The notes beneath the pieces were generated by a model. The model was not told where the DNA came from and ran no database searches. It saw nothing but the letters and a program-made list of their open reading frames with translations. Made by a program: the position numbers and the translations under genes. A stretch of DNA of 64,000 bases from NCBI GenBank assembly GCA_963796955.1, contig CAWCNJ010000009.1:30492-94491 (forward strand), read 5' to 3'. Below are positions 1 through 64,000 of this stretch, one piece after another. Every line of letters begins with the position of its first letter. Within the stretch, counting starts at the first letter, position 1. This DNA is from Endomicrobiales bacterium (GTDB lineage: Bacteria > Elusimicrobiota > Endomicrobiia > Endomicrobiales > JALOBY01).

Positions 1-1136
1 CCGCTCGGCATATAAAAACGTATGAGTTCATCCGTCACATAATAGATAACACCCAGCTGGAAGAACGTATACCAGCGGGAGGACAGCTTAAGCGGTTCTG
101 GTGTTTTGCCTTGGAACAATTGCCGCAGGATACCGGCTGCAAGGATGCTCATGGGTATCACCAGATGCAGGTAATATCGTGATGGACGGTAATTCCAGGG
201 GGTTAGAAAAGCGAACCCGATCACGATCCATAGAAATGAGAATCGTTCAATAAAACTCAGTTTTTTCCATTTGCCTGTGAACAGGTCCCGTATGATGGAG
301 AGCAGCGCAAGGAACGACAGCAAAAAAGTCACCGGCATCAATCGAAGGAACTCGGTGTCAAAAACCTGTCGCAAGCGGTTGATCCTGTCGGCCATAGTGG
401 CAGGCGGCTCATAAAACGCGGACAAATGGTCTTTGGCGAGGTGTTGGATCGTGTCGTACATGGGAATCAGGAATACTGCGGCGTACACGACCAGTGCAGC
501 AAATAACCCGACGAGATATGCTTTAACCAGCGTGGTCTTATTCTTCTTTTCATCAGGCCCGGTTACCAGCGTCAAAATGCATACGGCCGCCTGAACAATG
601 TACGTGGGCTTGGTCATATAGGCAGCGGCTGTGAACATGCCGGCCAGTAAAGCGTTCCTTGGTGTCATTTTTTCAAGAAAATAGAGTGTTAACACCAGAA
701 ACAATATGACCGGCACTTCCAAAAGTATGTGGCGGGTGTAAAAAAAATAAGAAAAATCAAAACCGACCATTCCCATGGTCAGGAATGCCAGACTAAAATC
801 ATTGCCTGCGTGCTTGACCACCGCGAACAGGAACAATAAGGTCACAAAGAAGCATGCCAGCGCTATCAGCCGGATGCTTCTGTAACTGACACCGAGCAGC
901 TTCATGGCCGTATAATGGGTAACGGTCATTACCGGGCTCACGACAGTGAAAAATAATGTGTCGGTGTTCCAGGTCCCGTAGAGAATTTTACTTCTCGCGT
1001 TTTGGGCGTAACTGCTTTCGTCGGAGTACAGCGACCTGCTCCAGGTTACGCGCGGGGAAGCATCGGCGGAAAAATGGAACAGTTTCATCGCCAGGAGCAC
1101 CGCCAGCAGCAACGCGACGGGCACATACCTTTTCAT
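1..1136 (-). CDS. ArnT/PMT-family (GT39/GT83-like) integral-membrane glycosyltransferase; 3' part runs off the left window edge
   Basis: Reverse frame is open from ATG (1136..1134) to position 1. My translation is MKRYVPVALLLAVLLAMKLFHF...LYSDESSYAQNARSKILYGTW... followed by many hydrophobic helices. It is absent from the ORF track because it has no in-window stop. Confidence 0.6.
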   Translation of the reverse strand, partial: MKRYVPVALLLAVLLAMKLFHFSADASPRVTWSRSLYSDESSYAQNARSKILYGTWNTDTLFFTVVSPVMTVTHYTAMKLLGVSYRSIRLIALACFFVTLLFLFAVVKHAGNDFSLAFLTMGMVGFDFSYFFYTRHILLEVPVILFLVLTLYFLEKMTPRNALLAGMFTAAAYMTKPTYIVQAAVCILTLVTGPDEKKNKTTLVKAYLVGLFAALVVYAAVFLIPMYDTIQHLAKDHLSAFYEPPATMADRINRLRQVFDTEFLRLMPVTFLLSFLALLSIIRDLFTGKWKKLSFIERFSFLWIVIGFAFLTPWNYRPSRYYLHLVIPMSILAAGILRQLFQGKTPEPLKLSSRWYTFFQLGVIYYVTDELIRFYMPS

Positions 1137-1326
1137 GCATTATCCTTTTGCGGTCCGGCCGGGGACCAATAGCGTATTTTGTCTATTGTAACAAATGGTT
1201 AGACAGGTATCAATGGACTTCCGTTGTTGACGAATAAAGAGCGTATTATGGGGACTCCGGCTATTCAATGACGAATGGCTAAGTGGTAGTATCAGAGAAA
1301 CATACATGGTCTTCAGGAGAATTCTT

Positions 1327-2558
1327 ATGACAACGGATAACTATAAATATATCATCATCGGCGGCGGTCAGGCTGGAGCCTCGGCGGTGGAAGGGATACG
1401 TGAGATAGACAAGAACGGACCGATCCTGCTGATGGGCGAGGAAAAGCATCTGCCCTATGAGCGGCCTCCTTTGACGAAAAAGCTTTGGTTCGGGAAAATG
1501 AGCGAAGATCAGGTATTCATACACGATACTGCCTACTACAAAGATAACGGAGTTACCCTCACGCCCGGCGTACGCGCGATGAGAGTGGACCCCAACCGAA
1601 AAACCGTCACCGATAATTCCGGAAGAACGTATCAATATACAAAATTACTGCTGGCGACCGGAGGGCGGCCCCGAAAACTGCGCATACAGGGCGGTAATCT
1701 TAACGGTGTCTGCTATTACAGAAATCTGGACGATTATGAACGTATCAGAAGCTCTGTTCGGGATGGCGTAACAGCCACGGTGATCGGCGGTGGCTTTATC
1801 GGTTCGGAACTCAGCGCCGCTCTTGCGGTCAATGCCGTTAAAGTGACCATGATATTCCCCGAGCTTTACCCCTGCGCCAGGGTTTTCCCTGAGGGGCTCG
1901 GCAGGGCGATCGGCGCGCATTTTGTCGAAAAAGGTGTTGAGATGCTCAGCGGCGATAAACCAATTTCTTTTTCTCTTGTGGACGGGGGCTATATGGTCAG
2001 GACGGAAGGCGGAAAAAACATCCGGTCCGATATGCTGATAGTAGGCGTCGGCATCGCACCGGAGGTGGACCTTGCGTTGACCGCGCACGTGAAGACCTTC
2101 AACGGCGTTATAGTTGACGAATATCTGCGAACTTCCGAGCCCGATATCTACGCGGCGGGGGATAACGCTAACTTTCCCTGCAAAGCGTTGAAAAGATCGA
2201 TCCGTTTTGAGCATTGGGATAATGCCCTCAGCCAGGGTAGGCACGCCGGCAGGAATATGGCGGGGCCGGCAAACCATTCGAGTATCTACCCTACTTCTTT
2301 TCTGATCTCTTCGAATTCGGCTATGAAGCGGTCGGCGATGTGGATGCCACTTTGGATACCGTGGCGGATTGGCAGGAAAAGGATCGCAAGGGTGTTATCT
2401 ATTATCTGCGGGACGATAGGATCCGGGGTGTGATGTTGTGCAACGTATGGAATAAAGTTGATGCCGCGCGCGAACTGATCTTTAAGGCAGAGCCGGTGCG
2501 CGGTGATAAGCTGCGCGGAGCGATACGGGAAGTGCAGGAACCGGCCGGTAAAATGTAA
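1327..2558 (+). pseudogene. FAD/NAD(P)-dependent pyridine nucleotide-disulfide oxidoreductase (ferredoxin-reductase/AIF-like), broken by a -1 frameshift in the G-run 2262-2265
   Basis: YIIIGGGQAG and VIGGGFIGSE dinucleotide motifs, plus AAGD. After ...GRNMAG the family continues in the -1 frame as GKPFEYLPYFFSDLFEFGYEAVGD...VIYYLRDDRIRGVMLCNVW (track ORF 2340..2558). AGGAGA lies 7 nt before ATG 1327. Confidence 0.75.
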
Positions 2559-3292
2559 TGCGGGATCTCACCGGCAAAACGGCTCTGGTGACCGGCGGCT
2601 CAAAAAGGATAGGCCAGGCGATCTCTCTTGCGCTTGCGAAAGCCGGTGTCAATGTGGCTGTCCATTACCCGGAGCAAAGCGGAGAGACCGACGAAGTGAT
2701 GGCGTTGCTTGCTGCCTACCCGGTCTCTGCATGGACCGTTAAAGCTGATTTTCTTAACCCGCAGGAATACAAGACCCTTGTGGCGCGTACGGTCGAGCTT
2801 ACGGGACAGCTGGACATCGTGATCAACAACGCTTCTATCTTCAGCGGAGATACCCTTGATGAAATCGATCTCTCACAGGTAGTGCGCCACCTGGAAGTTA
2901 ATGCCTGGGTCCCGTTCGAGCTGATGCGCGCGTTCGCGCACCGCGCCCCCGAGGGCGGGCATGTGATCAACATACTCGATTCGAAGATCGCAGGCTATGA
3001 CTGGCCTCACATTTCATATATTCTCAGTAAACAGCAGCTATCGCTGCTTACCATGATGGCCGCCCTGAAATATGCTCCGCGGGTTTCCGTAAATGCGATA
3101 GCACCCGGCCTTATCCTGCCGCCGGCCGGGAAGGATGAAGCGTATCTGGATGGGCTTGCCGGGACCGTGCCGTTACAACGTCACGGCGGGCCGGATGACA
3201 TAACAGCGGCAGTCTTGTACCTGTTGAGAAACGATTTTATGACCGGCCAGGTCTTATTTGTTGACGGCGGTCGCCACTTGAGAACGGATTGA
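2558..3292 (+). CDS. Short-chain dehydrogenase/reductase, pteridine-reductase-like (FolM/PTR1-type)
   Basis: LVTGGSKRIGQAI, VINNAS and YILSK (YxxxK) SDR motifs. TAATG overlap with the upstream gene. Lies directly upstream of folB-folK-folE. Confidence 0.7.
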   Translation: MRDLTGKTALVTGGSKRIGQAISLALAKAGVNVAVHYPEQSGETDEVMALLAAYPVSAWTVKADFLNPQEYKTLVARTVELTGQLDIVINNASIFSGDTLDEIDLSQVVRHLEVNAWVPFELMRAFAHRAPEGGHVINILDSKIAGYDWPHISYILSKQQLSLLTMMAALKYAPRVSVNAIAPGLILPPAGKDEAYLDGLAGTVPLQRHGGPDDITAAVLYLLRNDFMTGQVLFVDGGRHLRTD

Positions 3293-3306
3293 ACGGGAAA
3301 GATGCC

Positions 3307-3669
3307 ATGGATCGGATCTTGATCAACGGTCTGCTCATCCGGTGTATCATCGGCGTGAGCAAAGAAGAGCGCAGAGACAAACAGGATGTGGTCGTAGATC
3401 TGTCGATCGGCACGGATACCCGTGCGGCTGCCAAGACCGACCGGCTCGCAGACGCCCTTGATTACCGGACCTTGAAAAAAAAGATACTGCGTCTGGGGGA
3501 AGCTTCCCGTTACCGGTTGCTGGAGTCCCTGACTGAAGCTATCGCCGCGCTCTGTATGAAAGAATCGAGGATCGAAAAAATAACGGTAAGAGCGGAAAAA
3601 CCGGGGGCGCTGCGCTTCGCTCGAAGCGTGGCGGTAGAAATAACCCGGCGCAGGCAGGACCTGCGGTGA
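3307..3669 (+). CDS. folB: Dihydroneopterin aldolase
   Basis: MDRILINGLLIRCIIGVSKEERRDKQDVVVDLSI...DYRTL is the typical FolB N-terminus and length. The track ORF starts at TTG 3289; I prefer ATG 3307. Confidence 0.8.
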   Translation: MDRILINGLLIRCIIGVSKEERRDKQDVVVDLSIGTDTRAAAKTDRLADALDYRTLKKKILRLGEASRYRLLESLTEAIAALCMKESRIEKITVRAEKPGALRFARSVAVEITRRRQDLR

Positions 3670-4148
3670 CTAAGGCATATATCGGTGTTGGCTCTAATAT
3701 TGAACCTGAACGGAACGTTGCCGCAGCAGTTCAGTTGCTTTCAGCGCGTTTGATGATCACCGGTATCTCTACTTTTTACCGCACTAAGGCGGAAGCGGGA
3801 AAACGGCAAAAAGATTATTATAACGGTGTCATAGCGGTGGAAACGGAACTGCCGCCGAAAGAGCTAAAATATGAAGTGCTGCGGGCGACCGAAAAACGTT
3901 TAGGTCGTAAGAGAACAAAAGATAAATTCCGTTCGCGAACCATCGATCTGGATCTGTTGGCCTACGGAGGGTTACGGCTGCGATCAAGGGAACTCACTCT
4001 GCCTGATCCGGATATTCGGCGGCGTCCCTATCTTGCCGCAGGCATTGCCGAATTGAACGGCGTCCTGCACCCATTAGCGAAATACACTGAATCTCTGCGG
4101 GAGAAAATACAAAAATGGAACCGGATCCCACAAAAATCGAAGGGTTAG
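3666..4148 (+). CDS. folK: HPPK (6-hydroxymethyl-dihydropterin pyrophosphokinase), divergent paralogue 1
   Basis: AYIGVGSNIEPE...FYRT...YYNGVIAVET...RTIDLDLL...LTLPDPDIRRRPYL. HPPK motif order is kept, but the His of the usual PHP motif is Asp. GTGA overlap with the folB stop. Confidence 0.7.
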   Translation: MTKAYIGVGSNIEPERNVAAAVQLLSARLMITGISTFYRTKAEAGKRQKDYYNGVIAVETELPPKELKYEVLRATEKRLGRKRTKDKFRSRTIDLDLLAYGGLRLRSRELTLPDPDIRRRPYLAAGIAELNGVLHPLAKYTESLREKIQKWNRIPQKSKG

Positions 4149-4678
4149 TGCGGCAGCTGTTGGTAGAACTGGGTGAAGATCCCGAGAGGGAAGGACTGAA
4201 AAAAACACCGTCACGGGTGGCCGCCTCGTTATCTTTTCTGACGTCCGGCTACCGGTTGGACGCAGGTGTCGTGCTCAAAAAGGCCATATTCACGCAGAAA
4301 ACCGACAGCATGGTCGTGATCAAGGATATTGAACTTTACAGTCTGTGCGAACATCACATACTGCCGTTTTTCGGCCGCTGCCACGTCGGATATATCTGTA
4401 AAGACCGGGTTCCCGGTTACAGCAAGATCGCGAGGCTGGTGGATGTGTTCGCACGCCGGCTGCAAATACAGGAACGATTGACCGAAGAGATATCGTACGC
4501 GATACAAAATGAGCTTAAAGCCGATGGCGTTGGTGTCATGATAGAAGCGCAGCACTTGTGCATGATGATGAGGGGCCCGCAAAAGCAAAATTCAAGGCTG
4601 GTAACCTCGTCGGTACTGGGGACCTTTCGCGATAATGCGACGACCAGACACGAATTTCTTTCGCTGGTAAGCAGATAA
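4115..4678 (+). CDS. folE: GTP cyclohydrolase I
   Basis: GEDPEREGLKKTPSRVA...YSLCEHHILPFFGRCHVGY...QERLT...EAQHLCMMMRG are canonical FolE motifs. Confidence 0.92.
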   Translation: MEPDPTKIEGLVRQLLVELGEDPEREGLKKTPSRVAASLSFLTSGYRLDAGVVLKKAIFTQKTDSMVVIKDIELYSLCEHHILPFFGRCHVGYICKDRVPGYSKIARLVDVFARRLQIQERLTEEISYAIQNELKADGVGVMIEAQHLCMMMRGPQKQNSRLVTSSVLGTFRDNATTRHEFLSLVSR

Positions 4679-4695
4679 GGGTAACAGGAGGCGGT

Positions 4696-5001
4696 ATGGA
4701 AAAATTATTAAGCGCCGATGAGGCGCGGGAATTGCTTAAGGATATGCCGGATTGGAAATTAAACAACGATAAAACTACGCTCACGCGCGAGTATGCTATG
4801 AAGGATTTCATTGCCGCCGTCGCTTTGATAGATCAGATCGCTCAGATCGCGCAACGGGAAGACCATCATCCCGACCTGCACCTGACAAATTACCGTAAGT
4901 TACGTATTGAGCTTTCCAGTCACGACGCCGGAGGCCTGACCAAACGTGATTTTATCGTTGCAGCGGCTATCAGCGCGTTAACGGCGGCTGTGCCCGCGTG
5001 A
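4696..5001 (+). CDS. Pterin-4-alpha-carbinolamine dehydratase (PCD/DCoH family)
   Basis: About 100 aa; contains W.....L.REY.F.DF..A......IA..AE.EDHHPDL....Y..L.I.L.SHD.GGLT..D. Confidence 0.85.
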   Translation: MEKLLSADEARELLKDMPDWKLNNDKTTLTREYAMKDFIAAVALIDQIAQIAQREDHHPDLHLTNYRKLRIELSSHDAGGLTKRDFIVAAAISALTAAVPA

Positions 5002-5020
5002 AAGTGATAGAGGGGTACAT

Positions 5021-5536
5021 ATGATCTGGCTTAACATGCTTAAAAGTCTTTTATCCGTCTTGCAATCGGAGGTTTCGCCTTCCCAGATAGCCTGGGGCGC
5101 CGCCTTGGGGGCTGTCGTGGGTTTTGCGCCTTTTTCCTGTCTGCATAAATACATTTTCACCGTTATCATTTTGCTGGTTAACGTCGATCTCGGAGCGGCG
5201 GCGCTTGCGACGACCGTCTTTGGTCTTGTCGGATTGACGACCGATCCCATCGCCGACTGGATCGGTTACTACCTGCTAACGGGCATTCCCCTGCTGCAGC
5301 CGCTGTGGGTGAAACTCTTCAACATGCCGATCGTCCCATTTACGCGTTTTTATAATACCGTGGTACTCGGCAATTTTATCATATCGTTGCTGCTGTTCGT
5401 TCCGGTTATTATGTTCACGCGGTGGTTCGTCCGTTATTACCGCACACATTTAAGCGATAAGGTCGCCCGGTGGAAAATAATGCAGCTATTCAATATCACG
5501 AATACGGCTTATTCGATCTACAAAAAAAAGAAATAG
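5021..5536 (+). CDS. DUF2062 / TIGR03546-like small integral membrane protein
   Basis: SPSQIAWGAALGAVVGFAPF...NVDLGAAALATTVFGLVGLTTDPIADWIGYYLL, 3-4 TM helices. Immediately followed by a large AsmA-like ORF, the arrangement described for the TIGR03546/TIGR03545 pair (recalled, not searched). Confidence 0.45.
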   Translation: MIWLNMLKSLLSVLQSEVSPSQIAWGAALGAVVGFAPFSCLHKYIFTVIILLVNVDLGAAALATTVFGLVGLTTDPIADWIGYYLLTGIPLLQPLWVKLFNMPIVPFTRFYNTVVLGNFIISLLLFVPVIMFTRWFVRYYRTHLSDKVARWKIMQLFNITNTAYSIYKKKK

Positions 5537-5551
5537 CTCTGGAAGGTACAC

Positions 5552-7477
5552 ATGCGCTGGAAATATTTTATCCCAACAGTTATTCTGGTAGCTCTCGTTC
5601 TCATATTTTGCGTTTTCTTTATGGATGCAATGATCCGGAAGATAATGATCTCGTCCGCGCAAATGATATTCGGGGCAAAGGTAGAGATCAGTTCCGTCAA
5701 AACCCGTTTCAGGGATATGTCTATCACCGTCTCGGAGCTGGCGGTAGCAAACCGCAAGGAACCGATGAAAAATCTGTTCCAAAGCTCATCGATCCATTTT
5801 TCCGTCAGCCCGCTGCCGCTGCTGACAAAAAAGGTCATTATCAATGAGATGTCGGTGGACGGCATCGCCTGGGGCACGAAACGTGCTTCATCAGGCGTAT
5901 TGCCGCCGCGCAAAGAAAGGAAATACGCAAAACTGATAAAAAGATCCACCGGCAAAGGCATTATGGGAAAATTGATGGGCAAAGTCTCTGCCAAAGGCAC
6001 GGAAGAATTCCATCAGCTGCCGGCCGTCGAGTCCTACAAAAACATTCAGCAGCTTGGTTCTCTTGCAACAGGCAAGGCGGTCGACGCCTCGGATCTCTCT
6101 TCGCTTAAAGCGATCGATACTATGCACAAAGAGATCGGGGAAAAATATGCCCGGTATGCCGTACAGGCGAGTTCTCTGACGGATACCGGCAAAACCATTC
6201 AGCAGGCGCAGGACACGATAAACGCGCTGTCGAAGGCAAAGATCAATTCCCTGGAAGATCTGAAGGCACTGCAGCCAAAGCTTGACGCCGCCAATGCCGC
6301 CAAAACAAAGATAAGCGAAAATATCAAAGAGTTGCAAAGCCTTCAGGCCAAAGCGCAGACCGATATCGGTGATGAAAAACAGTTGCTGCAAAAGATCCAG
6401 GAATCTAAAGATGCCGATTACCGCGCCCTGATGGATAAATTAAAGCTGCCCTCGGCCTCATTCGGCGCGATATCGCAGTCGTTGTTCGGCCCCATGTGGG
6501 TAGGACGTATTGAAACGCTCCTGCACTATATTGAACTGTCACGCAACACAATGCCTTCGCGTGCAAAAACGGAGCAGCGGCATGTGCAGACGCGTCTGAG
6601 AGGGCGTGACGTCAGCTTCCCCGTGGAACACCAACTGCCCGGCCTGCTGATCCGCGTCATACGGCTCACCGGCACGACAGGCGGTCCCGGCAAAGAGGGC
6701 ACGCCGATGGATTTCAAAGGCGAGATCACCACCGTTACCTCGGATCCGGTGCTGGCCGGGATCCCGACAAAAGCAGTGATCTATGGTACGCAGGGCCTCA
6801 AGATCCTTCAGGCGAATGTTGTGATCGATCACACCGGTGAGACCCCATCCGAACAGGCAGATATAACATATGCTGGTATCACCGCAAAAGAAATGTCTCT
6901 ACCGCAAAGCGAGTACCTGCCGGATTTTGGGCGAGGCTCCGGAAAAGTAGTCACCCGGTTTAAAATGACGGGCGATACTATCGATGCGACCGTCGATCTG
7001 TCTGTATCGGGCCTCGGCGCGCCAACCGCTGCGGCCGGCAACCCCGCAACGGCTTCCCTGGTAACAGCGCTTTGGGCCGGCATAAGCACTCTCAACGTGC
7101 AGGGCCGTTTAACGGGTACCGCGGATAATATCAAAATGGCGGTCTCTTCCGACATCGATAGTGCGCTATCCGGCCGCCTGGCAAAGGTTTTTGGCGGCCA
7201 GGTAAAAGACGCCCAGCAAAAAGTACGGGGCCAGATAGACGCGCTGACCAACGCTAAACAACAGGCGGTTCTCGGCGACCTTGCTTCAAAAAAGAGCGCT
7301 CTTGGCTCTATCTTTACCGACAAACAAAAAAAACTGCAGGATAAATCAGGTGAGCTTTCATCTCTGGAAGGTGCAAATAAAAACGCGCTGCAAAACCGGG
7401 CCGATACCGAGACAAAGAAACAGGAAGAAGAGCTGAGGAAAAAAGCCGGCGAACAGTTGAAGGGACTGTTCAAATAA
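5552..7477 (+). CDS. N-terminally anchored AsmA-like / TIGR03545-like protein with a long central coiled coil
   Basis: TM helix YFIPTVILVALVLIFCVFF; AsmA-like N-region; Ala/Lys/Gln-rich heptad-like centre and C-terminus. Confidence 0.45.
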   Translation: MRWKYFIPTVILVALVLIFCVFFMDAMIRKIMISSAQMIFGAKVEISSVKTRFRDMSITVSELAVANRKEPMKNLFQSSSIHFSVSPLPLLTKKVIINEMSVDGIAWGTKRASSGVLPPRKERKYAKLIKRSTGKGIMGKLMGKVSAKGTEEFHQLPAVESYKNIQQLGSLATGKAVDASDLSSLKAIDTMHKEIGEKYARYAVQASSLTDTGKTIQQAQDTINALSKAKINSLEDLKALQPKLDAANAAKTKISENIKELQSLQAKAQTDIGDEKQLLQKIQESKDADYRALMDKLKLPSASFGAISQSLFGPMWVGRIETLLHYIELSRNTMPSRAKTEQRHVQTRLRGRDVSFPVEHQLPGLLIRVIRLTGTTGGPGKEGTPMDFKGEITTVTSDPVLAGIPTKAVIYGTQGLKILQANVVIDHTGETPSEQADITYAGITAKEMSLPQSEYLPDFGRGSGKVVTRFKMTGDTIDATVDLSVSGLGAPTAAAGNPATASLVTALWAGISTLNVQGRLTGTADNIKMAVSSDIDSALSGRLAKVFGGQVKDAQQKVRGQIDALTNAKQQAVLGDLASKKSALGSIFTDKQKKLQDKSGELSSLEGANKNALQNRADTETKKQEEELRKKAGEQLKGLFK

Positions 7478-7480
7478 GAC

Positions 7481-8033
7481 TTATTCCTTGAACGCGAAAA
7501 CCGTGAATGTGTACAGCTCCGTCCCCTTGTCCTGCCAGGCATCCTGCGATAGACCTGCTTTCTGGCAGCAGAGTTCGTCCATAAAACATTTCTTTGTCGG
7601 CAGCTGTTCCCATACCTGCGGCAGGAATAAGCCGCTGCAATAGACCTTTCCGTACTACCACCCCATGATGTTCCGGTTCGATCTCATCCGCGTTCTTGAT
7701 CCTGGTAAGGGGGGAAAGCACTGATATTTCTATTTTTATATCCTTCAGCTCGCCGGCGGTCACAGGCTTGAACCGGTTGTCTTCCACAGCGGCGGCGATA
7801 GCAAGCTGGCTGACTGCCTGGTACAGCGGCAGCTGCGCGGCGGTCGTGCCGATGCAGCCTCGCAGGCAGTTGTCTTTGGTAAGCGTAACGAAAACGGCGG
7901 CGGGCTGCAGTAGTTCTTTTTCCGTTGTTGTAACGTTCGGCAGCGCGCCTGTCTTCAAATATGCGGCTATAGAATCCCGTGCTATTTTAAATAACTCTGT
8001 CTGATTTTTCTCGCCGATGGTAAAGTCGCCCAT
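7481..8033 (-). pseudogene. AMMECR1-domain protein, broken by a +1 frameshift near 7636-7645
   Basis: LRGCIGTT...NRFKPV...HHGVVVRKG in one frame. The conserved C-terminus SGLFLPQVWEQLPTKKCFMDELCCQKAGLSQDAWQDKGTELYTFTVFAFKE* lies in the +1 frame and ends at 7481. AAGGAGG lies 6 nt before ATG 8033. Confidence 0.75.
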
Positions 8034-8107
8034 GATGTGCCTCCTTGTCAAAGTATGTGTCATTATATCTCTATACAAACACTAATTCAATTATATACAA
8101 TAAGACT

Positions 8108-9010
8108 ATGGAAAATTTTGTGTCTCACGATCATAAGGAAGGCGGGTTGTCCGCTTCAAAATACTTTGGCGTTACATTGCTTAACGGCTTTATAACGCTG
8201 GTGGAAGCCGCGGCCGGCATCATGTCAGGCAGCCTCGCACTGCTTTCGGATGCAGTGCACAACCTGGGCGATACCGTCTCAATACTGTTCAGTTATTTCG
8301 CCTGGAAGATAGCGGGAAAAGAGCAGGACGCCCGACGGACGTACGGTTACAAACGGGCCGAGATCATAGCCGCGTTCGTTAACGCTTCGGTGCTGGTCGC
8401 GATATCTCTGTTCCTTGTTTTTGAGGCGGTGAAGCGTTTTCGCGCTCCGGAAACCATACACAGCGGCCTTATGATAGGCGCGGCGCTTTTCGGTTTGACG
8501 GCTAACTTCGTTTCCATGCTGTTACTGGAACAAGGCGCGCACGGCAATATGAACGTACGTTCCAGCTATCTGCACCTGCTTGGCGATACGGTCTCTTCCG
8601 TCGGCGTTCTGTGCGGCGGTATCGCGATACGGCTCTGGCAGGTTTTCTGGGTTGACCCGCTGGTCACTGTTTTGATCGCGGTATATATCATAAAGGAAAG
8701 CTGGGGCATCGTAAGAAACTCCGTACGGATCCTGATGCAGTCTTCCGCCGACCTTGATTATACCATGATGCGGCGGGATATCGAGGCTCTGCCGGAGGTA
8801 AAGAACATTCACCACGTGCATACCTGGATGGCCAACGAAGAAACCATTTATTTCGAAGCCCATATAGATATGGATGACTGTCTTCTTTCCAGGTCCTGCC
8901 TGGTCTCCCAGAAGATCGAGGAACTCCTCAAAAATAAATATGGCATCTCACACGCAACTCTCCAATTTGAAACCGACCGTTGTTCCAAGAAGGATTTTTT
9001 CAACAAGTAG
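8108..9010 (+). CDS. Cation diffusion facilitator (CzcD/ZitB-type) divalent metal efflux transporter
   Basis: SLALLSDAVHNLGD, YGYKRAEI and SYLHLLGDTVSS motifs; six TM helices; C-terminal cytoplasmic domain with HHVHTW. Confidence 0.85.
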   Translation: MENFVSHDHKEGGLSASKYFGVTLLNGFITLVEAAAGIMSGSLALLSDAVHNLGDTVSILFSYFAWKIAGKEQDARRTYGYKRAEIIAAFVNASVLVAISLFLVFEAVKRFRAPETIHSGLMIGAALFGLTANFVSMLLLEQGAHGNMNVRSSYLHLLGDTVSSVGVLCGGIAIRLWQVFWVDPLVTVLIAVYIIKESWGIVRNSVRILMQSSADLDYTMMRRDIEALPEVKNIHHVHTWMANEETIYFEAHIDMDDCLLSRSCLVSQKIEELLKNKYGISHATLQFETDRCSKKDFFNK

Positions 9011-9015
9011 TGTCT

Positions 9016-9768
9016 TTACACGCCTATGAGCATTTTCAACAGCTGGCCCTTAACGGATACCGCAAAGACCGGTACGCCTTCCGCCGCCTGTTTCGGCGTA
9101 TAGGTGCCGAACATTCTGTCCCAGACGGTAAATATAAAACCGAGGTTCCTGCCTGCCATGCCCCTGGCGCCGTGATGGATCCGGTGGTAATCAGGTGTTA
9201 TGAATAGTTTTTCAACGGGTCCCAGAGAGACATGTATGTTGGTGTGTATCCACAGATTGATCACGACGCCGAAAGAGAACGCGGCGCCGGTCTCAAGCGG
9301 CGACAGCTTTAACAGGAAATAGCCTATGAATATCTGCGGCAGGGAGAACAGGAATAAATGTGTCAGGCTGGTGCGCGATCCGGACAGCCACCATATCTGG
9401 CCGATAGAGTGGTGAAAGGCATGCGTTCTCCAAAGTAGTTTTTTATGCATTGCCCTGTGGACCCAGTAGAGCGAAAGGTCTGTAAGGATAATGGCTGAAA
9501 TAATTTTGAAGACCGGTGCGATCCCGGAAAGAAATTCCTGGTTCGTGAAAAATGGGGGAACCAGAGCCCGCAGAACGTTGAAGCTTACCACCCGCGCCGA
9601 TTCCCCGGCCGTTATCACAACGAACAGCGCGAGCAGGTTCAATTGCAAGTCTTGTTCTCTCACTACCGGCAGCCCGGGCCGGCGTCTTTCCATAACGTCC
9701 AGGGTAAGGACGGCGATAAGGAATGTTATCACCTGCATCAGCTGTTCCGGCGGTATAGTAATAGACAA
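9016..9768 (-). CDS. Fatty acid hydroxylase / sterol desaturase superfamily membrane protein
   Basis: His boxes HRAMH, HAFHH and HRIHH within a multi-TM protein. TTG start preceded by GGAGGA at 7 nt. Confidence 0.75.
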   Translation of the reverse strand: MSITIPPEQLMQVITFLIAVLTLDVMERRRPGLPVVREQDLQLNLLALFVVITAGESARVVSFNVLRALVPPFFTNQEFLSGIAPVFKIISAIILTDLSLYWVHRAMHKKLLWRTHAFHHSIGQIWWLSGSRTSLTHLFLFSLPQIFIGYFLLKLSPLETGAAFSFGVVINLWIHTNIHVSLGPVEKLFITPDYHRIHHGARGMAGRNLGFIFTVWDRMFGTYTPKQAAEGVPVFAVSVKGQLLKMLIGV

Positions 9769-9991
9769 TAGAGTGTCCTCCGTGGCACCTCTGTCGAGGC
9801 AGCGATTTTTTTAATATAATACATATCGTAAACTCTGTTAATGCGCTGATTCCCTCATATAATGGCTTTGTCGCCTGGTTTTCTGAATACAAAGTGGATA
9901 AAAGACAGTTATCGATGGAGTCAGCCCATCATGAGAGAACATCGTCTCAGCTATAATATCGATCGAAAGATCACCGGTTTTCCTGGAGACG

Positions 9992-11209
9992 ATGAACAAT
10001 ATGAGAGTGCTATTGATAGAAGATAATGCTGACGACGCACGGCTTGTGGCTGAATTGCTTAACGTCCGTTCTGAAATCGGTTTCAAACTTACGGTCTGCG
10101 AAACTCTCGGCGGGGGAATGGCGGAGCTTGCGGCGGGCCAGTTCGATGTCGTTATCTCGGACTTGAATTTGCCGGACAGCTCGGGTCTCGCCGGTATAGA
10201 GACGCTTGCGGTCGTCAACGCCGCCGTTCCGATAATCGTTCTGACAGGTAACAGCGATGAGACCCTGGGTATCCAGGCCCTGCAAAAAGGTGCCGCCGAT
10301 TATCTGGTAAAGGGCCAGGTCACCGCGAATTTGATAAGCCGCAGTATCAGATATGCCATCGAAAGAAAATATGAAACAATTAAGCTGATAGAGGCAAGCC
10401 GCATCGCCGACGAACGGGCAACCGCGCTTAAAGATCTTACCGATGACCTGGAAAATATCGTGGAACAAAGGACCTGTCAGCTGCTTAAAGCAAGCGCAGA
10501 GCTGGAGCGTTCCCGAAGGATGGCTGATGTCGGCCGCCTGGCTTCGACCATTTCACACGAGTTGCGCAATCCACTCGCGGCTATCAAGCTGGCGGCGTAT
10601 AACCTGCAGAGAAAAACGAACGACCCCTCGCTTATACCTCACCTGAACAATATCAATAAAAAGATCAATGAGGGCGATACTATCATTCAAAACCTTCTCA
10701 GTTTCGCCCATACCAGGACGGATAACTTCGAAAATGTTGTTCTCAATACTCTGCTGGAGGAATGCATCGCCAATGTCCATGGGAAATACCAGTCGCACCA
10801 AACGGTATTAAAAAAAGACGTCGGTGTCGGTTCGCATGATACTATCGAGGCCGATCCGGTGCAGCTGCGTATCATGCTCTCTAATATTATTGACAACGCT
10901 TTCCAGTCCCTGCCGGACCAGAAGGGGACGGTTTCTGTCGCTGCCGGCATAATGGGACCGTCGTACATCATCTCTATCTCCGACACAGGCGTGGGAATAG
11001 AACCGGAAAATATCGACAAAGTTTACGAGCCGTTCTACACGACAAAATCCAAAGGCACCGGACTCGGTCTTGCCGTCTGTAAGGATATTATCGAGAGCCA
11101 TCACGGTGCGATAGAACTTCGCAGCGAGCCTCATAAAGGGACCACGTTCATTGTCACACTGCCCGTCAGACAGCCGAAAGATCAAAAACACCTGCTTAAA
11201 AGTGAATGA
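9992..11209 (+). CDS. Hybrid sensor histidine kinase (N-terminal receiver + HisKA + HATPase_c)
   Basis: REC: VLLIEDN...DLNLPDSSG...K. H-box STISHELRNPLAAI. N/G boxes NIIDNAF, DTGVGI, GTGLGLAV. Confidence 0.85.
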   Translation: MNNMRVLLIEDNADDARLVAELLNVRSEIGFKLTVCETLGGGMAELAAGQFDVVISDLNLPDSSGLAGIETLAVVNAAVPIIVLTGNSDETLGIQALQKGAADYLVKGQVTANLISRSIRYAIERKYETIKLIEASRIADERATALKDLTDDLENIVEQRTCQLLKASAELERSRRMADVGRLASTISHELRNPLAAIKLAAYNLQRKTNDPSLIPHLNNINKKINEGDTIIQNLLSFAHTRTDNFENVVLNTLLEECIANVHGKYQSHQTVLKKDVGVGSHDTIEADPVQLRIMLSNIIDNAFQSLPDQKGTVSVAAGIMGPSYIISISDTGVGIEPENIDKVYEPFYTTKSKGTGLGLAVCKDIIESHHGAIELRSEPHKGTTFIVTLPVRQPKDQKHLLKSE

Positions 11210-11322
11210 AGTCAGCCGAAAACGGATTATTGATATTTCGCTCATTAAATGAATTGTATATCATGTAAACATCAGCCGCTAATTTAATAATTTGAGTTGT
11301 GCGATAATTACGGGAGGGTATT

Positions 11323-12093
11323 GTGCCAGACAAGATACTATTAGTAGATGATGACCAGGTTTCTCGGGAAGAAATGAAGTGCTGTTTAGAAGAATATGAC
11401 GTGATAGAGGCTAAGAACGGTCAGGAGGCGCTCAGCATTTTGAACAAGCCTAACGAAATAGACCTGATGATACTGGACATACGGATGCCGGGTCTCGCGG
11501 GAACGGAAGTGCTGAAGATAATCAAGAAAAAAGAGTCGGCGCCGATCGTTATAATGTTGACGGGATTCAGTTCAACCGATACTGCCGTCGAATCGTTGAG
11601 GGGCCAGGCGGATGAGTACCTGGAAAAACCGATCGATATTGAAAAACTTAAAGCCGTCGTGGCGAAGCTGCTGGAGGCGAAAAAATACAAGAGCGACGAT
11701 ACGGGCGCTGCCGACGTAAATCAGAAGATCGACCGGGTTAAACGGTTCATAGAAAGAAATTGCCTTAAACGGGTGTCCCTGGAAGATGCGGCGAAAACCG
11801 TCGGCTTCAGCCCTAAATATCTGAGCCGGGTTTTCAGCGAAGTGGCCGGGGAAGGGTTCATGGATTACCGTCTTAAGGTTAAGACCAATAAGGCAAAAGA
11901 GCTGCTGGCGGTCAAGGGGTATACCATAAGCGATATCTCCGACAAGCTTGGGTTCATGAACCCGGAATCTTTCATGAGGATATTCAAGAAGATCACCGGC
12001 CTGACACCCACGCAGTACCGCGAGCCTGAGATCAAGCGGCTTGCCAGGCGCGCCCCGGTCGCGAAAAAAGCGGGACGGAAAAAGAAAAAATAG
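11323..12093 (+). CDS. Response regulator with AraC-type HTH output domain and a Lys-rich C-terminal tail
   Basis: REC: ILLVDDD...LDIRMPG...K. AraC HTH: VSLEDAAKTVGFSPKYLSRVF...GYTISDISDKLGFMNPESFMRIFKKITGLTPTQYR. GTG start with GGGAGG upstream. Confidence 0.85.
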   Translation: MPDKILLVDDDQVSREEMKCCLEEYDVIEAKNGQEALSILNKPNEIDLMILDIRMPGLAGTEVLKIIKKKESAPIVIMLTGFSSTDTAVESLRGQADEYLEKPIDIEKLKAVVAKLLEAKKYKSDDTGAADVNQKIDRVKRFIERNCLKRVSLEDAAKTVGFSPKYLSRVFSEVAGEGFMDYRLKVKTNKAKELLAVKGYTISDISDKLGFMNPESFMRIFKKITGLTPTQYREPEIKRLARRAPVAKKAGRKKKK

Positions 12094-12096
12094 AAC

Positions 12097-13281
12097 ATGC
12101 CTGCCCACGAACTATCACTCCAGGATTCTGCCACGACTGAAGAACAATGCCAGCAACAGGCCGCGCTCCTGCAGGAGCAGGCCAGGATGCTGGAACAGGC
12201 TCAGATTATTGTCTGGAATGATACGGACGGGATCACCCAGTGGACACGCGGCGCCGAGCTGCTCTATGGGTGGAGTAAGTCGGAAGCCGTCGGTAAAAAA
12301 CCGTTCGAGCTGCTGAAAACGATGACACCCAGGCCTGTTGAAGACATTATGTCCGATGTGGTAAGCGACCAGCGTTGGGAAGGCGAGCTGTTGAACACGA
12401 GAAAAGACGGTCACCAGATAACGGTCGCCAGTTGCTGGGCGCTGAACCGCGACCGGGCCGGGCGGACCACGATCATCGAGTCAGACAGCGATATAACCAG
12501 GCTGAAAGTGTATGAACTTGCCTTGAGCAGGGACAAGGATGCTTTCGAAAAAATGGTCGCCGACAAAACGCGCGAACTGGTTTCAACACAGATGGAACTG
12601 GAGCGCACCCGGCGGCTTTCGGATATAGGCACGCTGGCCGCGACGGTGGCGCACGAATTAAGGAACCCTCTCGGGGTTATACGGACCGCGGTCTACAACA
12701 TCAAACGCAAGGCCCATAATCCGCTGCTGGACGGCCACATAGGCAACATCGAGAAGAAAATTCTGGAAGGCGATCAGATAATCAACAACCTGTTGGGCTA
12801 TTCCCGGATCAGAACGCCCCAGTACGAAAAGATAAAACTGTACGACGTTCTGGATGAATGCGTAAACATCGCCCGGGAACGTTTTGAGAAAAAACATATT
12901 CTTTTCATCAAGGATGCCGAATCCATACGGGAGCAGTTCATGGACGGCGATCATTTTCAGCTGCGTGAAGTGCTGAATAATATACTTGATAACGCGGGCC
13001 AGGCGGTCGAAGCCGGCAAGGGAGTTATCAAAGTTTCAGCGCATACCGATACTGCCGGCTGTATGATCCTGACGATTACCGACAACGGTTCCGGTATCGA
13101 CGGGGCGGACATCGGCAGGTTGTTCGAGCCGTTCTTTACGAGAAAGTCCAAAGGCACGGGTCTTGGCCTGACGGTTTGCAAAGAGATGATAAGCCTGCAC
13201 CACGGGGATATAAGAATAGGCAGTGAACCAAGCAAGGGGACGACCGTAACTATTACGTTGCCATTGGAGAGAGCGACATGA
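12097..13281 (+). CDS. PAS-domain sensor histidine kinase
   Basis: PAS-like WTRGAELLYGWSKSEAVGKKPFELL...WEGELLNTRKDG. H-box VAHELRNPLGVI. NILDNAG, DNGSGI, GTGLGLTV. Confidence 0.85.
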   Translation: MPAHELSLQDSATTEEQCQQQAALLQEQARMLEQAQIIVWNDTDGITQWTRGAELLYGWSKSEAVGKKPFELLKTMTPRPVEDIMSDVVSDQRWEGELLNTRKDGHQITVASCWALNRDRAGRTTIIESDSDITRLKVYELALSRDKDAFEKMVADKTRELVSTQMELERTRRLSDIGTLAATVAHELRNPLGVIRTAVYNIKRKAHNPLLDGHIGNIEKKILEGDQIINNLLGYSRIRTPQYEKIKLYDVLDECVNIARERFEKKHILFIKDAESIREQFMDGDHFQLREVLNNILDNAGQAVEAGKGVIKVSAHTDTAGCMILTITDNGSGIDGADIGRLFEPFFTRKSKGTGLGLTVCKEMISLHHGDIRIGSEPSKGTTVTITLPLERAT

Positions 13282-13667
13282 GCAAAAAGAAACTGCTTAT
13301 TATTGATGATGATGTGGAAATGTGCGAAGAGATCTCGGAGATACTGCGTGATGAAGGGTATGATGTAAGCACTGTTCACGACGGGATCGAGGGCAGGGAA
13401 CTTTTGACCCGCGAGCCTTTTGACCTGGTGCTGCTGGACATAAAGATACCCGGTATGAACGGTTTTGAGGTCTTGAGGTCTATCCGTGATGAAAATATAA
13501 ACGTCAAGGTCATTGTGCTTTCCGGCCGGCCCATGGTCAAAGAACTGAGCGGCCAGGCGTCTGACTACGACGATGAAGAAATGGTCCTGAAAAAAGCCGA
13601 CAGTGTCATGGGCAAACCCTACGATATTACGAAGGTTCTGGAGACAACGAAAAAACTGTTATCCTGA
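13278..13667 (+). CDS. Stand-alone CheY-like receiver protein
   Basis: LLIIDDD...LLDIKIPGMNG...VLSG...KP. ATGA overlap with the upstream kinase gene. Confidence 0.85.
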   Translation: MSKKKLLIIDDDVEMCEEISEILRDEGYDVSTVHDGIEGRELLTREPFDLVLLDIKIPGMNGFEVLRSIRDENINVKVIVLSGRPMVKELSGQASDYDDEEMVLKKADSVMGKPYDITKVLETTKKLLS

Positions 13668-13841
13668 GGTTCATATACAAAAGCGTACCTTTTGCCTCCG
13701 ACCATGAACAACGGCTGGGGGCATTATTGTCGGCAGAGCGTCGGACACCGGAGAATAGTCAGGAAAAAACAGAACCAGCCGATGCTTTCCTGCCGACGGT
13801 TAAGTTAGAATCTGGTTGCACATCCATCCCAGGGGGGAGAA

Positions 13842-14213
13842 ATGAAAAAAAAGCGGATCTTGATCGTTGATGATGATGAAACGTTCCTTGAAGAGCTCAA
13901 CAACACCATGCAGATGTGCGGCTACGATACGATAACCCGCAACAGCGGGAAAACGGTCGTTAAGGACGCCGATGAAAAGAAGCCGGACGTGATCTTGCTG
14001 GATATGAAGATAAACGGGAAAAGCGGTTTCCAGATAGCGGATGACCTGAAACATTTTCCTTCCACATCCAATATCCCGATCGTCGCGATGACCGGGATCT
14101 TCACGGAGCGGCTGCACCGGACTTTTATGAAGGGCCTCGGGATCGATGAATGCGTCCTGAAACCTTTCAATCCCCTGGATATAATCTCGAAAATAGAATT
14201 CTTAACAAAGTAG
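13842..14213 (+). CDS. Stand-alone CheY-like receiver protein
   Basis: ILIVDDD...LLDMKINGKSG...AMTG...KPF. GGGGGAGA SD. Confidence 0.85.
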   Translation: MKKKRILIVDDDETFLEELNNTMQMCGYDTITRNSGKTVVKDADEKKPDVILLDMKINGKSGFQIADDLKHFPSTSNIPIVAMTGIFTERLHRTFMKGLGIDECVLKPFNPLDIISKIEFLTK

Positions 14214-14226
14214 CAATGGAGAGCCT

Positions 14227-14676
14227 ATGAAGCAGACAGTGATGATCATTGATGATGATAAGGTATTGCTGAGCGAGCTTACTGAGGCGCTGGAAGCGAA
14301 CGGTTTTCTGGTACGGCCATTTTCTGACGGTAAAACGGCGCTCGCCGCGGCTCCCAGGATCATGCCGGATATCATTTTGCTGGATCTGAAGATGGATAAG
14401 GTGAGCGGATTTCAGGTGGCAGACAAGCTGAATTGTTCACCTAAGACGGAGAACATACCGATCATAGCCATGACCGGGTATTTCACCCAGGATGAATATT
14501 CACTGATAACCAGGATCTGCGGCATGAAGAAATGCATCAACAAACCGTTTAAAATGGAAGATATTATCGCGGAAGTATCGAGGATACTCGCGGCCCGGGA
14601 TCAAAAAACCGAGCCGGCAAAAAGCGGAGGTGCACAGTATGAAAAAAGCGAAGAGCTCAACAAAATCGAAAAGTAA
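14227..14676 (+). CDS. Stand-alone CheY-like receiver protein with a short acidic/basic C-terminal extension
   Basis: VMIIDDD...LLDLKMDKVSG...AMTG...KPF. Paralogous to the preceding receiver. Confidence 0.85.
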   Translation: MKQTVMIIDDDKVLLSELTEALEANGFLVRPFSDGKTALAAAPRIMPDIILLDLKMDKVSGFQVADKLNCSPKTENIPIIAMTGYFTQDEYSLITRICGMKKCINKPFKMEDIIAEVSRILAARDQKTEPAKSGGAQYEKSEELNKIEK

Positions 14677-14833
14677 AAAACAGCACGCTGAGCAGGGTGA
14701 TAAACTTTCCTGCGAGGAGTGCGGTATGACGGTTATCGTAGAGGATTGCGGAGATAACGAAGACGTGTGCGGCGTCAGCTGCTGCGGTGAGCCCATGCAG
14801 GTGTGTTCCGACGAAGAGGAGCAGGTGGAATAA
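14639..14833 (+). CDS. Small (64 aa) desulforedoxin-like Cys-rich protein with a Lys-rich N-terminal tail
   Basis: GGAGG lies 8 nt before ATG 14639. KLSCEECGMTVIVEDCGDNEDVCGVSCCGEPMQV follows the desulforedoxin/Dfx N-terminal pattern CxxCG..V.V...CCGE.M. The start lies inside the 3' end of the upstream receiver gene. Confidence 0.5.
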   Translation: MKKAKSSTKSKSKKQHAEQGDKLSCEECGMTVIVEDCGDNEDVCGVSCCGEPMQVCSDEEEQVE

Positions 14834-14840
14834 TGAGATC

Positions 14841-14861
14841 CAGTCCCGTTGAGCGGGACTG
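14841..14861 (+). promoter_or_regulatory. Intercistronic stem-loop (8-bp perfect stem, 5-nt loop) between the two small Cys-rich ORFs
   Basis: CAGTCCCG-ttgag-CGGGACTG. No T-tract follows. It ends 2 nt before the GGGGAGA SD of the next ORF. Confidence 0.4.
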
Positions 14862-14875
14862 CCGGGGAGACTAAC

Positions 14876-15061
14876 ATGCAGATCAATATGCACAGGCAGG
14901 ATTTGGATATCGGGTCAAATGTAGAGGAGCTGGAGGTCAGCGCCAGCTGCAGCAATTGCAGCCTGGCTTCCATTGAAGGCGCCTGCAATAAATGTGTCAA
15001 TTGCAGCGAACCGGTCGTAGAGCGTAAACCCAGACGGCCTAAAAAATCGATGTGGCAGTAA
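14876..15061 (+). CDS. Small (61 aa) five-Cys protein/peptide with an Arg/Lys-rich C-terminus
   Basis: GGGGAGA lies 5 nt before ATG 14876. MQINMHRQDLDIGSNVEELEVSASCSNCSLASIEGACNKCVNCSEPVVERKPRRPKKSMWQ, i.e. CxxC...CxxCxxC. Confidence 0.45.
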   Translation: MQINMHRQDLDIGSNVEELEVSASCSNCSLASIEGACNKCVNCSEPVVERKPRRPKKSMWQ

Positions 15062-15083
15062 GCCGTACATGTACGGGGGAAAA

Positions 15084-15293
15084 ATGAACATAAAAATGGG
15101 TGTTTGGATCGATAAGGAGAAAGCCGTGATCACCTCGATCTATGACAAAAACGAAGATGTGCAGTTCGTTGAATCAAAAGCAGGCGATCAGGCCGCGTCC
15201 TATTATAACAACGTTATCGAAAAATTGCGCAAGGCTGAGATGGTGCACATTTTCGGTCCGACAGAACCCAAAACGAGCTGGTTAAATATATGA
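15084..15293 (+). CDS. Hypothetical small protein; possibly extended to 15334 by a missing A in the run 15270-15273
   Basis: GGGGGA SD before ATG 15084. MNIKMGVWIDKEKAVITS...MVHIFGPTEPK. The -1 frame continues NELVKYMKISGLGERISAVV*. Confidence 0.4.
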   Translation: MNIKMGVWIDKEKAVITSIYDKNEDVQFVESKAGDQAASYYNNVIEKLRKAEMVHIFGPTEPKTSWLNI

Positions 15294-15347
15294 AGATATC
15301 AGGCCTCGGCGAGCGTATTTCGGCGGTCGTTTAAGTCAAGACCTGAA

Positions 15348-16775
15348 ATGCGCGTTCTCATCATCAGCTCCAACAGGAACAAAAAACCGGTACCGGTGAT
15401 GCCTTACGGCGCCTGCATGATAGCAGACGCGGCAAGGCGGGCGGGACACGAGGTGCGGTTCCTGGACCTGATGTTCGAGCGCGACGTTGCCGAGGCATTA
15501 GCGTTCGCGTGCAAGTGGAAGCCCGATGTAGCAGGTATATCGCTGAGAAATATCGATAACAATGATATGTACGATCCTGTGGTGTACACGCAGGAACTTG
15601 AGCCGATGATCAACTTTATACGGAGCGCCACGCAGGCCTCAATAGTGATAGGCGGGGCGGCGTGCGGAGTAATGCCTCTTCCTTTACTACGCAGCACCAA
15701 AGCCGATTATCTTATTGCAGGTAACGGCGAGGAAAGCTTTATAGCGCTGCTGGAAAATATAGAATGCAATATCAGACCGGGAAATATCCCCGGTCTAGCC
15801 TGGAATGACGGCGGTAGCGTGCGTTTGGCTCCGGTAGCTTTTAAACCCTATACTGAGTGTGTAGCCCCTGATTTCGCGCGCTGGGTAGATATACGGTCTT
15901 ACCGGGCAGCGAATGTTCCGGCGCCGTTGCAGAGCAAGCGCGGCTGTCCGCTCAACTGTATCTATTGCACGTACAGCCTTTGCGAGGGCAAAGAGTACCG
16001 GCTGGCCTCGCCGGAAAGCGTGGTCATCGCGGTAGAGCGTCTGTTGGACCAGGGGTTCACCGATGTCGATTTTGTGGACAGTGTTTTTAATGCGCCGTAC
16101 GAACACGCGTTGGAAATCTGCGCCGTTCTTTCAAAACATTTCAAGGGCAGGGCCAGGTTCCATACCATGGAACTGAGCCCGCACCATTTGGATGATACGT
16201 TACTTTCCGCCATGACAGACGCCGGTTTTTCTTCGGTCGGTATAACCGCGGAAAGCGCCTCTGATACCGTGCTGCGCAACCTCGGTAAACCGTATACGGT
16301 CAAAGAGATCACGGAGGCGGCACAGTGCGTGCGCAGGCATACGCTGCCCTGTATGTGGATATTCATGCTGGGCGGCCCCGGCGAGACCGCGGAAAGCGTG
16401 CGGGAAACATTCACGTTCGCCAGAGAGCAGGTGCGCCGCAGCGACAGTGTTTTCTTCAACGCGGGTATCCGGATATACCCGGGGACAGTGCTGGAAAAGA
16501 TAGCCCGGCGCGAAGGCGTGCTCACTGTTCCGGCGGAAGAAATGCTTAACCCGGTGTCGTATTGTTCGCCGGGTTTGAACAGGACCTGGCTGGAAGCCGC
16601 CCTGCGCAGACAGGTGCTGCTGCATAAGAATTTTATCGACCCGGATTCCTTCAACATCCCTTTTCTCCCCGCGTTGTCGAAGCTAGCTTCCTTTCTGGGG
16701 ATCCGTTATCCGTTGTGGAAATATACAGGCCAATTACGCATGCTGCTAGGGCGAATACCGGGGGTTTCAACGTGA
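15348..16775 (+). CDS. Cobalamin-binding-domain (class B) radical SAM enzyme
   Basis: N-terminal Rossmann-like region (VLIISSN...PYGACMIADAARRAGHEVRFLD...DVAGISL...IVIGGAA), then the radical SAM motif CPLNCIYC and a TIM-barrel-like body. Confidence 0.75.
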   Translation: MRVLIISSNRNKKPVPVMPYGACMIADAARRAGHEVRFLDLMFERDVAEALAFACKWKPDVAGISLRNIDNNDMYDPVVYTQELEPMINFIRSATQASIVIGGAACGVMPLPLLRSTKADYLIAGNGEESFIALLENIECNIRPGNIPGLAWNDGGSVRLAPVAFKPYTECVAPDFARWVDIRSYRAANVPAPLQSKRGCPLNCIYCTYSLCEGKEYRLASPESVVIAVERLLDQGFTDVDFVDSVFNAPYEHALEICAVLSKHFKGRARFHTMELSPHHLDDTLLSAMTDAGFSSVGITAESASDTVLRNLGKPYTVKEITEAAQCVRRHTLPCMWIFMLGGPGETAESVRETFTFAREQVRRSDSVFFNAGIRIYPGTVLEKIARREGVLTVPAEEMLNPVSYCSPGLNRTWLEAALRRQVLLHKNFIDPDSFNIPFLPALSKLASFLGIRYPLWKYTGQLRMLLGRIPGVST

Positions 16776-17872
16776 AAAATGTCACCGCTTCATCCGTGCA
16801 GGCAAATATGGCTTCGCTTGCCGTGGCCCTGCCGGAGTTAAGTATCAACCAGCGCGAGGCTTTCGGTTTTATTAAAAAGAATTATGAAAAGCGGCTTTCA
16901 AGCCGCGGCATGAAGGTGCTGGAAAAAGTTTTATCACATCCCGGGATAAAAAAAAGATATCTGGCTGTTGATGGCGGCCTTGAGACGATCGTTGATGAGG
17001 ATCCGGACGTTCGGGTAGGCCGCTTCACGCGCCACGCGGTCGCGCTGTCAACACGGGCGGCTGCCTCGGCGCTCAAACGGGCGGGGCTCACCCCCGAGGA
17101 TGTTTCAGCCCTGGTCATCAATACCTGCACCGGATATATTTGTCCGGGGATCTCCTCTTACGTCGCAGAAAACCTCGGGATCTCACCGTCCGCCCGCACG
17201 TTCGATATGGTCGGCAGCGGCTGCGGCGGGGCGCTGCCCAACATCTTCATGAGCCGTTCCCTTGCCCAGGCGGCTGAGGGCGCCGTGGTCAGTGTTTCCG
17301 TTGAGATCAGTTCGGCCGCTTTCCAGATGGGGGAAGACCCGGGATTACTGGTCTCCAACTCTATTTTCGGCGACGGCGCGGCCGCCTCTGTGTGGACGAC
17401 GGAACCGGAACGGCTTTCGGTGCTGGATTACGAATCTTTACTGGTGCCGGAATTTCGTGAGCATATACGTTTTGTGCACCGCAGCGGACAATTGCATAAC
17501 CAGCTGTCCATGAAATTACCCGGCTTAACGGGCGGGCCGGTTGCCGCCCTGGTGCACCGGCTGCTTGAGCGCAATGGCCTGTCTATGAAAGACATAGATC
17601 ATTGGGCGATCCATCCCGGCGGGGAAAAAATTATCAATGCCGTAAAGGCGGGACTGGGTTTGAGCGAAGAACAGTTATCGGCTACCAGGGGCGTTCTTTC
17701 TGATTACGGAAATATGTCGTCGCCGAGCGTTCTGTTCATTCTTGAGAGGCTGGTGCGCGGGCCCATGCGCGCCGGCGACCTTTGCCTTATGATAGCTTTT
17801 GGCGCGGGTTTTTCAGCGTATGCCTGCCTGTTAAAAGCAGGCAGCCGGTTCCCGGCGGCACGTAAGCAGTAA
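16773..17872 (+). CDS. Type III polyketide synthase (chalcone/stilbene synthase superfamily)
   Basis: Triad contexts MVGSGCGGALP (Cys), WAIHPGGEKII (His) and YGNMSSPSVLFIL (Asn). The GTG start overlaps the radical SAM stop (GTGA). Alternative starts are ATG 16808 or 16715. Confidence 0.8.
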
Positions 17873-17908
17873 TGATTTGTTGTTAACCAAAGCAGAAAGG
17901 AGAAATGT

Positions 17909-18349
17909 ATGTGTATTATTCCAATATGTATGTCATTGGTAGGTATGGTGGTGCTGGTTACGCTGGGGTATCTTGCGTTGTGGACGTCAAGCCACGAAAA
18001 CACGGCTAAAGGCCTTGCCGGCTTCGGTAGGGTCATGGCCATAATCCTGTTCGTGTTCGCCGGGTTGGCATTGGTAGGCGGCGCGACCGCGAGCCACATG
18101 TGCATGTGGTATATGGGCAGGGACGGCGGTGCCTGCGTGATGGGCAAATGCATGCCGGGCCATCATATGGGCGCCATGATGAAAGAGAATGAAGAAATGG
18201 AAGAGCATGAGCACATGGGTATGGCGGGCGGCAACGAGCCCATGACCAAAGATAATATGGTTGCGCACCTTAAAATGATGCGGGACCAGAACCCGGACGT
18301 GTTCAATCAAAGCATGACCGAGCTGAACAAACCTCAAAACAAGAAATGA
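17909..18349 (+). CDS. Two-TM membrane protein with a Met/His/Cys-rich soluble tail (putative Cu/soft-metal binding)
   Basis: AAAGGAGAA SD. SHMCMWYMGRDGGACVMGKCMPGHHMGAMMKENEEMEEHEHMGMAGG. Confidence 0.5.
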   Translation: MCIIPICMSLVGMVVLVTLGYLALWTSSHENTAKGLAGFGRVMAIILFVFAGLALVGGATASHMCMWYMGRDGGACVMGKCMPGHHMGAMMKENEEMEEHEHMGMAGGNEPMTKDNMVAHLKMMRDQNPDVFNQSMTELNKPQNKK

Positions 18350-18397
18350 CGTTCCGGGCATTGTGCTCCGTTTGGGAGCGCGACATTGGTGGTTATT

Positions 18398-18700
18398 ATG
18401 GAAAATCGAAGAAAAGCGCTTAGAAAACCGCTGGTAAGCCCGGTCATGATCCTGGCGGCGGCGTTACGAAAGAAAATAGCAGAGGGGTTTGTGACCAACA
18501 TTAACGACGGCGGCCTGGGTATCGTAAGCCCGAAAGACCTGCCTGTTGGCGACACGTTGCTCTTCAACATCAACATGCCCAACGGCTGGCACCTGGACCT
18601 GTTCGGAAAGATCGTGCACGCAAGGCACGGTCCAACCCTGAACGCCTACGGCGCCGTTTTCGACCCCGGCCAGGCCACGTTCATCTTCAACTTGTTTTAA
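18398..18700 (+). CDS. Stand-alone PilZ-domain protein (c-di-GMP receptor-like)
   Basis: RRKALR (RxxxR) near the N-terminus and NINDGGLGI (D/NxSxxG-like). About 100 aa, beta-barrel-type sequence. Confidence 0.6.
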   Translation: MENRRKALRKPLVSPVMILAAALRKKIAEGFVTNINDGGLGIVSPKDLPVGDTLLFNINMPNGWHLDLFGKIVHARHGPTLNAYGAVFDPGQATFIFNLF

Positions 18701-18738
18701 TTCTGTCCAGGCCATAACTGCCGAAAACAGAGCAAGAA

Positions 18739-18774
18739 CCGCACTGCGGGGCAACCCCCCGCCTGCGGTTTTTT
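18739..18774 (+). terminator. Rho-independent terminator closing the receiver / rSAM / PKS / PilZ block
   Basis: CCGCA-ct-GCGGGG caacc CCCCGC-c-TGCGG followed by TTTTTT. Confidence 0.7.
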
Positions 18775-18792
18775 GTTTGCAAAATATCAGAG

Positions 18793-18821
18793 TTGAAAAC
18801 CCTTCGAATAATAGATACAAT
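18793..18821 (+). promoter_or_regulatory. Sigma-70-like promoter for the DUF3800 gene
   Basis: TTGAAA - 17 nt - TACAAT, about 80 nt upstream of the GTG start. Confidence 0.45.
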
Positions 18822-18903
18822 TACTTGTCGTATCTGTCCCGCTATTGGGAACAGTACGGAAGGTCTTTAGTTTTTAAGTTAAGGCTTCGATCGGGGAGCG
18901 TTT

Positions 18904-19545
18904 GTGGGTTATATATACATGGATGAAAGCGGGGACTTGGGGTTTGATTTCTCCAAGGATGGTACGTCTGATTGTTTTGTAATTACATTTCTTTTTGTTA
19001 AAGATAAAAGGCCTGTTGAGAAGATTGTTAAAAGAGTCTTCGCAATGTTCTCTAAAAAACAGATAAGGCATCATTCAGGGGTGCTGCATTGTTACAAGGA
19101 GCATCCAAAAACAAGACAGCGAGTTTTAAAAGAGTTAGCGGGCAAAGATGTTAGTGTGATCTCGATTTATCTTAATAAGCATAAGGTCTATACGCAGCTG
19201 AAAGATGAAAAGCAAGTGCTCTATAATTATGTGGTGAATATCCTTCTTGACAGGGTATTTTCAAAGAAATTGTTAGGCAATTCCGGTGATATTGTGCTCG
19301 TAGCTTCCAGAAGGGAAACGAATAAGTTCTTGAATGAGAATTTCAAACAGTATCTTGAAAGGCAGGTTAAATTAAACCACAACGAACACATCAAAATAGA
19401 GGTAAAGACGCCATCGGAGGAAAAATGTTTACAGGTGGTAGATTTTGCATGCTGGGCTATTTTTAGAAAGAGACAATGGAACGACAATTCTTATTACGAG
19501 CTTATTAGAACAAAAGTTGTCGAAGAAAACCCATTATTCGCTTAG
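18904..19545 (+). CDS. DUF3800-family protein
   Basis: MGYIYMDESGDLGFDF... is the typical DUF3800 N-terminus, with a conserved-looking C-terminal LQVVDFACWAIFR. GGGGAG SD before GTG. Visibly AT-richer than the flanks. Confidence 0.65.
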   Translation: MGYIYMDESGDLGFDFSKDGTSDCFVITFLFVKDKRPVEKIVKRVFAMFSKKQIRHHSGVLHCYKEHPKTRQRVLKELAGKDVSVISIYLNKHKVYTQLKDEKQVLYNYVVNILLDRVFSKKLLGNSGDIVLVASRRETNKFLNENFKQYLERQVKLNHNEHIKIEVKTPSEEKCLQVVDFACWAIFRKRQWNDNSYYELIRTKVVEENPLFA

Positions 19546-19717
19546 AAATGACAAAGCCTTGAGCGTTATTTGCGAGGAACCATACGGAACCCCACGCACA
19601 AGGACTTACTCGTCACTATATTTGGAAACAAAGTAACCCTTAAAAGACAATAACAGTATACGCAAACTTTTGTTGTATGTCAAGCACCTCAATAGCTGTT
19701 CCTCTTGTTTCGCGTTT

Positions 19718-19747
19718 TTGACAACACCTTCCTAAAAGATGTACAAT
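19718..19747 (+). promoter_or_regulatory. Sigma-70-like promoter for rsmD and downstream genes
   Basis: TTGACA - 18 nt - TACAAT, 25 nt upstream of ATG 19772. Confidence 0.45.
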
Positions 19748-19771
19748 TATGCCTGAAAATCAAGGAAATGT

Positions 19772-20344
19772 ATGAGCGACGGGATCAGGATAATAGCGGG
19801 GGAACTTCGCGGCCGCATCATCAAAACGCCTAAGGGCGAATTTGCTGTGCGGCCTATGCTGTCTCGTATCAAAAAGTCGCTTTTTGACATTTTGACCCCC
19901 TGCATCGGCGACGCTAAAATGCTGGACCTGTTCGCGGGCGTCGGCGGGGTGGGGATAGAGGCGTTATCTCGCGGGGCGGCGCACGTAACTTTTGTTGAGC
20001 TGGACACTAATTTTAAGAAGCTTATTGAAGAGAATTTGAGAACGCTCGGGCTGGACAAACGGGCGGTGGTGCATCAGGCGGATGTGATGCACGCAGTGCA
20101 GTGGCTGAAAGGGCCTTTTGACATTGTTTTTTTTGGGCCGCCATATAAGGACGCGAACAGGGCACCTTTAGCGCTTACCAGCCCGACGCTTGCGGGGATA
20201 GCAGCCTCCGGCATGCTGGCCGATGGCGGCTTGATCGTAAGCCAGCGCGCGACCAAAGAAGCGGTCGCCGTTCCTGAACAGTTCGTCCTCGCACGCACTA
20301 AAGTTTATGACGACACAACAATAGATTTTTACAAAAAGAAATAA
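19772..20344 (+). CDS. rsmD: 16S rRNA (guanine966-N2)-methyltransferase
   Basis: IRIIAGELRGR.I..P.....RP...R.K.SLF..L......MLDLFAGVGGVGIEALSRGA..V.FVE...FFGPPY. Confidence 0.85.
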   Translation: MSDGIRIIAGELRGRIIKTPKGEFAVRPMLSRIKKSLFDILTPCIGDAKMLDLFAGVGGVGIEALSRGAAHVTFVELDTNFKKLIEENLRTLGLDKRAVVHQADVMHAVQWLKGPFDIVFFGPPYKDANRAPLALTSPTLAGIAASGMLADGGLIVSQRATKEAVAVPEQFVLARTKVYDDTTIDFYKKK

Positions 20345-20346
20345 CC

Positions 20347-21165
20347 ATGGCATCTTCTTCAGAAAACATTAACGGCCTTGGCGCCGATCCGGCGACGTAC
20401 CAGATAAGCTATTCAAAGGTTGTCGCCTATAACTTTTGCCCGCAAAAATACCGGCTGGTTTTTGTGGAGCGGTGGTTTGCGCCGTCTAACCAGTATATTG
20501 CGCTTGGGCATTCCATCCACAAAACGCTGGAACTTTTTCATTCCCGCAAGGGTATGGAATCCATTGACGACTTGCTGGAATGTTACAACGAGGCCTGGGT
20601 GAACGACGGCTTCACCACGCCTCAGGCAGCGCAGGAATATTTTGAGAAAGGCGAGCGCATGCTGGTCCGGTACTGGGAAGACAACCAGGACCGCAAGACC
20701 GAGATACTTTTTGTTGAAAAACATTTCGCATTCGACCTGAACGGCGTTAAACTGCGCGGCATTATAGACCGCATAGACCGCCACCCGGACGGCACGGTTG
20801 AGGTTATTGACTACAAGACGCACAATGAAGTTTGGGAGCAGGATAAAGCCGATGCCGACCTTCAGCTGAGCGTATACCACATGGCCGCGCAAGACCTGCT
20901 CGGCGCGCCGCCAGATACGCTGACATATTATTTTCTTGCACATGGCAGAAGAGTCAGCACGCACAGAACGCCGGAACAAATAGAAGAAGCGTTGAAGGTA
21001 ATTGCAAAGGCCAGGGAACAGATACTTTCTAAGAATTTCGTACCAAATACAGCTATGTGCCACCGTTGTGACTTTAGGGAAAAATGCCCGCACAGTATCG
21101 CTAAATCACCGGAACCGGTGGAAAAGCCGGGCACGTTCAGTATCAAAGACCTTTTGGAGAGATAA
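20347..21165 (+). CDS. PD-(D/E)XK (RecB/Cas4-like) nuclease with an Fe-S-type Cys cluster
   Basis: YNFCPQKY at the N-terminus; GIIDRIDRHPDGTVEVIDYKT (D...ExK); QLSVY; C-terminal CHRCDFREKCPH. Confidence 0.7.
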   Translation: MASSSENINGLGADPATYQISYSKVVAYNFCPQKYRLVFVERWFAPSNQYIALGHSIHKTLELFHSRKGMESIDDLLECYNEAWVNDGFTTPQAAQEYFEKGERMLVRYWEDNQDRKTEILFVEKHFAFDLNGVKLRGIIDRIDRHPDGTVEVIDYKTHNEVWEQDKADADLQLSVYHMAAQDLLGAPPDTLTYYFLAHGRRVSTHRTPEQIEEALKVIAKAREQILSKNFVPNTAMCHRCDFREKCPHSIAKSPEPVEKPGTFSIKDLLER

Positions 21166-21915
21166 ATGAGTAATATCACGGTGATCAAATTTGGCGGCAG
21201 CCTTGGGCAGAATGTTAAGGCGCTTTCTTCTTTTTGCAAAGATGTTGCAAAGCTTTCTAAAAAGGAGCCCGTTGTGCTGGTTCACGGCGGCGGTCCCGAG
21301 ATAAACTCCTGGGTGGAAAGGCTCGGTTTGAAAGTAACATTTGTCAACGGCAGGCGCTATACTGATGAAGCGGTGCTTGAAGTCGTCGAGATGGTGTTAA
21401 GCGGCAAAGTAAACAAAGGTTTTGTGACATTGCTTAATAAACAGGGCTCGAAAGCCGTCGGAATATCCGCCAAAGACGGCAAGACCGCTGTCTGCAAACG
21501 GGTAAAGGAACTGGGGCTGGTGGGTGAGCCTGCGAAGATAGATGTAACGCTTATAACCACGTTATTGAAGGCCGGTTTCCTGCCGGTGCTCTCAAGCGTG
21601 GGTGCGGACGCGAAGGGGAATGTGTTGAATGTGAACGCCGATTCCCTCGCCATGGCGCTGGCCGGTGCTTTAAAGGCCCGACGATTGGTCTTAATGACGG
21701 ATGTATGCGGCGTGCTGGACGCGCACAAACGCACGATACCTGCCATCAGGACGTGTCACGTAGGTTCTCTTATAAAAGACGGGATCGTTACGGGCGGTAT
21801 GATACCAAAATTGCAGGCCTGCGCGCTTGCCGTAAAGAATGGGATCAGGGAAGTGATAATTGCGGACGGATCCCGCGGGCTGAAGACTATAAGAGGAACG
21901 GTCATAAAAAAGTGA
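21166..21915 (+). CDS. argB: Acetylglutamate kinase
   Basis: VIKFGGS...VLVHGGGPEI...VNGRRYTD...GKVNK...LNVNADS. Confidence 0.9.
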   Translation: MSNITVIKFGGSLGQNVKALSSFCKDVAKLSKKEPVVLVHGGGPEINSWVERLGLKVTFVNGRRYTDEAVLEVVEMVLSGKVNKGFVTLLNKQGSKAVGISAKDGKTAVCKRVKELGLVGEPAKIDVTLITTLLKAGFLPVLSSVGADAKGNVLNVNADSLAMALAGALKARRLVLMTDVCGVLDAHKRTIPAIRTCHVGSLIKDGIVTGGMIPKLQACALAVKNGIREVIIADGSRGLKTIRGTVIKK

Positions 21916-21923
21916 GAACTGAT

Positions 21924-23096
21924 ATGATAAAAAATGAAAAGAAATATATTCTGCAAACCTATAAAAGAAATCCGTTGCTGATCGTTAAAGGTAAAGATAA
22001 ATTTGTCTGGGATGATACCGGTAAAAAATACCTGGACATGTTCTCGGGGCTGAGCGTCTGCAACGTGGGCCACAGCAATCCGAAAGTAGTATCGGCGATA
22101 ACGGAGCAGGCGAAAAAATATCTGCATACTTCAAACCTGTACTACACTGAGCCGCAGATAAAACTCGCTCAGCAGCTGATCGGGCTTAGTTTTCCCGGGA
22201 AGGTCTTTTTCTCCAACTCCGGGGCCGAGGCGAACGAATGTGCGATAAAGGCTTCCAGAAGAATGGGGCAGGGCAGGTATGAGATCATAGCCTTCAACGA
22301 ATCTTTTCACGGCAGGACCATGGGCACTATTTCGGCTACCGGTCAGGAAAAATTCCATAAGGGCTTCCACCCGCTGCTGCCCGGTTTTGTGTTCGCTGAT
22401 TTCAATGACCTGGACTCTGTGAAAAGGCTGATCAATAAAAAGACCGCCGCGATACTGGTTGAGCCGGTGCAGGGCGAGGGCGGCGTTAACGTAGGCACAA
22501 AGACGTTCCTGAAAGGCTTAAGGCAGCTGGCGGACAAGCACAACCTAACGCTGATATTTGACGAGGTCCAGACGGGTCTTGGCAGGACCGGTAAGATATT
22601 TGCCTTCGAGCATTCAAGCGTAAAGCCCGATATCGTCACCCTAGCTAAAAGCCTGGGCGGCGGCTTACCGATCGGCGCGACGATCCTCTCAAAGAAATGC
22701 GAGAACGCCCTTGGCGCGGGCGACCATGCCTCTACCTTCGGCGGTAATCCGGTTTCATGCGCGGCCGCTCTTGCAGTGCTCTCGTTACTTGATAAGAAAA
22801 TGCTTAAGCATGTGCAGCAGCTTGGCGAATATTTCCTTGAGCAGCTGGCGGGGTTGATAGCGAAATATCCCTTCGTAAAGTCCGCAAGGGGAACGGGTCT
22901 GATGATCGGCCTTGAACTGGATTTCCCGGGCGCCGGGATAGTAGATTATTTCAGGCAGCAGGGCGTGCTGATAAATTGCACGCATAATACCGTGCTCAGG
23001 TTCCTGCCGCCGTTCACCATTACCAGGGCGGATGTGGACCTTACGGTCAAATTGCTGGACAAAGCTTTTAAGCTTCACGCTGACAATAAACTATAG
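21924..23096 (+). CDS. argD: Acetylornithine aminotransferase
   Basis: YKRNPLLIVKGKDKFVWDDTGKKYLD...NSGAEANE...FHGRT...DEVQTGLGRTGK...TLAKSLGGGLP. The track ORF has a spurious 5' extension; ATG 21924 fits the family N-terminus. Confidence 0.9.
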   Translation: MIKNEKKYILQTYKRNPLLIVKGKDKFVWDDTGKKYLDMFSGLSVCNVGHSNPKVVSAITEQAKKYLHTSNLYYTEPQIKLAQQLIGLSFPGKVFFSNSGAEANECAIKASRRMGQGRYEIIAFNESFHGRTMGTISATGQEKFHKGFHPLLPGFVFADFNDLDSVKRLINKKTAAILVEPVQGEGGVNVGTKTFLKGLRQLADKHNLTLIFDEVQTGLGRTGKIFAFEHSSVKPDIVTLAKSLGGGLPIGATILSKKCENALGAGDHASTFGGNPVSCAAALAVLSLLDKKMLKHVQQLGEYFLEQLAGLIAKYPFVKSARGTGLMIGLELDFPGAGIVDYFRQQGVLINCTHNTVLRFLPPFTITRADVDLTVKLLDKAFKLHADNKL

Positions 23097-23109
23097 AAAA
23101 GGATAGATC

Positions 23110-24315
23110 ATGGCAAATCCGAAGAAGATCGTCGTCGCGTATTCAGGCGGGCTGGACACCTCCGTTATCTTGCGCTGGCTGAAAGAAAAATACGGCTCGG
23201 AGATAATAGCGGTGGCGATAGATGTGGGACAGGGCAAGGAACTTGCCCCGTTGCGCGCCAAAGCCCTTAAGACCGGCGCCGATAAATATTACGTCGTGGA
23301 TGCCAGAAAAGAATTCGTGACCGATTATATTTTCCCGGCGATAAAGGCGCACGCCCTGTATGAAGGGAAATACCTGCTCGGCACCTCGCTGGCCCGCCCG
23401 GTCATAGCTGAAAAGATCGTAGAAATATGCCGCAAGGAAAAAGCTGATGCCGTCTGCCACGGCGCAACCGGTAAAGGCAACGATCAGGTGCGTTTCGAGC
23501 TGACCTTTAAAGCGCTTATGCCGGAACTTAAAATAATCGCGCCCTGGCGCGAGTGGGAATTCAAATCCCGTGAAGACGAGATAGAGTACGCAAAAAAGCA
23601 CGGCATTCCGGTGCCGGTCACAAAGGCAAAGCCGTATTCGTCTGACGCTAACTTGTGGCATATATCGTACGAGGGCGGCATTCTTGAAGACCCTGCTAAT
23701 GAATACGATGAATCCATGTTCGCTATGACGGTCTCACCTGAAAAGGCGCCCGCAAAACCTGCGTACGTTACGATTGATTTTGTGAAGGGCATTCCGGTTG
23801 CCGTCAACAAAAAGAAACTGGAGCCCGTAAAGCTGATAGAGACGCTCAACAAGATCGTCGGAGCCCATGGTATAGGCCGCGTTGATATCGTCGAGAACCG
23901 CCTTGTGGGAATGAAATCGCGCGGTGTCTATGAAGCGCCAGCGGCAACAGCCCTGTACTTTGCCCACCGTGAACTTGAATATCTGTGCCTTGACCGTGAT
24001 ACTTTCCATTACAAGGAACAACTTGGCCCCAAATATGCCGAGATGGCCTACAACGGTCTTTGGTTCGTGCCTCTCAGGGAAGCCTTGGATGCATTTGTTG
24101 ACAAGACTCAGGAACCGGTGACCGGTTCTGTGAAATTGAAGCTGTATAAAGGCAACATCGAAGTTTTCAGCCGCTTGAGCAAGAATTCTCTCTATTGGGA
24201 AAAACTTGCGACATTCGGCGAGGAAGATATTTATAACCAGCGGGATGCTGAAGGGTTTATTAATTTGTTTGGCTTGCCATTGAAAGTAAGGGCGATCTTG
24301 AACGGCAAGAGGTAA
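23110..24315 (+). CDS. argG: Argininosuccinate synthase
   Basis: [14 protein letters not shown]...[14 protein letters not shown]...[14 protein letters not shown]. Confidence 0.95.
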
Positions 24316-24375
24316 GGTCGTCATTTCGGGCTTCGTGTACAGTCCTAACGCGAAAAACGTTACAAAGGGGAGCAC

Positions 24376-25704
24376 GTGGACATAAATAAAGATTTTATCG
24401 GATCGTTCGCTTTCGACGTGCGGCTTGCACAGTATGATATCGCCGGTTCTCTGGCTCATGTGAAAATGCTTGAGCACCAAAAGATAGTGCCTGTGGGCGA
24501 TTGTACGAAGATCACGAAAGGTCTTACCTCAATATCACAGGATATCCAGAAAGGATGGAAACTGCCGGCAGAAGAAGATATCCATTACGCGATCGAGAAG
24601 GAACTTATCCGTCGCATTGGCCCTGTCGGCGGCAAGATGCACACCGCCCGCAGCCGCAATGACCAGGTAGCCCTTGATCTGCGCCTGTACGTTTATGATG
24701 CGATAGAAACGATAAGCGGACTATTGGCGAACCTTCAAAGTTCTATTGTGGAGCTCGCCTCAGCCAATCAAAAAACCGTCATGCCGGGTTACACCCATCT
24801 TCAGCCCGCCCAGCCGGTGTTGTTCGCCCATTATATCCTTGCTTATGCCTGGATGTTCCAGCGCGACAGGGAACGGCTTGCTGACTGCCTTACGCGCGTT
24901 AATATACTGCCGCTCGGCAGCGCGGCTCTGGCAGGCACTTCTTTTCCCATTGATCGCCAGTTCGTTGCGAAACAACTGGGTTTTAGCGGTGTTTGTGATA
25001 ATTCTATGGATGGGGTCAGTGACCGCGATTTTGCGATAGAATTTCTTTCTGCCGGCGCCGTGATCGGTATGCACTTATCCAGAATGTGCGAAGAACTTAT
25101 TGTCTGGTCCAGCGCGGAATTCAATTTTATCCGCATCAGCGATGAGTTTACTTCAGGTTCATCGATCATGCCGCAGAAGCGTAATCCTGATGTCGCGGAA
25201 ATAATCCGCGGTAAAACCGGCCGGGTATACGGAAATCTTACCGCCCTCCTCACTTTAATGAAAGGCATTCCGCTTGCCTACAACCGGGATATGCAGGAAG
25301 ATAAGCCGCCTGTCTTCGATACGGTCGACACTTTGACAGCCGCGCTTACTGTTGCTGCTCAAATGATGGCTGAGCTAAAGGTGAATGCCGGCGCTATGAA
25401 AAAAGCCACGGAACGCGGCTTTATCTGCGCCACTGAGCTCGCTGATTATCTTGCCCGGAAAAACGTTCCATTCCGCGAGGCTCATGGAATAGTAAAAGCG
25501 ATAGTCGCTCATTGCCAGGCGCAGGGAATAGCGCTTGCGGCTTGTTCTCTTGAGACGCTAAAAAAATTCTCGAAAGTTTTTGAAAAAGACGCCCTGCTCT
25601 GTCTTTCTACTGAAACGGTGGTGACGGTCAAAACATCCGCAGGCGGCACCGCGCCCCGCTCGGTCGCGAAACAGATCAATGATCTAAGGAAACTGCTGAA
25701 ATGA
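24376..25704 (+). CDS. argH: Argininosuccinate lyase (N-terminus may be clipped; see findings)
   Basis: SFAFDVRLAQYDIAGSLAHVKML...HTARSRNDQV...GYTHLQPAQP...GSSIMPQKRNPD. Confidence 0.9.
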   Translation: MDINKDFIGSFAFDVRLAQYDIAGSLAHVKMLEHQKIVPVGDCTKITKGLTSISQDIQKGWKLPAEEDIHYAIEKELIRRIGPVGGKMHTARSRNDQVALDLRLYVYDAIETISGLLANLQSSIVELASANQKTVMPGYTHLQPAQPVLFAHYILAYAWMFQRDRERLADCLTRVNILPLGSAALAGTSFPIDRQFVAKQLGFSGVCDNSMDGVSDRDFAIEFLSAGAVIGMHLSRMCEELIVWSSAEFNFIRISDEFTSGSSIMPQKRNPDVAEIIRGKTGRVYGNLTALLTLMKGIPLAYNRDMQEDKPPVFDTVDTLTAALTVAAQMMAELKVNAGAMKKATERGFICATELADYLARKNVPFREAHGIVKAIVAHCQAQGIALAACSLETLKKFSKVFEKDALLCLSTETVVTVKTSAGGTAPRSVAKQINDLRKLLK

Positions 25705-26879
25705 AAAGGATCCCTGTTGTTCTCGCTTCTCTTTTTATCGCATCCGTTGTTTTCGCCCAGAACGCTGAAAAAGTCATGTCGCTGGACGAGAGCGTCTCCC
25801 TGGGCCTGAAGAATAATCAGACATTGCTTGCCCTGCTTGAACGGGTGCAGTTGTCGGAAGAGCGCGTCACCGAAGCAAAATCCAACATCCTTCCTAAAAT
25901 AGATCTGAATTTCAATGCCTCGGAGTTCGACAATCAGGCGTCACCCAGTATCTTGTCGCCGTCGTTCGATTCGGTCTATCTGCCCCAGAACAAAAGCGAT
26001 CAGTACTTCTCGACGCGCCTTTCCATGTGGCAGTTCCTCTACAACGGCGGCCGCTACACGACAACGATAACGCTCGCCGAGACCAACCTGTCCCAGGCGA
26101 CCAGTGAAGCAGAAATAGAGCGCAATGCGGTGACCAGGGATATAAAGCTCGCGTACTATGAATTTCTCGCACAGAGCGAACGCGTGAAGGCGTACGAAGC
26201 GTCGTTGGCTCAGGCGCAAAAGGGACGGACATCCGCGGAAGAGATCAGCTCGCTCCAACATGGCCTGCTTGCTGAGAAACACAATCTGGGAAAAGTCCGG
26301 CTTCGGTACCTGTCCGCCATAGGCATGGAACTTACCGCCGAGGTTGAGGTCAAGGGTATGCTGTGCGCGCCCTATGGCGCCCTTGATGTCGATAAGGGTA
26401 TTGCCTGGGCGTTTCAATACCGGCCCGAACTGCGCCAGACCCAATTCCAGGAAAAGATCGATTCTCTCCGGGTCAACCTTTCCCTGACGGAAAGGCTGCC
26501 TACCATCAGCCTGGGCGCCAATTATGAGTGGGTCGGCGACCAGTTCCCGTTAAGCCAGAAGAATTGGAACACCACGATCAATTTCAACGTGCCGATCTTC
26601 GACGGCTGGGCAACCTGGTCCCGCATTAAGCAGCACCGTATCCAGACCCGGGAAGCGAAGATCAGGCGGGCTGCGATCGAGGATCAGGTGCGCCTTCAGG
26701 TGCGGGATGCCTCGCTCGATTACGAATTTTGGAAAGGACAGTGTTCCGCTATTGATGAATTAACAACACCCGACATCCAAAAGGGCCTCCAGAATAAATT
26801 GCAAAATATCGAGATACTTAAAGAATCGCTCAAAGCTCAATCCGTGCTTGAATGGACTGTCGGCACGAGCCTTAAATAA
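25701..26879 (+). CDS. TolC-family outer membrane efflux protein
   Basis: Signal peptide; LSLDESVSLGLKNNQTLL...A...ILPKIDLN. Two OEP-type repeats. Confidence 0.75.
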   Translation: MKRIPVVLASLFIASVVFAQNAEKVMSLDESVSLGLKNNQTLLALLERVQLSEERVTEAKSNILPKIDLNFNASEFDNQASPSILSPSFDSVYLPQNKSDQYFSTRLSMWQFLYNGGRYTTTITLAETNLSQATSEAEIERNAVTRDIKLAYYEFLAQSERVKAYEASLAQAQKGRTSAEEISSLQHGLLAEKHNLGKVRLRYLSAIGMELTAEVEVKGMLCAPYGALDVDKGIAWAFQYRPELRQTQFQEKIDSLRVNLSLTERLPTISLGANYEWVGDQFPLSQKNWNTTINFNVPIFDGWATWSRIKQHRIQTREAKIRRAAIEDQVRLQVRDASLDYEFWKGQCSAIDELTTPDIQKGLQNKLQNIEILKESLKAQSVLEWTVGTSLK

Positions 26880-26887
26880 GGGGCATT

Positions 26888-27838
26888 ATGCGCCGGTTAC
26901 TAGCTTGGCTCCTGTGCGCCGTTCTTCTCAATTCTCTCCTTGTCGTGCCGTCTATCGCTATCGATGAAAAGCGGGTTCTGACGGATTACCTGTGGTTCCG
27001 GTTCGGCCGGCTGCCTGCAGCCGAGCGCCCGCGAGTGGCCGTCGCATTAGGCGGCGGCGGCGCGCGCGGCATGGCGCATGTGGGCGTGCTCGAGGTCTTT
27101 CAGGAAAGCCGGATCCCTATCGACATTATCACAGGGACCAGTGTGGGAGCCCTGGTAGGCGCGCTCTATTCGGCGGGAACGCCGTTGGACGAAATGGAAA
27201 ACATGGCCGAGAACGTAGGCTGGAACGAGCTGTCCGACTTTTCGGGCACCACCCGTATACGGCTGTTGCTGGGAGGGTCGCTCCTGTCCAGCAAAAAAAT
27301 GGAAAGATATATCGCCGCAACGATCGGGGAAAAGCGTTTTTACAACCTGAACATTCCTTTCGCCTGCGTGGCCACGGACCTGGTGACGGGCGAGCGCGTG
27401 ATATTCCGCGACGGAGAAGTAGCCCTTGCCGCCCGCGCCAGCGCAACGGTGCCCGGGTTGTTCGATCCGGTGGAATACCGGCACCGGTTCCTTGTCGACG
27501 GCGGGATACTCGATAATATCCCGACCGATGTGGCGCGCCTGATGGGCGGCGAATATATAATCGCTGTTTCCGTTAACGGTGATTTCTCACGGCAGGCTAT
27601 TGCAAGCGTTTTCAGAGTGCTGGTGCAGTCTATATCGATACAGGGCAAGGTGCTGGACGATGAACGGCTGAAGGACGCGGATTATGTGGTCTCACCGCAG
27701 GTCGGCACCGTTTCCGCCGTAGATCTTGGACGTTCCCATGAATGCATAGATGCCGGCGTTTCCGCCGCCTGGCAGGCCGTGCCGGGAATAAAACGAACGC
27801 TGCTTGACCGGACCACCATAGGATACCTGCTCAGATGA
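26888..27838 (+). CDS. Patatin-like phospholipase with signal peptide
   Basis: ALGGGGARGMAHVGVL (oxyanion hole), GTSVGA (GxSxG), DGG (catalytic Asp). Confidence 0.85.
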   Translation: MRRLLAWLLCAVLLNSLLVVPSIAIDEKRVLTDYLWFRFGRLPAAERPRVAVALGGGGARGMAHVGVLEVFQESRIPIDIITGTSVGALVGALYSAGTPLDEMENMAENVGWNELSDFSGTTRIRLLLGGSLLSSKKMERYIAATIGEKRFYNLNIPFACVATDLVTGERVIFRDGEVALAARASATVPGLFDPVEYRHRFLVDGGILDNIPTDVARLMGGEYIIAVSVNGDFSRQAIASVFRVLVQSISIQGKVLDDERLKDADYVVSPQVGTVSAVDLGRSHECIDAGVSAAWQAVPGIKRTLLDRTTIGYLLR

Positions 27839-28721
27839 AATTAAGAACGCTCATTATGGTGCCGTTGCTTAGCGCTGCACTCTTTTTACCGGCGTACTGC
27901 GATGATACCGCCGCGCTGCGCCAAATGATCGATACCGTCAAAACAGCTTCAAAGGCTTACCCGCTCTGGCTCGAGTACGGGGCGGCTCTCAGCGCTCAGA
28001 ACGACTATGCGGGCGCCATTGAAGCGTATAAGAACGCGGTCAAACTTCGCCCAAAGAAAATCGACGGCCGTCTGCTGCTCGCGGCTGCTTTTGAACGCGC
28101 CGAGCTGTTCGATCAGGCGATAACAGAATATCTGTCTGCGCTTGAACGCGACCCTAAGTCGTATGACTCACTGATGCGGCTTGCAGCGCTCTATCTGAGG
28201 GAGGGCTTTAGCAGCAAAGCGATGGAATGTTATATAAAGGCCCTTACGCTCCGCCCGGATACCGAAACGTACAGACAGACCGCCCAATGTGCCGAGAATA
28301 TGGGAGATCTTGAGTTGGCGGCGTCAATGCTGCGGCAGGTACTTTCAAAAGAAAGCCGTTACGACGATAACTATAACGTCGGCCGGGTGTTGACCCTTTT
28401 GGGCGAACATACGGAGGCTGAAAAATATTTGTCAGAGGCTATACGCATAAACCCGGGCATGCCGGATGCCTATCTGTTGCTTGGCCTGTTGTATGAAAAA
28501 ATGGACAATTACACTCTGGCTGAAAAGATGCTTTCGATCGCACGGGAAAAAGCGCCCAGGAAGGGATCATCTATTTCTTCCTTGCCCAGCTGTATCACCA
28601 TCAAAATGACCGTGCCCGGGCCCTTGAAGAGATAGCCCAATGCCGTAAGCTCGCAAAAACCGAAATGCTGAAAGACTACAGTGAAAGGTTCCAGGCACTA
28701 TTGGCAGTAGAAAAACATTAA
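27835..28721 (+). pseudogene. Secreted TPR-repeat protein, broken by a -1 frameshift in the A-run 28547-28551
   Basis: Signal peptide plus repeated TPR-like A..Y..A..L.P helices. After ...SIAREK the -1 frame continues with a further TPR, GIIYFFLAQLYHHQNDRARALEEIAQCRKLAKTEMLKDYSERFQALLAVEKH*. Confidence 0.7.
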
Positions 28722-28738
28722 AATTTGTTGTCCATAGT

Positions 28739-28777
28739 AAAAAATACCGGGCGGTTTTCTCCGCACGGTATTTTTTT
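28739..28777. terminator. Bidirectional rho-independent terminator between convergent genes
   Basis: AAAAAATACCG-g-GCGG ttttct CCGC-a-CGGTATTTTTTT: A-tract on one side, T-tract on the other. Confidence 0.7.
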
Positions 28778-28797
28778 ATTTGTCGTAGTGATCGCTT

Positions 28798-29832
28798 TTA
28801 GGCCGGTTTTATTTGAAACAGGAATTTTATGCCGCCGATTTCCAGAATGTCGTTATCTTTCAGCTCCAGCTGGCCGGAAACGGGGGAATTGTTGACTTTA
28901 GGGTAACCGTCTTTTACCGCGGTCATGAGAAAGCCGGCAGGCCGTTTGCTTATCAGTACCGCTATGTCGGGGGCAAAAAACCCCTTGATCTTTATAGCGG
29001 CCGTTTCTGATTTTCCTATGTAGGTTAAAGGTGTCGTAAGATCGTAATCGTTTTGTTCAGCTTTTCCTTCAATAACTTTCAGATGACCGCTGACGGTAGA
29101 TTTTGGCGCCCCGATAGGTCCGATCGGTTCTGTAAGCGGCGGGACGGCGGCAGGAGCGATAGGCGGCGGCACAGGTGCCGGCGGAGGAGCGGAAGGGGGC
29201 GCTGCGGCCGGTCTTGCGGCTGGCGCGGATTCCGGTGACGGCGGCGCGGTTTGTTCAACGACCATGGCGGGCGGTTCAACCGGTGTCTCAGCCTTGGGCG
29301 GCTCTGCCGGTTCCACCGCTTTCACCGGTTCAAGAGTTTTTACCGGTTCAACAATGTTCACGGGCTCCGGAGGTTTCACTGCCTCTACGGGTGTAACGGG
29401 CTCCACCGGTACGTCCGGTATGACGGGAGCAGCGGGTTTTTCAACAGCGGCGACTGAGGCGGCAAGCTCCGCCAGTATTTGTTTTTGGATCTCCGGGTTG
29501 ATAACCACCGTTTCCTGGGTTTCAACAGCAGCGGCTTGTACTGATTCCGGGAAAACAAATTGGAGGCTGTGTTGCCCGAGCAGGATCGTATCATTATGTT
29601 GTAAAGCTGAAGTTAAAATACGTTTCTCGTTAAGGAACGTTCCGTTGGTACTTTGAAGGTCTTCTATCATGTACGTCTTGCCCTGCATGGTGATGCGGGC
29701 ATGGTGGCTGGAGATAGCCATGTTGTCGATGGCGATATCATTGTCGGGTTTGCGCCCGATCGTCAAGGGGGTCTTTTCTATGGGGATCTCTTTAAGGACC
29801 GCCGCATGGTATTTGAGCAAGAGTTTAGGCAT
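28798..29832 (-). CDS. Double-FHA protein with a Pro-rich linker
   Basis: N-terminal FHA: TIGRKPDNDIAIDNMAISSHHARI...YMIEDLQSTNGTFLN. About 110 aa P/V/E/A linker. Degenerate C-terminal FHA-like domain: YIGKSETAAIKIKG...NDILEIGGIKFLFQI. Confidence 0.8.
   Translation of the reverse strand: MPKLLLKYHAAVLKEIPIEKTPLTIGRKPDNDIAIDNMAISSHHARITMQGKTYMIEDLQSTNGTFLNEKRILTSALQHNDTILLGQHSLQFVFPESVQAAAVETQETVVINPEIQKQILAELAASVAAVEKPAAPVIPDVPVEPVTPVEAVKPPEPVNIVEPVKTLEPVKAVEPAEPPKAETPVEPPAMVVEQTAPPSPESAPAARPAAAPPSAPPPAPVPPPIAPAAVPPLTEPIGPIGAPKSTVSGHLKVIEGKAEQNDYDLTTPLTYIGKSETAAIKIKGFFAPDIAVLISKRPAGFLMTAVKDGYPKVNNSPVSGQLELKDNDILEIGGIKFLFQIKPA
29130..29460 (-). repeat. In-gene low-complexity region with degenerate (V/L)EPV(K/T)x hexapeptide repeats, then a poly-Pro/Ala stretch
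   Basis: PVEPVTPVEAVKPPEPVNIVEPVKTLEPVKAVEPAEPPKAETPVEPP...APPSAPPPAPVPPPIAPAAVPP. The DNA shows a recurring caccggttc-like unit. Confidence 0.6.
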
Positions 29833-30650
29833 TATAATTTCCTGATGGAATTGATCAGCTTATCCCACACCGTGGTTCCCTGCACGTGAAGCACGATCGC
29901 GCTGACGTTATCTCGCCCGCCCGCCTCGTTCGCTGCAGCTACCAGCTGGTCGGCTATGGATTGCGGCGTTGTGTCGTCATTGAAATGAGCGAGTATCTGT
30001 TCGTCGCTGAGCATCTTTGTAAGGCCGTCTGTGCACAACAGTACAAAATCGCCGCCTGCCGCTTCTTTTTCAACCAGTCCCGGCACCACGTTCGTGTCCG
30101 TGCCGAGGGCCCTGGTCAGAACGTTCTTATATTCAGAGCTTTCCGCCTGCTGTGCCGTGATAAGACCCTTGTCGATCTGTTCCTGCACAACTGAATGGTC
30201 GCGCGTCAGCTGGGATAACTGCCCCTGGCGCACCAGGTAGGCCCGGCTGTCACCGACCCAGCATATAATGTACGAATTATTGAGGTACAGCGTCAAGACC
30301 AGCGTGGTGCCCATTCCCTTGTTCTGGGAATAGCTGACGCTCGCTTCGTAGATAACTTCGTTCGCTATCTTAATGCTGGAAACGGCAAAGTTCGCGACCT
30401 CGGAAAGGGCGGGATCGTTCCCGCCGAAAACCATGGTTTCGCCGTTCCCGTCGGCCTTTTGTTGTAACACGGTCGCCAGGTTCTTCGCGATCACGTCGCA
30501 GGCCATTTTGCTGGCGACCTCGCCGGAGCGGTGGCCGCCCATACCGTCGGCTATTATAAAAATGTTATTCTTTTCATCAACAAGAAAATGATCTTCGTTG
30601 TTCGCCCGTACTCTGCCCCTGTCGGAGACCGCCCCGCAGGAAATGGTCAT
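29832..30650 (-). CDS. PP2C-family Ser/Thr protein phosphatase
   Basis: DRGRVRANNEDHF...IADGMGGHRSGEVAS...GTT...CTDGL...GGRDNVS. 1-nt (TAATG) overlap with the FHA gene. Confidence 0.9.
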   Translation of the reverse strand: MTISCGAVSDRGRVRANNEDHFLVDEKNNIFIIADGMGGHRSGEVASKMACDVIAKNLATVLQQKADGNGETMVFGGNDPALSEVANFAVSSIKIANEVIYEASVSYSQNKGMGTTLVLTLYLNNSYIICWVGDSRAYLVRQGQLSQLTRDHSVVQEQIDKGLITAQQAESSEYKNVLTRALGTDTNVVPGLVEKEAAGGDFVLLCTDGLTKMLSDEQILAHFNDDTTPQSIADQLVAAANEAGGRDNVSAIVLHVQGTTVWDKLINSIRKL

Positions 30651-33181
30651 AGCGACCCTGAATTTTTGATAGTCTCAACGCAGCGCTGAAGGTCTGCGGC
30701 TATTTCGCTGCCGCGCTGATAGCGCATATCAGGGTTCTTGTTCAGGCACTTATCCAGGACGGCGATAAGGCAATCGGGCAGATTAGGTTTGAATTCTTTC
30801 GGCGAGGGATGTTGTGCGTTCGCTATCTTGTACATCAGCGTCGCTATGCTGTCGCCGTCAAAGGGTTTGTGGCCGCACAGCAGTTCATAGAACATAACGC
30901 CGTAGCTGAAAAGATCGCTCCTGCCGTCAACTTTTTTTCCGGCGAGCTGTTCCGGCGACATATAGCTGGGCGTGCCCAGCACGGTCCCGGTGGCGGTCTT
31001 GGTGGAAGCGGCGATGTGCGCGATGCCAAAGTCCGTTATGCGTAGGGTGCCGTCTTTTAAAAGCATGATGTTGGCGGGCTTAATATCGCGGTGGATCACA
31101 CCCTGCTGGTGCGCGTAGTCCAGGGCCAGCGCTATCTTATTGGCGTAATCCAATGTAAAATTCAACGGTAGCAGGTTCGCTTTATCCGTGTATTTCTTCA
31201 GGTCTTCGCCTTCCAGCAGCTCCATCGCGATATAGGAAACCCCGTTATCTTCGCCGGCGTCATAGATCTTTATAATGTTCGGGTGGTTCAGGTTGCCGGC
31301 AGATTCGGCTTCCCGGAAGAAGCGTTCCTTAATGGCCTTGCCCGAAGCCTCATCAATATCATCGTCGAAACGCAGCGTTTTTATCGCGACCTGCCGGTTG
31401 ATCTTGGGGTCTTTGCCGAGATAAACCGTGCCCATCGCGCCATGGCCCAGCTCTTTTTCTATCTGGTAACGGCCAAGCGTGGGGTTTGCGGCCCCGGCTC
31501 CTTCCAATAATACGGTCCCTTCTGATGATGCTTTCTTACCGGCGACCCCGCCGAACACCGCGCCGTCCGAGGCTGCCTTAAGTTGTTTAATGCGTTCAGC
31601 GACACCCTTGAATTCCTTATCGGCCTTCATTATGTGTTCATAAACGGCGACGGCTTTATTGAACTGCCGTTTGCGTTCGAAGTCGAGACCCAGGTTATAC
31701 AGTAATTCCTTCATAGGTTCATCAACGGGACACTTGCGGAACTTTTCAAAGGCCATATCGAGCATGCCCTGCCCCTGGAAGGAAAGTCCCAGCATTTTGT
31801 TGGTCTCTATGGCGCCGGCCTCTACCAGTTCCTTCTTTTTTTCAGTGACCAGAAAACGTTTTGAAACGATTATCAGGTAGCCGGTTATCAGCAGTGACAT
31901 GCTATAAGAGATCTTCAGCCAGTAACCGTTGTTGACAAAAAAGTACGTGCTGCCGCCGGTCAGCGCCGCCAGCAACAGCAGAGAGATCAGGGCCCCTGCC
32001 AGCGCGTGCAGCCTGGGCAGTAAGAATGTCACAAAAAGGCCGATAAAGATAAGTGTGCCGAGTTCGGCGTTCTTCGCCCATTCGGGACGCGTTATGAACT
32101 TCTGATGAAGGATATTGCTGATAACGTTCGCGGTCACCTCAACGCCCGGAAAATTGTGTCCGGCAGGGGTGGTGTTCATATCCGCTATACCGGTCGCCAT
32201 GTGGCCGACCAGTACTATTTTATCTTTTAAAGCCGCAGGGTCTATCTTATTGTTCAGCACATCGTAAAATGAAAAATACGGGAAGGTTCCTACCGGACCG
32301 TTAAAGTTTATCAGCATTGCCGAAGTCGAAGGATCAAGGGGAATTACCGCGCGGCCGATGGCCAGAGACCTGTTAACCGTAAGTTTTACTTCTTCAAGAG
32401 GAATATTCAGATACATTCTTGTCAGCTGCACGGCGTACGAGGGAAAAAAATCACCTTCGGACCGCACCACCGGCATTTCAGACCTGACGCCGCCGTCGAC
32501 ATCCTTCAGCGTGTTCACATGGCCCAGGCCCGGGGAGGCGAAAATAAATCCTTCCAGCGGCAGCATCGGGCTGTGGCCTTCTATCTGGGGGAAGACGGAA
32601 ATGTTAGCGGTGTTCTCTATCAAGGTGATCGTGCTGGAAGAAAGCATGAGGGATGGTTCGCTTTCCTTGCCGAGGGCAGGGCCCATGGTAAAGTACATGG
32701 GCAATATGACCCTTCCGGAATGTTGCAGGGAGTTGAGCAATATCGAGTCGTTGTCCAGCCGGACTTGAGCTTGTGAAAGTTCCAGTTCTATCGCGTCTTT
32801 TAATTTCAGGTTCCTGCCCGCAAGCGCGGGTAGTTTTTCCTGCAGGTTCTTGATCTCTTCCAGACCCTGATTACGCTCCGGCTCGGTGAAAAGAATGTTA
32901 AGCCCGATCACCTTGGCGCCGCAATTGTTTATCGCGTCCAGCCCCCTGGCGATCACGGCGCGCGGCCAGGGCCAGCGGCCGAGTTTATTTATGGAATCAT
33001 CATCGATAGCCACAATGGCTATTTCATTACCCTGCGGGGAGGCCTGACGCAATGTGCAGCGGGCATCATACAGCTTCAGTTCAAGGGTTTCAAGGAAGGC
33101 GGGTTGTAAAAAATACAGGCCGACAAACGCAAGGATCAACACGATACCGATAGTCAGGTCCGAAAGGAAGAACTTTTTCAC
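30647..33181 (-). CDS. CHASE2-sensor / multi-TM / Hanks-type Ser/Thr protein kinase
   Basis: N-terminus: IVAIDDDSINKLGRWPWPR (CHASE2). 3-4 TM helices mid-protein. C-terminus: LGHGAMGTVYLG...AIK...HRDIKPANIML...DFGIA...GTPSYMSPE. ATGA overlap with the phosphatase gene. Confidence 0.85.
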   Translation of the reverse strand: MKKFFLSDLTIGIVLILAFVGLYFLQPAFLETLELKLYDARCTLRQASPQGNEIAIVAIDDDSINKLGRWPWPRAVIARGLDAINNCGAKVIGLNILFTEPERNQGLEEIKNLQEKLPALAGRNLKLKDAIELELSQAQVRLDNDSILLNSLQHSGRVILPMYFTMGPALGKESEPSLMLSSSTITLIENTANISVFPQIEGHSPMLPLEGFIFASPGLGHVNTLKDVDGGVRSEMPVVRSEGDFFPSYAVQLTRMYLNIPLEEVKLTVNRSLAIGRAVIPLDPSTSAMLINFNGPVGTFPYFSFYDVLNNKIDPAALKDKIVLVGHMATGIADMNTTPAGHNFPGVEVTANVISNILHQKFITRPEWAKNAELGTLIFIGLFVTFLLPRLHALAGALISLLLLAALTGGSTYFFVNNGYWLKISYSMSLLITGYLIIVSKRFLVTEKKKELVEAGAIETNKMLGLSFQGQGMLDMAFEKFRKCPVDEPMKELLYNLGLDFERKRQFNKAVAVYEHIMKADKEFKGVAERIKQLKAASDGAVFGGVAGKKASSEGTVLLEGAGAANPTLGRYQIEKELGHGAMGTVYLGKDPKINRQVAIKTLRFDDDIDEASGKAIKERFFREAESAGNLNHPNIIKIYDAGEDNGVSYIAMELLEGEDLKKYTDKANLLPLNFTLDYANKIALALDYAHQQGVIHRDIKPANIMLLKDGTLRITDFGIAHIAASTKTATGTVLGTPSYMSPEQLAGKKVDGRSDLFSYGVMFYELLCGHKPFDGDSIATLMYKIANAQHPSPKEFKPNLPDCLIAVLDKCLNKNPDMRYQRGSEIAADLQRCVETIKNSGSL

Positions 33182-33269
33182 GATTTCCCTTTATTATTCT
33201 TGGAAAGGTTAGTGCTCGTTCTTGATTATAATGGAAACTATATATATAGTCAAGGTGTTTTTAGGTAAA

Positions 33270-33298
33270 TTGACAAGAAACCGCCAAATTGGTAGGAT
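33270..33298 (+). promoter_or_regulatory. Sigma-70-like promoter for the lysA-dapF-dapA operon
   Basis: TTGACA - 17 nt - TAGGAT, 40 nt upstream of ATG 33338. Confidence 0.45.
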
Positions 33299-33337
33299 AA
33301 GCAGGTTAAAACTACTCCTGAGCCGCGAAAGGTTGCC

Positions 33338-34572
33338 ATGTATTCTTATCGGAAGGACCAGCTGCATATAGATACGGTTTCAGTACGTTCCATAGTTCGC
33401 AAATTCGGAACCCCTCTGTTCATTTATTCAAAGGCGCAATTGACCGCCAACTTCCGGAAATTCGACAATGCTTTTTCAAGCGTTCCGCACTTAACGTGCT
33501 TTGCGCTTAAGGCAAACTGTAACGGAACGGTCCTTTCAACGCTGGCAAAGCTGGGCTCCGGTGTGGATATCACCTCCGGTGGGGAATTATATCGTTCTCT
33601 GAAGGCAGGTTTCTCTCCTGCCAGGGTTGTGTACGCCGGCATAGGCAAGACGGCCGCGGAGATAGAGTACGCAGTTACGGCCGCATACTGATGTTCAATG
33701 TCGAGTCAGTGGAAGAACTTGAGGCCATTAACCGTATAGCCGGGCGTTTAAAGAAGAAGGCATCTATCGCTTTCCGGTAAACCCTAACGTTGACGCAGAT
33801 ACACACCACTACATAACGACCGGTAAAAGCGGCTCAAAATTCGGCATACCATATCAGGATTCGCTCGCAATCTACACAAAAGCCCGTAACATGCCGAACA
33901 TGCCGCATTGCCGGTATCCATTGCCATATCGGTTCTCAGATAACGAATGTAGTGTCATTTTCCATGGCTGCTCGCCGCATTGAAGGCATCGTCAGGGAAC
34001 TGCAGGCAGCCGGCATTGTGCTGCCCTTCATAGATCTGGGCGGCGGTCTTGGGATACAATATAACGACGGTGATGAGCCGAAGACTCCTGAGGAGCTGGC
34101 AAAAGCCGTCCTGCCGGTATTTAAGGATTTTAAAGGCACGTTCATTCTTGAGCCGGGCCGCTATCTGGTAGCTAATACCGGTGCCCTCGCCGGCAGCGTG
34201 ACCTACCGGAAAAAATGTGAAGGCAGGCAGTTCTTAATAACGGATATGGCGATGAACGACCTGCTGCGCCCGACACTGTACGAAGCCTATCATGAGATAG
34301 TGCCCTGTGAGCGGCCCACGCGGGCCAAAACAAAAGTTGATGTGGTCGGCCCTATCTGTGAGTCTGGCGATTTTATGGGCAAGGAGCGCCTTCTGCCCTG
34401 GGTTGAACAGGGTGAGGTGCTGGTGGTGCAAAACGCCGGCGCTTACGGCATGGCGATGTCGTCGCAGTACAATTCCCGCGGCCGGGCCGCCGAGGTAATG
34501 ATCGATGGAAGTAAAGTAAGACTGATCCGCAAACGCGAAAGTTATGAAGATATTATCAGGAGCGAACAATGA
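33338..34572 (+). pseudogene. lysA: Diaminopimelate decarboxylase, broken by three indels between 33680 and 33906
   Basis: Family sequence is recoverable by frame hopping: ...EIEYAVTA|GILMFNVESVEELEAINRIAGRLKKKASIAFR|VNPNVDADTHHYITTGKSGSKFGIP...ARNMPNM|IAGIHCHIGSQITNV...DLGGGLGI...EPGR...CESGD. Confidence 0.85.
33888..33905 (+). repeat. Perfect 9-bp tandem duplication (aacatgccg x2) inside lysA
   Basis: aacatgccg aacatgccg, encoding NMP-NMP, directly 5' of the third lysA frame break. Confidence 0.8.
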
Positions 34573-35405
34573 GCCGTACGAAAAATATAAATTTTCATAA
34601 GATCTCCGCCGCCGGGAATGATTTTATACTGATTGACAACCGCAAGAACGTGCTGCCCGCCGATATTTCCGCTCTTGCCGCTAAAATGTGCAACCGCAAA
34701 TTCGCGGTCGGCGCAGACGGGCTTATCGCGCTTGAAAATTCGGCGTCGGCGGATTTCAGGATGAAGTTCTTTAATTCCGACGGTTCTCCGGCAGAAATGT
34801 GCGGCAACGGCGCGCGGTCCCTTGCGCGGTTCGCCCACCGGATCGGCGCTGCGGGAAAGAAGATGTCCTTTGAGACCGATGCCGGCCTGGTCAGCGCTGA
34901 GATACTTAAAGAGGACGTGCGCATCCAGCTGAGCACGCCAAAGGATATACGCCTTGATTTTGTGCTCAAGGTGGAGAAGATGGAATTCAACGCCTCGTTC
35001 ATAAACACGGGCGTTCCGCATACGGTCATTTACGTCAATGATATTGAAAAAGCCGATGTCGTCAATATCGGCCGCGCGGTGCGGTATCACAAAGAATTTT
35101 CGCCGGCCGGGACGAACGTGAATTTTGTCCAGGTTAAAGACCGGCAGACCCTGCTCGTGCGTACCTACGAGCGCGGCGTGGAGGATGAAACCCTTGCCTG
35201 CGGCACCGGCGTTACTGCCAGTGCGGTAGTCTCGGGCATTAAAAAGCTGGTTGCGACCCCGGTCAACTGTGTCACACGGGGCGGCTATAAACTGATCGTC
35301 AATTTTACATTGAACGATACGGCGGACCTGATCTCCCCCGTTGACAATGTTTTCCTGGAAGGTCCGGCGGAGATCGCGTTCTCAGGTGAAATGGAAATAA
35401 AGTAG
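34569..35405 (+). CDS. dapF: Diaminopimelate epimerase
   Basis: FHKISAAGNDFILID...FFNSDGSPAEMCGNGAR...NTGVPH...YERGVEDETLACGTG. Confidence 0.92.
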   Translation: MSRTKNINFHKISAAGNDFILIDNRKNVLPADISALAAKMCNRKFAVGADGLIALENSASADFRMKFFNSDGSPAEMCGNGARSLARFAHRIGAAGKKMSFETDAGLVSAEILKEDVRIQLSTPKDIRLDFVLKVEKMEFNASFINTGVPHTVIYVNDIEKADVVNIGRAVRYHKEFSPAGTNVNFVQVKDRQTLLVRTYERGVEDETLACGTGVTASAVVSGIKKLVATPVNCVTRGGYKLIVNFTLNDTADLISPVDNVFLEGPAEIAFSGEMEIK

Positions 35406-35428
35406 TATAGAAATAATTGGAGGATTCA

Positions 35429-36303
35429 ATGTTTTCAGGCTCGTTCGTTGCGATAGTAACCCCTTTCAAGAATAGTAAGGTTGATTTTGATAAGCTCAAG
35501 GAACTGGTTAAGTTCCAGATAGATAACGGCACCGCCGGCATCATCCCCTGCGGCACGACGGGTGAGAGCGCGACGCTCTCCACGAAGAACACGAAGCCGT
35601 GATAGAGACCGTCGTGAAGACCGCCGATAAAAAGGTGAAGGTCGTCGCCGGAACGGGCTCTAACTGCACCGACGAAGCGATAGTCCTTACCAGGTTCGCG
35701 GAGAAGGTAGGCTGCGACGGCACCCTGCAAGTCTCTCCCTATTACAACAAGCCGACACAGAAAGGTCTGTACCTGCACTTTAAGGCGGTGGCCGACTCGG
35801 TAAAGATCCCCGTGATGCTGTACAATATCATGGGCCGCACGGCTGTGAATATTGAACCGGCTACTTTTGCGAAACTCGCGAAAGACTGCAAGAATATCGT
35901 TTCCGTTAAAGAAGCTTCCGGATCGCTGGAACAGATGTCGGCGATCAAGAAGCTATGCCCGGAAATGGACCTGCTCAGCGGCGATGACGCCATTACACTG
36001 CCGGTTCTTTCCATAGGCGGCACAGGCGTCGTTTCAGTCGTCGCCAACATAGTGCCCCAGGACGTCGCCGACCTGTGCAACGCCTGGTTCGAAGGCAACG
36101 TCCGTAAGGCGCAGGAAATGCATTATAAGCTGTTGCCGCTCGTCAAGGCAATGTTCATAGAAGGCAACCCGATCCCCGTAAAAGAGGCCATGGGCCTGAT
36201 GGGCTTGTGCTCCCCGGAAATGCGCCTGCCCATGTGCCCGATGGAAGAGCCGAACCGCCAAAAACTGATCCAGGCGCTCAATAGCTACGGGCTGATAAAA
36301 TAA
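35429..36303 (+). pseudogene. dapA: 4-hydroxy-tetrahydrodipicolinate synthase, broken by a -1 frameshift at the C-run 35580-35581
   Basis: [13 protein letters not shown]...[15 protein letters not shown], then in the -1 frame [13 protein letters not shown]...VVAGTGSN...SPYYNKP...YNI..R...VKEASG. GGAGG SD before ATG 35429. Confidence 0.88.
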
Positions 36304-36325
36304 CCATCAGTAATAGAGGCTGAAG

Positions 36326-36823
36326 ATGTTCTATCTAAAAATATTCGAGGAGTTAAATAAGAGTGGCGTGAAGTACCTGGTGATCGGCGGGATCGCGGTA
36401 AACCTGCATGGTTATGATAGGTTGACTGGTGACATAGATATAATGATGTCTTTCAGTCCAGAGAATGTGGATAAATTTGTTTCATTCGCTGAAAACCTCG
36501 GTTTCAAATCCAAAACCCCGGTCAGCATTAAAGATTTGGCTGACGGAGACAAGCGCCGCATGTGGATCGAAGAAAAAAATGCAAAAGTGTTTACCATATA
36601 CAACCCCAAGAACATGCTTGAGTCCATAGATGTTATGATAATGGAATATATCGATTTTGAGAAAGCATTTAAGAAGGCTGTGTTTGCGCAGGCTGGCGAC
36701 CTGAAAATACCTCTTGTGTCAATAGATGACCTGATAAAGCTTAAAGAGATAGCCGGTCGTGAAAGAGATATATCAGACATACGCGCTTTGCAGGTCATAA
36801 AGGAACTGAATGATGAAAAATAG
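36326..36823 (+). CDS. Minimal pol-beta-superfamily nucleotidyltransferase-fold protein
   Basis: YLVIGGIAVNLHGYDRLTGDIDIMM (hG[GS]..., DxD) and C-terminal IPLVSIDDLIKLKEIAGRERDISDIRAL. AT-richer than the flanking dap genes. Confidence 0.5.
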   Translation: MFYLKIFEELNKSGVKYLVIGGIAVNLHGYDRLTGDIDIMMSFSPENVDKFVSFAENLGFKSKTPVSIKDLADGDKRRMWIEEKNAKVFTIYNPKNMLESIDVMIMEYIDFEKAFKKAVFAQAGDLKIPLVSIDDLIKLKEIAGRERDISDIRALQVIKELNDEK

Positions 36824-36980
36824 CAGCTCTGAGTTTGACGTCGCAAGAATAAAAGCATACATGGCAATGCCCCCTCAGGACAAACTTCAATATCTGGAAG
36901 AAGCCAACGATTTTTTCGCAAAATTCAAGAACGAAAAAACTGATAAAATACGTCAGGAGCTGAAACGCCGAGGCTTCTGA
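36810..36980 (+). CDS. Small (56 aa) helical hypothetical protein overlapping the nucleotidyltransferase gene by 14 nt
   Basis: Not in the track (<60 aa). MMKNSSSEFDVARIKAYMAMPPQDKLQYLEEANDFFAKFKNEKTDKIRQELKRRGF*. Followed by a terminator. Confidence 0.35.
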   Translation: MMKNSSSEFDVARIKAYMAMPPQDKLQYLEEANDFFAKFKNEKTDKIRQELKRRGF

Positions 36981-37097
36981 TTATCACGGTAATAAGCAGT
37001 AATGGTTGCTAAGGTTGTAAAAGGAAACTGTCGTGACCTGGGGCGAAACGCAAAATAGATGTTTTTCCCGAACTAAAACGGGAATCCGATAATAACA

Positions 37098-37138
37098 AAG
37101 ACCACCTGGCCTTCCAGCCGGATGGTCTTTTGTGTTTT
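37098..37138 (+). terminator. Rho-independent terminator after the nucleotidyltransferase / small-ORF pair
   Basis: AAGACCA-cc-TGGC cttcca GCCG-ga-TGGTCTT followed by TTtgtgTTTT. Confidence 0.55.
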
Positions 37139-37333
37139 CGGTATAAAAAGCTAGTCATCAGTAAGTGCATAATATGCGCGTGCTGCAGCGGTTCGAAAAG
37201 ACCATGTCGTCATGGTGGAAGATGTTGAGAAATGACCGCACTAAAGAAAAGTTAAAATAAACAGTTATGCGTTCGGTTAAGAGAAATTTGACAGAAGATA
37301 CAATAGGACGCATTCGTGTAAGGTTTGGGGGCA

Positions 37334-37362
37334 GTAGGGGCGGGCCTAGCGTCCGCCCGTGA
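37334..37362. repeat. Left arm of a perfect 29-bp inverted repeat (itself a GGGCGG/CCGCCC hairpin)
   Basis: gtaggggcgggcctagcgtccgcccgtga is the exact reverse complement of 37514-37542. Confidence 0.9.
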
Positions 37363-37513
37363 TAAATACCACATAAAATTATCAAAATTAGGACAAATTG
37401 TTGATACCCATTGGCAAAATATCCAAAATCAATATGACAATGTCCAATTGGATAAATATGTTGTTATGCCAAACCATATTCACGGTATTTTGATTATTGA
37501 TCATTCGTTGTCG

Positions 37514-37542
37514 TCACGGGCGGACGCTAGGCCCGCCCCTAC
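37514..37542. repeat. Right arm of the perfect 29-bp inverted repeat
   Basis: tcacgggcggacgctaggcccgcccctac. The arms are 151 bp apart and bracket the HUH-coding fragment. Confidence 0.9.
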
Positions 37543-37888
37543 GAACACAATATTCGCGAAATTACTACAATATCTATAATTCGACTAATTTAACGTGTGC
37601 TGGGTGGCGATGAGTGAAAATGTTTTAGCAATGAGCCAGTGACAAAATGTAATCGACTGAAAATGATGTCTTCACATAAAAGCTATTTTCTAGGATTTCA
37701 AACTGGAACCTTAAAGAAAGGGTTTCATGCCATGTATTTGCCTCGCAGCCTAAACGCAACCTCGCATTAATTACCGCTATTAACATATTTTAGGCAGGCT
37801 AAACACTGTTATTGCCTAAATACATTTGGGAAATAGGTCACTTTTTTGCTAAAATGTCCAGTAGATATTGCACAATGAGGGTTAAACA

Positions 37889-38668
37889 ATGAACGCGATA
37901 AAGCTGGTTGTATGCGGTGCTGCTGGTAGGATGGGGACTAGTATCATTCGGCTGGCGAAAAATGATAATGCGTTTGCTATTACCGGGGCGGTGGAATTTA
38001 GCACTCATCCGGACCTCGGCAGGGGGGACCCTAAGCTGACTTCTGATTTTTCGGGTGCTTTATCAAACTGCGATGTGGCGATTGATTTTACTTCGCCTGA
38101 GGCGACGATGGAGCACCTGGCGGTTGCCGTGAAAGCGAACAAGGCTATCGTGATAGGCGCTACCGGTCTTAGCGACGAACAGAAGGCGCAGATCGTTGTT
38201 GCCGGCAAAACTATTCCGGTTGTTTTTGCTCCGAATTTTTCGCGGGGAATAAACCTTTTGCTCAATGTGGTAGGGACTGTCGCAAAGGCCTTAGACGGTT
38301 ATGATATTGAAATAATGGAGATGCACCACAATAAGAAAAAAGACGCGCCTTCCGGGACAGCTGCAAAACTGGCAGAGGTTATTGCCAGGGCCCGTGGTAA
38401 GGATATGAAAGATGTCGGCGTCTACGGCCGTGAAGGCCAATGCGGTGCACGCACAAAAGACGAGATCGGCGTAATGGCCCTGCGCGGCGGCGATGTTTTC
38501 GGCGACCACACGGTCTATTATTGCGGTCCCGGTGAAAGAATAGAAATAACGCACCGCGCAGATTCACGCGACACATTCGCCGCCGGCTCCCTGACAGCGG
38601 CAAAATGGCTTGCAGATAAAAAGCCGGGTTTATATGACATGCAGGATGTTCTGGGTTTAAAGAAATAG
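37889..38668 (+). CDS. dapB: 4-hydroxy-tetrahydrodipicolinate reductase
   Basis: KLVVCGAAGRMG...IDFTSP...VIGATG...APNFS.G...EMHHNKKKDAPSGTA. Confidence 0.92.
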   Translation: MNAIKLVVCGAAGRMGTSIIRLAKNDNAFAITGAVEFSTHPDLGRGDPKLTSDFSGALSNCDVAIDFTSPEATMEHLAVAVKANKAIVIGATGLSDEQKAQIVVAGKTIPVVFAPNFSRGINLLLNVVGTVAKALDGYDIEIMEMHHNKKKDAPSGTAAKLAEVIARARGKDMKDVGVYGREGQCGARTKDEIGVMALRGGDVFGDHTVYYCGPGERIEITHRADSRDTFAAGSLTAAKWLADKKPGLYDMQDVLGLKK

Positions 38669-38680
38669 GAGGCAGTGTAC

Positions 38681-39433
38681 ATGGTTTATCTTCGATTTGC
38701 GGCGGACGGGCTTAACCGGTATGGGATCCTGGAAGGCAAGACAGTGTATGAGATCACGCCCAATTTTTTTGGCGCGTTCAAGAAGACCGGCGAAAAGTAC
38801 CCGCTGGCTAAAGTAAAGCTGCTTGCCCCGTGCAGGCCCGGCAAGGTGATATCCCTCGGCCTTAACTACCGCGAACACGTTAAAGAAATGAAGATGGCCG
38901 CGCCGCTTAATCCCGTGATATTCCTTAAGGCGCCTTCTGCCGTTATAGGCACCGATGAAAAAATAGTAAGCCCCAAGATCAGCAAACATGTGGATTTTGA
39001 GGCGGAACTGGCGATCGTTATCAGGAAGAAGGCCAGGAACGTTGCGCCGAAAGACGCCCTTGATTACGTGTTAGGCTATACCTGCTTGAATGATGTTACC
39101 GCCCGCGATATACAACGCCTTGATGGTCAATGGGCGAGAGCAAAGTCGTTCGACACCTTTGCACCCATCGGGCCCTGGATCATCAGCGGCATTAACGGCG
39201 ATAATCTGAAAATTGAAAGCTTCCTTAACGGCAAAAAGAAACAGAGCTCCAATACCAGCGATATGGTTTTCAGCGTGGCGGAGATCATTTCATTCGTCTC
39301 TGAAACCATGACGCTTAATCCCGGAGATGTTATTTCCTGCGGCACCCCGCCGGGCGTCGGCCCCATGAAAAAGGGCGACACGATAAAAATTAAAATTGAA
39401 GGTATAGGCGAACTGGTAAATACTGTTGCCTAA
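38681..39433 (+). CDS. Fumarylacetoacetate hydrolase (FAH) family protein
   Basis: GLNYREH...P..FLK...DFEAELAIVI...GYT..NDVTARD.Q......W...KSFDTF.P.GP...PGD.I..GTP.GVG. AGGAGG lies 8 nt before ATG 38681. Confidence 0.85.
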   Translation: MVYLRFAADGLNRYGILEGKTVYEITPNFFGAFKKTGEKYPLAKVKLLAPCRPGKVISLGLNYREHVKEMKMAAPLNPVIFLKAPSAVIGTDEKIVSPKISKHVDFEAELAIVIRKKARNVAPKDALDYVLGYTCLNDVTARDIQRLDGQWARAKSFDTFAPIGPWIISGINGDNLKIESFLNGKKKQSSNTSDMVFSVAEIISFVSETMTLNPGDVISCGTPPGVGPMKKGDTIKIKIEGIGELVNTVA

Positions 39434-39434
39434 C

Positions 39435-39803
39435 ATGAAAAGATACATCGCGTGGCTGGTGAAATTTCTTTCGGGGCACGAAGATCCGAAAGAACCGCAT
39501 TATGACCCTGTCCACATAGGTATGACGGTGGTCTTTAGTATTTTTGCTATCGGCCTTATGTTCTGGTTGTTCTGGTGCCTGCTGGTATTCGGCGGCGGGC
39601 TGCAGGCGAAGCTCGTTCCGGCATTTCAGCTGGCTACGCACGTAAGGACCCTGGCTGACTTTGGCTATATCGGTTACCCGTATGCGATGGGCGTGTTCGA
39701 GGGCTGGCCTACCAATCTGATAGCGTTGATCATTCTTCTGGCATTGATCGCCGCTGTCGGGTCGCTGCTCAGAGAACCAGTTCAAAGAAAAGGAAAGAAA
39801 TAG
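39435..39803 (+). CDS. Hypothetical membrane protein (2-3 TM helices)
   Basis: MKRYIAWLVKF...IGMTVVFSIFAIGLMFWLFWCLLVFGG...LIALIILLALIAAVGSLL. No recognisable family. Confidence 0.4.
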   Translation: MKRYIAWLVKFLSGHEDPKEPHYDPVHIGMTVVFSIFAIGLMFWLFWCLLVFGGGLQAKLVPAFQLATHVRTLADFGYIGYPYAMGVFEGWPTNLIALIILLALIAAVGSLLREPVQRKGKK

Positions 39804-39805
39804 AA

Positions 39806-40969
39806 ATGAAGATCTCGTACAACAATAAGCTGGCAAAGCTGCCGCCGTACCTGTTCGTAGAGATAGACCGTAAGAAAAAGGCCGCGATTGAACGCGGTGT
39901 AGACATAATTTCCCTCGGTGTCGGCGATCCGGACAAGCCTACGTTCGCCCACATCGTGAAGGCCGGACAGGACGCCCTGGCAAAGCCCGCCAACCACCAG
40001 TATCCTTTCGGCGCCGGCATGATGGGTTTTCGCAGCGCGGTCGCCGAATGGTACAAGGAACGGTTTAACGTCGTTATCGATCCCGTAACGGAAGTGCATT
40101 CGCTTATCGGCTCAAAGGAAGGCATCGGGCATTTTCACCTGGCGTTCATTAACCCGGGCGATGTGGTGCTTATCCCTGAACCGGGTTACCCGGTCTACAA
40201 CACCGGTACCATATTTTCCGACGGCGTGCCGTATTTCATGCCGCTGAAAGAAGAGAACGGTTTTCTGCCGGACCTGCAGGCTATACCGGAAGAGATACGC
40301 CGCAAGGCCAAGATCATGTTCATCAATTATCCCAACAACCCGACTGCCGCCGTGGCGCCGCGGTCTTTTTACGAAGAGGTCGTTGCATTCGCGAAAAAAT
40401 ACGACATCATCATAGCTCACGACGCCGCATACTCTGAGATCTATTATGAAAATAAACCCATGAGCTTTCTTGAAGTTCCAGGCGCTAAGGACGTGGGTGT
40501 TGAATTCCACTCGCTTTCCAAGACCTATAATATGACCGGTTGGCGTATCGGTTTTGTGGTGGGCAACGCCGAAATAGTGAAGGGTCTCGGCATGGTGAAG
40601 GATAATTATGACTCCGGCGCTTTTCAGGCGATACAGGAAGCCGGCATAGCAGCTCTAAAAGGCACGCAGGAGCCGGTAGAACAACTGCGCAAAATGTATA
40701 AAGAGCGGCGCGATGTGCTGTGCGACGGTCTGATAAACCTTGGCTGGAAGGTGACCAAACCGGTCGCGATGTTCTATGTCTGGGCGCATACGCCCAAAGG
40801 TTTCACCTCCGCTGAAACGGTGGCCAGGCTTTTAGACGATGCCGGTATCGTGTGTACGCCGGGCAACGGCCTGGGCGCCTCGGGCGAAGGGTATGTTCGT
40901 TTCGCGTTGACCGTTGATGTGCCGCGTATCAAAGAAGCGTTGCTCCGTCTTGCAAAGATCAGATGGTAA
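39806..40969 (+). CDS. dapL: LL-diaminopimelate aminotransferase
   Basis: LPPYLFVEIDRKK......G.DIISLGVGDPD.PT...NYPNNPT...SLSKTYNMTGWRIG (PLP Lys). Embedded in the dap operon. Confidence 0.8.
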   Translation: MKISYNNKLAKLPPYLFVEIDRKKKAAIERGVDIISLGVGDPDKPTFAHIVKAGQDALAKPANHQYPFGAGMMGFRSAVAEWYKERFNVVIDPVTEVHSLIGSKEGIGHFHLAFINPGDVVLIPEPGYPVYNTGTIFSDGVPYFMPLKEENGFLPDLQAIPEEIRRKAKIMFINYPNNPTAAVAPRSFYEEVVAFAKKYDIIIAHDAAYSEIYYENKPMSFLEVPGAKDVGVEFHSLSKTYNMTGWRIGFVVGNAEIVKGLGMVKDNYDSGAFQAIQEAGIAALKGTQEPVEQLRKMYKERRDVLCDGLINLGWKVTKPVAMFYVWAHTPKGFTSAETVARLLDDAGIVCTPGNGLGASGEGYVRFALTVDVPRIKEALLRLAKIRW

Positions 40970-41457
40970 CCGCCTATATAGGTATTGGTTCGAACGTAGG
41001 CGAACGCTTAAGTAATATTCAATCGGCAATTGCCGCTCTGAAAAAAACCGGGGTCGTTGAGCAGGTGTCGCCGGTCTATAAAACGGCGCCGATCGGCCCG
41101 AAGCAGCGAGATTTTTTAAATTGCGTTGTTGCCTTGCGCACCGCGCTTGAACCTGAAGAGCTGCTGCGGGAAGTTAAAAAGATAGAAACGGAAATGGGAC
41201 GCCCAGTGGTAGATCTGCGCTGGGGTCCGAGAATTATAGACCTGGATATACTGCTTGCGGGTAAAGCGGTGATAAACACTCCGGTACTGAAGATACCGCA
41301 CGCTGAGATGCATGAACGGCTTTTTGTGCTTGTGCCGCTTTCGGATATCGCGCCGAACACGGTACACCCGGTTAAAAAGAAACAGATAGCAACGTTGCGC
41401 GACGAACTTATGAACCGCCACACCGGACAGAAAGTGATACCATGGAAAAAACAGTAA
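40963..41457 (+). CDS. folK: HPPK, canonical paralogue 2
   Basis: [12 protein letters not shown]...[19 protein letters not shown]...[13 protein letters not shown]...[16 protein letters not shown]. Confidence 0.9.
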
Positions 41458-42242
41458 CAACGGCCACCCTGAAGGCGATGAAAGAGCGCGGCGAAAAGAT
41501 CGCGGTGCTGACCTGTTATGATTTCAGTACGGCCAAAATATTAAATGAAGCCGGTGTCGACGTGCTGCTCGTCGGCGATTCTCTCGGCAACGTGAAGCTC
41601 GGTTATGAGAACACGCTCGCGGTGACCGTGGAAGATATGATCTATCATGCCAAGGCGGTTAAACGCGGCAACAGCCGGGCAATGCTCTGGGTGGACATGC
41701 CTTTCCTTTCATACGAGGCTTCAACGGCAGATGCCGTCCGCAACGCCGGCCGCATATTAAAAGAGACCGGGGCGAACGCCGTAAAACTGGAAGGGGGCGC
41801 GGAAGTGGCTCCCATGGTGAAAGCGGTCGTGAACGCCAAGATACCCGTCGTAGGGCACATCGGCCTGACCCCTCAGGCGGTGAACCAATTTGGCGGCTTT
41901 AAAGTTCAGGGAAGAACGGATGCCGCCGCGAGGAAACTTATCGGTGATGCCCGGGCTCTTGAGAAAGCCGGCGCATTCGCGTTAGTCATAGAAGGCGTTC
42001 CCTCGTCGGTCGCGAAAAAGATCACCGCCTCTGTGAACATAGTTACTATTGGCATCGGGGCGGGACTTGAGTGTGACGGACAGGTGTTGGTGACCGACGA
42101 TATGCTCGGTATGTACAGCGAATTTAAACCCAAGTTCGTAAAAAATTACGCGAAGCTGCGCCCGGCGATCCTTTCCGCCGTAAAAGCGTATTGCAGTGAA
42201 GTCCGGCAGCGGTCTTTTCCGGACAGCGAACATTCCTATTAA
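41442..42242 (+). CDS. panB: 3-methyl-2-oxobutanoate hydroxymethyltransferase
   Basis: [10 protein letters not shown]...[17 protein letters not shown]...DMPF.SY...VKLEGG...GHIGLTPQ...FKVQGR. Confidence 0.93.
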
Positions 42243-42253
42243 AAGGCGTTTCG

Positions 42254-43099
42254 ATGAAAGTGGTCCGCTCTGTTGAACAGATGCAGAAGATCGCCGGATC
42301 TTTGAAAAAGCAGGGAAGAACGATTGGTTTTGTGCCGACCATGGGGGCGCTTCACCGGGGGCATATGTCCCTGGTTAAACGTGCCGGAGCGGCGAACGAT
42401 ATCGTTGTTGTCTCTATTTTTGTCAACCCGGCCCAATTCGGTCCGGGCGAAGATTATCTGAAATATCCGCGGCCATTCGCCGCCGACAAAGCGGCCTGCG
42501 CGCAAAACGGGGTTGATGTTCTTTTTGTGCCTGACCCTGAGCAAATGTATCCCGAAAATTATCTGACCTATATCAGCGTTGAAAAGATGGGCGATGGATT
42601 ATGCGGCGCGTTCAGGCCGGGACATTTCCGCGGTGTCGCCACGATCGTCGCGAAACTATTCAACATCGTGCAGCCGGACGCCGCTTATTTCGGTTCAAAG
42701 GATTATCAGCAGCTGAAGATAATCCAGCGCATGGTACAAGATCTTAATTTTCGCGTGAAGATAGTTCCCTGTCCTATTGTGCGGGAACCGTCCGGCCTTG
42801 CCCTGTCAAGCCGCAATCAGTACCTTTCACCTGAGCGGAAGATGCAGAGCGCGGCGCTTAACAAAGCGCTGGAATATGCCGGGGTGCATTTAAAAGCGGG
42901 TGCCTCGGCTGCGAAAGTTCGCGAAGGCATGAAGCGGATGATCCTGGAAAGGGTCGGCGACGCGCGTTTTGATTACATAGAGATCGTGGACGCGCAGACC
43001 CTGAACCCCGTAAAAAAATTAGTTTTGCCGGTCGTGGTGGCGCTTGCCGTGAAGATAGGCACAACGCGTTTGATCGATAACAAGGTGGTCAGCCGATGA
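42254..43099 (+). CDS. panC: Pantoate-beta-alanine ligase
   Basis: GFVPTMGALHRGHMSLV...VVSIFVNP.QFG..EDY..YPR...RPGHFRGVATIV.KLFNIV.P..A.FG.KDYQQ. Confidence 0.93.
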   Translation: MKVVRSVEQMQKIAGSLKKQGRTIGFVPTMGALHRGHMSLVKRAGAANDIVVVSIFVNPAQFGPGEDYLKYPRPFAADKAACAQNGVDVLFVPDPEQMYPENYLTYISVEKMGDGLCGAFRPGHFRGVATIVAKLFNIVQPDAAYFGSKDYQQLKIIQRMVQDLNFRVKIVPCPIVREPSGLALSSRNQYLSPERKMQSAALNKALEYAGVHLKAGASAAKVREGMKRMILERVGDARFDYIEIVDAQTLNPVKKLVLPVVVALAVKIGTTRLIDNKVVSR

Positions 43100-43722
43100 G
43101 AGAACGGTTATGGTTGTTTAACGTCGTGTTCGCCCTTGCGGTCTGTTGCTCCCATGCCTCGGCAGGCTGGTCCGATAACGACGATGAAGCCGGTTCGTAT
43201 GGCACCGCACTGGCCGTATCCGCCGGCTACAATACTCTTCAACAGGGATTTGTCGGTTATACTCCGAACGCCGCCCTCGGCGTCGACTGGTATCTGCTGC
43301 CGGATGAAGCGCCCTATAATGTCCCTGACTGCGATCTTTGGAAAGAGGATCTTTTTTACCGCATTTCATTCGATTATTTTCCGATGAGCGTACCGTCCGG
43401 TAATTACGGTACGTCAGAAGACATTGCGGGCCTCAGCGGTGATGTTCTGTTCTACGCCTACCGCGGTAAGGCCGTCAATATTTTTCTGGGTATCGGGGTA
43501 GGCTATTTCCTGGATGCGATATCTGTCGATACACCCGCCACCGGACGGATGTCTTCGCAATATTATTATTTCGCGGCAAAACCTTCGCTCGGGCTGACCT
43601 ATAAGATTTCCGACAACTATGACCTGATACCTGAAGTGCGCAGTTACTGGATGTACACGGTCAATAATTATTTCACGGTCAATACCGTCTACCAGCTGGC
43701 GCTGTGCAGGAGATTTAAATGA
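43096..43722 (+). CDS. Putative outer-membrane beta-barrel protein
   Basis: Signal peptide (VVFALAVCCSHASA); alternating hydrophobic beta-strand pattern; aromatic residue (F) close to the C-terminus. Confidence 0.45.
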   Translation: MRERLWLFNVVFALAVCCSHASAGWSDNDDEAGSYGTALAVSAGYNTLQQGFVGYTPNAALGVDWYLLPDEAPYNVPDCDLWKEDLFYRISFDYFPMSVPSGNYGTSEDIAGLSGDVLFYAYRGKAVNIFLGIGVGYFLDAISVDTPATGRMSSQYYYFAAKPSLGLTYKISDNYDLIPEVRSYWMYTVNNYFTVNTVYQLALCRRFK

Positions 43723-44633
43723 GAAGATCTCTCTTCCGGTCACTGGCGCTCATAGTGCTGGCCGGCTGCAACCGTGTCTCCAACCCGGTACTTTCCACGC
43801 CGCCCGCATCCGATACCGCGGTGCGTATGCAATGTCCCGAGGTAGAGAACTCAAAATTTCCGGATTGCCGGGCTTTCGTGCTCGTCACGAACCAGGCTGA
43901 CGCACCGATCACCGATTTCAGTATCGGGAACTTCACCGTTGTTGAAGAGGGCAAGCCGACCGTTGTTACCAGTGTTTCAAAGGTTGACCCGTCCGCCGAT
44001 CCCCTGGCAGTAGTGATCTGCCTGGACAGGAGCGGAAGCATGGATGGTAAGCCCACGAACGATCTGAATGCTGCGGCGAAACAGTTCATTGACAACCTGG
44101 GCAGCAACGACAGCGCCGAGATAATAGATTTTTCCGGTCAAGCTTCGGTCACGCAGGAATTTACCACAAATAAAAACCTGCTCAAGACCGCCGTTGATTC
44201 GGGTGTGGCAGGCGGCTCCACAGCGCTGTACGACGCCATCGGTATGGCGGCGAACAACCTGAAAAGCTTTCACGGGCGTAAATATATTCTGGTCATCACG
44301 GACGGCTTTAATAACGCGAGCATGAGTTTTACGACACCCGAAGCAACGGCCGATCAGGTTAACCGGGCCGGGGTTGCTTCCTACATAATAGGTCTGGGGA
44401 CGGATATCGATACCGCCTCTTTGACGTTGATCGCCAATGATACCAACGCCCGCTATTTCAACGCGCCTTCGTCCAGCCAGCTGGCGGCTTATTTTTCGCA
44501 GATACAGAACCTTATGCAGAATCTTGTCTCGATACGCTATCGCAGCCGTGAAGGGAACACCATGCGCTCTATGTCCCTTTACATTAATTATGGCAGCTTC
44601 GCCCAATCCGTGACGCGTAAATATGGCTACTAA
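43719..44633 (+). CDS. von Willebrand factor A (VWA) domain lipoprotein
   Basis: Lipobox LAGC. MIDAS DRSGSM...GGSTALYDA...VITDG. Confidence 0.75.
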   Translation: MRRSLFRSLALIVLAGCNRVSNPVLSTPPASDTAVRMQCPEVENSKFPDCRAFVLVTNQADAPITDFSIGNFTVVEEGKPTVVTSVSKVDPSADPLAVVICLDRSGSMDGKPTNDLNAAAKQFIDNLGSNDSAEIIDFSGQASVTQEFTTNKNLLKTAVDSGVAGGSTALYDAIGMAANNLKSFHGRKYILVITDGFNNASMSFTTPEATADQVNRAGVASYIIGLGTDIDTASLTLIANDTNARYFNAPSSSQLAAYFSQIQNLMQNLVSIRYRSREGNTMRSMSLYINYGSFAQSVTRKYGY

Positions 44634-46233
44634 CACATTCAACACCGATTATCTTATTGTCGGTAACGGGATAGCGGGACTCAGTTTTGCCCTGAAAGCC
44701 GCGCAAACCGGCACCGTGGCCGTTATAGCAAAGCGCAGCCTGATGGACGCTGCCACCACGTACGCTCAGGGCGGTATAGCTGCTGTGCTGGATCCCGAAG
44801 ACGCTTTTGAAAATCACATCTCGGATACGCTGGTAGCCGGCGCCGGGCTTTGCGACAAAGAGATCGTCGAGCTGGTCGTGCGCGACGCTCCTGCCAGGAT
44901 AAAGGAATTGATAAGGCTCGGCGTGCAATTCACGCAGGAAGTGAACGTCGATAACGACTACGAGCTCGGTCTGGAAGCCGGCCACTCGCACCGGCGTATA
45001 ATCCATGCGGGTGATATTACCGGCGCCCAGATCCAGCAGGTGCTGGTAGCGCACGTGCGTAACACGCCGAACATACGGGTCTTTGAAAATCATATCGCTG
45101 TCGATCTTATAACCAGAGGCAAGATAGAGCGGAAATTCGCGGGAGCCGATGAACGTTGTTACGGTGCGTATGTGCTGAACAATGCCGACGGTTCGGTAGC
45201 GACCATGACGGCAAAAACGGTGGTGCTGGCGACGGGCGGCGCGGGCAAGGTGTATCTGTACACCTCTAACCCCGATGTTTCCACCGGCGACGGGATTGCC
45301 ATGGCCTACCGCGCGGGCGCCGTTATCGCGAACATGGAGATGGTGCAATTCCATCCGACCTGTCTCTATCATCCAAAGGCGAAATCTTTCCTGATCTCCG
45401 AGGCCTTGCGGGGGGAAGGTGCGGTGCTGCGATTGGCGGACGGCACGGCTTTCATGGAAAAATACGACCGCCGCAAGGATCTGGCACCGCGTGATATCGT
45501 CGCGCGTGCTATTGATAATGAGATCAAAACACGCGGCATAGACAACGTTTATCTGGACATAACGCACCGGCCGGCCCGGTTCCTTATGGACCGGTTCCCG
45601 AATATTTACCAGAAGTGTTTTTCCTTCGGGATAGACCTGACAAAAGACCCGATACCGGTCGTGCCTGCCGCCCATTATTTTTGCGGCGGGGTACGCACGG
45701 ACCGGGACGGGCAAAGCAGTATAGGGGGGCTCTACGTAATAGGGGAAACGGCCTGTACCGGATTGCACGGGGCGAACCGGCTTGCCTCGAATTCTCTTCT
45801 TGAAGCACTGGTCTTTGCGGATCGCGCCTATAATAAAAGCTTGCAGGTATCGGCGCGCGGCGCTGTTCCGGAAATACCCGCCTGGAACGCCGGCTCAGCG
45901 CGCAATAGCGATGAATCGGTTGTCGTTAAACAGAATTGGGAAGAGATACGCCACTTTATGTGGAATTATGTGGGCATCGTAAGATCCGACAAGCGGCTTG
46001 CCAGAGCGGCCAGCCGCATAGAGCTTTTGCAGGCGGAAATAGCGCAGTATTATTGGGATTTTTTTGTGACGAACGATCTGATAGAACTGCGCAACATAGC
46101 CACGGTCGCCCAACTTATTATAAGCAGCGCCCGTAAAAGGCTGGAAAGCCGGGGTCTTCATTACACGATAGATCATCCTGATATGGCACAGACGGCGCAA
46201 AGCACGCTCATACAACGTTTTCCAGCGGAGTAG
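44623..46233 (+). CDS. nadB: L-aspartate oxidase
   Basis: DYLIVGNGIAGL...AQGGIAA...HSHRRI.HAGD.TG...GLYV.GE.ACTGLHGANRLASNSLLE. Confidence 0.93.
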   Translation: MATNTFNTDYLIVGNGIAGLSFALKAAQTGTVAVIAKRSLMDAATTYAQGGIAAVLDPEDAFENHISDTLVAGAGLCDKEIVELVVRDAPARIKELIRLGVQFTQEVNVDNDYELGLEAGHSHRRIIHAGDITGAQIQQVLVAHVRNTPNIRVFENHIAVDLITRGKIERKFAGADERCYGAYVLNNADGSVATMTAKTVVLATGGAGKVYLYTSNPDVSTGDGIAMAYRAGAVIANMEMVQFHPTCLYHPKAKSFLISEALRGEGAVLRLADGTAFMEKYDRRKDLAPRDIVARAIDNEIKTRGIDNVYLDITHRPARFLMDRFPNIYQKCFSFGIDLTKDPIPVVPAAHYFCGGVRTDRDGQSSIGGLYVIGETACTGLHGANRLASNSLLEALVFADRAYNKSLQVSARGAVPEIPAWNAGSARNSDESVVVKQNWEEIRHFMWNYVGIVRSDKRLARAASRIELLQAEIAQYYWDFFVTNDLIELRNIATVAQLIISSARKRLESRGLHYTIDHPDMAQTAQSTLIQRFPAE

Positions 46234-46255
46234 CACCACAGGAGGCCGTAATCGA

Positions 46256-47998
46256 ATGAAGCTTTTTAACAAATTTTTGGCGGCGCTGCTGGTAAGTTCC
46301 CTGATACCGTTGATCGTGTACAGCGTTTTCCTGCTGATGACGACCGGAACGGTTTTGAAAAGCGTGGTTAACGAGAACAATACGCACGTCGCCGTCAATA
46401 TGGCGTCGGAAGCGAACCGGTTCTTCATGGATATAGAAAAAGGCCTGGATATCGCCCGCGAGATAGAGAAATCGCGGGTGAAGGTGAGCGATGCCCAGAA
46501 GACCGCCCTGTTGTTCACCGAGATGCAAAAGAACTCGATGTATTACGCGATCTATCTTCTTGACGATAATTTTAAGATAACCAGCGGCGTTTCAGCGTAT
46601 GATTACACCGCGACCGCGGGCATCGATGAAAGTATCGCGGTCAAGGCGCGGGATTTCAATAAGGTCAATGTCGGCAGTATCGGGTATATCTCTTCCGATA
46701 AACCGTTCGTTGACGTTATCTACCCGATCAACACGTTCCCCAGGGAATACCTGTACCTGAAAGTTAAACTGAAATCCCTGATGGCGCGTGTTGACAGCCA
46801 TCGTAAACCGGATGAAACGCCGACCGGGAAACAGGTCTATATTTTTGATGACGCCGGCGCGCAGACGTACCTTGCCGATAAGCCGCAGCCGGCGCTGGAC
46901 GCAAAAACAATGGATTACCTGCGTAACAAGGAATACGAAAAGGCTTTTGTCGAGAATAAGATGGTAAACATCGTCATGAAAACGCGCGGCCCCGAATGGA
47001 TATTGGTGTACCGTGAGCCTACCAAGGAAGCCTATGCGGAAATTTATAAGATGTTCATATCGGCGCTGGTGCTGATACTGCTTACCGCGGGCGCGGCGTT
47101 CCTGTTCGCCACGGGGCTTGCCCAGGGACTGGTAAAGCCCATAAAAACACTGGTCAGCGGTATAGAAGTTGTCGCTAAAAAGGGAGACCTTGATTATAAA
47201 CTGCCGCATGTGGATACCGCCGAGCTCAACCAGGTGTCGGATGCCTTCAACAGCATGACCGGCAAACTTAAAGAGATGCAGGTGGTCATGAAGCAGAGCG
47301 AAAGACTTTCCACCATCGGGCAAATGTCGAATATCCTTGGCCACGAGATACGCAACCCTCTTGCCGCAATGACCAATGCCATCTATCTTATCAGGATGGA
47401 ATTGAGCAAACTGGCGAATGCCAAAGAGCTGAAGGTTTTCAAACGCATAGATATCATAGAAAATGAGATCAACTCCACTAATAAGATCATAAACGACATG
47501 CTGGACTTTTCCCGTACGCGCCCGCCGGTGCTGTTCAAGCAGGATATGGGCGAGGTCGTTAAAGAAATACTTGAAAAAACGAAAATGCCGGATAAGGTAA
47601 CGCTGGAGCAGGAGTACAACGCCACCAGGAAGGTCAACGTCGACGTTGAAGAGATCAAACAGGTGGTGCGTAACCTGGTAAATAACGCGGTTGACGCAAT
47701 GGCGGACCGTCCGGTCGCGATGCTGACCATTTCAACCTCGGATGTGTTCATGCGGCGGGGCGAAGCGCAGGTCCCGGCGGTGCTTTTAGAGATCGCCGAT
47801 ACCGGCGGCGGTATACCGGACGATATCATGAAAAAAATATGGGAGCCGTTCTTCTCTACCAAATCAAAGGGTACGGGGCTCGGCCTTGCAGTGGTCAAAC
47901 GCATAATCGAAGAGAGGCACAAGGGGCTGATGGAGGTGCGCAGCATCGTAGGATCCGGCACCACTTTCTCTCTCAAACTGCCGGCCGCGCTTGAATAA
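46256..47998 (+). CDS. Sensor histidine kinase (TM - periplasmic Cache-like region - TM - HAMP - HisKA - HATPase_c)
   Basis: Two TM helices flank a ~250 aa extracytoplasmic region. HAMP: LVKPIKTL...; H-box LGHEIRNPLAAM; NLVNNAVDA, DTGGGI, GTGLGLAV. Confidence 0.85.
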   Translation: MKLFNKFLAALLVSSLIPLIVYSVFLLMTTGTVLKSVVNENNTHVAVNMASEANRFFMDIEKGLDIAREIEKSRVKVSDAQKTALLFTEMQKNSMYYAIYLLDDNFKITSGVSAYDYTATAGIDESIAVKARDFNKVNVGSIGYISSDKPFVDVIYPINTFPREYLYLKVKLKSLMARVDSHRKPDETPTGKQVYIFDDAGAQTYLADKPQPALDAKTMDYLRNKEYEKAFVENKMVNIVMKTRGPEWILVYREPTKEAYAEIYKMFISALVLILLTAGAAFLFATGLAQGLVKPIKTLVSGIEVVAKKGDLDYKLPHVDTAELNQVSDAFNSMTGKLKEMQVVMKQSERLSTIGQMSNILGHEIRNPLAAMTNAIYLIRMELSKLANAKELKVFKRIDIIENEINSTNKIINDMLDFSRTRPPVLFKQDMGEVVKEILEKTKMPDKVTLEQEYNATRKVNVDVEEIKQVVRNLVNNAVDAMADRPVAMLTISTSDVFMRRGEAQVPAVLLEIADTGGGIPDDIMKKIWEPFFSTKSKGTGLGLAVVKRIIEERHKGLMEVRSIVGSGTTFSLKLPAALE

Positions 47999-48014
47999 TT
48001 AACAAGGGGATTGT

Positions 48015-49673
48015 ATGAGCGAACTAGCTATTCTTATTGTTGACGATGATCCGGATATTCTGACGACCTTAGGCGATGTGCTCAAGGAAAACCAATGGCA
48101 TGTTGACCTGGCTGAAAACGGGACTAAGGCCGTGGCCCTGGTAAAAGACCAGGTGTATGATCTGGTGTTACTGGACGTCAATATGCCCGGGTTGGACGGT
48201 GTGCAGACCATGATGCAGATAAAGAACATCAGGCCTGAAACGATGGTTTTTCTGATGACCGGCGGCTCTCTTGACCGGATCAGGCAGTTGCAGGATAACC
48301 TTATACCGACGGTATTGCAAAAACCGATAGATGCCGCACGCATCGTGGCTATGGTCGCGGACCTGGAAAAGAAAGGCCAGGTGCTTGTCGTGGATGACGA
48401 TGAGAACGACCGGAACCTGCTCGCGGACCTGCTGGTTGAAAGCGGCTACCGGGTGAAGGCCGCCAAAAATGGGGCAGAAGGTGTTGCGCTCGCCGCCGAC
48501 AATGATTTCTCGGTCGCCCTTATAGACATGAAACTGCCGGACATGTCCGGCACTGAGGTTATGGAAAAGCTTAAGCAGCTCCAACCGGGTGTTTTTGTAA
48601 TAGTCATTTCCGGCTACAGTCTTGACGCGATCATGGACGAGGTCATAAAAAAAGGCGCGTACAGTTGTTTTGTCAAGCCCTTTAACGTTGAGATGCTGCT
48701 GAAGGAAATTGAGGCGGTAATGCATAAGAGCACGGAGCAGTCTTCCGATTCTTCGTTTAACGTTAAACCCCGTATCCTGATGGTGGATGACGATGAGAAC
48801 ATACGTGAGACGATGGCTGATATCGTCAGAGAGAATAACTATACCGTCGATACCGCCAGCTCGGTGGAGATGGCCCTTGAGCTGATATCAAAACACACGT
48901 ATAATGTCGTCGTCTCCGACCTTAAAATGGGCGACCGCCAGGGTCTGGAACTGGTAGATCCCGTCCACGAGCGTAATCCCGGGACGGCCTTCCTGCTGAT
49001 GACCGGGCAGGGAACCATGGAGACGGCGCTTGAAGCGATCAAGAAAGGCGTCAACGAGTATTTGCTGAAACCGTTACAGCCCGCCGATCTGCTGCATAAG
49101 CTGGAGGTGCTGCTGGAGACGCAGCAGCTGCAGATGGAAAAAGACATGCTGATGAAGGAAGTAATGGAATCTAACGTTAAATTGCAGGAAATAACCCGCA
49201 TAGACGAACTGACCCAGGTGCTGAGCCGCCGCTGCCTGTTCGAAGTGCTTTATGGCGAGCTGCAGCGCGCGAAACGGCAGAAGACTTTGATCAGTCTTTT
49301 CATGTGTGATGTTGATGGATTTAAAAGGTATAATGATACGTACGGGCACGTGGAGGGAGATAAGCTGCTGCGTACCATTGCCGACATACTTAAAACAACG
49401 GTGCGCCAATTCCTGGACCAGGTATTCCGCTACGGCGGAGATGAATTCGCCATCGTGCTGCCGGGCGTGGACGAACCGATCGCCCGCGATGTGGCGGAAC
49501 GCATCTTGAAGAATGTCGTTGAAAAAGTCGGGCCTTTCAATGTCGGTATAAGCATCGGCGGCGTTTGTTATTCCGGCTCACAGACGGAAATTAACGTCAA
49601 CGAACTGATAGACATAGCTGACAAGAAGCTGTATGAGGGTAAAAAGGCCGGCAAAGGTAGATTTGTAATTTAA
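48015..49673 (+). CDS. Response regulator with three tandem receiver domains and a GGDEF output (diguanylate cyclase)
   Basis: REC1 ILIVDDD...[11 protein letters not shown]; REC2 VLVVDDD...[11 protein letters not shown]; REC3 ILMVDDD...[12 protein letters not shown]. Then DELT...[19 protein letters not shown]...RYGGDEF. Confidence 0.85.
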
Positions 49674-52489
49674 TGGGAAAAATAGTAATACGCGGCGCAC
49701 GCCAGCATAATTTAAAGAATATAAGTTTAGAGATCCCGCGCGACAAACTGGTTGTCATAACTGGGCTTTCTGGTTCCGGCAAGTCTTCGCTTGCCTTCGA
49801 CACGATCTACGCCGAAGGACAACGTCGCTACGTCGAGTCCTTGTCCGCCTATGCCCGCCAGTTCCTGGAGCTGATGGAAAAGCCCGATCTGGATACGATC
49901 GAAGGGCTTTCGCCCGCGATCGCGATCGAACAGCGCAATCCCTCTCACAATCCCCGGTCGACCGTCGGCACCGTAACGGAACTGTATGATTACCTGCGCC
50001 TTCTTTTCGCCCGCATCGGTGTGCCGCATTGCTACAAGTGCGGCAAGGAAATACGGCCGCAATCCGCGCAGCAGATAATCGACGGGTTGATGAAACTGCC
50101 GGCCGGCACGAAATTACAGGTGCTTTCTCCCGTGGTCAACGGACGCATCGGCACCTACGAAGAACTGTTCAAACGTTTCACAAAATCCGGTTTCGTGCGC
50201 GCCCGGGTTGACAAGCAGATCGTCGATATCGGTGAAAAGATCAAGCTGGACCGCTATAAGAAACATACTATCGAGCTGGTCGTCGACAGACTGGTCATAG
50301 GCCCCGACATACGCTCAAGGCTTGCTGATTCTGTCGAGACTTCCTTGAAAGAATCCAAGGGTCTGGTATTGGCCCTGATAGAGCAACCGGGAGCCGTAAA
50401 AGAAGAACGATTGTTTTCCGAACATTATGCCTGCCCTGAGTGCGGCATAAGTATGCCCGACCTTGAACCCCGCTTATTCTCCTTTAACTCTCCCTACGGC
50501 GCCTGCCCGGATTGCACGGGCCTCGGCGTAAAGATAGAAATAGACGAAGATCTGGTGGTGCCCGATGTTACCCGTTCCATAGAGAACGGCGCGATAGCCG
50601 CCTGGTCCAACCCCATAACGACCCGTACGAACCGCTGGAAAAATTCCTGGGGCGGCTACTACGAAGAACTCCTTACCTCGGCCGCAAGACGGAACAGTAT
50701 TCCGTTGAACAAACCGTGGAAGACCCTCACCCGTGCCCAGCAGGAAGTGATGCTTTTTGGCGACGGGGATTTTGAAGGCGTTATAACGAACCTCAAAAGA
50801 CGGTATGCCGAAACAGAATCGGACTTTGTGCGTGAAGAAGTGCGCGCTAAATACATGCGTGAGAAAACCTGCCCGACCTGCGGCGGCATGCGCTTGAAAA
50901 AAGAAGTGCTGGCTGTCATGGTGGGAAAGAGATCGATCGTGGATGTTACCAAATTATCGGTGATCGCCGCGATAGAGTTCTTCGACAACCTTGCCCTGTC
51001 GGAGAAAGATAAGAATATCAGCCGCATAATCATGAAAGAGATAAACGCCCGCCTGAGATTTTTATTCAATGTGGGCCTCGGCTATCTTACGATAGACCGC
51101 CAGAGTTCCACCCTTGCCGGCGGAGAAGCCCAGCGCATACATTTGGCGACACAGATAGGCTCCGGCCTGACCGGCGTGCTGTACGTGCTGGATGAGCCCT
51201 CTATCGGCCTGCACCAGCGCGATAACAAGCGCCTGCTCGATACGCTCATTAAATTACGGGATCTGGGAAACACCTTGATCGTGGTGGAACACGACGAAGA
51301 GACCATGCGCATGGCCGATTGGCTTATCGACCTTGGCCCGGGCGCCGGGGTCCACGGCGGGCATATTGTTGCCGAGGGTCCGGTCTCAAAAGTCTTGAAG
51401 TCAAAGGATTCTCTCACGGCACAGTACCTTAACGGGAAATTGGTCATACCGCTTCCCGCGCGGCGCAGGGAGCCGCGTGAAGATAAATGGATCAATATCG
51501 TCGGCGCCAAACAGTTCAACCTCAAAAATATCAACGTTAACATCCCCCTGGGGCTTATGGTTTGCATCACCGGTGTTTCGGGTTCCGGCAAGTCTACGCT
51601 GGTCCACGATATCCTTTACCGGTCGGTTTCGCAGAAACTGTACACCACCCGGGAGCTGCCCGGCAAAGTGAAAGAAGTGCGCGGCATTGAAAATCTGGAC
51701 AGGGTTATCATTGTGGATCAGTCTCCCATCGGGCGCACACCCAGGTCCAACCCGGTCACGTATACCGGCTCGTTCGGCGCTATCCGTGATCTCTTTTCAT
51801 CGCTGCCCGAAGCAAAACGCAGGGGTTACCAGCCCGGCAGGTTCTCGTTCAATGTTAAAGGCGGCCGCTGCGAGAATTGCGAAGGCGACGGTACTATAAA
51901 GATCGCCATGCAGTTCCTGCCCGACGTGTACGTGCATTGCGAAGTCTGCGGCGGGAAAAGATTCAATGAAGAAACGCTGCAAATCAAATATAACGGAAAG
52001 AGCATCTACGAAGTGCTGGATATGACGGTAGAGGAAGGCCTGGAATTTTTTAAAAATATCCCGCTGCTGGCACGGGTGCTGGGCACGCTCAACGACGTGG
52101 GCCTTGGCTACATAAAACTCGGCCAGAGCGCCAATACGCTCTCCGGCGGCGAAGCCCAGCGTGTAAAGCTGGCAACGGAGCTCTCAAAACGCTCCAGCGG
52201 CCGGGCGCTCTATATTTTAGATGAACCAACGACCGGCCTTCATTTCGCGGACGTCCATAAACTGCTGGATGTTCTGCACCGGCTGGTGGATTACGGCAAT
52301 ACCGTTCTTGTTATAGAACATAACCTGGAGGTAATAAAAACCGCCGACTGGATAGTGGACCTGGGCCCTGAAGGCGGCGAAGCCGGCGGCCAGGTAGTAG
52401 CTTTCGGCACCCCGGAGAAAGTTGTTGAGTGCAAAAATTCCTACACCGGTCACTATTTAAAAGACTATTTAAAAGCAAAACGTTCTTAA
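49673..52489 (+). CDS. uvrA: Excinuclease ABC subunit A
   Basis: [12 protein letters not shown]...[14 protein letters not shown]. Zn-finger Cys pairs; second ABC module [10 protein letters not shown]; LSGGEAQR twice. Confidence 0.97.
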
Positions 52490-52499
52490 GGTTCGTTTC

Positions 52500-52528
52500 T
52501 TGACACCTGTTGAAGTAAAAGTTACTAT
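52500..52528 (+). promoter_or_regulatory. Sigma-70-like promoter for the pal-cpoB-tolA-tolB operon
   Basis: TTGACA - 17 nt - TACTAT, 44 nt upstream of ATG 52572. Confidence 0.5.
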
Positions 52529-52571
52529 ATAGAAATACTAAATGTAATAATATAATTAAGGGGTGTGCAAC

Positions 52572-53069
52572 ATGAAAAGGTATTTTTTATTGTTGGTCGT
52601 TGTTGGTGTGATGTTCGCGGGATGCGCTAAGAAACAGATGTTGAGACCTGAACCGATCGTCCCTGTCGTTCCTCAGGCAACGGAAAGCAAGGAAGAGCCC
52701 TCTATACGGTACGACGACTGGACGGAAACGGCCGGTGTTTCGATCGTGTATTTCGATTACGATTCCTCAAACCTGACCGACGACGGCCGCGCCGTGCTTA
52801 AGACCAACGCGGAATTCCTGAAATCCAATGTCGGTATGGAAGTGCTGGTGGAAGGTCACTGTGACGAACGCGGCACCGTTGAATATAACCTTGCCCTCGG
52901 CCAGCGCCGCGCCGCCGCGGTCCGTGAATACTACATAACCCTCGGCGTTCCCGCAGCCTCGATCGGTACCATCTCGTATGGAAAAGAAAGGCCCGCCGCT
53001 CCCGGTAACTCTGAAGCTGCCTGGGCGAAGAACCGCCGGGCGGTGACCAAGATCCGCAATAAAAAATAA
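52572..53069 (+). CDS. pal: Peptidoglycan-associated lipoprotein (OmpA-like domain)
   Basis: Lipobox FAGC. VYFDYDSSNL......L..NA..L......V..EGHCDERGT.EYNLALGQRRA..V..Y...G. Confidence 0.88.
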   Translation: MKRYFLLLVVVGVMFAGCAKKQMLRPEPIVPVVPQATESKEEPSIRYDDWTETAGVSIVYFDYDSSNLTDDGRAVLKTNAEFLKSNVGMEVLVEGHCDERGTVEYNLALGQRRAAAVREYYITLGVPAASIGTISYGKERPAAPGNSEAAWAKNRRAVTKIRNKK

Positions 53070-53072
53070 ACA

Positions 53073-53786
53073 ATGAAAAAGAACCTTGTCCTTATCCTGA
53101 TCGCCTGTTCTCCTCTGGTGTTGGCCGGGTGCGTGGCAACGTCGCAGGACATGCTGAATATGCGCGACGATATGTACCAGCTGCTTACCAAACTTAATGA
53201 AGTGCAGCGCAACCAGGCCGATCTTTCCGCCAAAATGGATACGGTTGTCGGTAAGATGGATATGCTTGGCTCAAAACTTGAAGAGACGCAGAACCGCATG
53301 TCGCTGCTGGGCCAGCGCCTGGACGATGTGGAAACAAATCTCTCACAACGCACGGGAAAACTTTTTGAACAGCTTTCCGGTACCGCCTTGAACGCGGGCC
53401 CCATGCCGTCGGATCTTTACCGCATGGCGTACGGCGATTTTTCGGCTGGAAAATATGACCTTGCTATAACGGGTTTTAAATCTTATCTGGACAAATACGC
53501 CACGGGCGCCCTGGCAGACCAGGCGCAGTACTATATCGGCGAAAGCGCGTATGCCAAAAGTGATTGGCAGGGGGCATTTGACGGTTTTGACGCCGTTGAA
53601 AAACGCTATCCGACCAGTTCACTCATCCCGGCTGCCCGCTTAAAGAAGGCTGCCTGCCTTGAGATGCTCGGAAAAAAAGACGATGCAAAAGGGCTGCTGC
53701 AGGCTCTGATAAAAGATTATCCAAATTCCGCCGAGGCTCAGACGGCCCGCGAAAAACTGGGTACTTCCGCCCCCAATGGCAAATGA
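53073..53786 (+). CDS. cpoB: Tol-Pal system protein CpoB/YbgF
   Basis: Lipoprotein-type signal; N-terminal coiled coil (LNEVQRNQADL...). C-terminal TPR block: YRMAYGDFSAGKYDLAI.GFK.YL.KY......A.YY.GE..Y. Confidence 0.8.
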   Translation: MKKNLVLILIACSPLVLAGCVATSQDMLNMRDDMYQLLTKLNEVQRNQADLSAKMDTVVGKMDMLGSKLEETQNRMSLLGQRLDDVETNLSQRTGKLFEQLSGTALNAGPMPSDLYRMAYGDFSAGKYDLAITGFKSYLDKYATGALADQAQYYIGESAYAKSDWQGAFDGFDAVEKRYPTSSLIPAARLKKAACLEMLGKKDDAKGLLQALIKDYPNSAEAQTAREKLGTSAPNGK

Positions 53787-54420
53787 CCTTAAACCCTTCC
53801 TGCTGATCTCGCTGTTGCTGCATCTGGTGTTTTTTATCGCGACAGCCGTGCACTCAAAGAAGATCCTCTACGTTAACCTGCCCGTAGACCTTATATTTTC
53901 AAACCCGCCTTCCGCCGCTCCCCAGGAGGCGCAGGCGGTCGTACCGGCACCAAAAGAGAAAGAGCCGGTAGTACCGAAAAAACAAAAGAAAACGATCGCG
54001 AAAACCGTAAAAAAACAAGAGATCAAAAAAGAAGAAGCGCCGAAACCTCAGGTGCAGCAACAGCCTCAAGCCCAGGCGCAGCCGCAGGCTCCGGTTAATA
54101 CGAATGCCGCACCGAACAGCCCTATCAGCCTGGACGCCGCGAAATTTCCCTACGCCTATTACACCAACATGATAGTAAAACGCATAAACCGCAACTGGCA
54201 GTGGGCCCAGTCTTTCGGCAGGATGAAAGCGGTCATATATTTCAAGATACAGAAAGACGGGCGGATAACCGACATAGCGGTAAAGACCTCTTCCGGCGAA
54301 GCGCTCTTCGATCAGCAGGCGGTGCGCGCGGTAAGCCTTGCCGATCCCCTGGCCCCGCTGCCGGACGGCTACGGCGAGTCAGATCTGGGCGTCTATTTCG
54401 AATTTCAGTTCAGGGAGTAA
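53776..54420 (+). CDS. tolA: TolA-like protein (TM anchor, Pro/Lys/Gln-rich spacer, TolA/TonB C-terminal domain)
   Basis: LLISLLLHLVFFIA; spacer KEKEPVVPKKQKK...QQQPQAQAQPQAP. C-terminus: YYTNMIVKRINRNWQW...VIYFKIQKDGRI.DI.V..SSG...FD..A.RAV....PL.PLP. Confidence 0.7.
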   Translation: MANDLKPFLLISLLLHLVFFIATAVHSKKILYVNLPVDLIFSNPPSAAPQEAQAVVPAPKEKEPVVPKKQKKTIAKTVKKQEIKKEEAPKPQVQQQPQAQAQPQAPVNTNAAPNSPISLDAAKFPYAYYTNMIVKRINRNWQWAQSFGRMKAVIYFKIQKDGRITDIAVKTSSGEALFDQQAVRAVSLADPLAPLPDGYGESDLGVYFEFQFRE

Positions 54421-54421
54421 T

Positions 54422-55687
54422 ATGAAAAAAATAGTTGCCGTATTGATTTTTATATTCATCGCTTCCACGGCCCAGGCGGTCGATGTGTACCTGAAACTTA
54501 TGTCGCATGGCGCCAGGATGAACGTCGGTGTGGCCGGCTTTCTGCCGAAGAACGCGACGATCGAAGAGGCGAAACTGGGCCGCCAGATACAGGGTGTTGT
54601 GCGAAACGACCTGCTGTATTCACGCTATTTCGATATCCTTAACGACGGTCCGCTCTATACCGGCAAGGATATAGAACTAAAAGAATGGCAGGACCTGGGC
54701 GCGGCGGTGCTCGTCTGCGGATCGTTGAGAATAGACACCAATACCGTATTCCTGACAGCGCAGATATTCGATATAGACAGCAACTCCGTGATCTGGGATA
54801 AAACGCTCAGCGATGATGTGCGTAACTGGCGCAAGCTCGCGCATCTGGTGAACGATGAAATTGTGCTGCGTTTTACCGGCGAGCGCGGCATAGCGCATAC
54901 AAAACTCGTGTTTTCCAATGATTCAACCGGTTCTAAAGAACTATGCACCGTCGATTACGACGGCGCATCTTTTGAACGTCTTACCAGCGATCATTCCATC
55001 AACATTCTGCCGAAATGGGGAAGCGATAACAAAGAGATACTGTACACGACCTTCCGTTTCGGCAATCCGGACCTCTACGCAATAAGGGTCAACGGTTCAG
55101 GACGCAGGGCTGTTTCCACCCGGCAGGGCCTTAACACCGCAGCGGTATTTTCGCCGGATTGTTCACAGATCGCCCTTACCATCAGCAACGGGAAAAACCC
55201 CAACCTGTACCTGCTTAACCGCGATGGCAGCCTGGTGCGGCAGCTGACGTTCGGGCGGGCTATACAGACCAGTCCCTCTTTTGCGCCGAACGGAAGGGAG
55301 CTGGTGTACGTTTCAGATAAATCCACGTATCCCCAGCTTTACATTATGGGTCTTGACGGCACGAATGAGCGGAAATTGCCCACCGACGGGTATTGCGATT
55401 CGCCCTGCTGGTCCCCGCGCGGCGATAAAATAGTGTTCGCCCAGCGCCAGGGCAGGGATAACTACGATATTTACATTTACGACCTGGCCTCCACCCGCGT
55501 CTCGCGCCTTACCCAGAACCAGGGAACGAACGAAAATCCTTTCTGGTCACCGGACGGACGCTTTATCGTTTTCAGTTCCACTCGCTCCGGCCGCAAAGAG
55601 CTCTATATCATTGCCGCCGACGGATCGGGAGCCCGCAAACTGACGGACCTGGCCGGTAACTCCGCGACGCCCTCCTGGTCTCCCTGA
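54422..55687 (+). CDS. tolB: Tol-Pal system beta-propeller protein TolB
   Basis: Signal peptide; N-terminal TolB domain. Repeated propeller blades: P.WSPDG..I.F.S.R.G...LY (FWSPDGRFIVFSSTRSGRKELY, etc.). Confidence 0.88.
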   Translation: MKKIVAVLIFIFIASTAQAVDVYLKLMSHGARMNVGVAGFLPKNATIEEAKLGRQIQGVVRNDLLYSRYFDILNDGPLYTGKDIELKEWQDLGAAVLVCGSLRIDTNTVFLTAQIFDIDSNSVIWDKTLSDDVRNWRKLAHLVNDEIVLRFTGERGIAHTKLVFSNDSTGSKELCTVDYDGASFERLTSDHSINILPKWGSDNKEILYTTFRFGNPDLYAIRVNGSGRRAVSTRQGLNTAAVFSPDCSQIALTISNGKNPNLYLLNRDGSLVRQLTFGRAIQTSPSFAPNGRELVYVSDKSTYPQLYIMGLDGTNERKLPTDGYCDSPCWSPRGDKIVFAQRQGRDNYDIYIYDLASTRVSRLTQNQGTNENPFWSPDGRFIVFSSTRSGRKELYIIAADGSGARKLTDLAGNSATPSWSP

Positions 55688-55704
55688 ACACTACGTAATA
55701 AACC

Positions 55705-55733
55705 TTGCAAACACTTCGATAACACGTTAAACT
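55705..55733 (+). promoter_or_regulatory. Sigma-70-like promoter upstream of the SpoVG-like gene
   Basis: TTGCAA - 17 nt - TAAACT. Confidence 0.35.
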
Positions 55734-55778
55734 TACTATAAGTCAGTTTAAAATATTTGATAATAAGGCGGGGGTTAA

Positions 55779-56339
55779 TTGAGATATTTTCTTCGAACAG
55801 TTCTGCTGATCTGCCTGGCCGCGAACGTGTGCTTTGCTACCGCCCCTTCCGTGATAACAGTGACCTCCCTTACGGCGACCCAGAACGGCAAGGCGTGCGA
55901 AATAACATTAAATAACGCCCTTACCATCCGTGAAATAAATATCGTGAACGTCGGTGGACGTACCCTGCTGAAATTCCCCGAATCCATTTCCAAACGCGGC
56001 AAGATATTCCCACAGGTGCGCCTTACTTCAAGGCAGGCGCGCGAAGCGGTCTATTCTGCCGTAGAAAAACATGCACCCTCCAGCCACTGGGGGCCGCTGA
56101 GCTTTGAGGTGTCGAAAGTAATGCGCTACGGTAAAAAATCCTCGCTGAAGGCTTTCGTGTCGGTCGTTTTCGGCGGGGGGGTGGAAATAGAAAGCCGGGT
56201 CATCACCGGCAGCAAGGGATTGTTCGTCGCCTGGCCCGCACGTAAATCCGGTAGTCAGTGGGTAGATCAGGTTACGATCGACGATCCTAAAATAAAAAGT
56301 GAAGTGGAGGCAGCGATCATTGCAGCCTACGAGAAATAA
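55779..56339 (+). CDS. Tandem SpoVG-like domain protein with an N-terminal signal-peptide-like segment
   Basis: MRYFLRTVLLICLAANVCFATA. Domain 1: ACEITLNNALTIREINIVNVGGRTLLKFP. Domain 2: LKAFVSVVFGGGVEIESRVITGSKGLFVAWPARKSGSQWVDQVTIDDPKIKSEVEAAII, close to the SpoVG pattern ..lkA.asv.fd..f.v.d.rvi.g..GlFVamPsrk. Confidence 0.6.
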   Translation: MRYFLRTVLLICLAANVCFATAPSVITVTSLTATQNGKACEITLNNALTIREINIVNVGGRTLLKFPESISKRGKIFPQVRLTSRQAREAVYSAVEKHAPSSHWGPLSFEVSKVMRYGKKSSLKAFVSVVFGGGVEIESRVITGSKGLFVAWPARKSGSQWVDQVTIDDPKIKSEVEAAIIAAYEK

Positions 56340-57724
56340 TGGAAATTAACGAGATCAAGAAACAGGCGCTCAAAGAGATCCTGCAAACCATCGTTGTTCC
56401 GGTGGCAGCCTGGCTTGCGTTTTTCGCCCTGGTATACAATCTCATCAAATCCCCTATCCCGAGAGAATTAATATTCCCTCTCAGCGGTCCCGTGATGCTG
56501 GTGTTGTATTATTTCTCGGGTCCCATTCAGAGCGGTATTTATCTGGGCTTCCTTACGGTCGTCGGTTTGGGCGGCATTCTGCTGGCCGCCGACGGCGGCA
56601 TGCGCTGGGTCTTTTTGTTCGAGACCATCTGGCTGTGGGCCTTCTTCCTGATGATAGAACTATATCAGCAAAACTACATCGCCGAAAGAAACCACCGTAA
56701 AGAGGAAGAGGAAGTTTCTGAAACGCGCCTTGCCCTGCTCGGCAGCACCATTGAATCCACGCAAAAACGCCGTGACAGCCTGATACAGCGCATATCGAAT
56801 TATCAGCTGCTCGGGCGCATAGTCCAGATAGCGGGTTCCACGATACACGAAGAGCGGATCCTGCCCATGATCGTGCGTCTGGCCGCGAAATTCATAGCGC
56901 GCGGCACCTGGGACGTAAAGCTGGACGATACCGATAACGCCTTTGTCGAATATGTGAAGAACAACAAGGTGCCGTTGATCATAGAGAACCTTTCCACCGA
57001 CAACCGCTTTTACTCGAAGCGGGCGCGTTTCTCTTCCATGATCGCCGTGCCCGTTGAGGTAAACGGGGAATTCCACGGTATCATAAAAGGTATCTCTTCC
57101 CGTACCGATGAATTCGATGAAGGCGACCTGCGGTTGTTATCCGTGCTGGGGGGCCTTGCCAGCATCTCTTTGACCAATGCCCGGCTGTACCAGCGCTTGC
57201 AGGAACTGTCCATAACGGACGGCCTTACCGGCCTGTACGTGCAGCGGTATTTCAAAGAACGATTAAGCGAAGAATTGCAGCGTTCAAAAAGCCATAACCT
57301 CGCGCTCTCAGTGGCATTGATAGATGTCGACCATTTTAAGAAGTTTAACGACAACTACGGTCACAGTTCCGGCGATGCCGTTTTGCGGCAAGTAGCCCAC
57401 CTGCTGCGCCGCCGTCTCAGGGAGACCGACTTTCTGTGCCGTTACGGCGGCGAGGAGTTCTCCTTGATCATGCTGCAGACGTGCGGCCAGGAAGCCGGGG
57501 TGATCTGCGAAGAGATACGGAAAAGCATAGAGAGCGAACGCTTCTACCTGCCGATAGAAAGTTTTCAACCGGTCTGCGCGCGCCTGGCTGTCAGCATCGG
57601 TATCGCGGAATTTTCAAGGGCGGATCAGACGGAAAATGAATTGATAGAGCTTGCCGATGCGGCGCTCTACCGTGCCAAGAAGAACGGCCGCAATTGCGTC
57701 GTGCTGGAGCAACAAAAGCAATGA
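56339..57724 (+). CDS. Membrane-anchored GAF-GGDEF diguanylate cyclase
   Basis: About 4 TM helices; GAF-like middle; DGLTGLYVQRYF...ALIDVDHFKKFNDNYGHSSGD...RYGGEEF...AKKNGRN. Confidence 0.85.
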   Translation: MEINEIKKQALKEILQTIVVPVAAWLAFFALVYNLIKSPIPRELIFPLSGPVMLVLYYFSGPIQSGIYLGFLTVVGLGGILLAADGGMRWVFLFETIWLWAFFLMIELYQQNYIAERNHRKEEEEVSETRLALLGSTIESTQKRRDSLIQRISNYQLLGRIVQIAGSTIHEERILPMIVRLAAKFIARGTWDVKLDDTDNAFVEYVKNNKVPLIIENLSTDNRFYSKRARFSSMIAVPVEVNGEFHGIIKGISSRTDEFDEGDLRLLSVLGGLASISLTNARLYQRLQELSITDGLTGLYVQRYFKERLSEELQRSKSHNLALSVALIDVDHFKKFNDNYGHSSGDAVLRQVAHLLRRRLRETDFLCRYGGEEFSLIMLQTCGQEAGVICEEIRKSIESERFYLPIESFQPVCARLAVSIGIAEFSRADQTENELIELADAALYRAKKNGRNCVVLEQQKQ

Positions 57725-59100
57725 TCAATATCTTCGAACTTAGTTTTCTAAAAGACCGCGGGAGATCGGCTGTGCTGCTTGCCGGCTTGCTCGCTGCCTT
57801 CTTGTGCCTGTATTTTTCCGTTTTTACCGGGTCCATGCGGGAGATCGCGCTCTATTTTCTTATGCTGATCGGCCTTTTCTTCGGCTTTAACTGGCCGGAA
57901 ACCTCTCTGGTAACCAATGGTATGGGGGCCTTGCTATTAGTAACAACGGTGCATCCGTTGGTTGCGATCCCGGTACTGTCCCAGCTGACGCTGTTCGTTA
58001 TCTCCATTATGGTGCCTTTTTACTTCGACCGGATACTGCGCCTGGAAAGGGCCAGTTACCTGCACCATTGCCAGCCCCTCAGGGAACAGGAGGCCGCCCT
58101 TACCCTAAAGTGCGCCACCTTTGAACAGGAAAGGCAGGACCTGGAAACCGATATCGAACGGATCAATCAGATATATGTTCTCGGCAGGGAACTGGTGGAG
58201 CACACAGAAACTAGTTCAGTAATAGACAATCTCCAGCGCGTGCTTCTCGGCCGGCCCGGTATGAGGGCGGTCGCTATTTACCTGCGCGAGAACGACGCCT
58301 GGGTTTGCGCTTACTGTTCACGTAAAGAAGAGCAGCGCAGATGGCTGGACTACCTGCAGGTGAAAAAATCCGTTAACAGGGAACACCGTTTCCATATTAT
58401 CCCGACCAACGATCCCGAGAATGGGGAAAAGATCATTTACTGGCCTGTCTGGCTGGAAAAGCAGCTGCTGGCCGTTATCATACTCACCGCAGAAAATTCC
58501 GTCGCCGAGAGGTACCGCGACGAAGGGGAAATATTCATTCCGCAAATAGCGCTGGGACTGCGCCGGACCAAACTGTTCGCCGAGGTTCAAGAGCGGTCCC
58601 GCAACGACGGCCTTACCGGCCTGTACCTGCGCCGCTATTTCCTTGAACGCCTGCTTTCAGAAATTCAGCGTTCGAAACGCTATAGCACGGGTTTTGCCCT
58701 TATGATGGCCGATATCGACCTCTTTAAGCAGGTAAACGATACCTACGGGCATCTTGCCGGTGATGATGTGCTCAAGGGGCTCGCGGCAGTCTTAAAAGAA
58801 CGCGTGCGGCCCGGCGATCTGATCTGCCGTTACGGCGGTGAGGAATTTGTTATCCTTACGCCCATTCCCGACACCGAGGAAGTAATGCGCTCGGCGGAGG
58901 CCCTGCGCAGCGCCGTTGAGAACGCAACGTTCGTCAGCAGCGCGCATACGCTGCACATAACCATCAGCCTGGGTGTCGCGCACTACCCGCAAAACGGCAC
59001 GTCACCCGAAGACCTGCTTTCTTCGGTAGACAAAGCCATGTACTACAGCAAAACCCACGGCCGCAACCAGGTAACGAACTTCCGCGACATCGGCACCTGA
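57721..59100 (+). CDS. Membrane-anchored GAF-like-GGDEF diguanylate cyclase (tandem paralogue)
   Basis: ATGA overlap with the upstream cyclase. TM helices; DGLTGLYLRRYF...MADIDLFKQVNDTYGHLAGD...RYGGEEF...SKTHGRN. Confidence 0.85.
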   Translation: MINIFELSFLKDRGRSAVLLAGLLAAFLCLYFSVFTGSMREIALYFLMLIGLFFGFNWPETSLVTNGMGALLLVTTVHPLVAIPVLSQLTLFVISIMVPFYFDRILRLERASYLHHCQPLREQEAALTLKCATFEQERQDLETDIERINQIYVLGRELVEHTETSSVIDNLQRVLLGRPGMRAVAIYLRENDAWVCAYCSRKEEQRRWLDYLQVKKSVNREHRFHIIPTNDPENGEKIIYWPVWLEKQLLAVIILTAENSVAERYRDEGEIFIPQIALGLRRTKLFAEVQERSRNDGLTGLYLRRYFLERLLSEIQRSKRYSTGFALMMADIDLFKQVNDTYGHLAGDDVLKGLAAVLKERVRPGDLICRYGGEEFVILTPIPDTEEVMRSAEALRSAVENATFVSSAHTLHITISLGVAHYPQNGTSPEDLLSSVDKAMYYSKTHGRNQVTNFRDIGT

Positions 59101-59110
59101 CGATATAGAT

Positions 59111-59149
59111 TTCACAATTTATTCACAAATATACCTATCAAAGTTCACC
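59111..59149 (+). promoter_or_regulatory. Helically phased TTCAC(A/C) direct repeats (PHO-box / OmpR-family-like) upstream of the giant ORF
   Basis: TTCACAA at 59111, TTCACAA at 59122 (11-bp phase, 5-nt spacer between hexamers), GTTCACC at 59143-59149 (22 bp further on). AT-rich TATATA-type elements follow. Confidence 0.3.
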
Positions 59150-59200
59150 GAATTCCAGTACTATTATATAGATACTATATATTACGAACTGGAATAAATA

Positions 59201-62200
59201 ATGTTCCAAAACAACCTTTATATTAAAACGGTGGCGCGGATCGTATTGGCGGCCTTCCTGTATTCCTTCGTTGCATTTGAACCCTTGTACGGTTTAAGCG
59301 CGATAGGCAAGGATGTTCAGGCCGATGCAACCGCACGCGCGGTGGTGGACGGGCAGCTTGCCAAACTGGTGCTTTCCGCCCGGCAGGGCCGCATATCCGA
59401 AGGCGCGTACTGTGGTAACAAGCGGCTGGTCATATTTGTCCAGGACCTTCACTGCAATCCGGAAGTGCAAAGGAACATCAGCGACATACTCTCGTTCTTC
59501 GACACTAAATACGGCCTTAAAAATATATTCGTTGAAGGTTCACCGGAAGGCAAAACCGACCTCTCCTTGTTCACCGGTATCGCCGATCCTGCCATTAAGG
59601 AAAGAACGCTTGAATCACTTCTCAAAGAAGGGCTCCTCAGCGGGGCCATCTATTACGGCGCCAAGAACAATAAAGAAAACGTCTGCGGCCTGGAACAATG
59701 GGGTTTGTACAAAGAAAACGCGGCCCGCATGGCCAGGTTGTTGTCCGCCAAATCCGCATCATCTCTGGAGTGCGCGAAGATCAACGCGATGCTGGATGAA
59801 ACGATGGGCCTGCGCTGCTCGGGCAGCCTGAGAACGGCGGACTACAACTATCGGCAGGCTGAAAAAAGTAAAGACAGATACGAACTGCTTGCCCGGACGG
59901 CCAGGAACAATGATATATCGTTACTGCAATTTCCCAACCTTCGCAGGCAGGTAAATGTAAGCGCCGTCGGCGGGCGGATAAAATTCAGGAAACTTCCCGC
60001 AGATCTGCAGGCATTCCTGAAAGGTATCCAGGAAAAAACGCCCTACGGTGTTTACAAAACCCTGGCCGATAAACTCTCCGACGATAGCCGTGACGGCGAG
60101 TTTTACCTGAACCTGCAGGAAGTCGCCTACACCTACGCGCCGGCCCTCCTGCGCCAAGGCTCCGGCGGGCAAGCCGGTAATGTAGCGAACTTCCTTGAAT
60201 ATGTGCGGCTGAATTATTCGGTAAACCCCATGAGCCTGGTCGATGAGGAGGGACGCTTCAAACTGGCCGTACTGAACCATAACGCCCGGACGCTGATAGA
60301 CCGCGAACTGGTTTTTATGCAGGCTATGACGGAGAAATTGAACGGTTTCGTGACCCTCGGCATGACGCCCGCTGATTACGCCTGGTTCAGGGAACACGCG
60401 GAAGAATACAAGGTTACATTAATGAAGTATTACGGCGCCGCACGCACCGCGGAAGTACGCAGGATATTGTCCGATAAAGAATTGTACGCGTACTACGATA
60501 TAAACCTTGAGCGTAACGATGTCTTCGCCAAAAACCTGATCGGCGACGGACGTGAAGTGCCCGCCGATGAGATGAATTCCCAGATATTGAATCTTAAGAC
60601 CGTAAGCGAATACACCGAGGTGATAAAACACCTTGCGGAATTCACCCGCATAGACGCCGTCGTAACGGGCGGTTTCCATGTAGAGACCGCCAAAGCCCTG
60701 AAAGCCCGCTGTATATCGTATCTTACCGTCACCCCCAACATAACAAAAAAGGCAACCGGCGACCTCTACGAGCGCATGATGTCCGACCGGCTGACGATGA
60801 AAGATTTCGCGACCTCTTCGCTGTCGCCGAAGTGTATCGACCCGGCGCAGGTTATCGCACTGGGCGACGTAGCCACGAAGTTCGGCCTGGACCCGGTGGC
60901 GTTCACGAATGTGCTTGCGAGAGCGGCAAACGGTGTGCGCGACGAGAACGGGGAAGGGCAGATTGTGATCAGCAAAGACCCGAATAACCAGTATGTTATC
61001 GCCCAGCTGAGGCAGGCCAACGGCAAGGTAAAGACCGTAACCTATATCTTCAGCGATGGAAAGTTCATTAAAGCCACTGCCGCCGGCTGGGATGATGAAG
61101 CCCCGGCAATTGACTCAACACCTTCGGCTGATTCCCTGACAACAGAAGGCACGATCGATCGCGCTTTAAAGGAAAGCTGGATACTGCGGTTCTTTAATAA
61201 GGCTTTCGGGCCGTTGGGCTATGCGGCCGTCAGGGTTTTTATCTCAATTAACCGTGCGCCGGTATGGGAACTGGAAGATATCGCGCTTGCGATCACCGAT
61301 CTTGCGTTGAATCCCGGCGAGCATGATCACATTATCTACGACACATTCATGGAAGCCCATAAGGGTGGCGCGACGACAAAGCGCATTGAAATGATGAAGA
61401 AGATGGCGGACCAGTGCGTTCAATGGAGCCTGGACCACGATGGCGTAAAAGTACTGGTTGATCATGTCTTGCTGTTAGCCCTGCACGAACAATATAACCG
61501 CGAACATAAGTGGAGCAACTTCTGGAAATTATTAGTCAGTAAAACATCCGATGCACTGACCACAGGCGATAAATCGCCAACTGAGATGCAATTTGACAAT
61601 TACGTAAGGGAAGGTAAAATACTCACCACCTTGGCTGACAGGGTCGGGGTTGAGAATCCTTACGTCGGAGGCAATTTCAGTATCCAGTGGGTAATGAAGA
61701 CCGATCCTGCCTATAAGAGGAGAGCGGTGGAGCTTGTTGATCGTAAAGAGGTGTCAAAAAGGCTTCATGCGCGGATGTACGGCGATGACCCGTCGAAACG
61801 TATTCAAATTGTGCCGGCTGCGCCTGTTTCAGGTGAAACACGTAAAGAAAAAATCCCGCGTCTGGTTGTTGGCAAAACTGAAACATTATTTGATAAAGAA
61901 TCCTTTGTTATCGGCAGCAATCCCAACGCTGTTGATCTTCTTGTCGATGATCGGCTTGCTTCCAGAAGCCATGCCAGAGTGTCGGTCAAAGACGGTAAAT
62001 ATTATCTGGAGGATCTTGGGAGCACGAACGGAACATACCTAAACGGTAGCAAGCTGAAAGGCAGGCAACAGCTTAAAAACGGTGATCTTATTGAAGTGGG
62101 AAAGACGTCTATAAAATTTGAAATCCCCAGGTTCAAGATCGGCGCTGAAACCTGGGTTGGTCCTGACGGGCGGAACCATGGGTATAGAATAGACGGCGGA

Positions 62201-64000
62201 GAGGATGCCGGAAGATCGAACTCGCGCGAAAAGCTGGTCGCCGATTTTGACAACGATAAGCCGCTCAGAGATGCTTACGAAAAGATAAAAACGGAATTTG
62301 AGCTGTCGCGCGCAGGATCACAACTCTCTCCCAGCGAACAAAAGATGGTTTTGATCAAAATGGTGTATGATTCCATCTCCAAGATAATGTATGACGGCGG
62401 TTGGGCCGACAGAATGGTAGAGATGGCAAAGTTAGAACCCAACAAAACTTTCCTTCTTGGGCCGAATGTCATAGTCCCGAACAGAGGCGTGTGCAGGCAT
62501 ATGGGGCTTTTGTGCGCCGCTGTTATAGAACGGCTTATAAAAGAAGGGATAGAGGCCGGTGACGAGGGTTACCCGAAAGGCGCCGTTTATTACGTTCGCG
62601 ACTCGAAAGAAGGGGTTGAGAACGGGCCAGGGCATGGCTGGGCTGTTTACCGTATGACCAGCGGTGAGCTTGTGGTGCTGGACGTGGCCCAGCGTAATTT
62701 CGGGCTTATGGGCGATGAACGCAACGGCATGAAGTTCGAAGGTCCACAAGGAAAAAAATACTCGTACGGGTCTTACCTGCCCGACGGAATAAAGGGAATG
62801 GAAGTGACACCGGCGCCGATCCCCACGGTTGCTTTCAACGGAATACCAGCGCAGTTCAATCAATTGGTCAACCCCGGACCCCGCGCTGCGCGGGAAATAC
62901 CGATAGCAGCAGTTGAGCAGATAGATGATCAATATGCCAAAGAGCTTGAGGCGGAGGTGAACAAGGCGGCTGCAAAGGGATTGCCGGAACTAACGGCGCT
63001 GGTGGAGGAAAATCTTCATGCATTCGAATACACCACGGGAACATTCAAAAGATTAATTGAGGGAATTAAAACCGGTAAGTACCAAATGTTACATATAACG
63101 AAGAAGTTCGGGCTGAGGTTTGCCGTGGCGCAAGCGATCGGATATAGATCCACACCTGAACGGGGCGTTACGCCACAGCCCGTTGCCCAGCCAGAGAATC
63201 CGGCTCTTCAAGCAATTGGCGCGGTTCAAGCCCCGGACCGGCAAAAAATTACACCGGTCGTAAGATCGAGAGGGTTTTTCGAGACTTTTGCCAAATCAGC
63301 CGCGACGGTAAGATTGGCGTTGGCAGGCATGCTGACTGGGTGGCTTACCCTTACGGGTGCCGGGGTGCTCGTTGCTTCGTTAGTTTTCAGCCTTGCATTC
63401 CCGGCGATCGCGGCTGCAAGCCTGGTTGCCGTGTCGGCGAGCATCGCGCTCACGATCCGGTTTGGAACAATGCAAGCGCAGCAGTATAAAATACTGCGTT
63501 CGCTCGGCACACCGGGTATTCCCCGCGGTCCTACAAATGATGTGAACGCCGCTTTAAAAGCCATACATACCATTATGGCTATGTACCCCGCGCTGCAATT
63601 GAATTTCGAAATAACCAACTGTTTTGACCTTCCTCCAGAAATACTTGCCCAACTTCCGCTCAATGTTAAATTAACTCCGGATACGAAATTAGATGATACC
63701 GAAGTTGCCGTCCCCGGTAAAAATAATACCATCCAGATTAACGCCGATGCGATGAAACGGCTTGCCGCTCTCGGTGATAGGGCCGAGGTGTGGGCTCTGG
63801 ACCCGGTGTCAGTTCTTGATCACGAAGTGCGCCATTATGAATTCAGGAACAGATGGCCTCGTATCTCAAAACTACCTTTCATTGAAGAGATCGCTGTTAC
63901 CATGAAGGACCACGTCATAGCCCACCAGAAAACCGTTCAAGCTGCGGCGCGCCCGCTTATTAACGCCGAACGTCCGGTCGTTGCGCCCCGGGCCGACCGG
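59201..64000 (+). CDS. Giant multidomain membrane protein (at least 1600 aa; 3' end beyond the window) with an FHA domain, a Cys-His-Asp transglutaminase/papain-like domain, a TM hairpin and an HExxH motif
   Basis: Frame 2 is open from ATG 59201 to position 64000; I checked it codon by codon over most of its length. It is absent from the track because it has no in-window stop. See findings for motifs and coordinates. Confidence 0.8.
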   Translation, partial: MFQNNLYIKTVARIVLAAFLYSFVAFEPLYGLSAIGKDVQADATARAVVDGQLAKLVLSARQGRISEGAYCGNKRLVIFVQDLHCNPEVQRNISDILSFFDTKYGLKNIFVEGSPEGKTDLSLFTGIADPAIKERTLESLLKEGLLSGAIYYGAKNNKENVCGLEQWGLYKENAARMARLLSAKSASSLECAKINAMLDETMGLRCSGSLRTADYNYRQAEKSKDRYELLARTARNNDISLLQFPNLRRQVNVSAVGGRIKFRKLPADLQAFLKGIQEKTPYGVYKTLADKLSDDSRDGEFYLNLQEVAYTYAPALLRQGSGGQAGNVANFLEYVRLNYSVNPMSLVDEEGRFKLAVLNHNARTLIDRELVFMQAMTEKLNGFVTLGMTPADYAWFREHAEEYKVTLMKYYGAARTAEVRRILSDKELYAYYDINLERNDVFAKNLIGDGREVPADEMNSQILNLKTVSEYTEVIKHLAEFTRIDAVVTGGFHVETAKALKARCISYLTVTPNITKKATGDLYERMMSDRLTMKDFATSSLSPKCIDPAQVIALGDVATKFGLDPVAFTNVLARAANGVRDENGEGQIVISKDPNNQYVIAQLRQANGKVKTVTYIFSDGKFIKATAAGWDDEAPAIDSTPSADSLTTEGTIDRALKESWILRFFNKAFGPLGYAAVRVFISINRAPVWELEDIALAITDLALNPGEHDHIIYDTFMEAHKGGATTKRIEMMKKMADQCVQWSLDHDGVKVLVDHVLLLALHEQYNREHKWSNFWKLLVSKTSDALTTGDKSPTEMQFDNYVREGKILTTLADRVGVENPYVGGNFSIQWVMKTDPAYKRRAVELVDRKEVSKRLHARMYGDDPSKRIQIVPAAPVSGETRKEKIPRLVVGKTETLFDKESFVIGSNPNAVDLLVDDRLASRSHARVSVKDGKYYLEDLGSTNGTYLNGSKLKGRQQLKNGDLIEVGKTSIKFEIPRFKIGAETWVGPDGRNHGYRIDGGEDAGRSNSREKLVADFDNDKPLRDAYEKIKTEFELSRAGSQLSPSEQKMVLIKMVYDSISKIMYDGGWADRMVEMAKLEPNKTFLLGPNVIVPNRGVCRHMGLLCAAVIERLIKEGIEAGDEGYPKGAVYYVRDSKEGVENGPGHGWAVYRMTSGELVVLDVAQRNFGLMGDERNGMKFEGPQGKKYSYGSYLPDGIKGMEVTPAPIPTVAFNGIPAQFNQLVNPGPRAAREIPIAAVEQIDDQYAKELEAEVNKAAAKGLPELTALVEENLHAFEYTTGTFKRLIEGIKTGKYQMLHITKKFGLRFAVAQAIGYRSTPERGVTPQPVAQPENPALQAIGAVQAPDRQKITPVVRSRGFFETFAKSAATVRLALAGMLTGWLTLTGAGVLVASLVFSLAFPAIAAASLVAVSASIALTIRFGTMQAQQYKILRSLGTPGIPRGPTNDVNAALKAIHTIMAMYPALQLNFEITNCFDLPPEILAQLPLNVKLTPDTKLDDTEVAVPGKNNTIQINADAMKRLAALGDRAEVWALDPVSVLDHEVRHYEFRNRWPRISKLPFIEEIAVTMKDHVIAHQKTVQAAARPLINAERPVVAPRADR

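Follow-up and report, generated by a model that had tools for sequence, protein, structure and literature searches.

A conserved gene pair for a predicted cobalamin radical SAM enzyme and a type III polyketide synthase, probably making a methylated phenolic lipid or quinone-like compound

Two adjacent genes on the forward strand were analyzed within a 64-kb stretch of Endomicrobiales DNA, referred to here as the window. The first (positions 15348 to 16775) encodes a protein of 475 amino acids in which Pfam recognizes only two domains. A Rossmann-type B12-binding domain occupies residues 17 to 134 at the N terminus (15396 to 15749; PF02310, E = 8e-13, 48.7 bits against a cutoff of 32.1), and a Radical_SAM core that includes a D-S-V-F-N motif follows at residues 198 to 357 (15939 to 16418; PF04055, E = 4e-20, 73.1 bits against a cutoff of 29.5); SPASM and RRE domains are absent, and the protein has no DxHxxG motif. 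The core carries the sequence CPLNCIYC (15945 to 15968), a CX3CX2C motif whose cysteines (C200, C204, and C207) form the predicted site of a [4Fe-4S] cluster. In an alignment of 18 homologues (A1), all three cysteines are invariant, as is an S-x-R-N-I-D-N-N-D motif in the B12 domain, which contains R67. Database searches returned 1,277 homologues at E ≤ 0.001, with identities of about 50% among the best 120 of these, and the length of the family is strongly conserved, nearly all homologues having 474 to 477 residues. An AlphaFold (AF2) model of the protein has a pLDDT of 90.5, and its top structural neighbor is the tryptophan 2-C-methyltransferase TsrM (TM 0.86, E = 1e-30). A sequence-only reading of the same DNA had described this open reading frame (ORF) as a class B radical SAM enzyme; the ORF is present as described, all of the motifs quoted for it lie inside it, and both the Pfam B12-binding match and the superposition on TsrM agree with the proposed architecture. 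By domains, motifs, and modeled fold, the protein is thus a B12-binding radical SAM enzyme, for which binding and use of cobalamin are predicted.

The second gene (16772 to 17872) encodes a protein with Pfam matches to Chal_sti_synt_N (52.4 bits) and Chal_sti_synt_C (70.1 bits; gathering cutoff, 27 for each), as well as to FAE1_CUT1_RppA, above its cutoff, and ACP_syn_III_C. The sequence contexts that had suggested a type III polyketide synthase (PKS) triad, GSGCGGALP, WAIHPGGEK, and YGNMSSPSV, were all located. Counted from the ATG at 16808, they hold the predicted catalytic residues Cys139 (GSGCGGA; codon 17222 to 17224), His269 (HWAIHPGGEK; 17612 to 17614), and Asn302 (YGNMSSP; 17711 to 17713), each invariant in an alignment of PKS homologues (A2). 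The same alignment reveals signatures of the family's own, namely, NTCTGYICPG with two invariant cysteines and GQLHNQLS. With regard to the chalcone synthase (CHS) gatekeepers Phe215 and Phe265, the Phe of the FGDG motif is present as F187, and an invariant Asn, N231 in GQLHNQLS, stands at what we take, from our own motif alignment, to be the position of Phe265; bacterial type III PKSs often deviate there. A total of 2,224 homologues were found at E ≤ 0.001. In the PDB, the sequences closest to it are those of Ectocarpus PKS1 (4b0n), PKS18 and PKS11 of M. tuberculosis, and the rice type III PKS Os07g0271500, which share the Cys-His-Asn triad and match by sequence at E values of 1e-35 to 1e-30, with identity well below 40%. 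A profile built from 16 homologues matches type III PKS structures along their full length. Whether the single sequence or the profile was used as the query, the best 60 PDB matches belong to type III PKSs or to related condensing enzymes of plants. PKS18, PKS11, and Ectocarpus PKS1 use long-chain acyl starters.

The two genes meet in the sequence GTGA (16772 to 16775), in which a candidate GTG start for the PKS (16772 to 16774) overlaps the TGA stop of the radical SAM gene (16773 to 16775) by 4 nucleotides. This overlap had been noticed in the sequence-only reading and does exist, but the coordinates given there, 16773 to 16776, were one base off. The longest PKS ORF opens at a GTG at 16715; one gene caller chose GTG 16772, giving 366 amino acids; and P0121, a homologue 93% identical to the PKS, has 354 amino acids, the length expected from ATG 16808. 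The start is ambiguous between GTG 16772 and ATG 16808. We favor the former because, of the 15 homologues in alignment A2, 14 have further N-terminal residues ahead of the position that aligns with ATG 16808 and only P0121 begins there, and because a candidate start in this −4 arrangement recurs in 30 of 70 loci. A promoter and terminator scan of positions 13600 to 19000, in which counts stayed at background level, found no terminator between the genes. Translational coupling through GTGA is plausible from the sequence. Directly upstream of the radical SAM gene lie two small Cys-rich ORFs (14630 to 15061) and an ORF of 83 amino acids. The GC content of the pair, 55 to 57%, is not striking beside the value of about 52% for the window. 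No tRNA was found in the window, and Rfam at its gathering threshold detected no riboswitch or other RNA element anywhere in it.

Conservation of the arrangement was evaluated in GTDB species genomes. Among 75 evaluable loci, the PKS gene lies directly downstream of the radical SAM gene on the same strand in 64 and is convergent with it in 1 further locus; the remaining 10 have no adjacent PKS. The pair occurs in Brocadiia and other Planctomycetota, Nitrospirota, Desulfobacterota, Elusimicrobiota, and Acidobacteriota, and in the reverse look-up, all three PKS homologues tested, on long contigs, had the radical SAM gene directly upstream. Distances in the two protein families are correlated (Mantel r = 0.76, a value reached in none of 999 permutations). 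When 937 neighborhood ORFs were clustered, the pair alone proved to be conserved, and its flanks are wholly different between Brocadia, a Nitrospirota metagenome-assembled genome (MAG), and another MAG. The adjacency, which the earlier reading had left to be checked across genomes, is therefore kept across at least five phyla amid unrelated flanks and is more than chance. In our reading, the two genes form an operon that anaerobic bacteria inherit as a unit and probably also exchange horizontally as a unit.

Other genes accompany the pair at low frequency only, as seen both in the clustering of the 937 ORFs and in a Pfam census of 146 nearest neighbors, where cupredoxin-like proteins (9), FMN_red (6), methyltransferases (6), DUF5714 (4), and DUF2147 (4) were counted. 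In loci of the Geobacter/Desulfuromonadales type, the pair sits within a four-gene operon together with a UbiH-like FAD-dependent aromatic hydroxylase and a class I methyltransferase. The gene order FAD_binding_3 hydroxylase, class I methyltransferase, radical SAM enzyme, PKS is found in loci L049, L078, and L088, and their hydroxylase has its best NCBIfam matches among aromatic monooxygenases, such as the UbiH family and aklavinone hydroxylase. Overall, an accessory methyltransferase occurs in 11 loci and a hydroxylase in 6; both are missing from the 64-kb window. In L085, the radical SAM gene is followed by an O-methyltransferase at the level of UbiG (146 bits against a cutoff of 103). WrbA-like flavoproteins occur in 11 loci, and a separate BchE-like radical SAM gene adjoins the operon in L032, L036, and L088.

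These accessory genes recall the operons for alkylresorcinols and polyketide quinones, srsABC of Streptomyces griseus, hidABC of picocyanobacteria, mtr-fdo-t3pks of planctomycetes, and pkq of mycobacteria and Streptomyces, which are made up of a methyltransferase, a FAD oxidoreductase, and a PKS. This agrees with the earlier statement that known bacterial type III PKS loci pair the synthase with SAM methyltransferases or flavin oxidoreductases. In both kinds of loci a short operon ends with the type III PKS gene, and a phenolic lipid or alkylquinone is the likely common product class. L049, L078, and L088 share the class I methyltransferase and the FAD-dependent aromatic hydroxylase with the srsABC-, hidABC-, and pkq-type operons, and so present the layout of srsABC, hidABC, and the polyketide-quinone operons with a radical SAM gene added. 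Unlike the known operons, however, the conserved partner of the PKS here is a cobalamin radical SAM enzyme encoded immediately upstream; most of the loci, the window included, lack the methyltransferase and hydroxylase; and most of the hosts are anaerobes. Alkylresorcinols that are C-methylated on the ring recur as a class of products. The ring methyl group of polyketide quinones comes from methylmalonyl-CoA, and that of the alkylresorcinols of Gimesia maris probably from a C-methyltransferase. Full-text literature searches returned no description of a type III PKS with a B12 radical SAM partner, in keeping with the view in the sequence-only reading that the operon has no known characterized equivalent. 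Its suggestion of a radical-modified resorcinol- or pyrone-type product, possibly a lipid, is strengthened, since related loci add the hydroxylase and methyltransferase of alkylresorcinol and polyketide-quinone pathways.

Comparison with characterized radical SAM enzymes bears on the reaction. TsrM (PDB 6wte and 6wtf) shares its fold and N-terminal B12 domain with the enzyme of the window, although identity is only 22 to 23%; other cobalamin radical SAM structures and AprD4 superpose on the model with TM values of 0.64 to 0.75. In an alignment to 6wte, R67 of the window enzyme aligns with TsrM R69, the residue beneath the lower face of cobalamin. TsrM E273 is a ligand of the unique iron of the cluster (PMC12931638); a valine, V246 of the D-S-V-F-N motif, stands in its place here and is invariant across the family, and Y209 stands where TsrM has E236. 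The family therefore does not belong with the non-radical enzymes of the TsrM type, and judged from these alignments it may carry out ordinary 5′-deoxyadenosyl (5′-dA) radical chemistry of another kind. The TsrM family model, TIGR04428, gives 107 bits, below its cutoff of 500, and the thiopeptide genes that form the genomic context of TsrM do not occur around the gene in the window. The closest functionally assigned NCBIfam family is BzaD (TIGR04385), with 150 bits over residues 17 to 405. The cutoff of 450 is not reached, and bza-like genes were not found nearby. BzaD belongs to the anaerobic pathway for the B12 lower ligand, where its predicted reaction is C-methylation of an oxygen-substituted arene, and a 2026 review regards it as probably a Csp2 methylase, one that recalls TsrM. 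Thus, the nearest characterized relatives methylate aromatic sp2 carbons, in the case of BzaD only likely so.

The best NCBIfam match overall is TIGR04072 ("lipid biosynthesis B12-binding/radical SAM protein"), at 291 bits over the full length and below the cutoff of 360. That family belongs to ladderane-type fatty acid synthesis clusters of anammox and other bacteria and, like the family described here, is present in anammox bacteria and other anaerobes. Its partners, however, are an amxACP/FabZ/FabF/phytoene-desaturase-like cluster, whereas the partner in the window is a type III PKS. Membership of the enzyme in TIGR04072, BzaD, or TsrM was considered and rejected, as every score is below its cutoff and the TsrM Glu is missing.

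Domain architectures, catalytic motifs, conserved pairing, co-divergence, and the accessory genes of related loci are established by the observations above, and from here on we infer the substrate, reaction type, product, and physiological role of the pair. The best explanation, to which we give about even chances, is a self-contained two-gene operon in which the PKS supplies a phenolic scaffold and the radical SAM enzyme methylates a ring carbon of it, leading to a membrane phenolic lipid. The type III PKS would be primed with an acyl-CoA or acyl-ACP, most likely a fatty acyl group, would extend it with malonyl-CoA, and would cyclize the chain to a phenolic scaffold, which could be an alkylresorcinol, an alkylpyrone, or an acylphloroglucinol. 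Tailoring of this scaffold would fall to the cobalamin radical SAM enzyme. C-methylation of an electron-rich arene is the most likely reaction, in which a methyl group derived from SAM would reach a carbon of the ring by way of methylcobalamin; if so, it would share with TsrM the methylation of an electron-rich aromatic carbon. The ring methyl group would thereby be supplied by a B12 radical SAM enzyme instead of a methylmalonyl-CoA extender or a class I C-methyltransferase. Where a lineage also has the class I methyltransferase and the UbiH-like FAD hydroxylase, these would act on the same scaffold to give a methyl- or methoxy-substituted alkylhydroquinone or quinone, following the pattern of the srsABC, hidABC, and mycobacterial polyketide-quinone pathways. 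Located in the membrane, the resulting phenolic lipid would have a redox or antioxidant role; stated more broadly, the probable product of the operon is a methylated lipid of phenolic type or a compound resembling a quinone. Several observations weigh against this reading: the TsrM Glu is missing, the top NCBIfam match is the ladderane-cluster family TIGR04072, class B enzymes also catalyze reactions other than methylation, 10 of the 75 loci have no PKS beside the radical SAM gene, the window has neither accessory gene, and the PKS has Asn at the presumed Phe265 position.

A rather unlikely alternative keeps the operon and the PKS scaffold but has the radical SAM enzyme catalyze something other than methylation, such as O2-independent hydroxylation or oxidation toward a hydroquinone or quinone, following a BchE-like logic, or C-C coupling or cyclization. 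Class B enzymes do have such precedents, as BchE, OxsB, and HpnJ carry out non-methylation reactions, and the absence of the TsrM Glu from the family implies that 5′-dA radicals are probably generated. Most of the hosts live as strict anaerobes, so that flavin monooxygenases cannot provide them with quinones, and genes for WrbA-like quinone reductases, cupredoxins, and heme-copper oxidases are found repeatedly close to the pair. On the other hand, BzaD and TsrM, the nearest characterized relatives, are methylases; the FAD hydroxylase coexists with the radical SAM enzyme in L049, L078, and L088, so the latter is no simple replacement for it; and in L032, L036, and L088, the separate BchE-like enzyme would be the better candidate for such chemistry. 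More speculatively, and with low probability, the pair would be the core of an O2-independent route to a polyketide-derived quinone or hydroquinone serving anaerobes (among them anammox bacteria, Nitrospirota, Desulfobacterota, and Elusimicrobiota) as a membrane electron carrier or as an antioxidant against oxygen stress, and the B12 radical SAM enzyme would carry out on a type III PKS product a ring functionalization that is not yet known for its class.

It is also doubtful that the radical SAM enzyme works ahead of the PKS, or on the alkyl chain, modifying a fatty acyl group by methyl branching, cyclization, or coupling in the manner of the related ladderane-cluster family, with the PKS then capping that group with a phenolic or pyrone head to give an unusual membrane lipid. 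The match to TIGR04072 could point to alkyl-chain instead of ring chemistry, FAD_binding_4 and fatty-acyl-reductase-like genes stand beside the radical SAM gene in L085, and the PKS resembles users of long-chain acyl groups. That match is below its cutoff, however, and neither the window nor the 80 loci have FAS II, ACP, FabZ, or FabF genes alongside the pair, whose recurrent neighbors include no fatty acid synthesis genes. The recurrent accessories are instead ring-tailoring enzymes (UbiH-, UbiG-, and UbiE-like), and the fold is closest to that of an arene methylase.

The identity of the second ORF as a FabH/KAS III-type fatty acid-initiating enzyme, the check that the sequence-only reading had attached to its PKS assignment, is very improbable. 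The Cys-His-Asn triad is found in FabH as well and is therefore necessary for a type III PKS but not discriminating, and the Pfam score for ACP_syn_III_C (72.5 bits) is marginally above that for Chal_sti_synt_C. Against this, Chal_sti_synt_N and FAE1_CUT1_RppA both score above their cutoffs, with no match to the N-terminal ACP_syn_III domain; NCBIfam FabH models reach 80 to 88 bits against cutoffs of 249 to 292, compared with 179 bits for DpgA; and no FabH is found among the best 60 PDB matches by sequence or by profile. FabH was ruled out on these NCBIfam scores and PDB matches; by family, the ORF is a true type III PKS with predicted enzymatic activity. Hardly credible, finally, is a radical SAM enzyme that serves as a RiPP maturase for the small Cys-rich peptides encoded upstream, with the PKS as an unrelated neighbor: such ORFs do lie directly upstream together with the 83-amino-acid ORF, and B12 radical SAM enzymes are common as RiPP methylases, but we reject this reading because the small ORFs are kept beside the gene in no other locus, where only the PKS is kept, and have no significant Pfam match, while RiPP radical SAM models score far below their cutoffs (for example, 55 against 282 bits) on a protein that has no SPASM or RRE domain.

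If ring C-methylation of a PKS-derived phenolic lipid is indeed the function of the operon, it would connect cobalamin radical SAM chemistry with the products of type III PKSs for the first time, in an operon type with no characterized member. Because the module consists of only two genes, heterologous expression can test it directly, and the pair is a good lead for genome mining. The hosts of the radical SAM relatives include environmentally important anaerobes, namely, anammox bacteria, sulfate and metal reducers, and groundwater Elusimicrobiota. With relatives of the enzyme encoded in at least 575 GTDB species genomes, the pair is widespread, and its product could therefore be common in anoxic habitats and yet have been overlooked, whether as a membrane constituent, a redox carrier, or a biomarker lipid.

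The radical SAM gene (15348-16775, plus strand) encodes 475 amino acids, with a Pfam B12-binding domain at residues 17 to 134 (48.7 bits; gathering score, 32.1), which bears out the B12-binding N terminus proposed in the sequence-only reading, and a Radical_SAM domain at residues 198 to 357 (73.1 bits; gathering score, 29.5). Its CX3CX2C motif spans C200 to C207, and no DxHxxG motif is present in the protein sequence. The polyketide synthase (PKS) follows in a different frame (open 16715-17872, plus strand) and exceeds the Pfam gathering scores for Chal_sti_synt_N, Chal_sti_synt_C, FAE1_CUT1_RppA, and ACP_syn_III_C; its triad residues are Cys139, His269, and Asn302, numbered from an ATG at 16808. 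All motifs quoted in the sequence-only reading were found in the two ORFs.

Homologues of the radical SAM protein numbered 1277 at E ≤ 0.001; the best 120 share about 50% identity, are nearly all 474 to 477 amino acids long, and carry the organism names Brocadia, Nitrospirota, Desulfuromonadales, Dissulfurispiraceae, Endomicrobiales, and Elusimicrobiota. A scan of GTDB, using one genome per species, detected a relative in at least 575 genomes. The best 80 of these loci were from Planctomycetota (Brocadiaceae, Scalinduaceae, and others), Nitrospirota (including Thermodesulfovibrionales, Dissulfurispiraceae, and Sulfobium), Desulfobacterota (including Desulfobulbaceae, Desulfuromonadaceae, Geobacter, Syntrophobacteraceae, and Deferrimicrobium), Elusimicrobiota, and Acidobacteriota, and the closest GTDB homologues listed were from Elusimicrobiales for both proteins (53% identity for the radical SAM enzyme, 62% for the PKS). 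The argininosuccinate synthase encoded in the window shares 75 to 81% identity with proteins carrying Endomicrobiales/Elusimicrobia MAG names, which assigns the window to an uncultivated Elusimicrobiota bacterium. Leaving out 5 of the 80 loci in which downstream sequence was too short, tblastn placed a PKS immediately 3′ of the radical SAM gene on the same strand in 64 of 75, with the PKS convergent in 1 and not adjacent in 10. Conversely, the radical SAM gene lay directly upstream in all three PKS homologues picked, irrespective of radical SAM content, on long contigs. Flanks of the pair in Brocadia, a Nitrospirota MAG, and another MAG had nothing in common, and clustering of 937 neighborhood ORFs yielded only the radical SAM and PKS families as conserved. 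Across 69 loci, pairwise distances among the radical SAM proteins were correlated with those among the PKSs (r = 0.76), a value reached in 0 of 999 Mantel permutations. Together, these data demonstrate that the pair, proposed from sequence as a two-enzyme core, is a real co-inherited two-gene module. Two loci (L055 and L066) carry the FAD hydroxylase, methyltransferase, and radical SAM genes with no PKS within ~4.5 to 6 kb downstream, and a third (L054) carries methyltransferase and radical SAM genes with no PKS in the downstream sequence examined; in these genomes the PKS may be encoded elsewhere.

The start of the PKS is uncertain. The GTGA stop/start overlap described from sequence is present and occupies 16772-16775; that reading had placed it one base too far right. 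A public gene call on the same DNA begins the PKS at GTG 16772 (366 amino acids), and a 93% identical homologue (P0121) is 354 amino acids long, matching a start at ATG 16808. N-terminal extensions past the residue aligned to this ATG occur in 14 of the 15 homologues aligned with the PKS, and 30 of 70 loci offer a PKS start codon with a 4-nt overlap of the radical SAM stop (the overlap is 1 nt in 3 further loci and 8 nt in 2). Based on these extensions, the 4-nt overlaps, and the gene call, weighed against the 354-residue homologue, we favor GTG 16772 as the probable start, and translational coupling of the two genes is plausible. The same alignment contains an invariant NTCTGYICPG (residues 105 to 114 of the 354-residue form) holding two extra conserved cysteines, C107 and C112, near the type III PKS substrate-pocket region.

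Three Geobacter/Desulfuromonadales-type loci (L049, L078, and L088) have the order FAD_binding_3 protein, class I methyltransferase, radical SAM enzyme, PKS. The best NCBIfam matches of the first are aromatic-ring monooxygenases, including the UbiH/UbiF family, aklavinone 12-hydroxylase, and 3-hydroxyphenylpropionate hydroxylase, and the methyltransferase matches PRK06202 and, weakly, UbiE. This methyltransferase occurs in 11 loci and the FAD hydroxylase in 6. The srsABC, hidABC, planctomycetal, and mycobacterial/Streptomyces pkq operons likewise join type III PKSs to methyltransferases and flavin oxidoreductases, whereas the four-gene loci carry a radical SAM gene inserted ahead of the PKS. 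Since it stands there alongside both a methyltransferase and a hydroxylase, the radical SAM enzyme adds a third function and replaces neither. An orphan radical SAM locus (L085, 7340-11297), with no adjacent PKS, continues with a UbiG-level O-methyltransferase (146 bits; cut-off, 103) and, further along, a 619-amino-acid FAD_binding_4 protein and a fatty-acyl-reductase-like NAD_binding_4 protein; it is another tailoring or lipid setting for this family.

Other neighbors of the pair are each infrequent, and all are of redox or oxygen type. WrbA-like FMN reductases are found in 11 loci, and the nearest neighbor is most often a small cupredoxin-like protein (9 of 146). Genes of ferritin/Dps-like, WrbA-like, and superoxide dismutase type lie 3′ of the pair in one Desulfobulbaceae locus. 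Several Nitrospirota loci adjoin a heme-copper oxidase operon and DUF5714; in a group of Nitrospirota-like loci the operon comprises COX1-3, COX4_pro, and SCO1/SenC (L086, 1-4138; upstream in L048, L050, L075, and L082), and the DUF5714 gene lies downstream of the pair in L041, L044, L075, L082, and L086. None of these accessory genes, including the methyltransferase, hydroxylase, and WrbA-like genes, is present in the 64-kb window. Desulfuromonadaceae-type loci also contain a second B12 radical SAM gene of 471 amino acids, convergent just 3′ of the PKS on the minus strand (L032, 2903-4315; L036, 8738-10150; L088, 7206-8621), matching BchE best (143 bits) and HpnR in NCBIfam; at ~22 to 25% identity, it is unrelated to the main family.

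NCBIfam holds no model for the radical SAM enzyme's own family. The best match was TIGR04072, "lipid biosynthesis B12-binding/radical SAM protein," a family of ladderane-type clusters, at 291 bits, under the cut-off of 360; BzaD (150 bits) and TsrM (107 bits) followed. AlphaFold, given 18 homologues, produced a confident model (pLDDT 90.5, pTM 0.90), whose best structural match was TsrM (TM 0.86, E 1e-30), with MgmA, AprD4, CysS, OxsB, and TokK reaching only 0.64 to 0.75. In TsrM, R69 sits under cobalamin, and E273 is a ligand of the cluster's fourth iron that is thought to preclude radical chemistry (2026 review, PMC12931638); BzaD is likely to perform a Csp2 methylation reminiscent of TsrM (PMC12931638). 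A HMMER alignment places the family's invariant R67 at R69, whereas E273 and E236 are replaced by invariant V246 (in a shared D-S-x-F-N motif) and Y209. The model and alignment thus predict a TsrM-like fold with the lower-face arginine and a free cluster iron, and canonical SAM binding is therefore expected.

We propose that the PKS would use an acyl starter and malonyl-CoA to build a phenolic scaffold, that the radical SAM enzyme would methylate a ring carbon using methylcobalamin, and that, in loci that have them, the class I methyltransferase and hydroxylase would finish a methyl/methoxy alkyl-(hydro)quinone. Alkylresorcinols methylated on a ring carbon are a recurring target in known pathways: polyketide quinones acquire the methyl group with a methylmalonyl-CoA extender, and Gimesia maris does so through a probable C-methyltransferase. 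We infer the substrate, reaction, product, and role alike, and we hold the full proposal at roughly even confidence. The enzyme might instead transform the phenol without methylating it, by anaerobic hydroxylation/oxidation or C-C coupling, which we consider rather unlikely. Somewhat less probable again is action on the acyl chain or ahead of the PKS, a reading that fits the resemblance to TIGR04072.

That the second ORF is a FabH has very little probability. NCBIfam scored it at 179 bits against DpgA, a type III PKS, and at 80 to 88 bits against FabH models, far under their cut-offs. The top phmmer matches to PDB sequences were Ectocarpus PKS1 (4b0n), M. tuberculosis PKS18 and PKS11, and the rice type III PKS Os07g0271500, the remainder of the 60 best being plant chalcone/stilbene-type synthases and two 3-ketoacyl-CoA synthase entries; a 16-member family profile gave full-length matches to type III PKS entries only. 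Because no FabH was among the matches listed by either search, we rejected this identity, and the type III PKS assignment made from sequence is upheld by Pfam, NCBIfam, and PDB matches.

Least probable of all, and barely credible, is a RiPP maturase acting on the Cys-rich peptides encoded upstream, two small acidic ORFs of 67 and 70 amino acids (14630-14833 and 14849-15061) with several CxxC-like pairs, which were annotated as genes in a different public assembly of this organism (L005), have no significant family match (one faint desulforedoxin-like match, E 0.18), and are not kept beside the pair in other loci. These ORFs lie between the radical SAM gene and response regulators of a dense signaling block (9992-14676) directly upstream on the same strand, containing two histidine-kinase-like proteins, an AraC-type response regulator, and three single-domain response regulators (HisKA/HATPase-type sequences; Response_reg confirmed at 13842-14213 and 14227-14676). 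Near 15270, the window has one A fewer in a homopolymer (CCCAAAAC) than L005 (CCCAAAAAC), either an assembly/sequencing error or a real frameshift; this cuts short an 83-amino-acid ORF (15084-15334) without a Pfam match, which in L005 stops 13 nt short of the radical SAM start. Located 36 nt 3′ of the PKS is a gene (17909-18349) for a 146-amino-acid protein in which two hydrophobic helices are predicted and whose tail, rich in His and Met (MPGHHMGAMM...HEHMGMAGG), suggests metal binding, perhaps of Cu; the protein matches no family and is not kept in other loci. PilZ-domain (18386-18700) and DUF3800 (18904-19545) proteins follow downstream.

Partners of type III PKSs in the published operons found are methyltransferases and flavin oxidoreductases only, and no relevant paper linking type III PKSs, alkylresorcinols, or resorcinols to radical SAM enzymes, B12, or cobalamin emerged from full-text searches of a literature that excludes most subscription journals. 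The module therefore has a known part, the bacterial alkylresorcinol/polyketide-quinone operon type, and a new part, a conserved cobalamin radical SAM partner that is, within the literature searched, unprecedented for type III PKSs.
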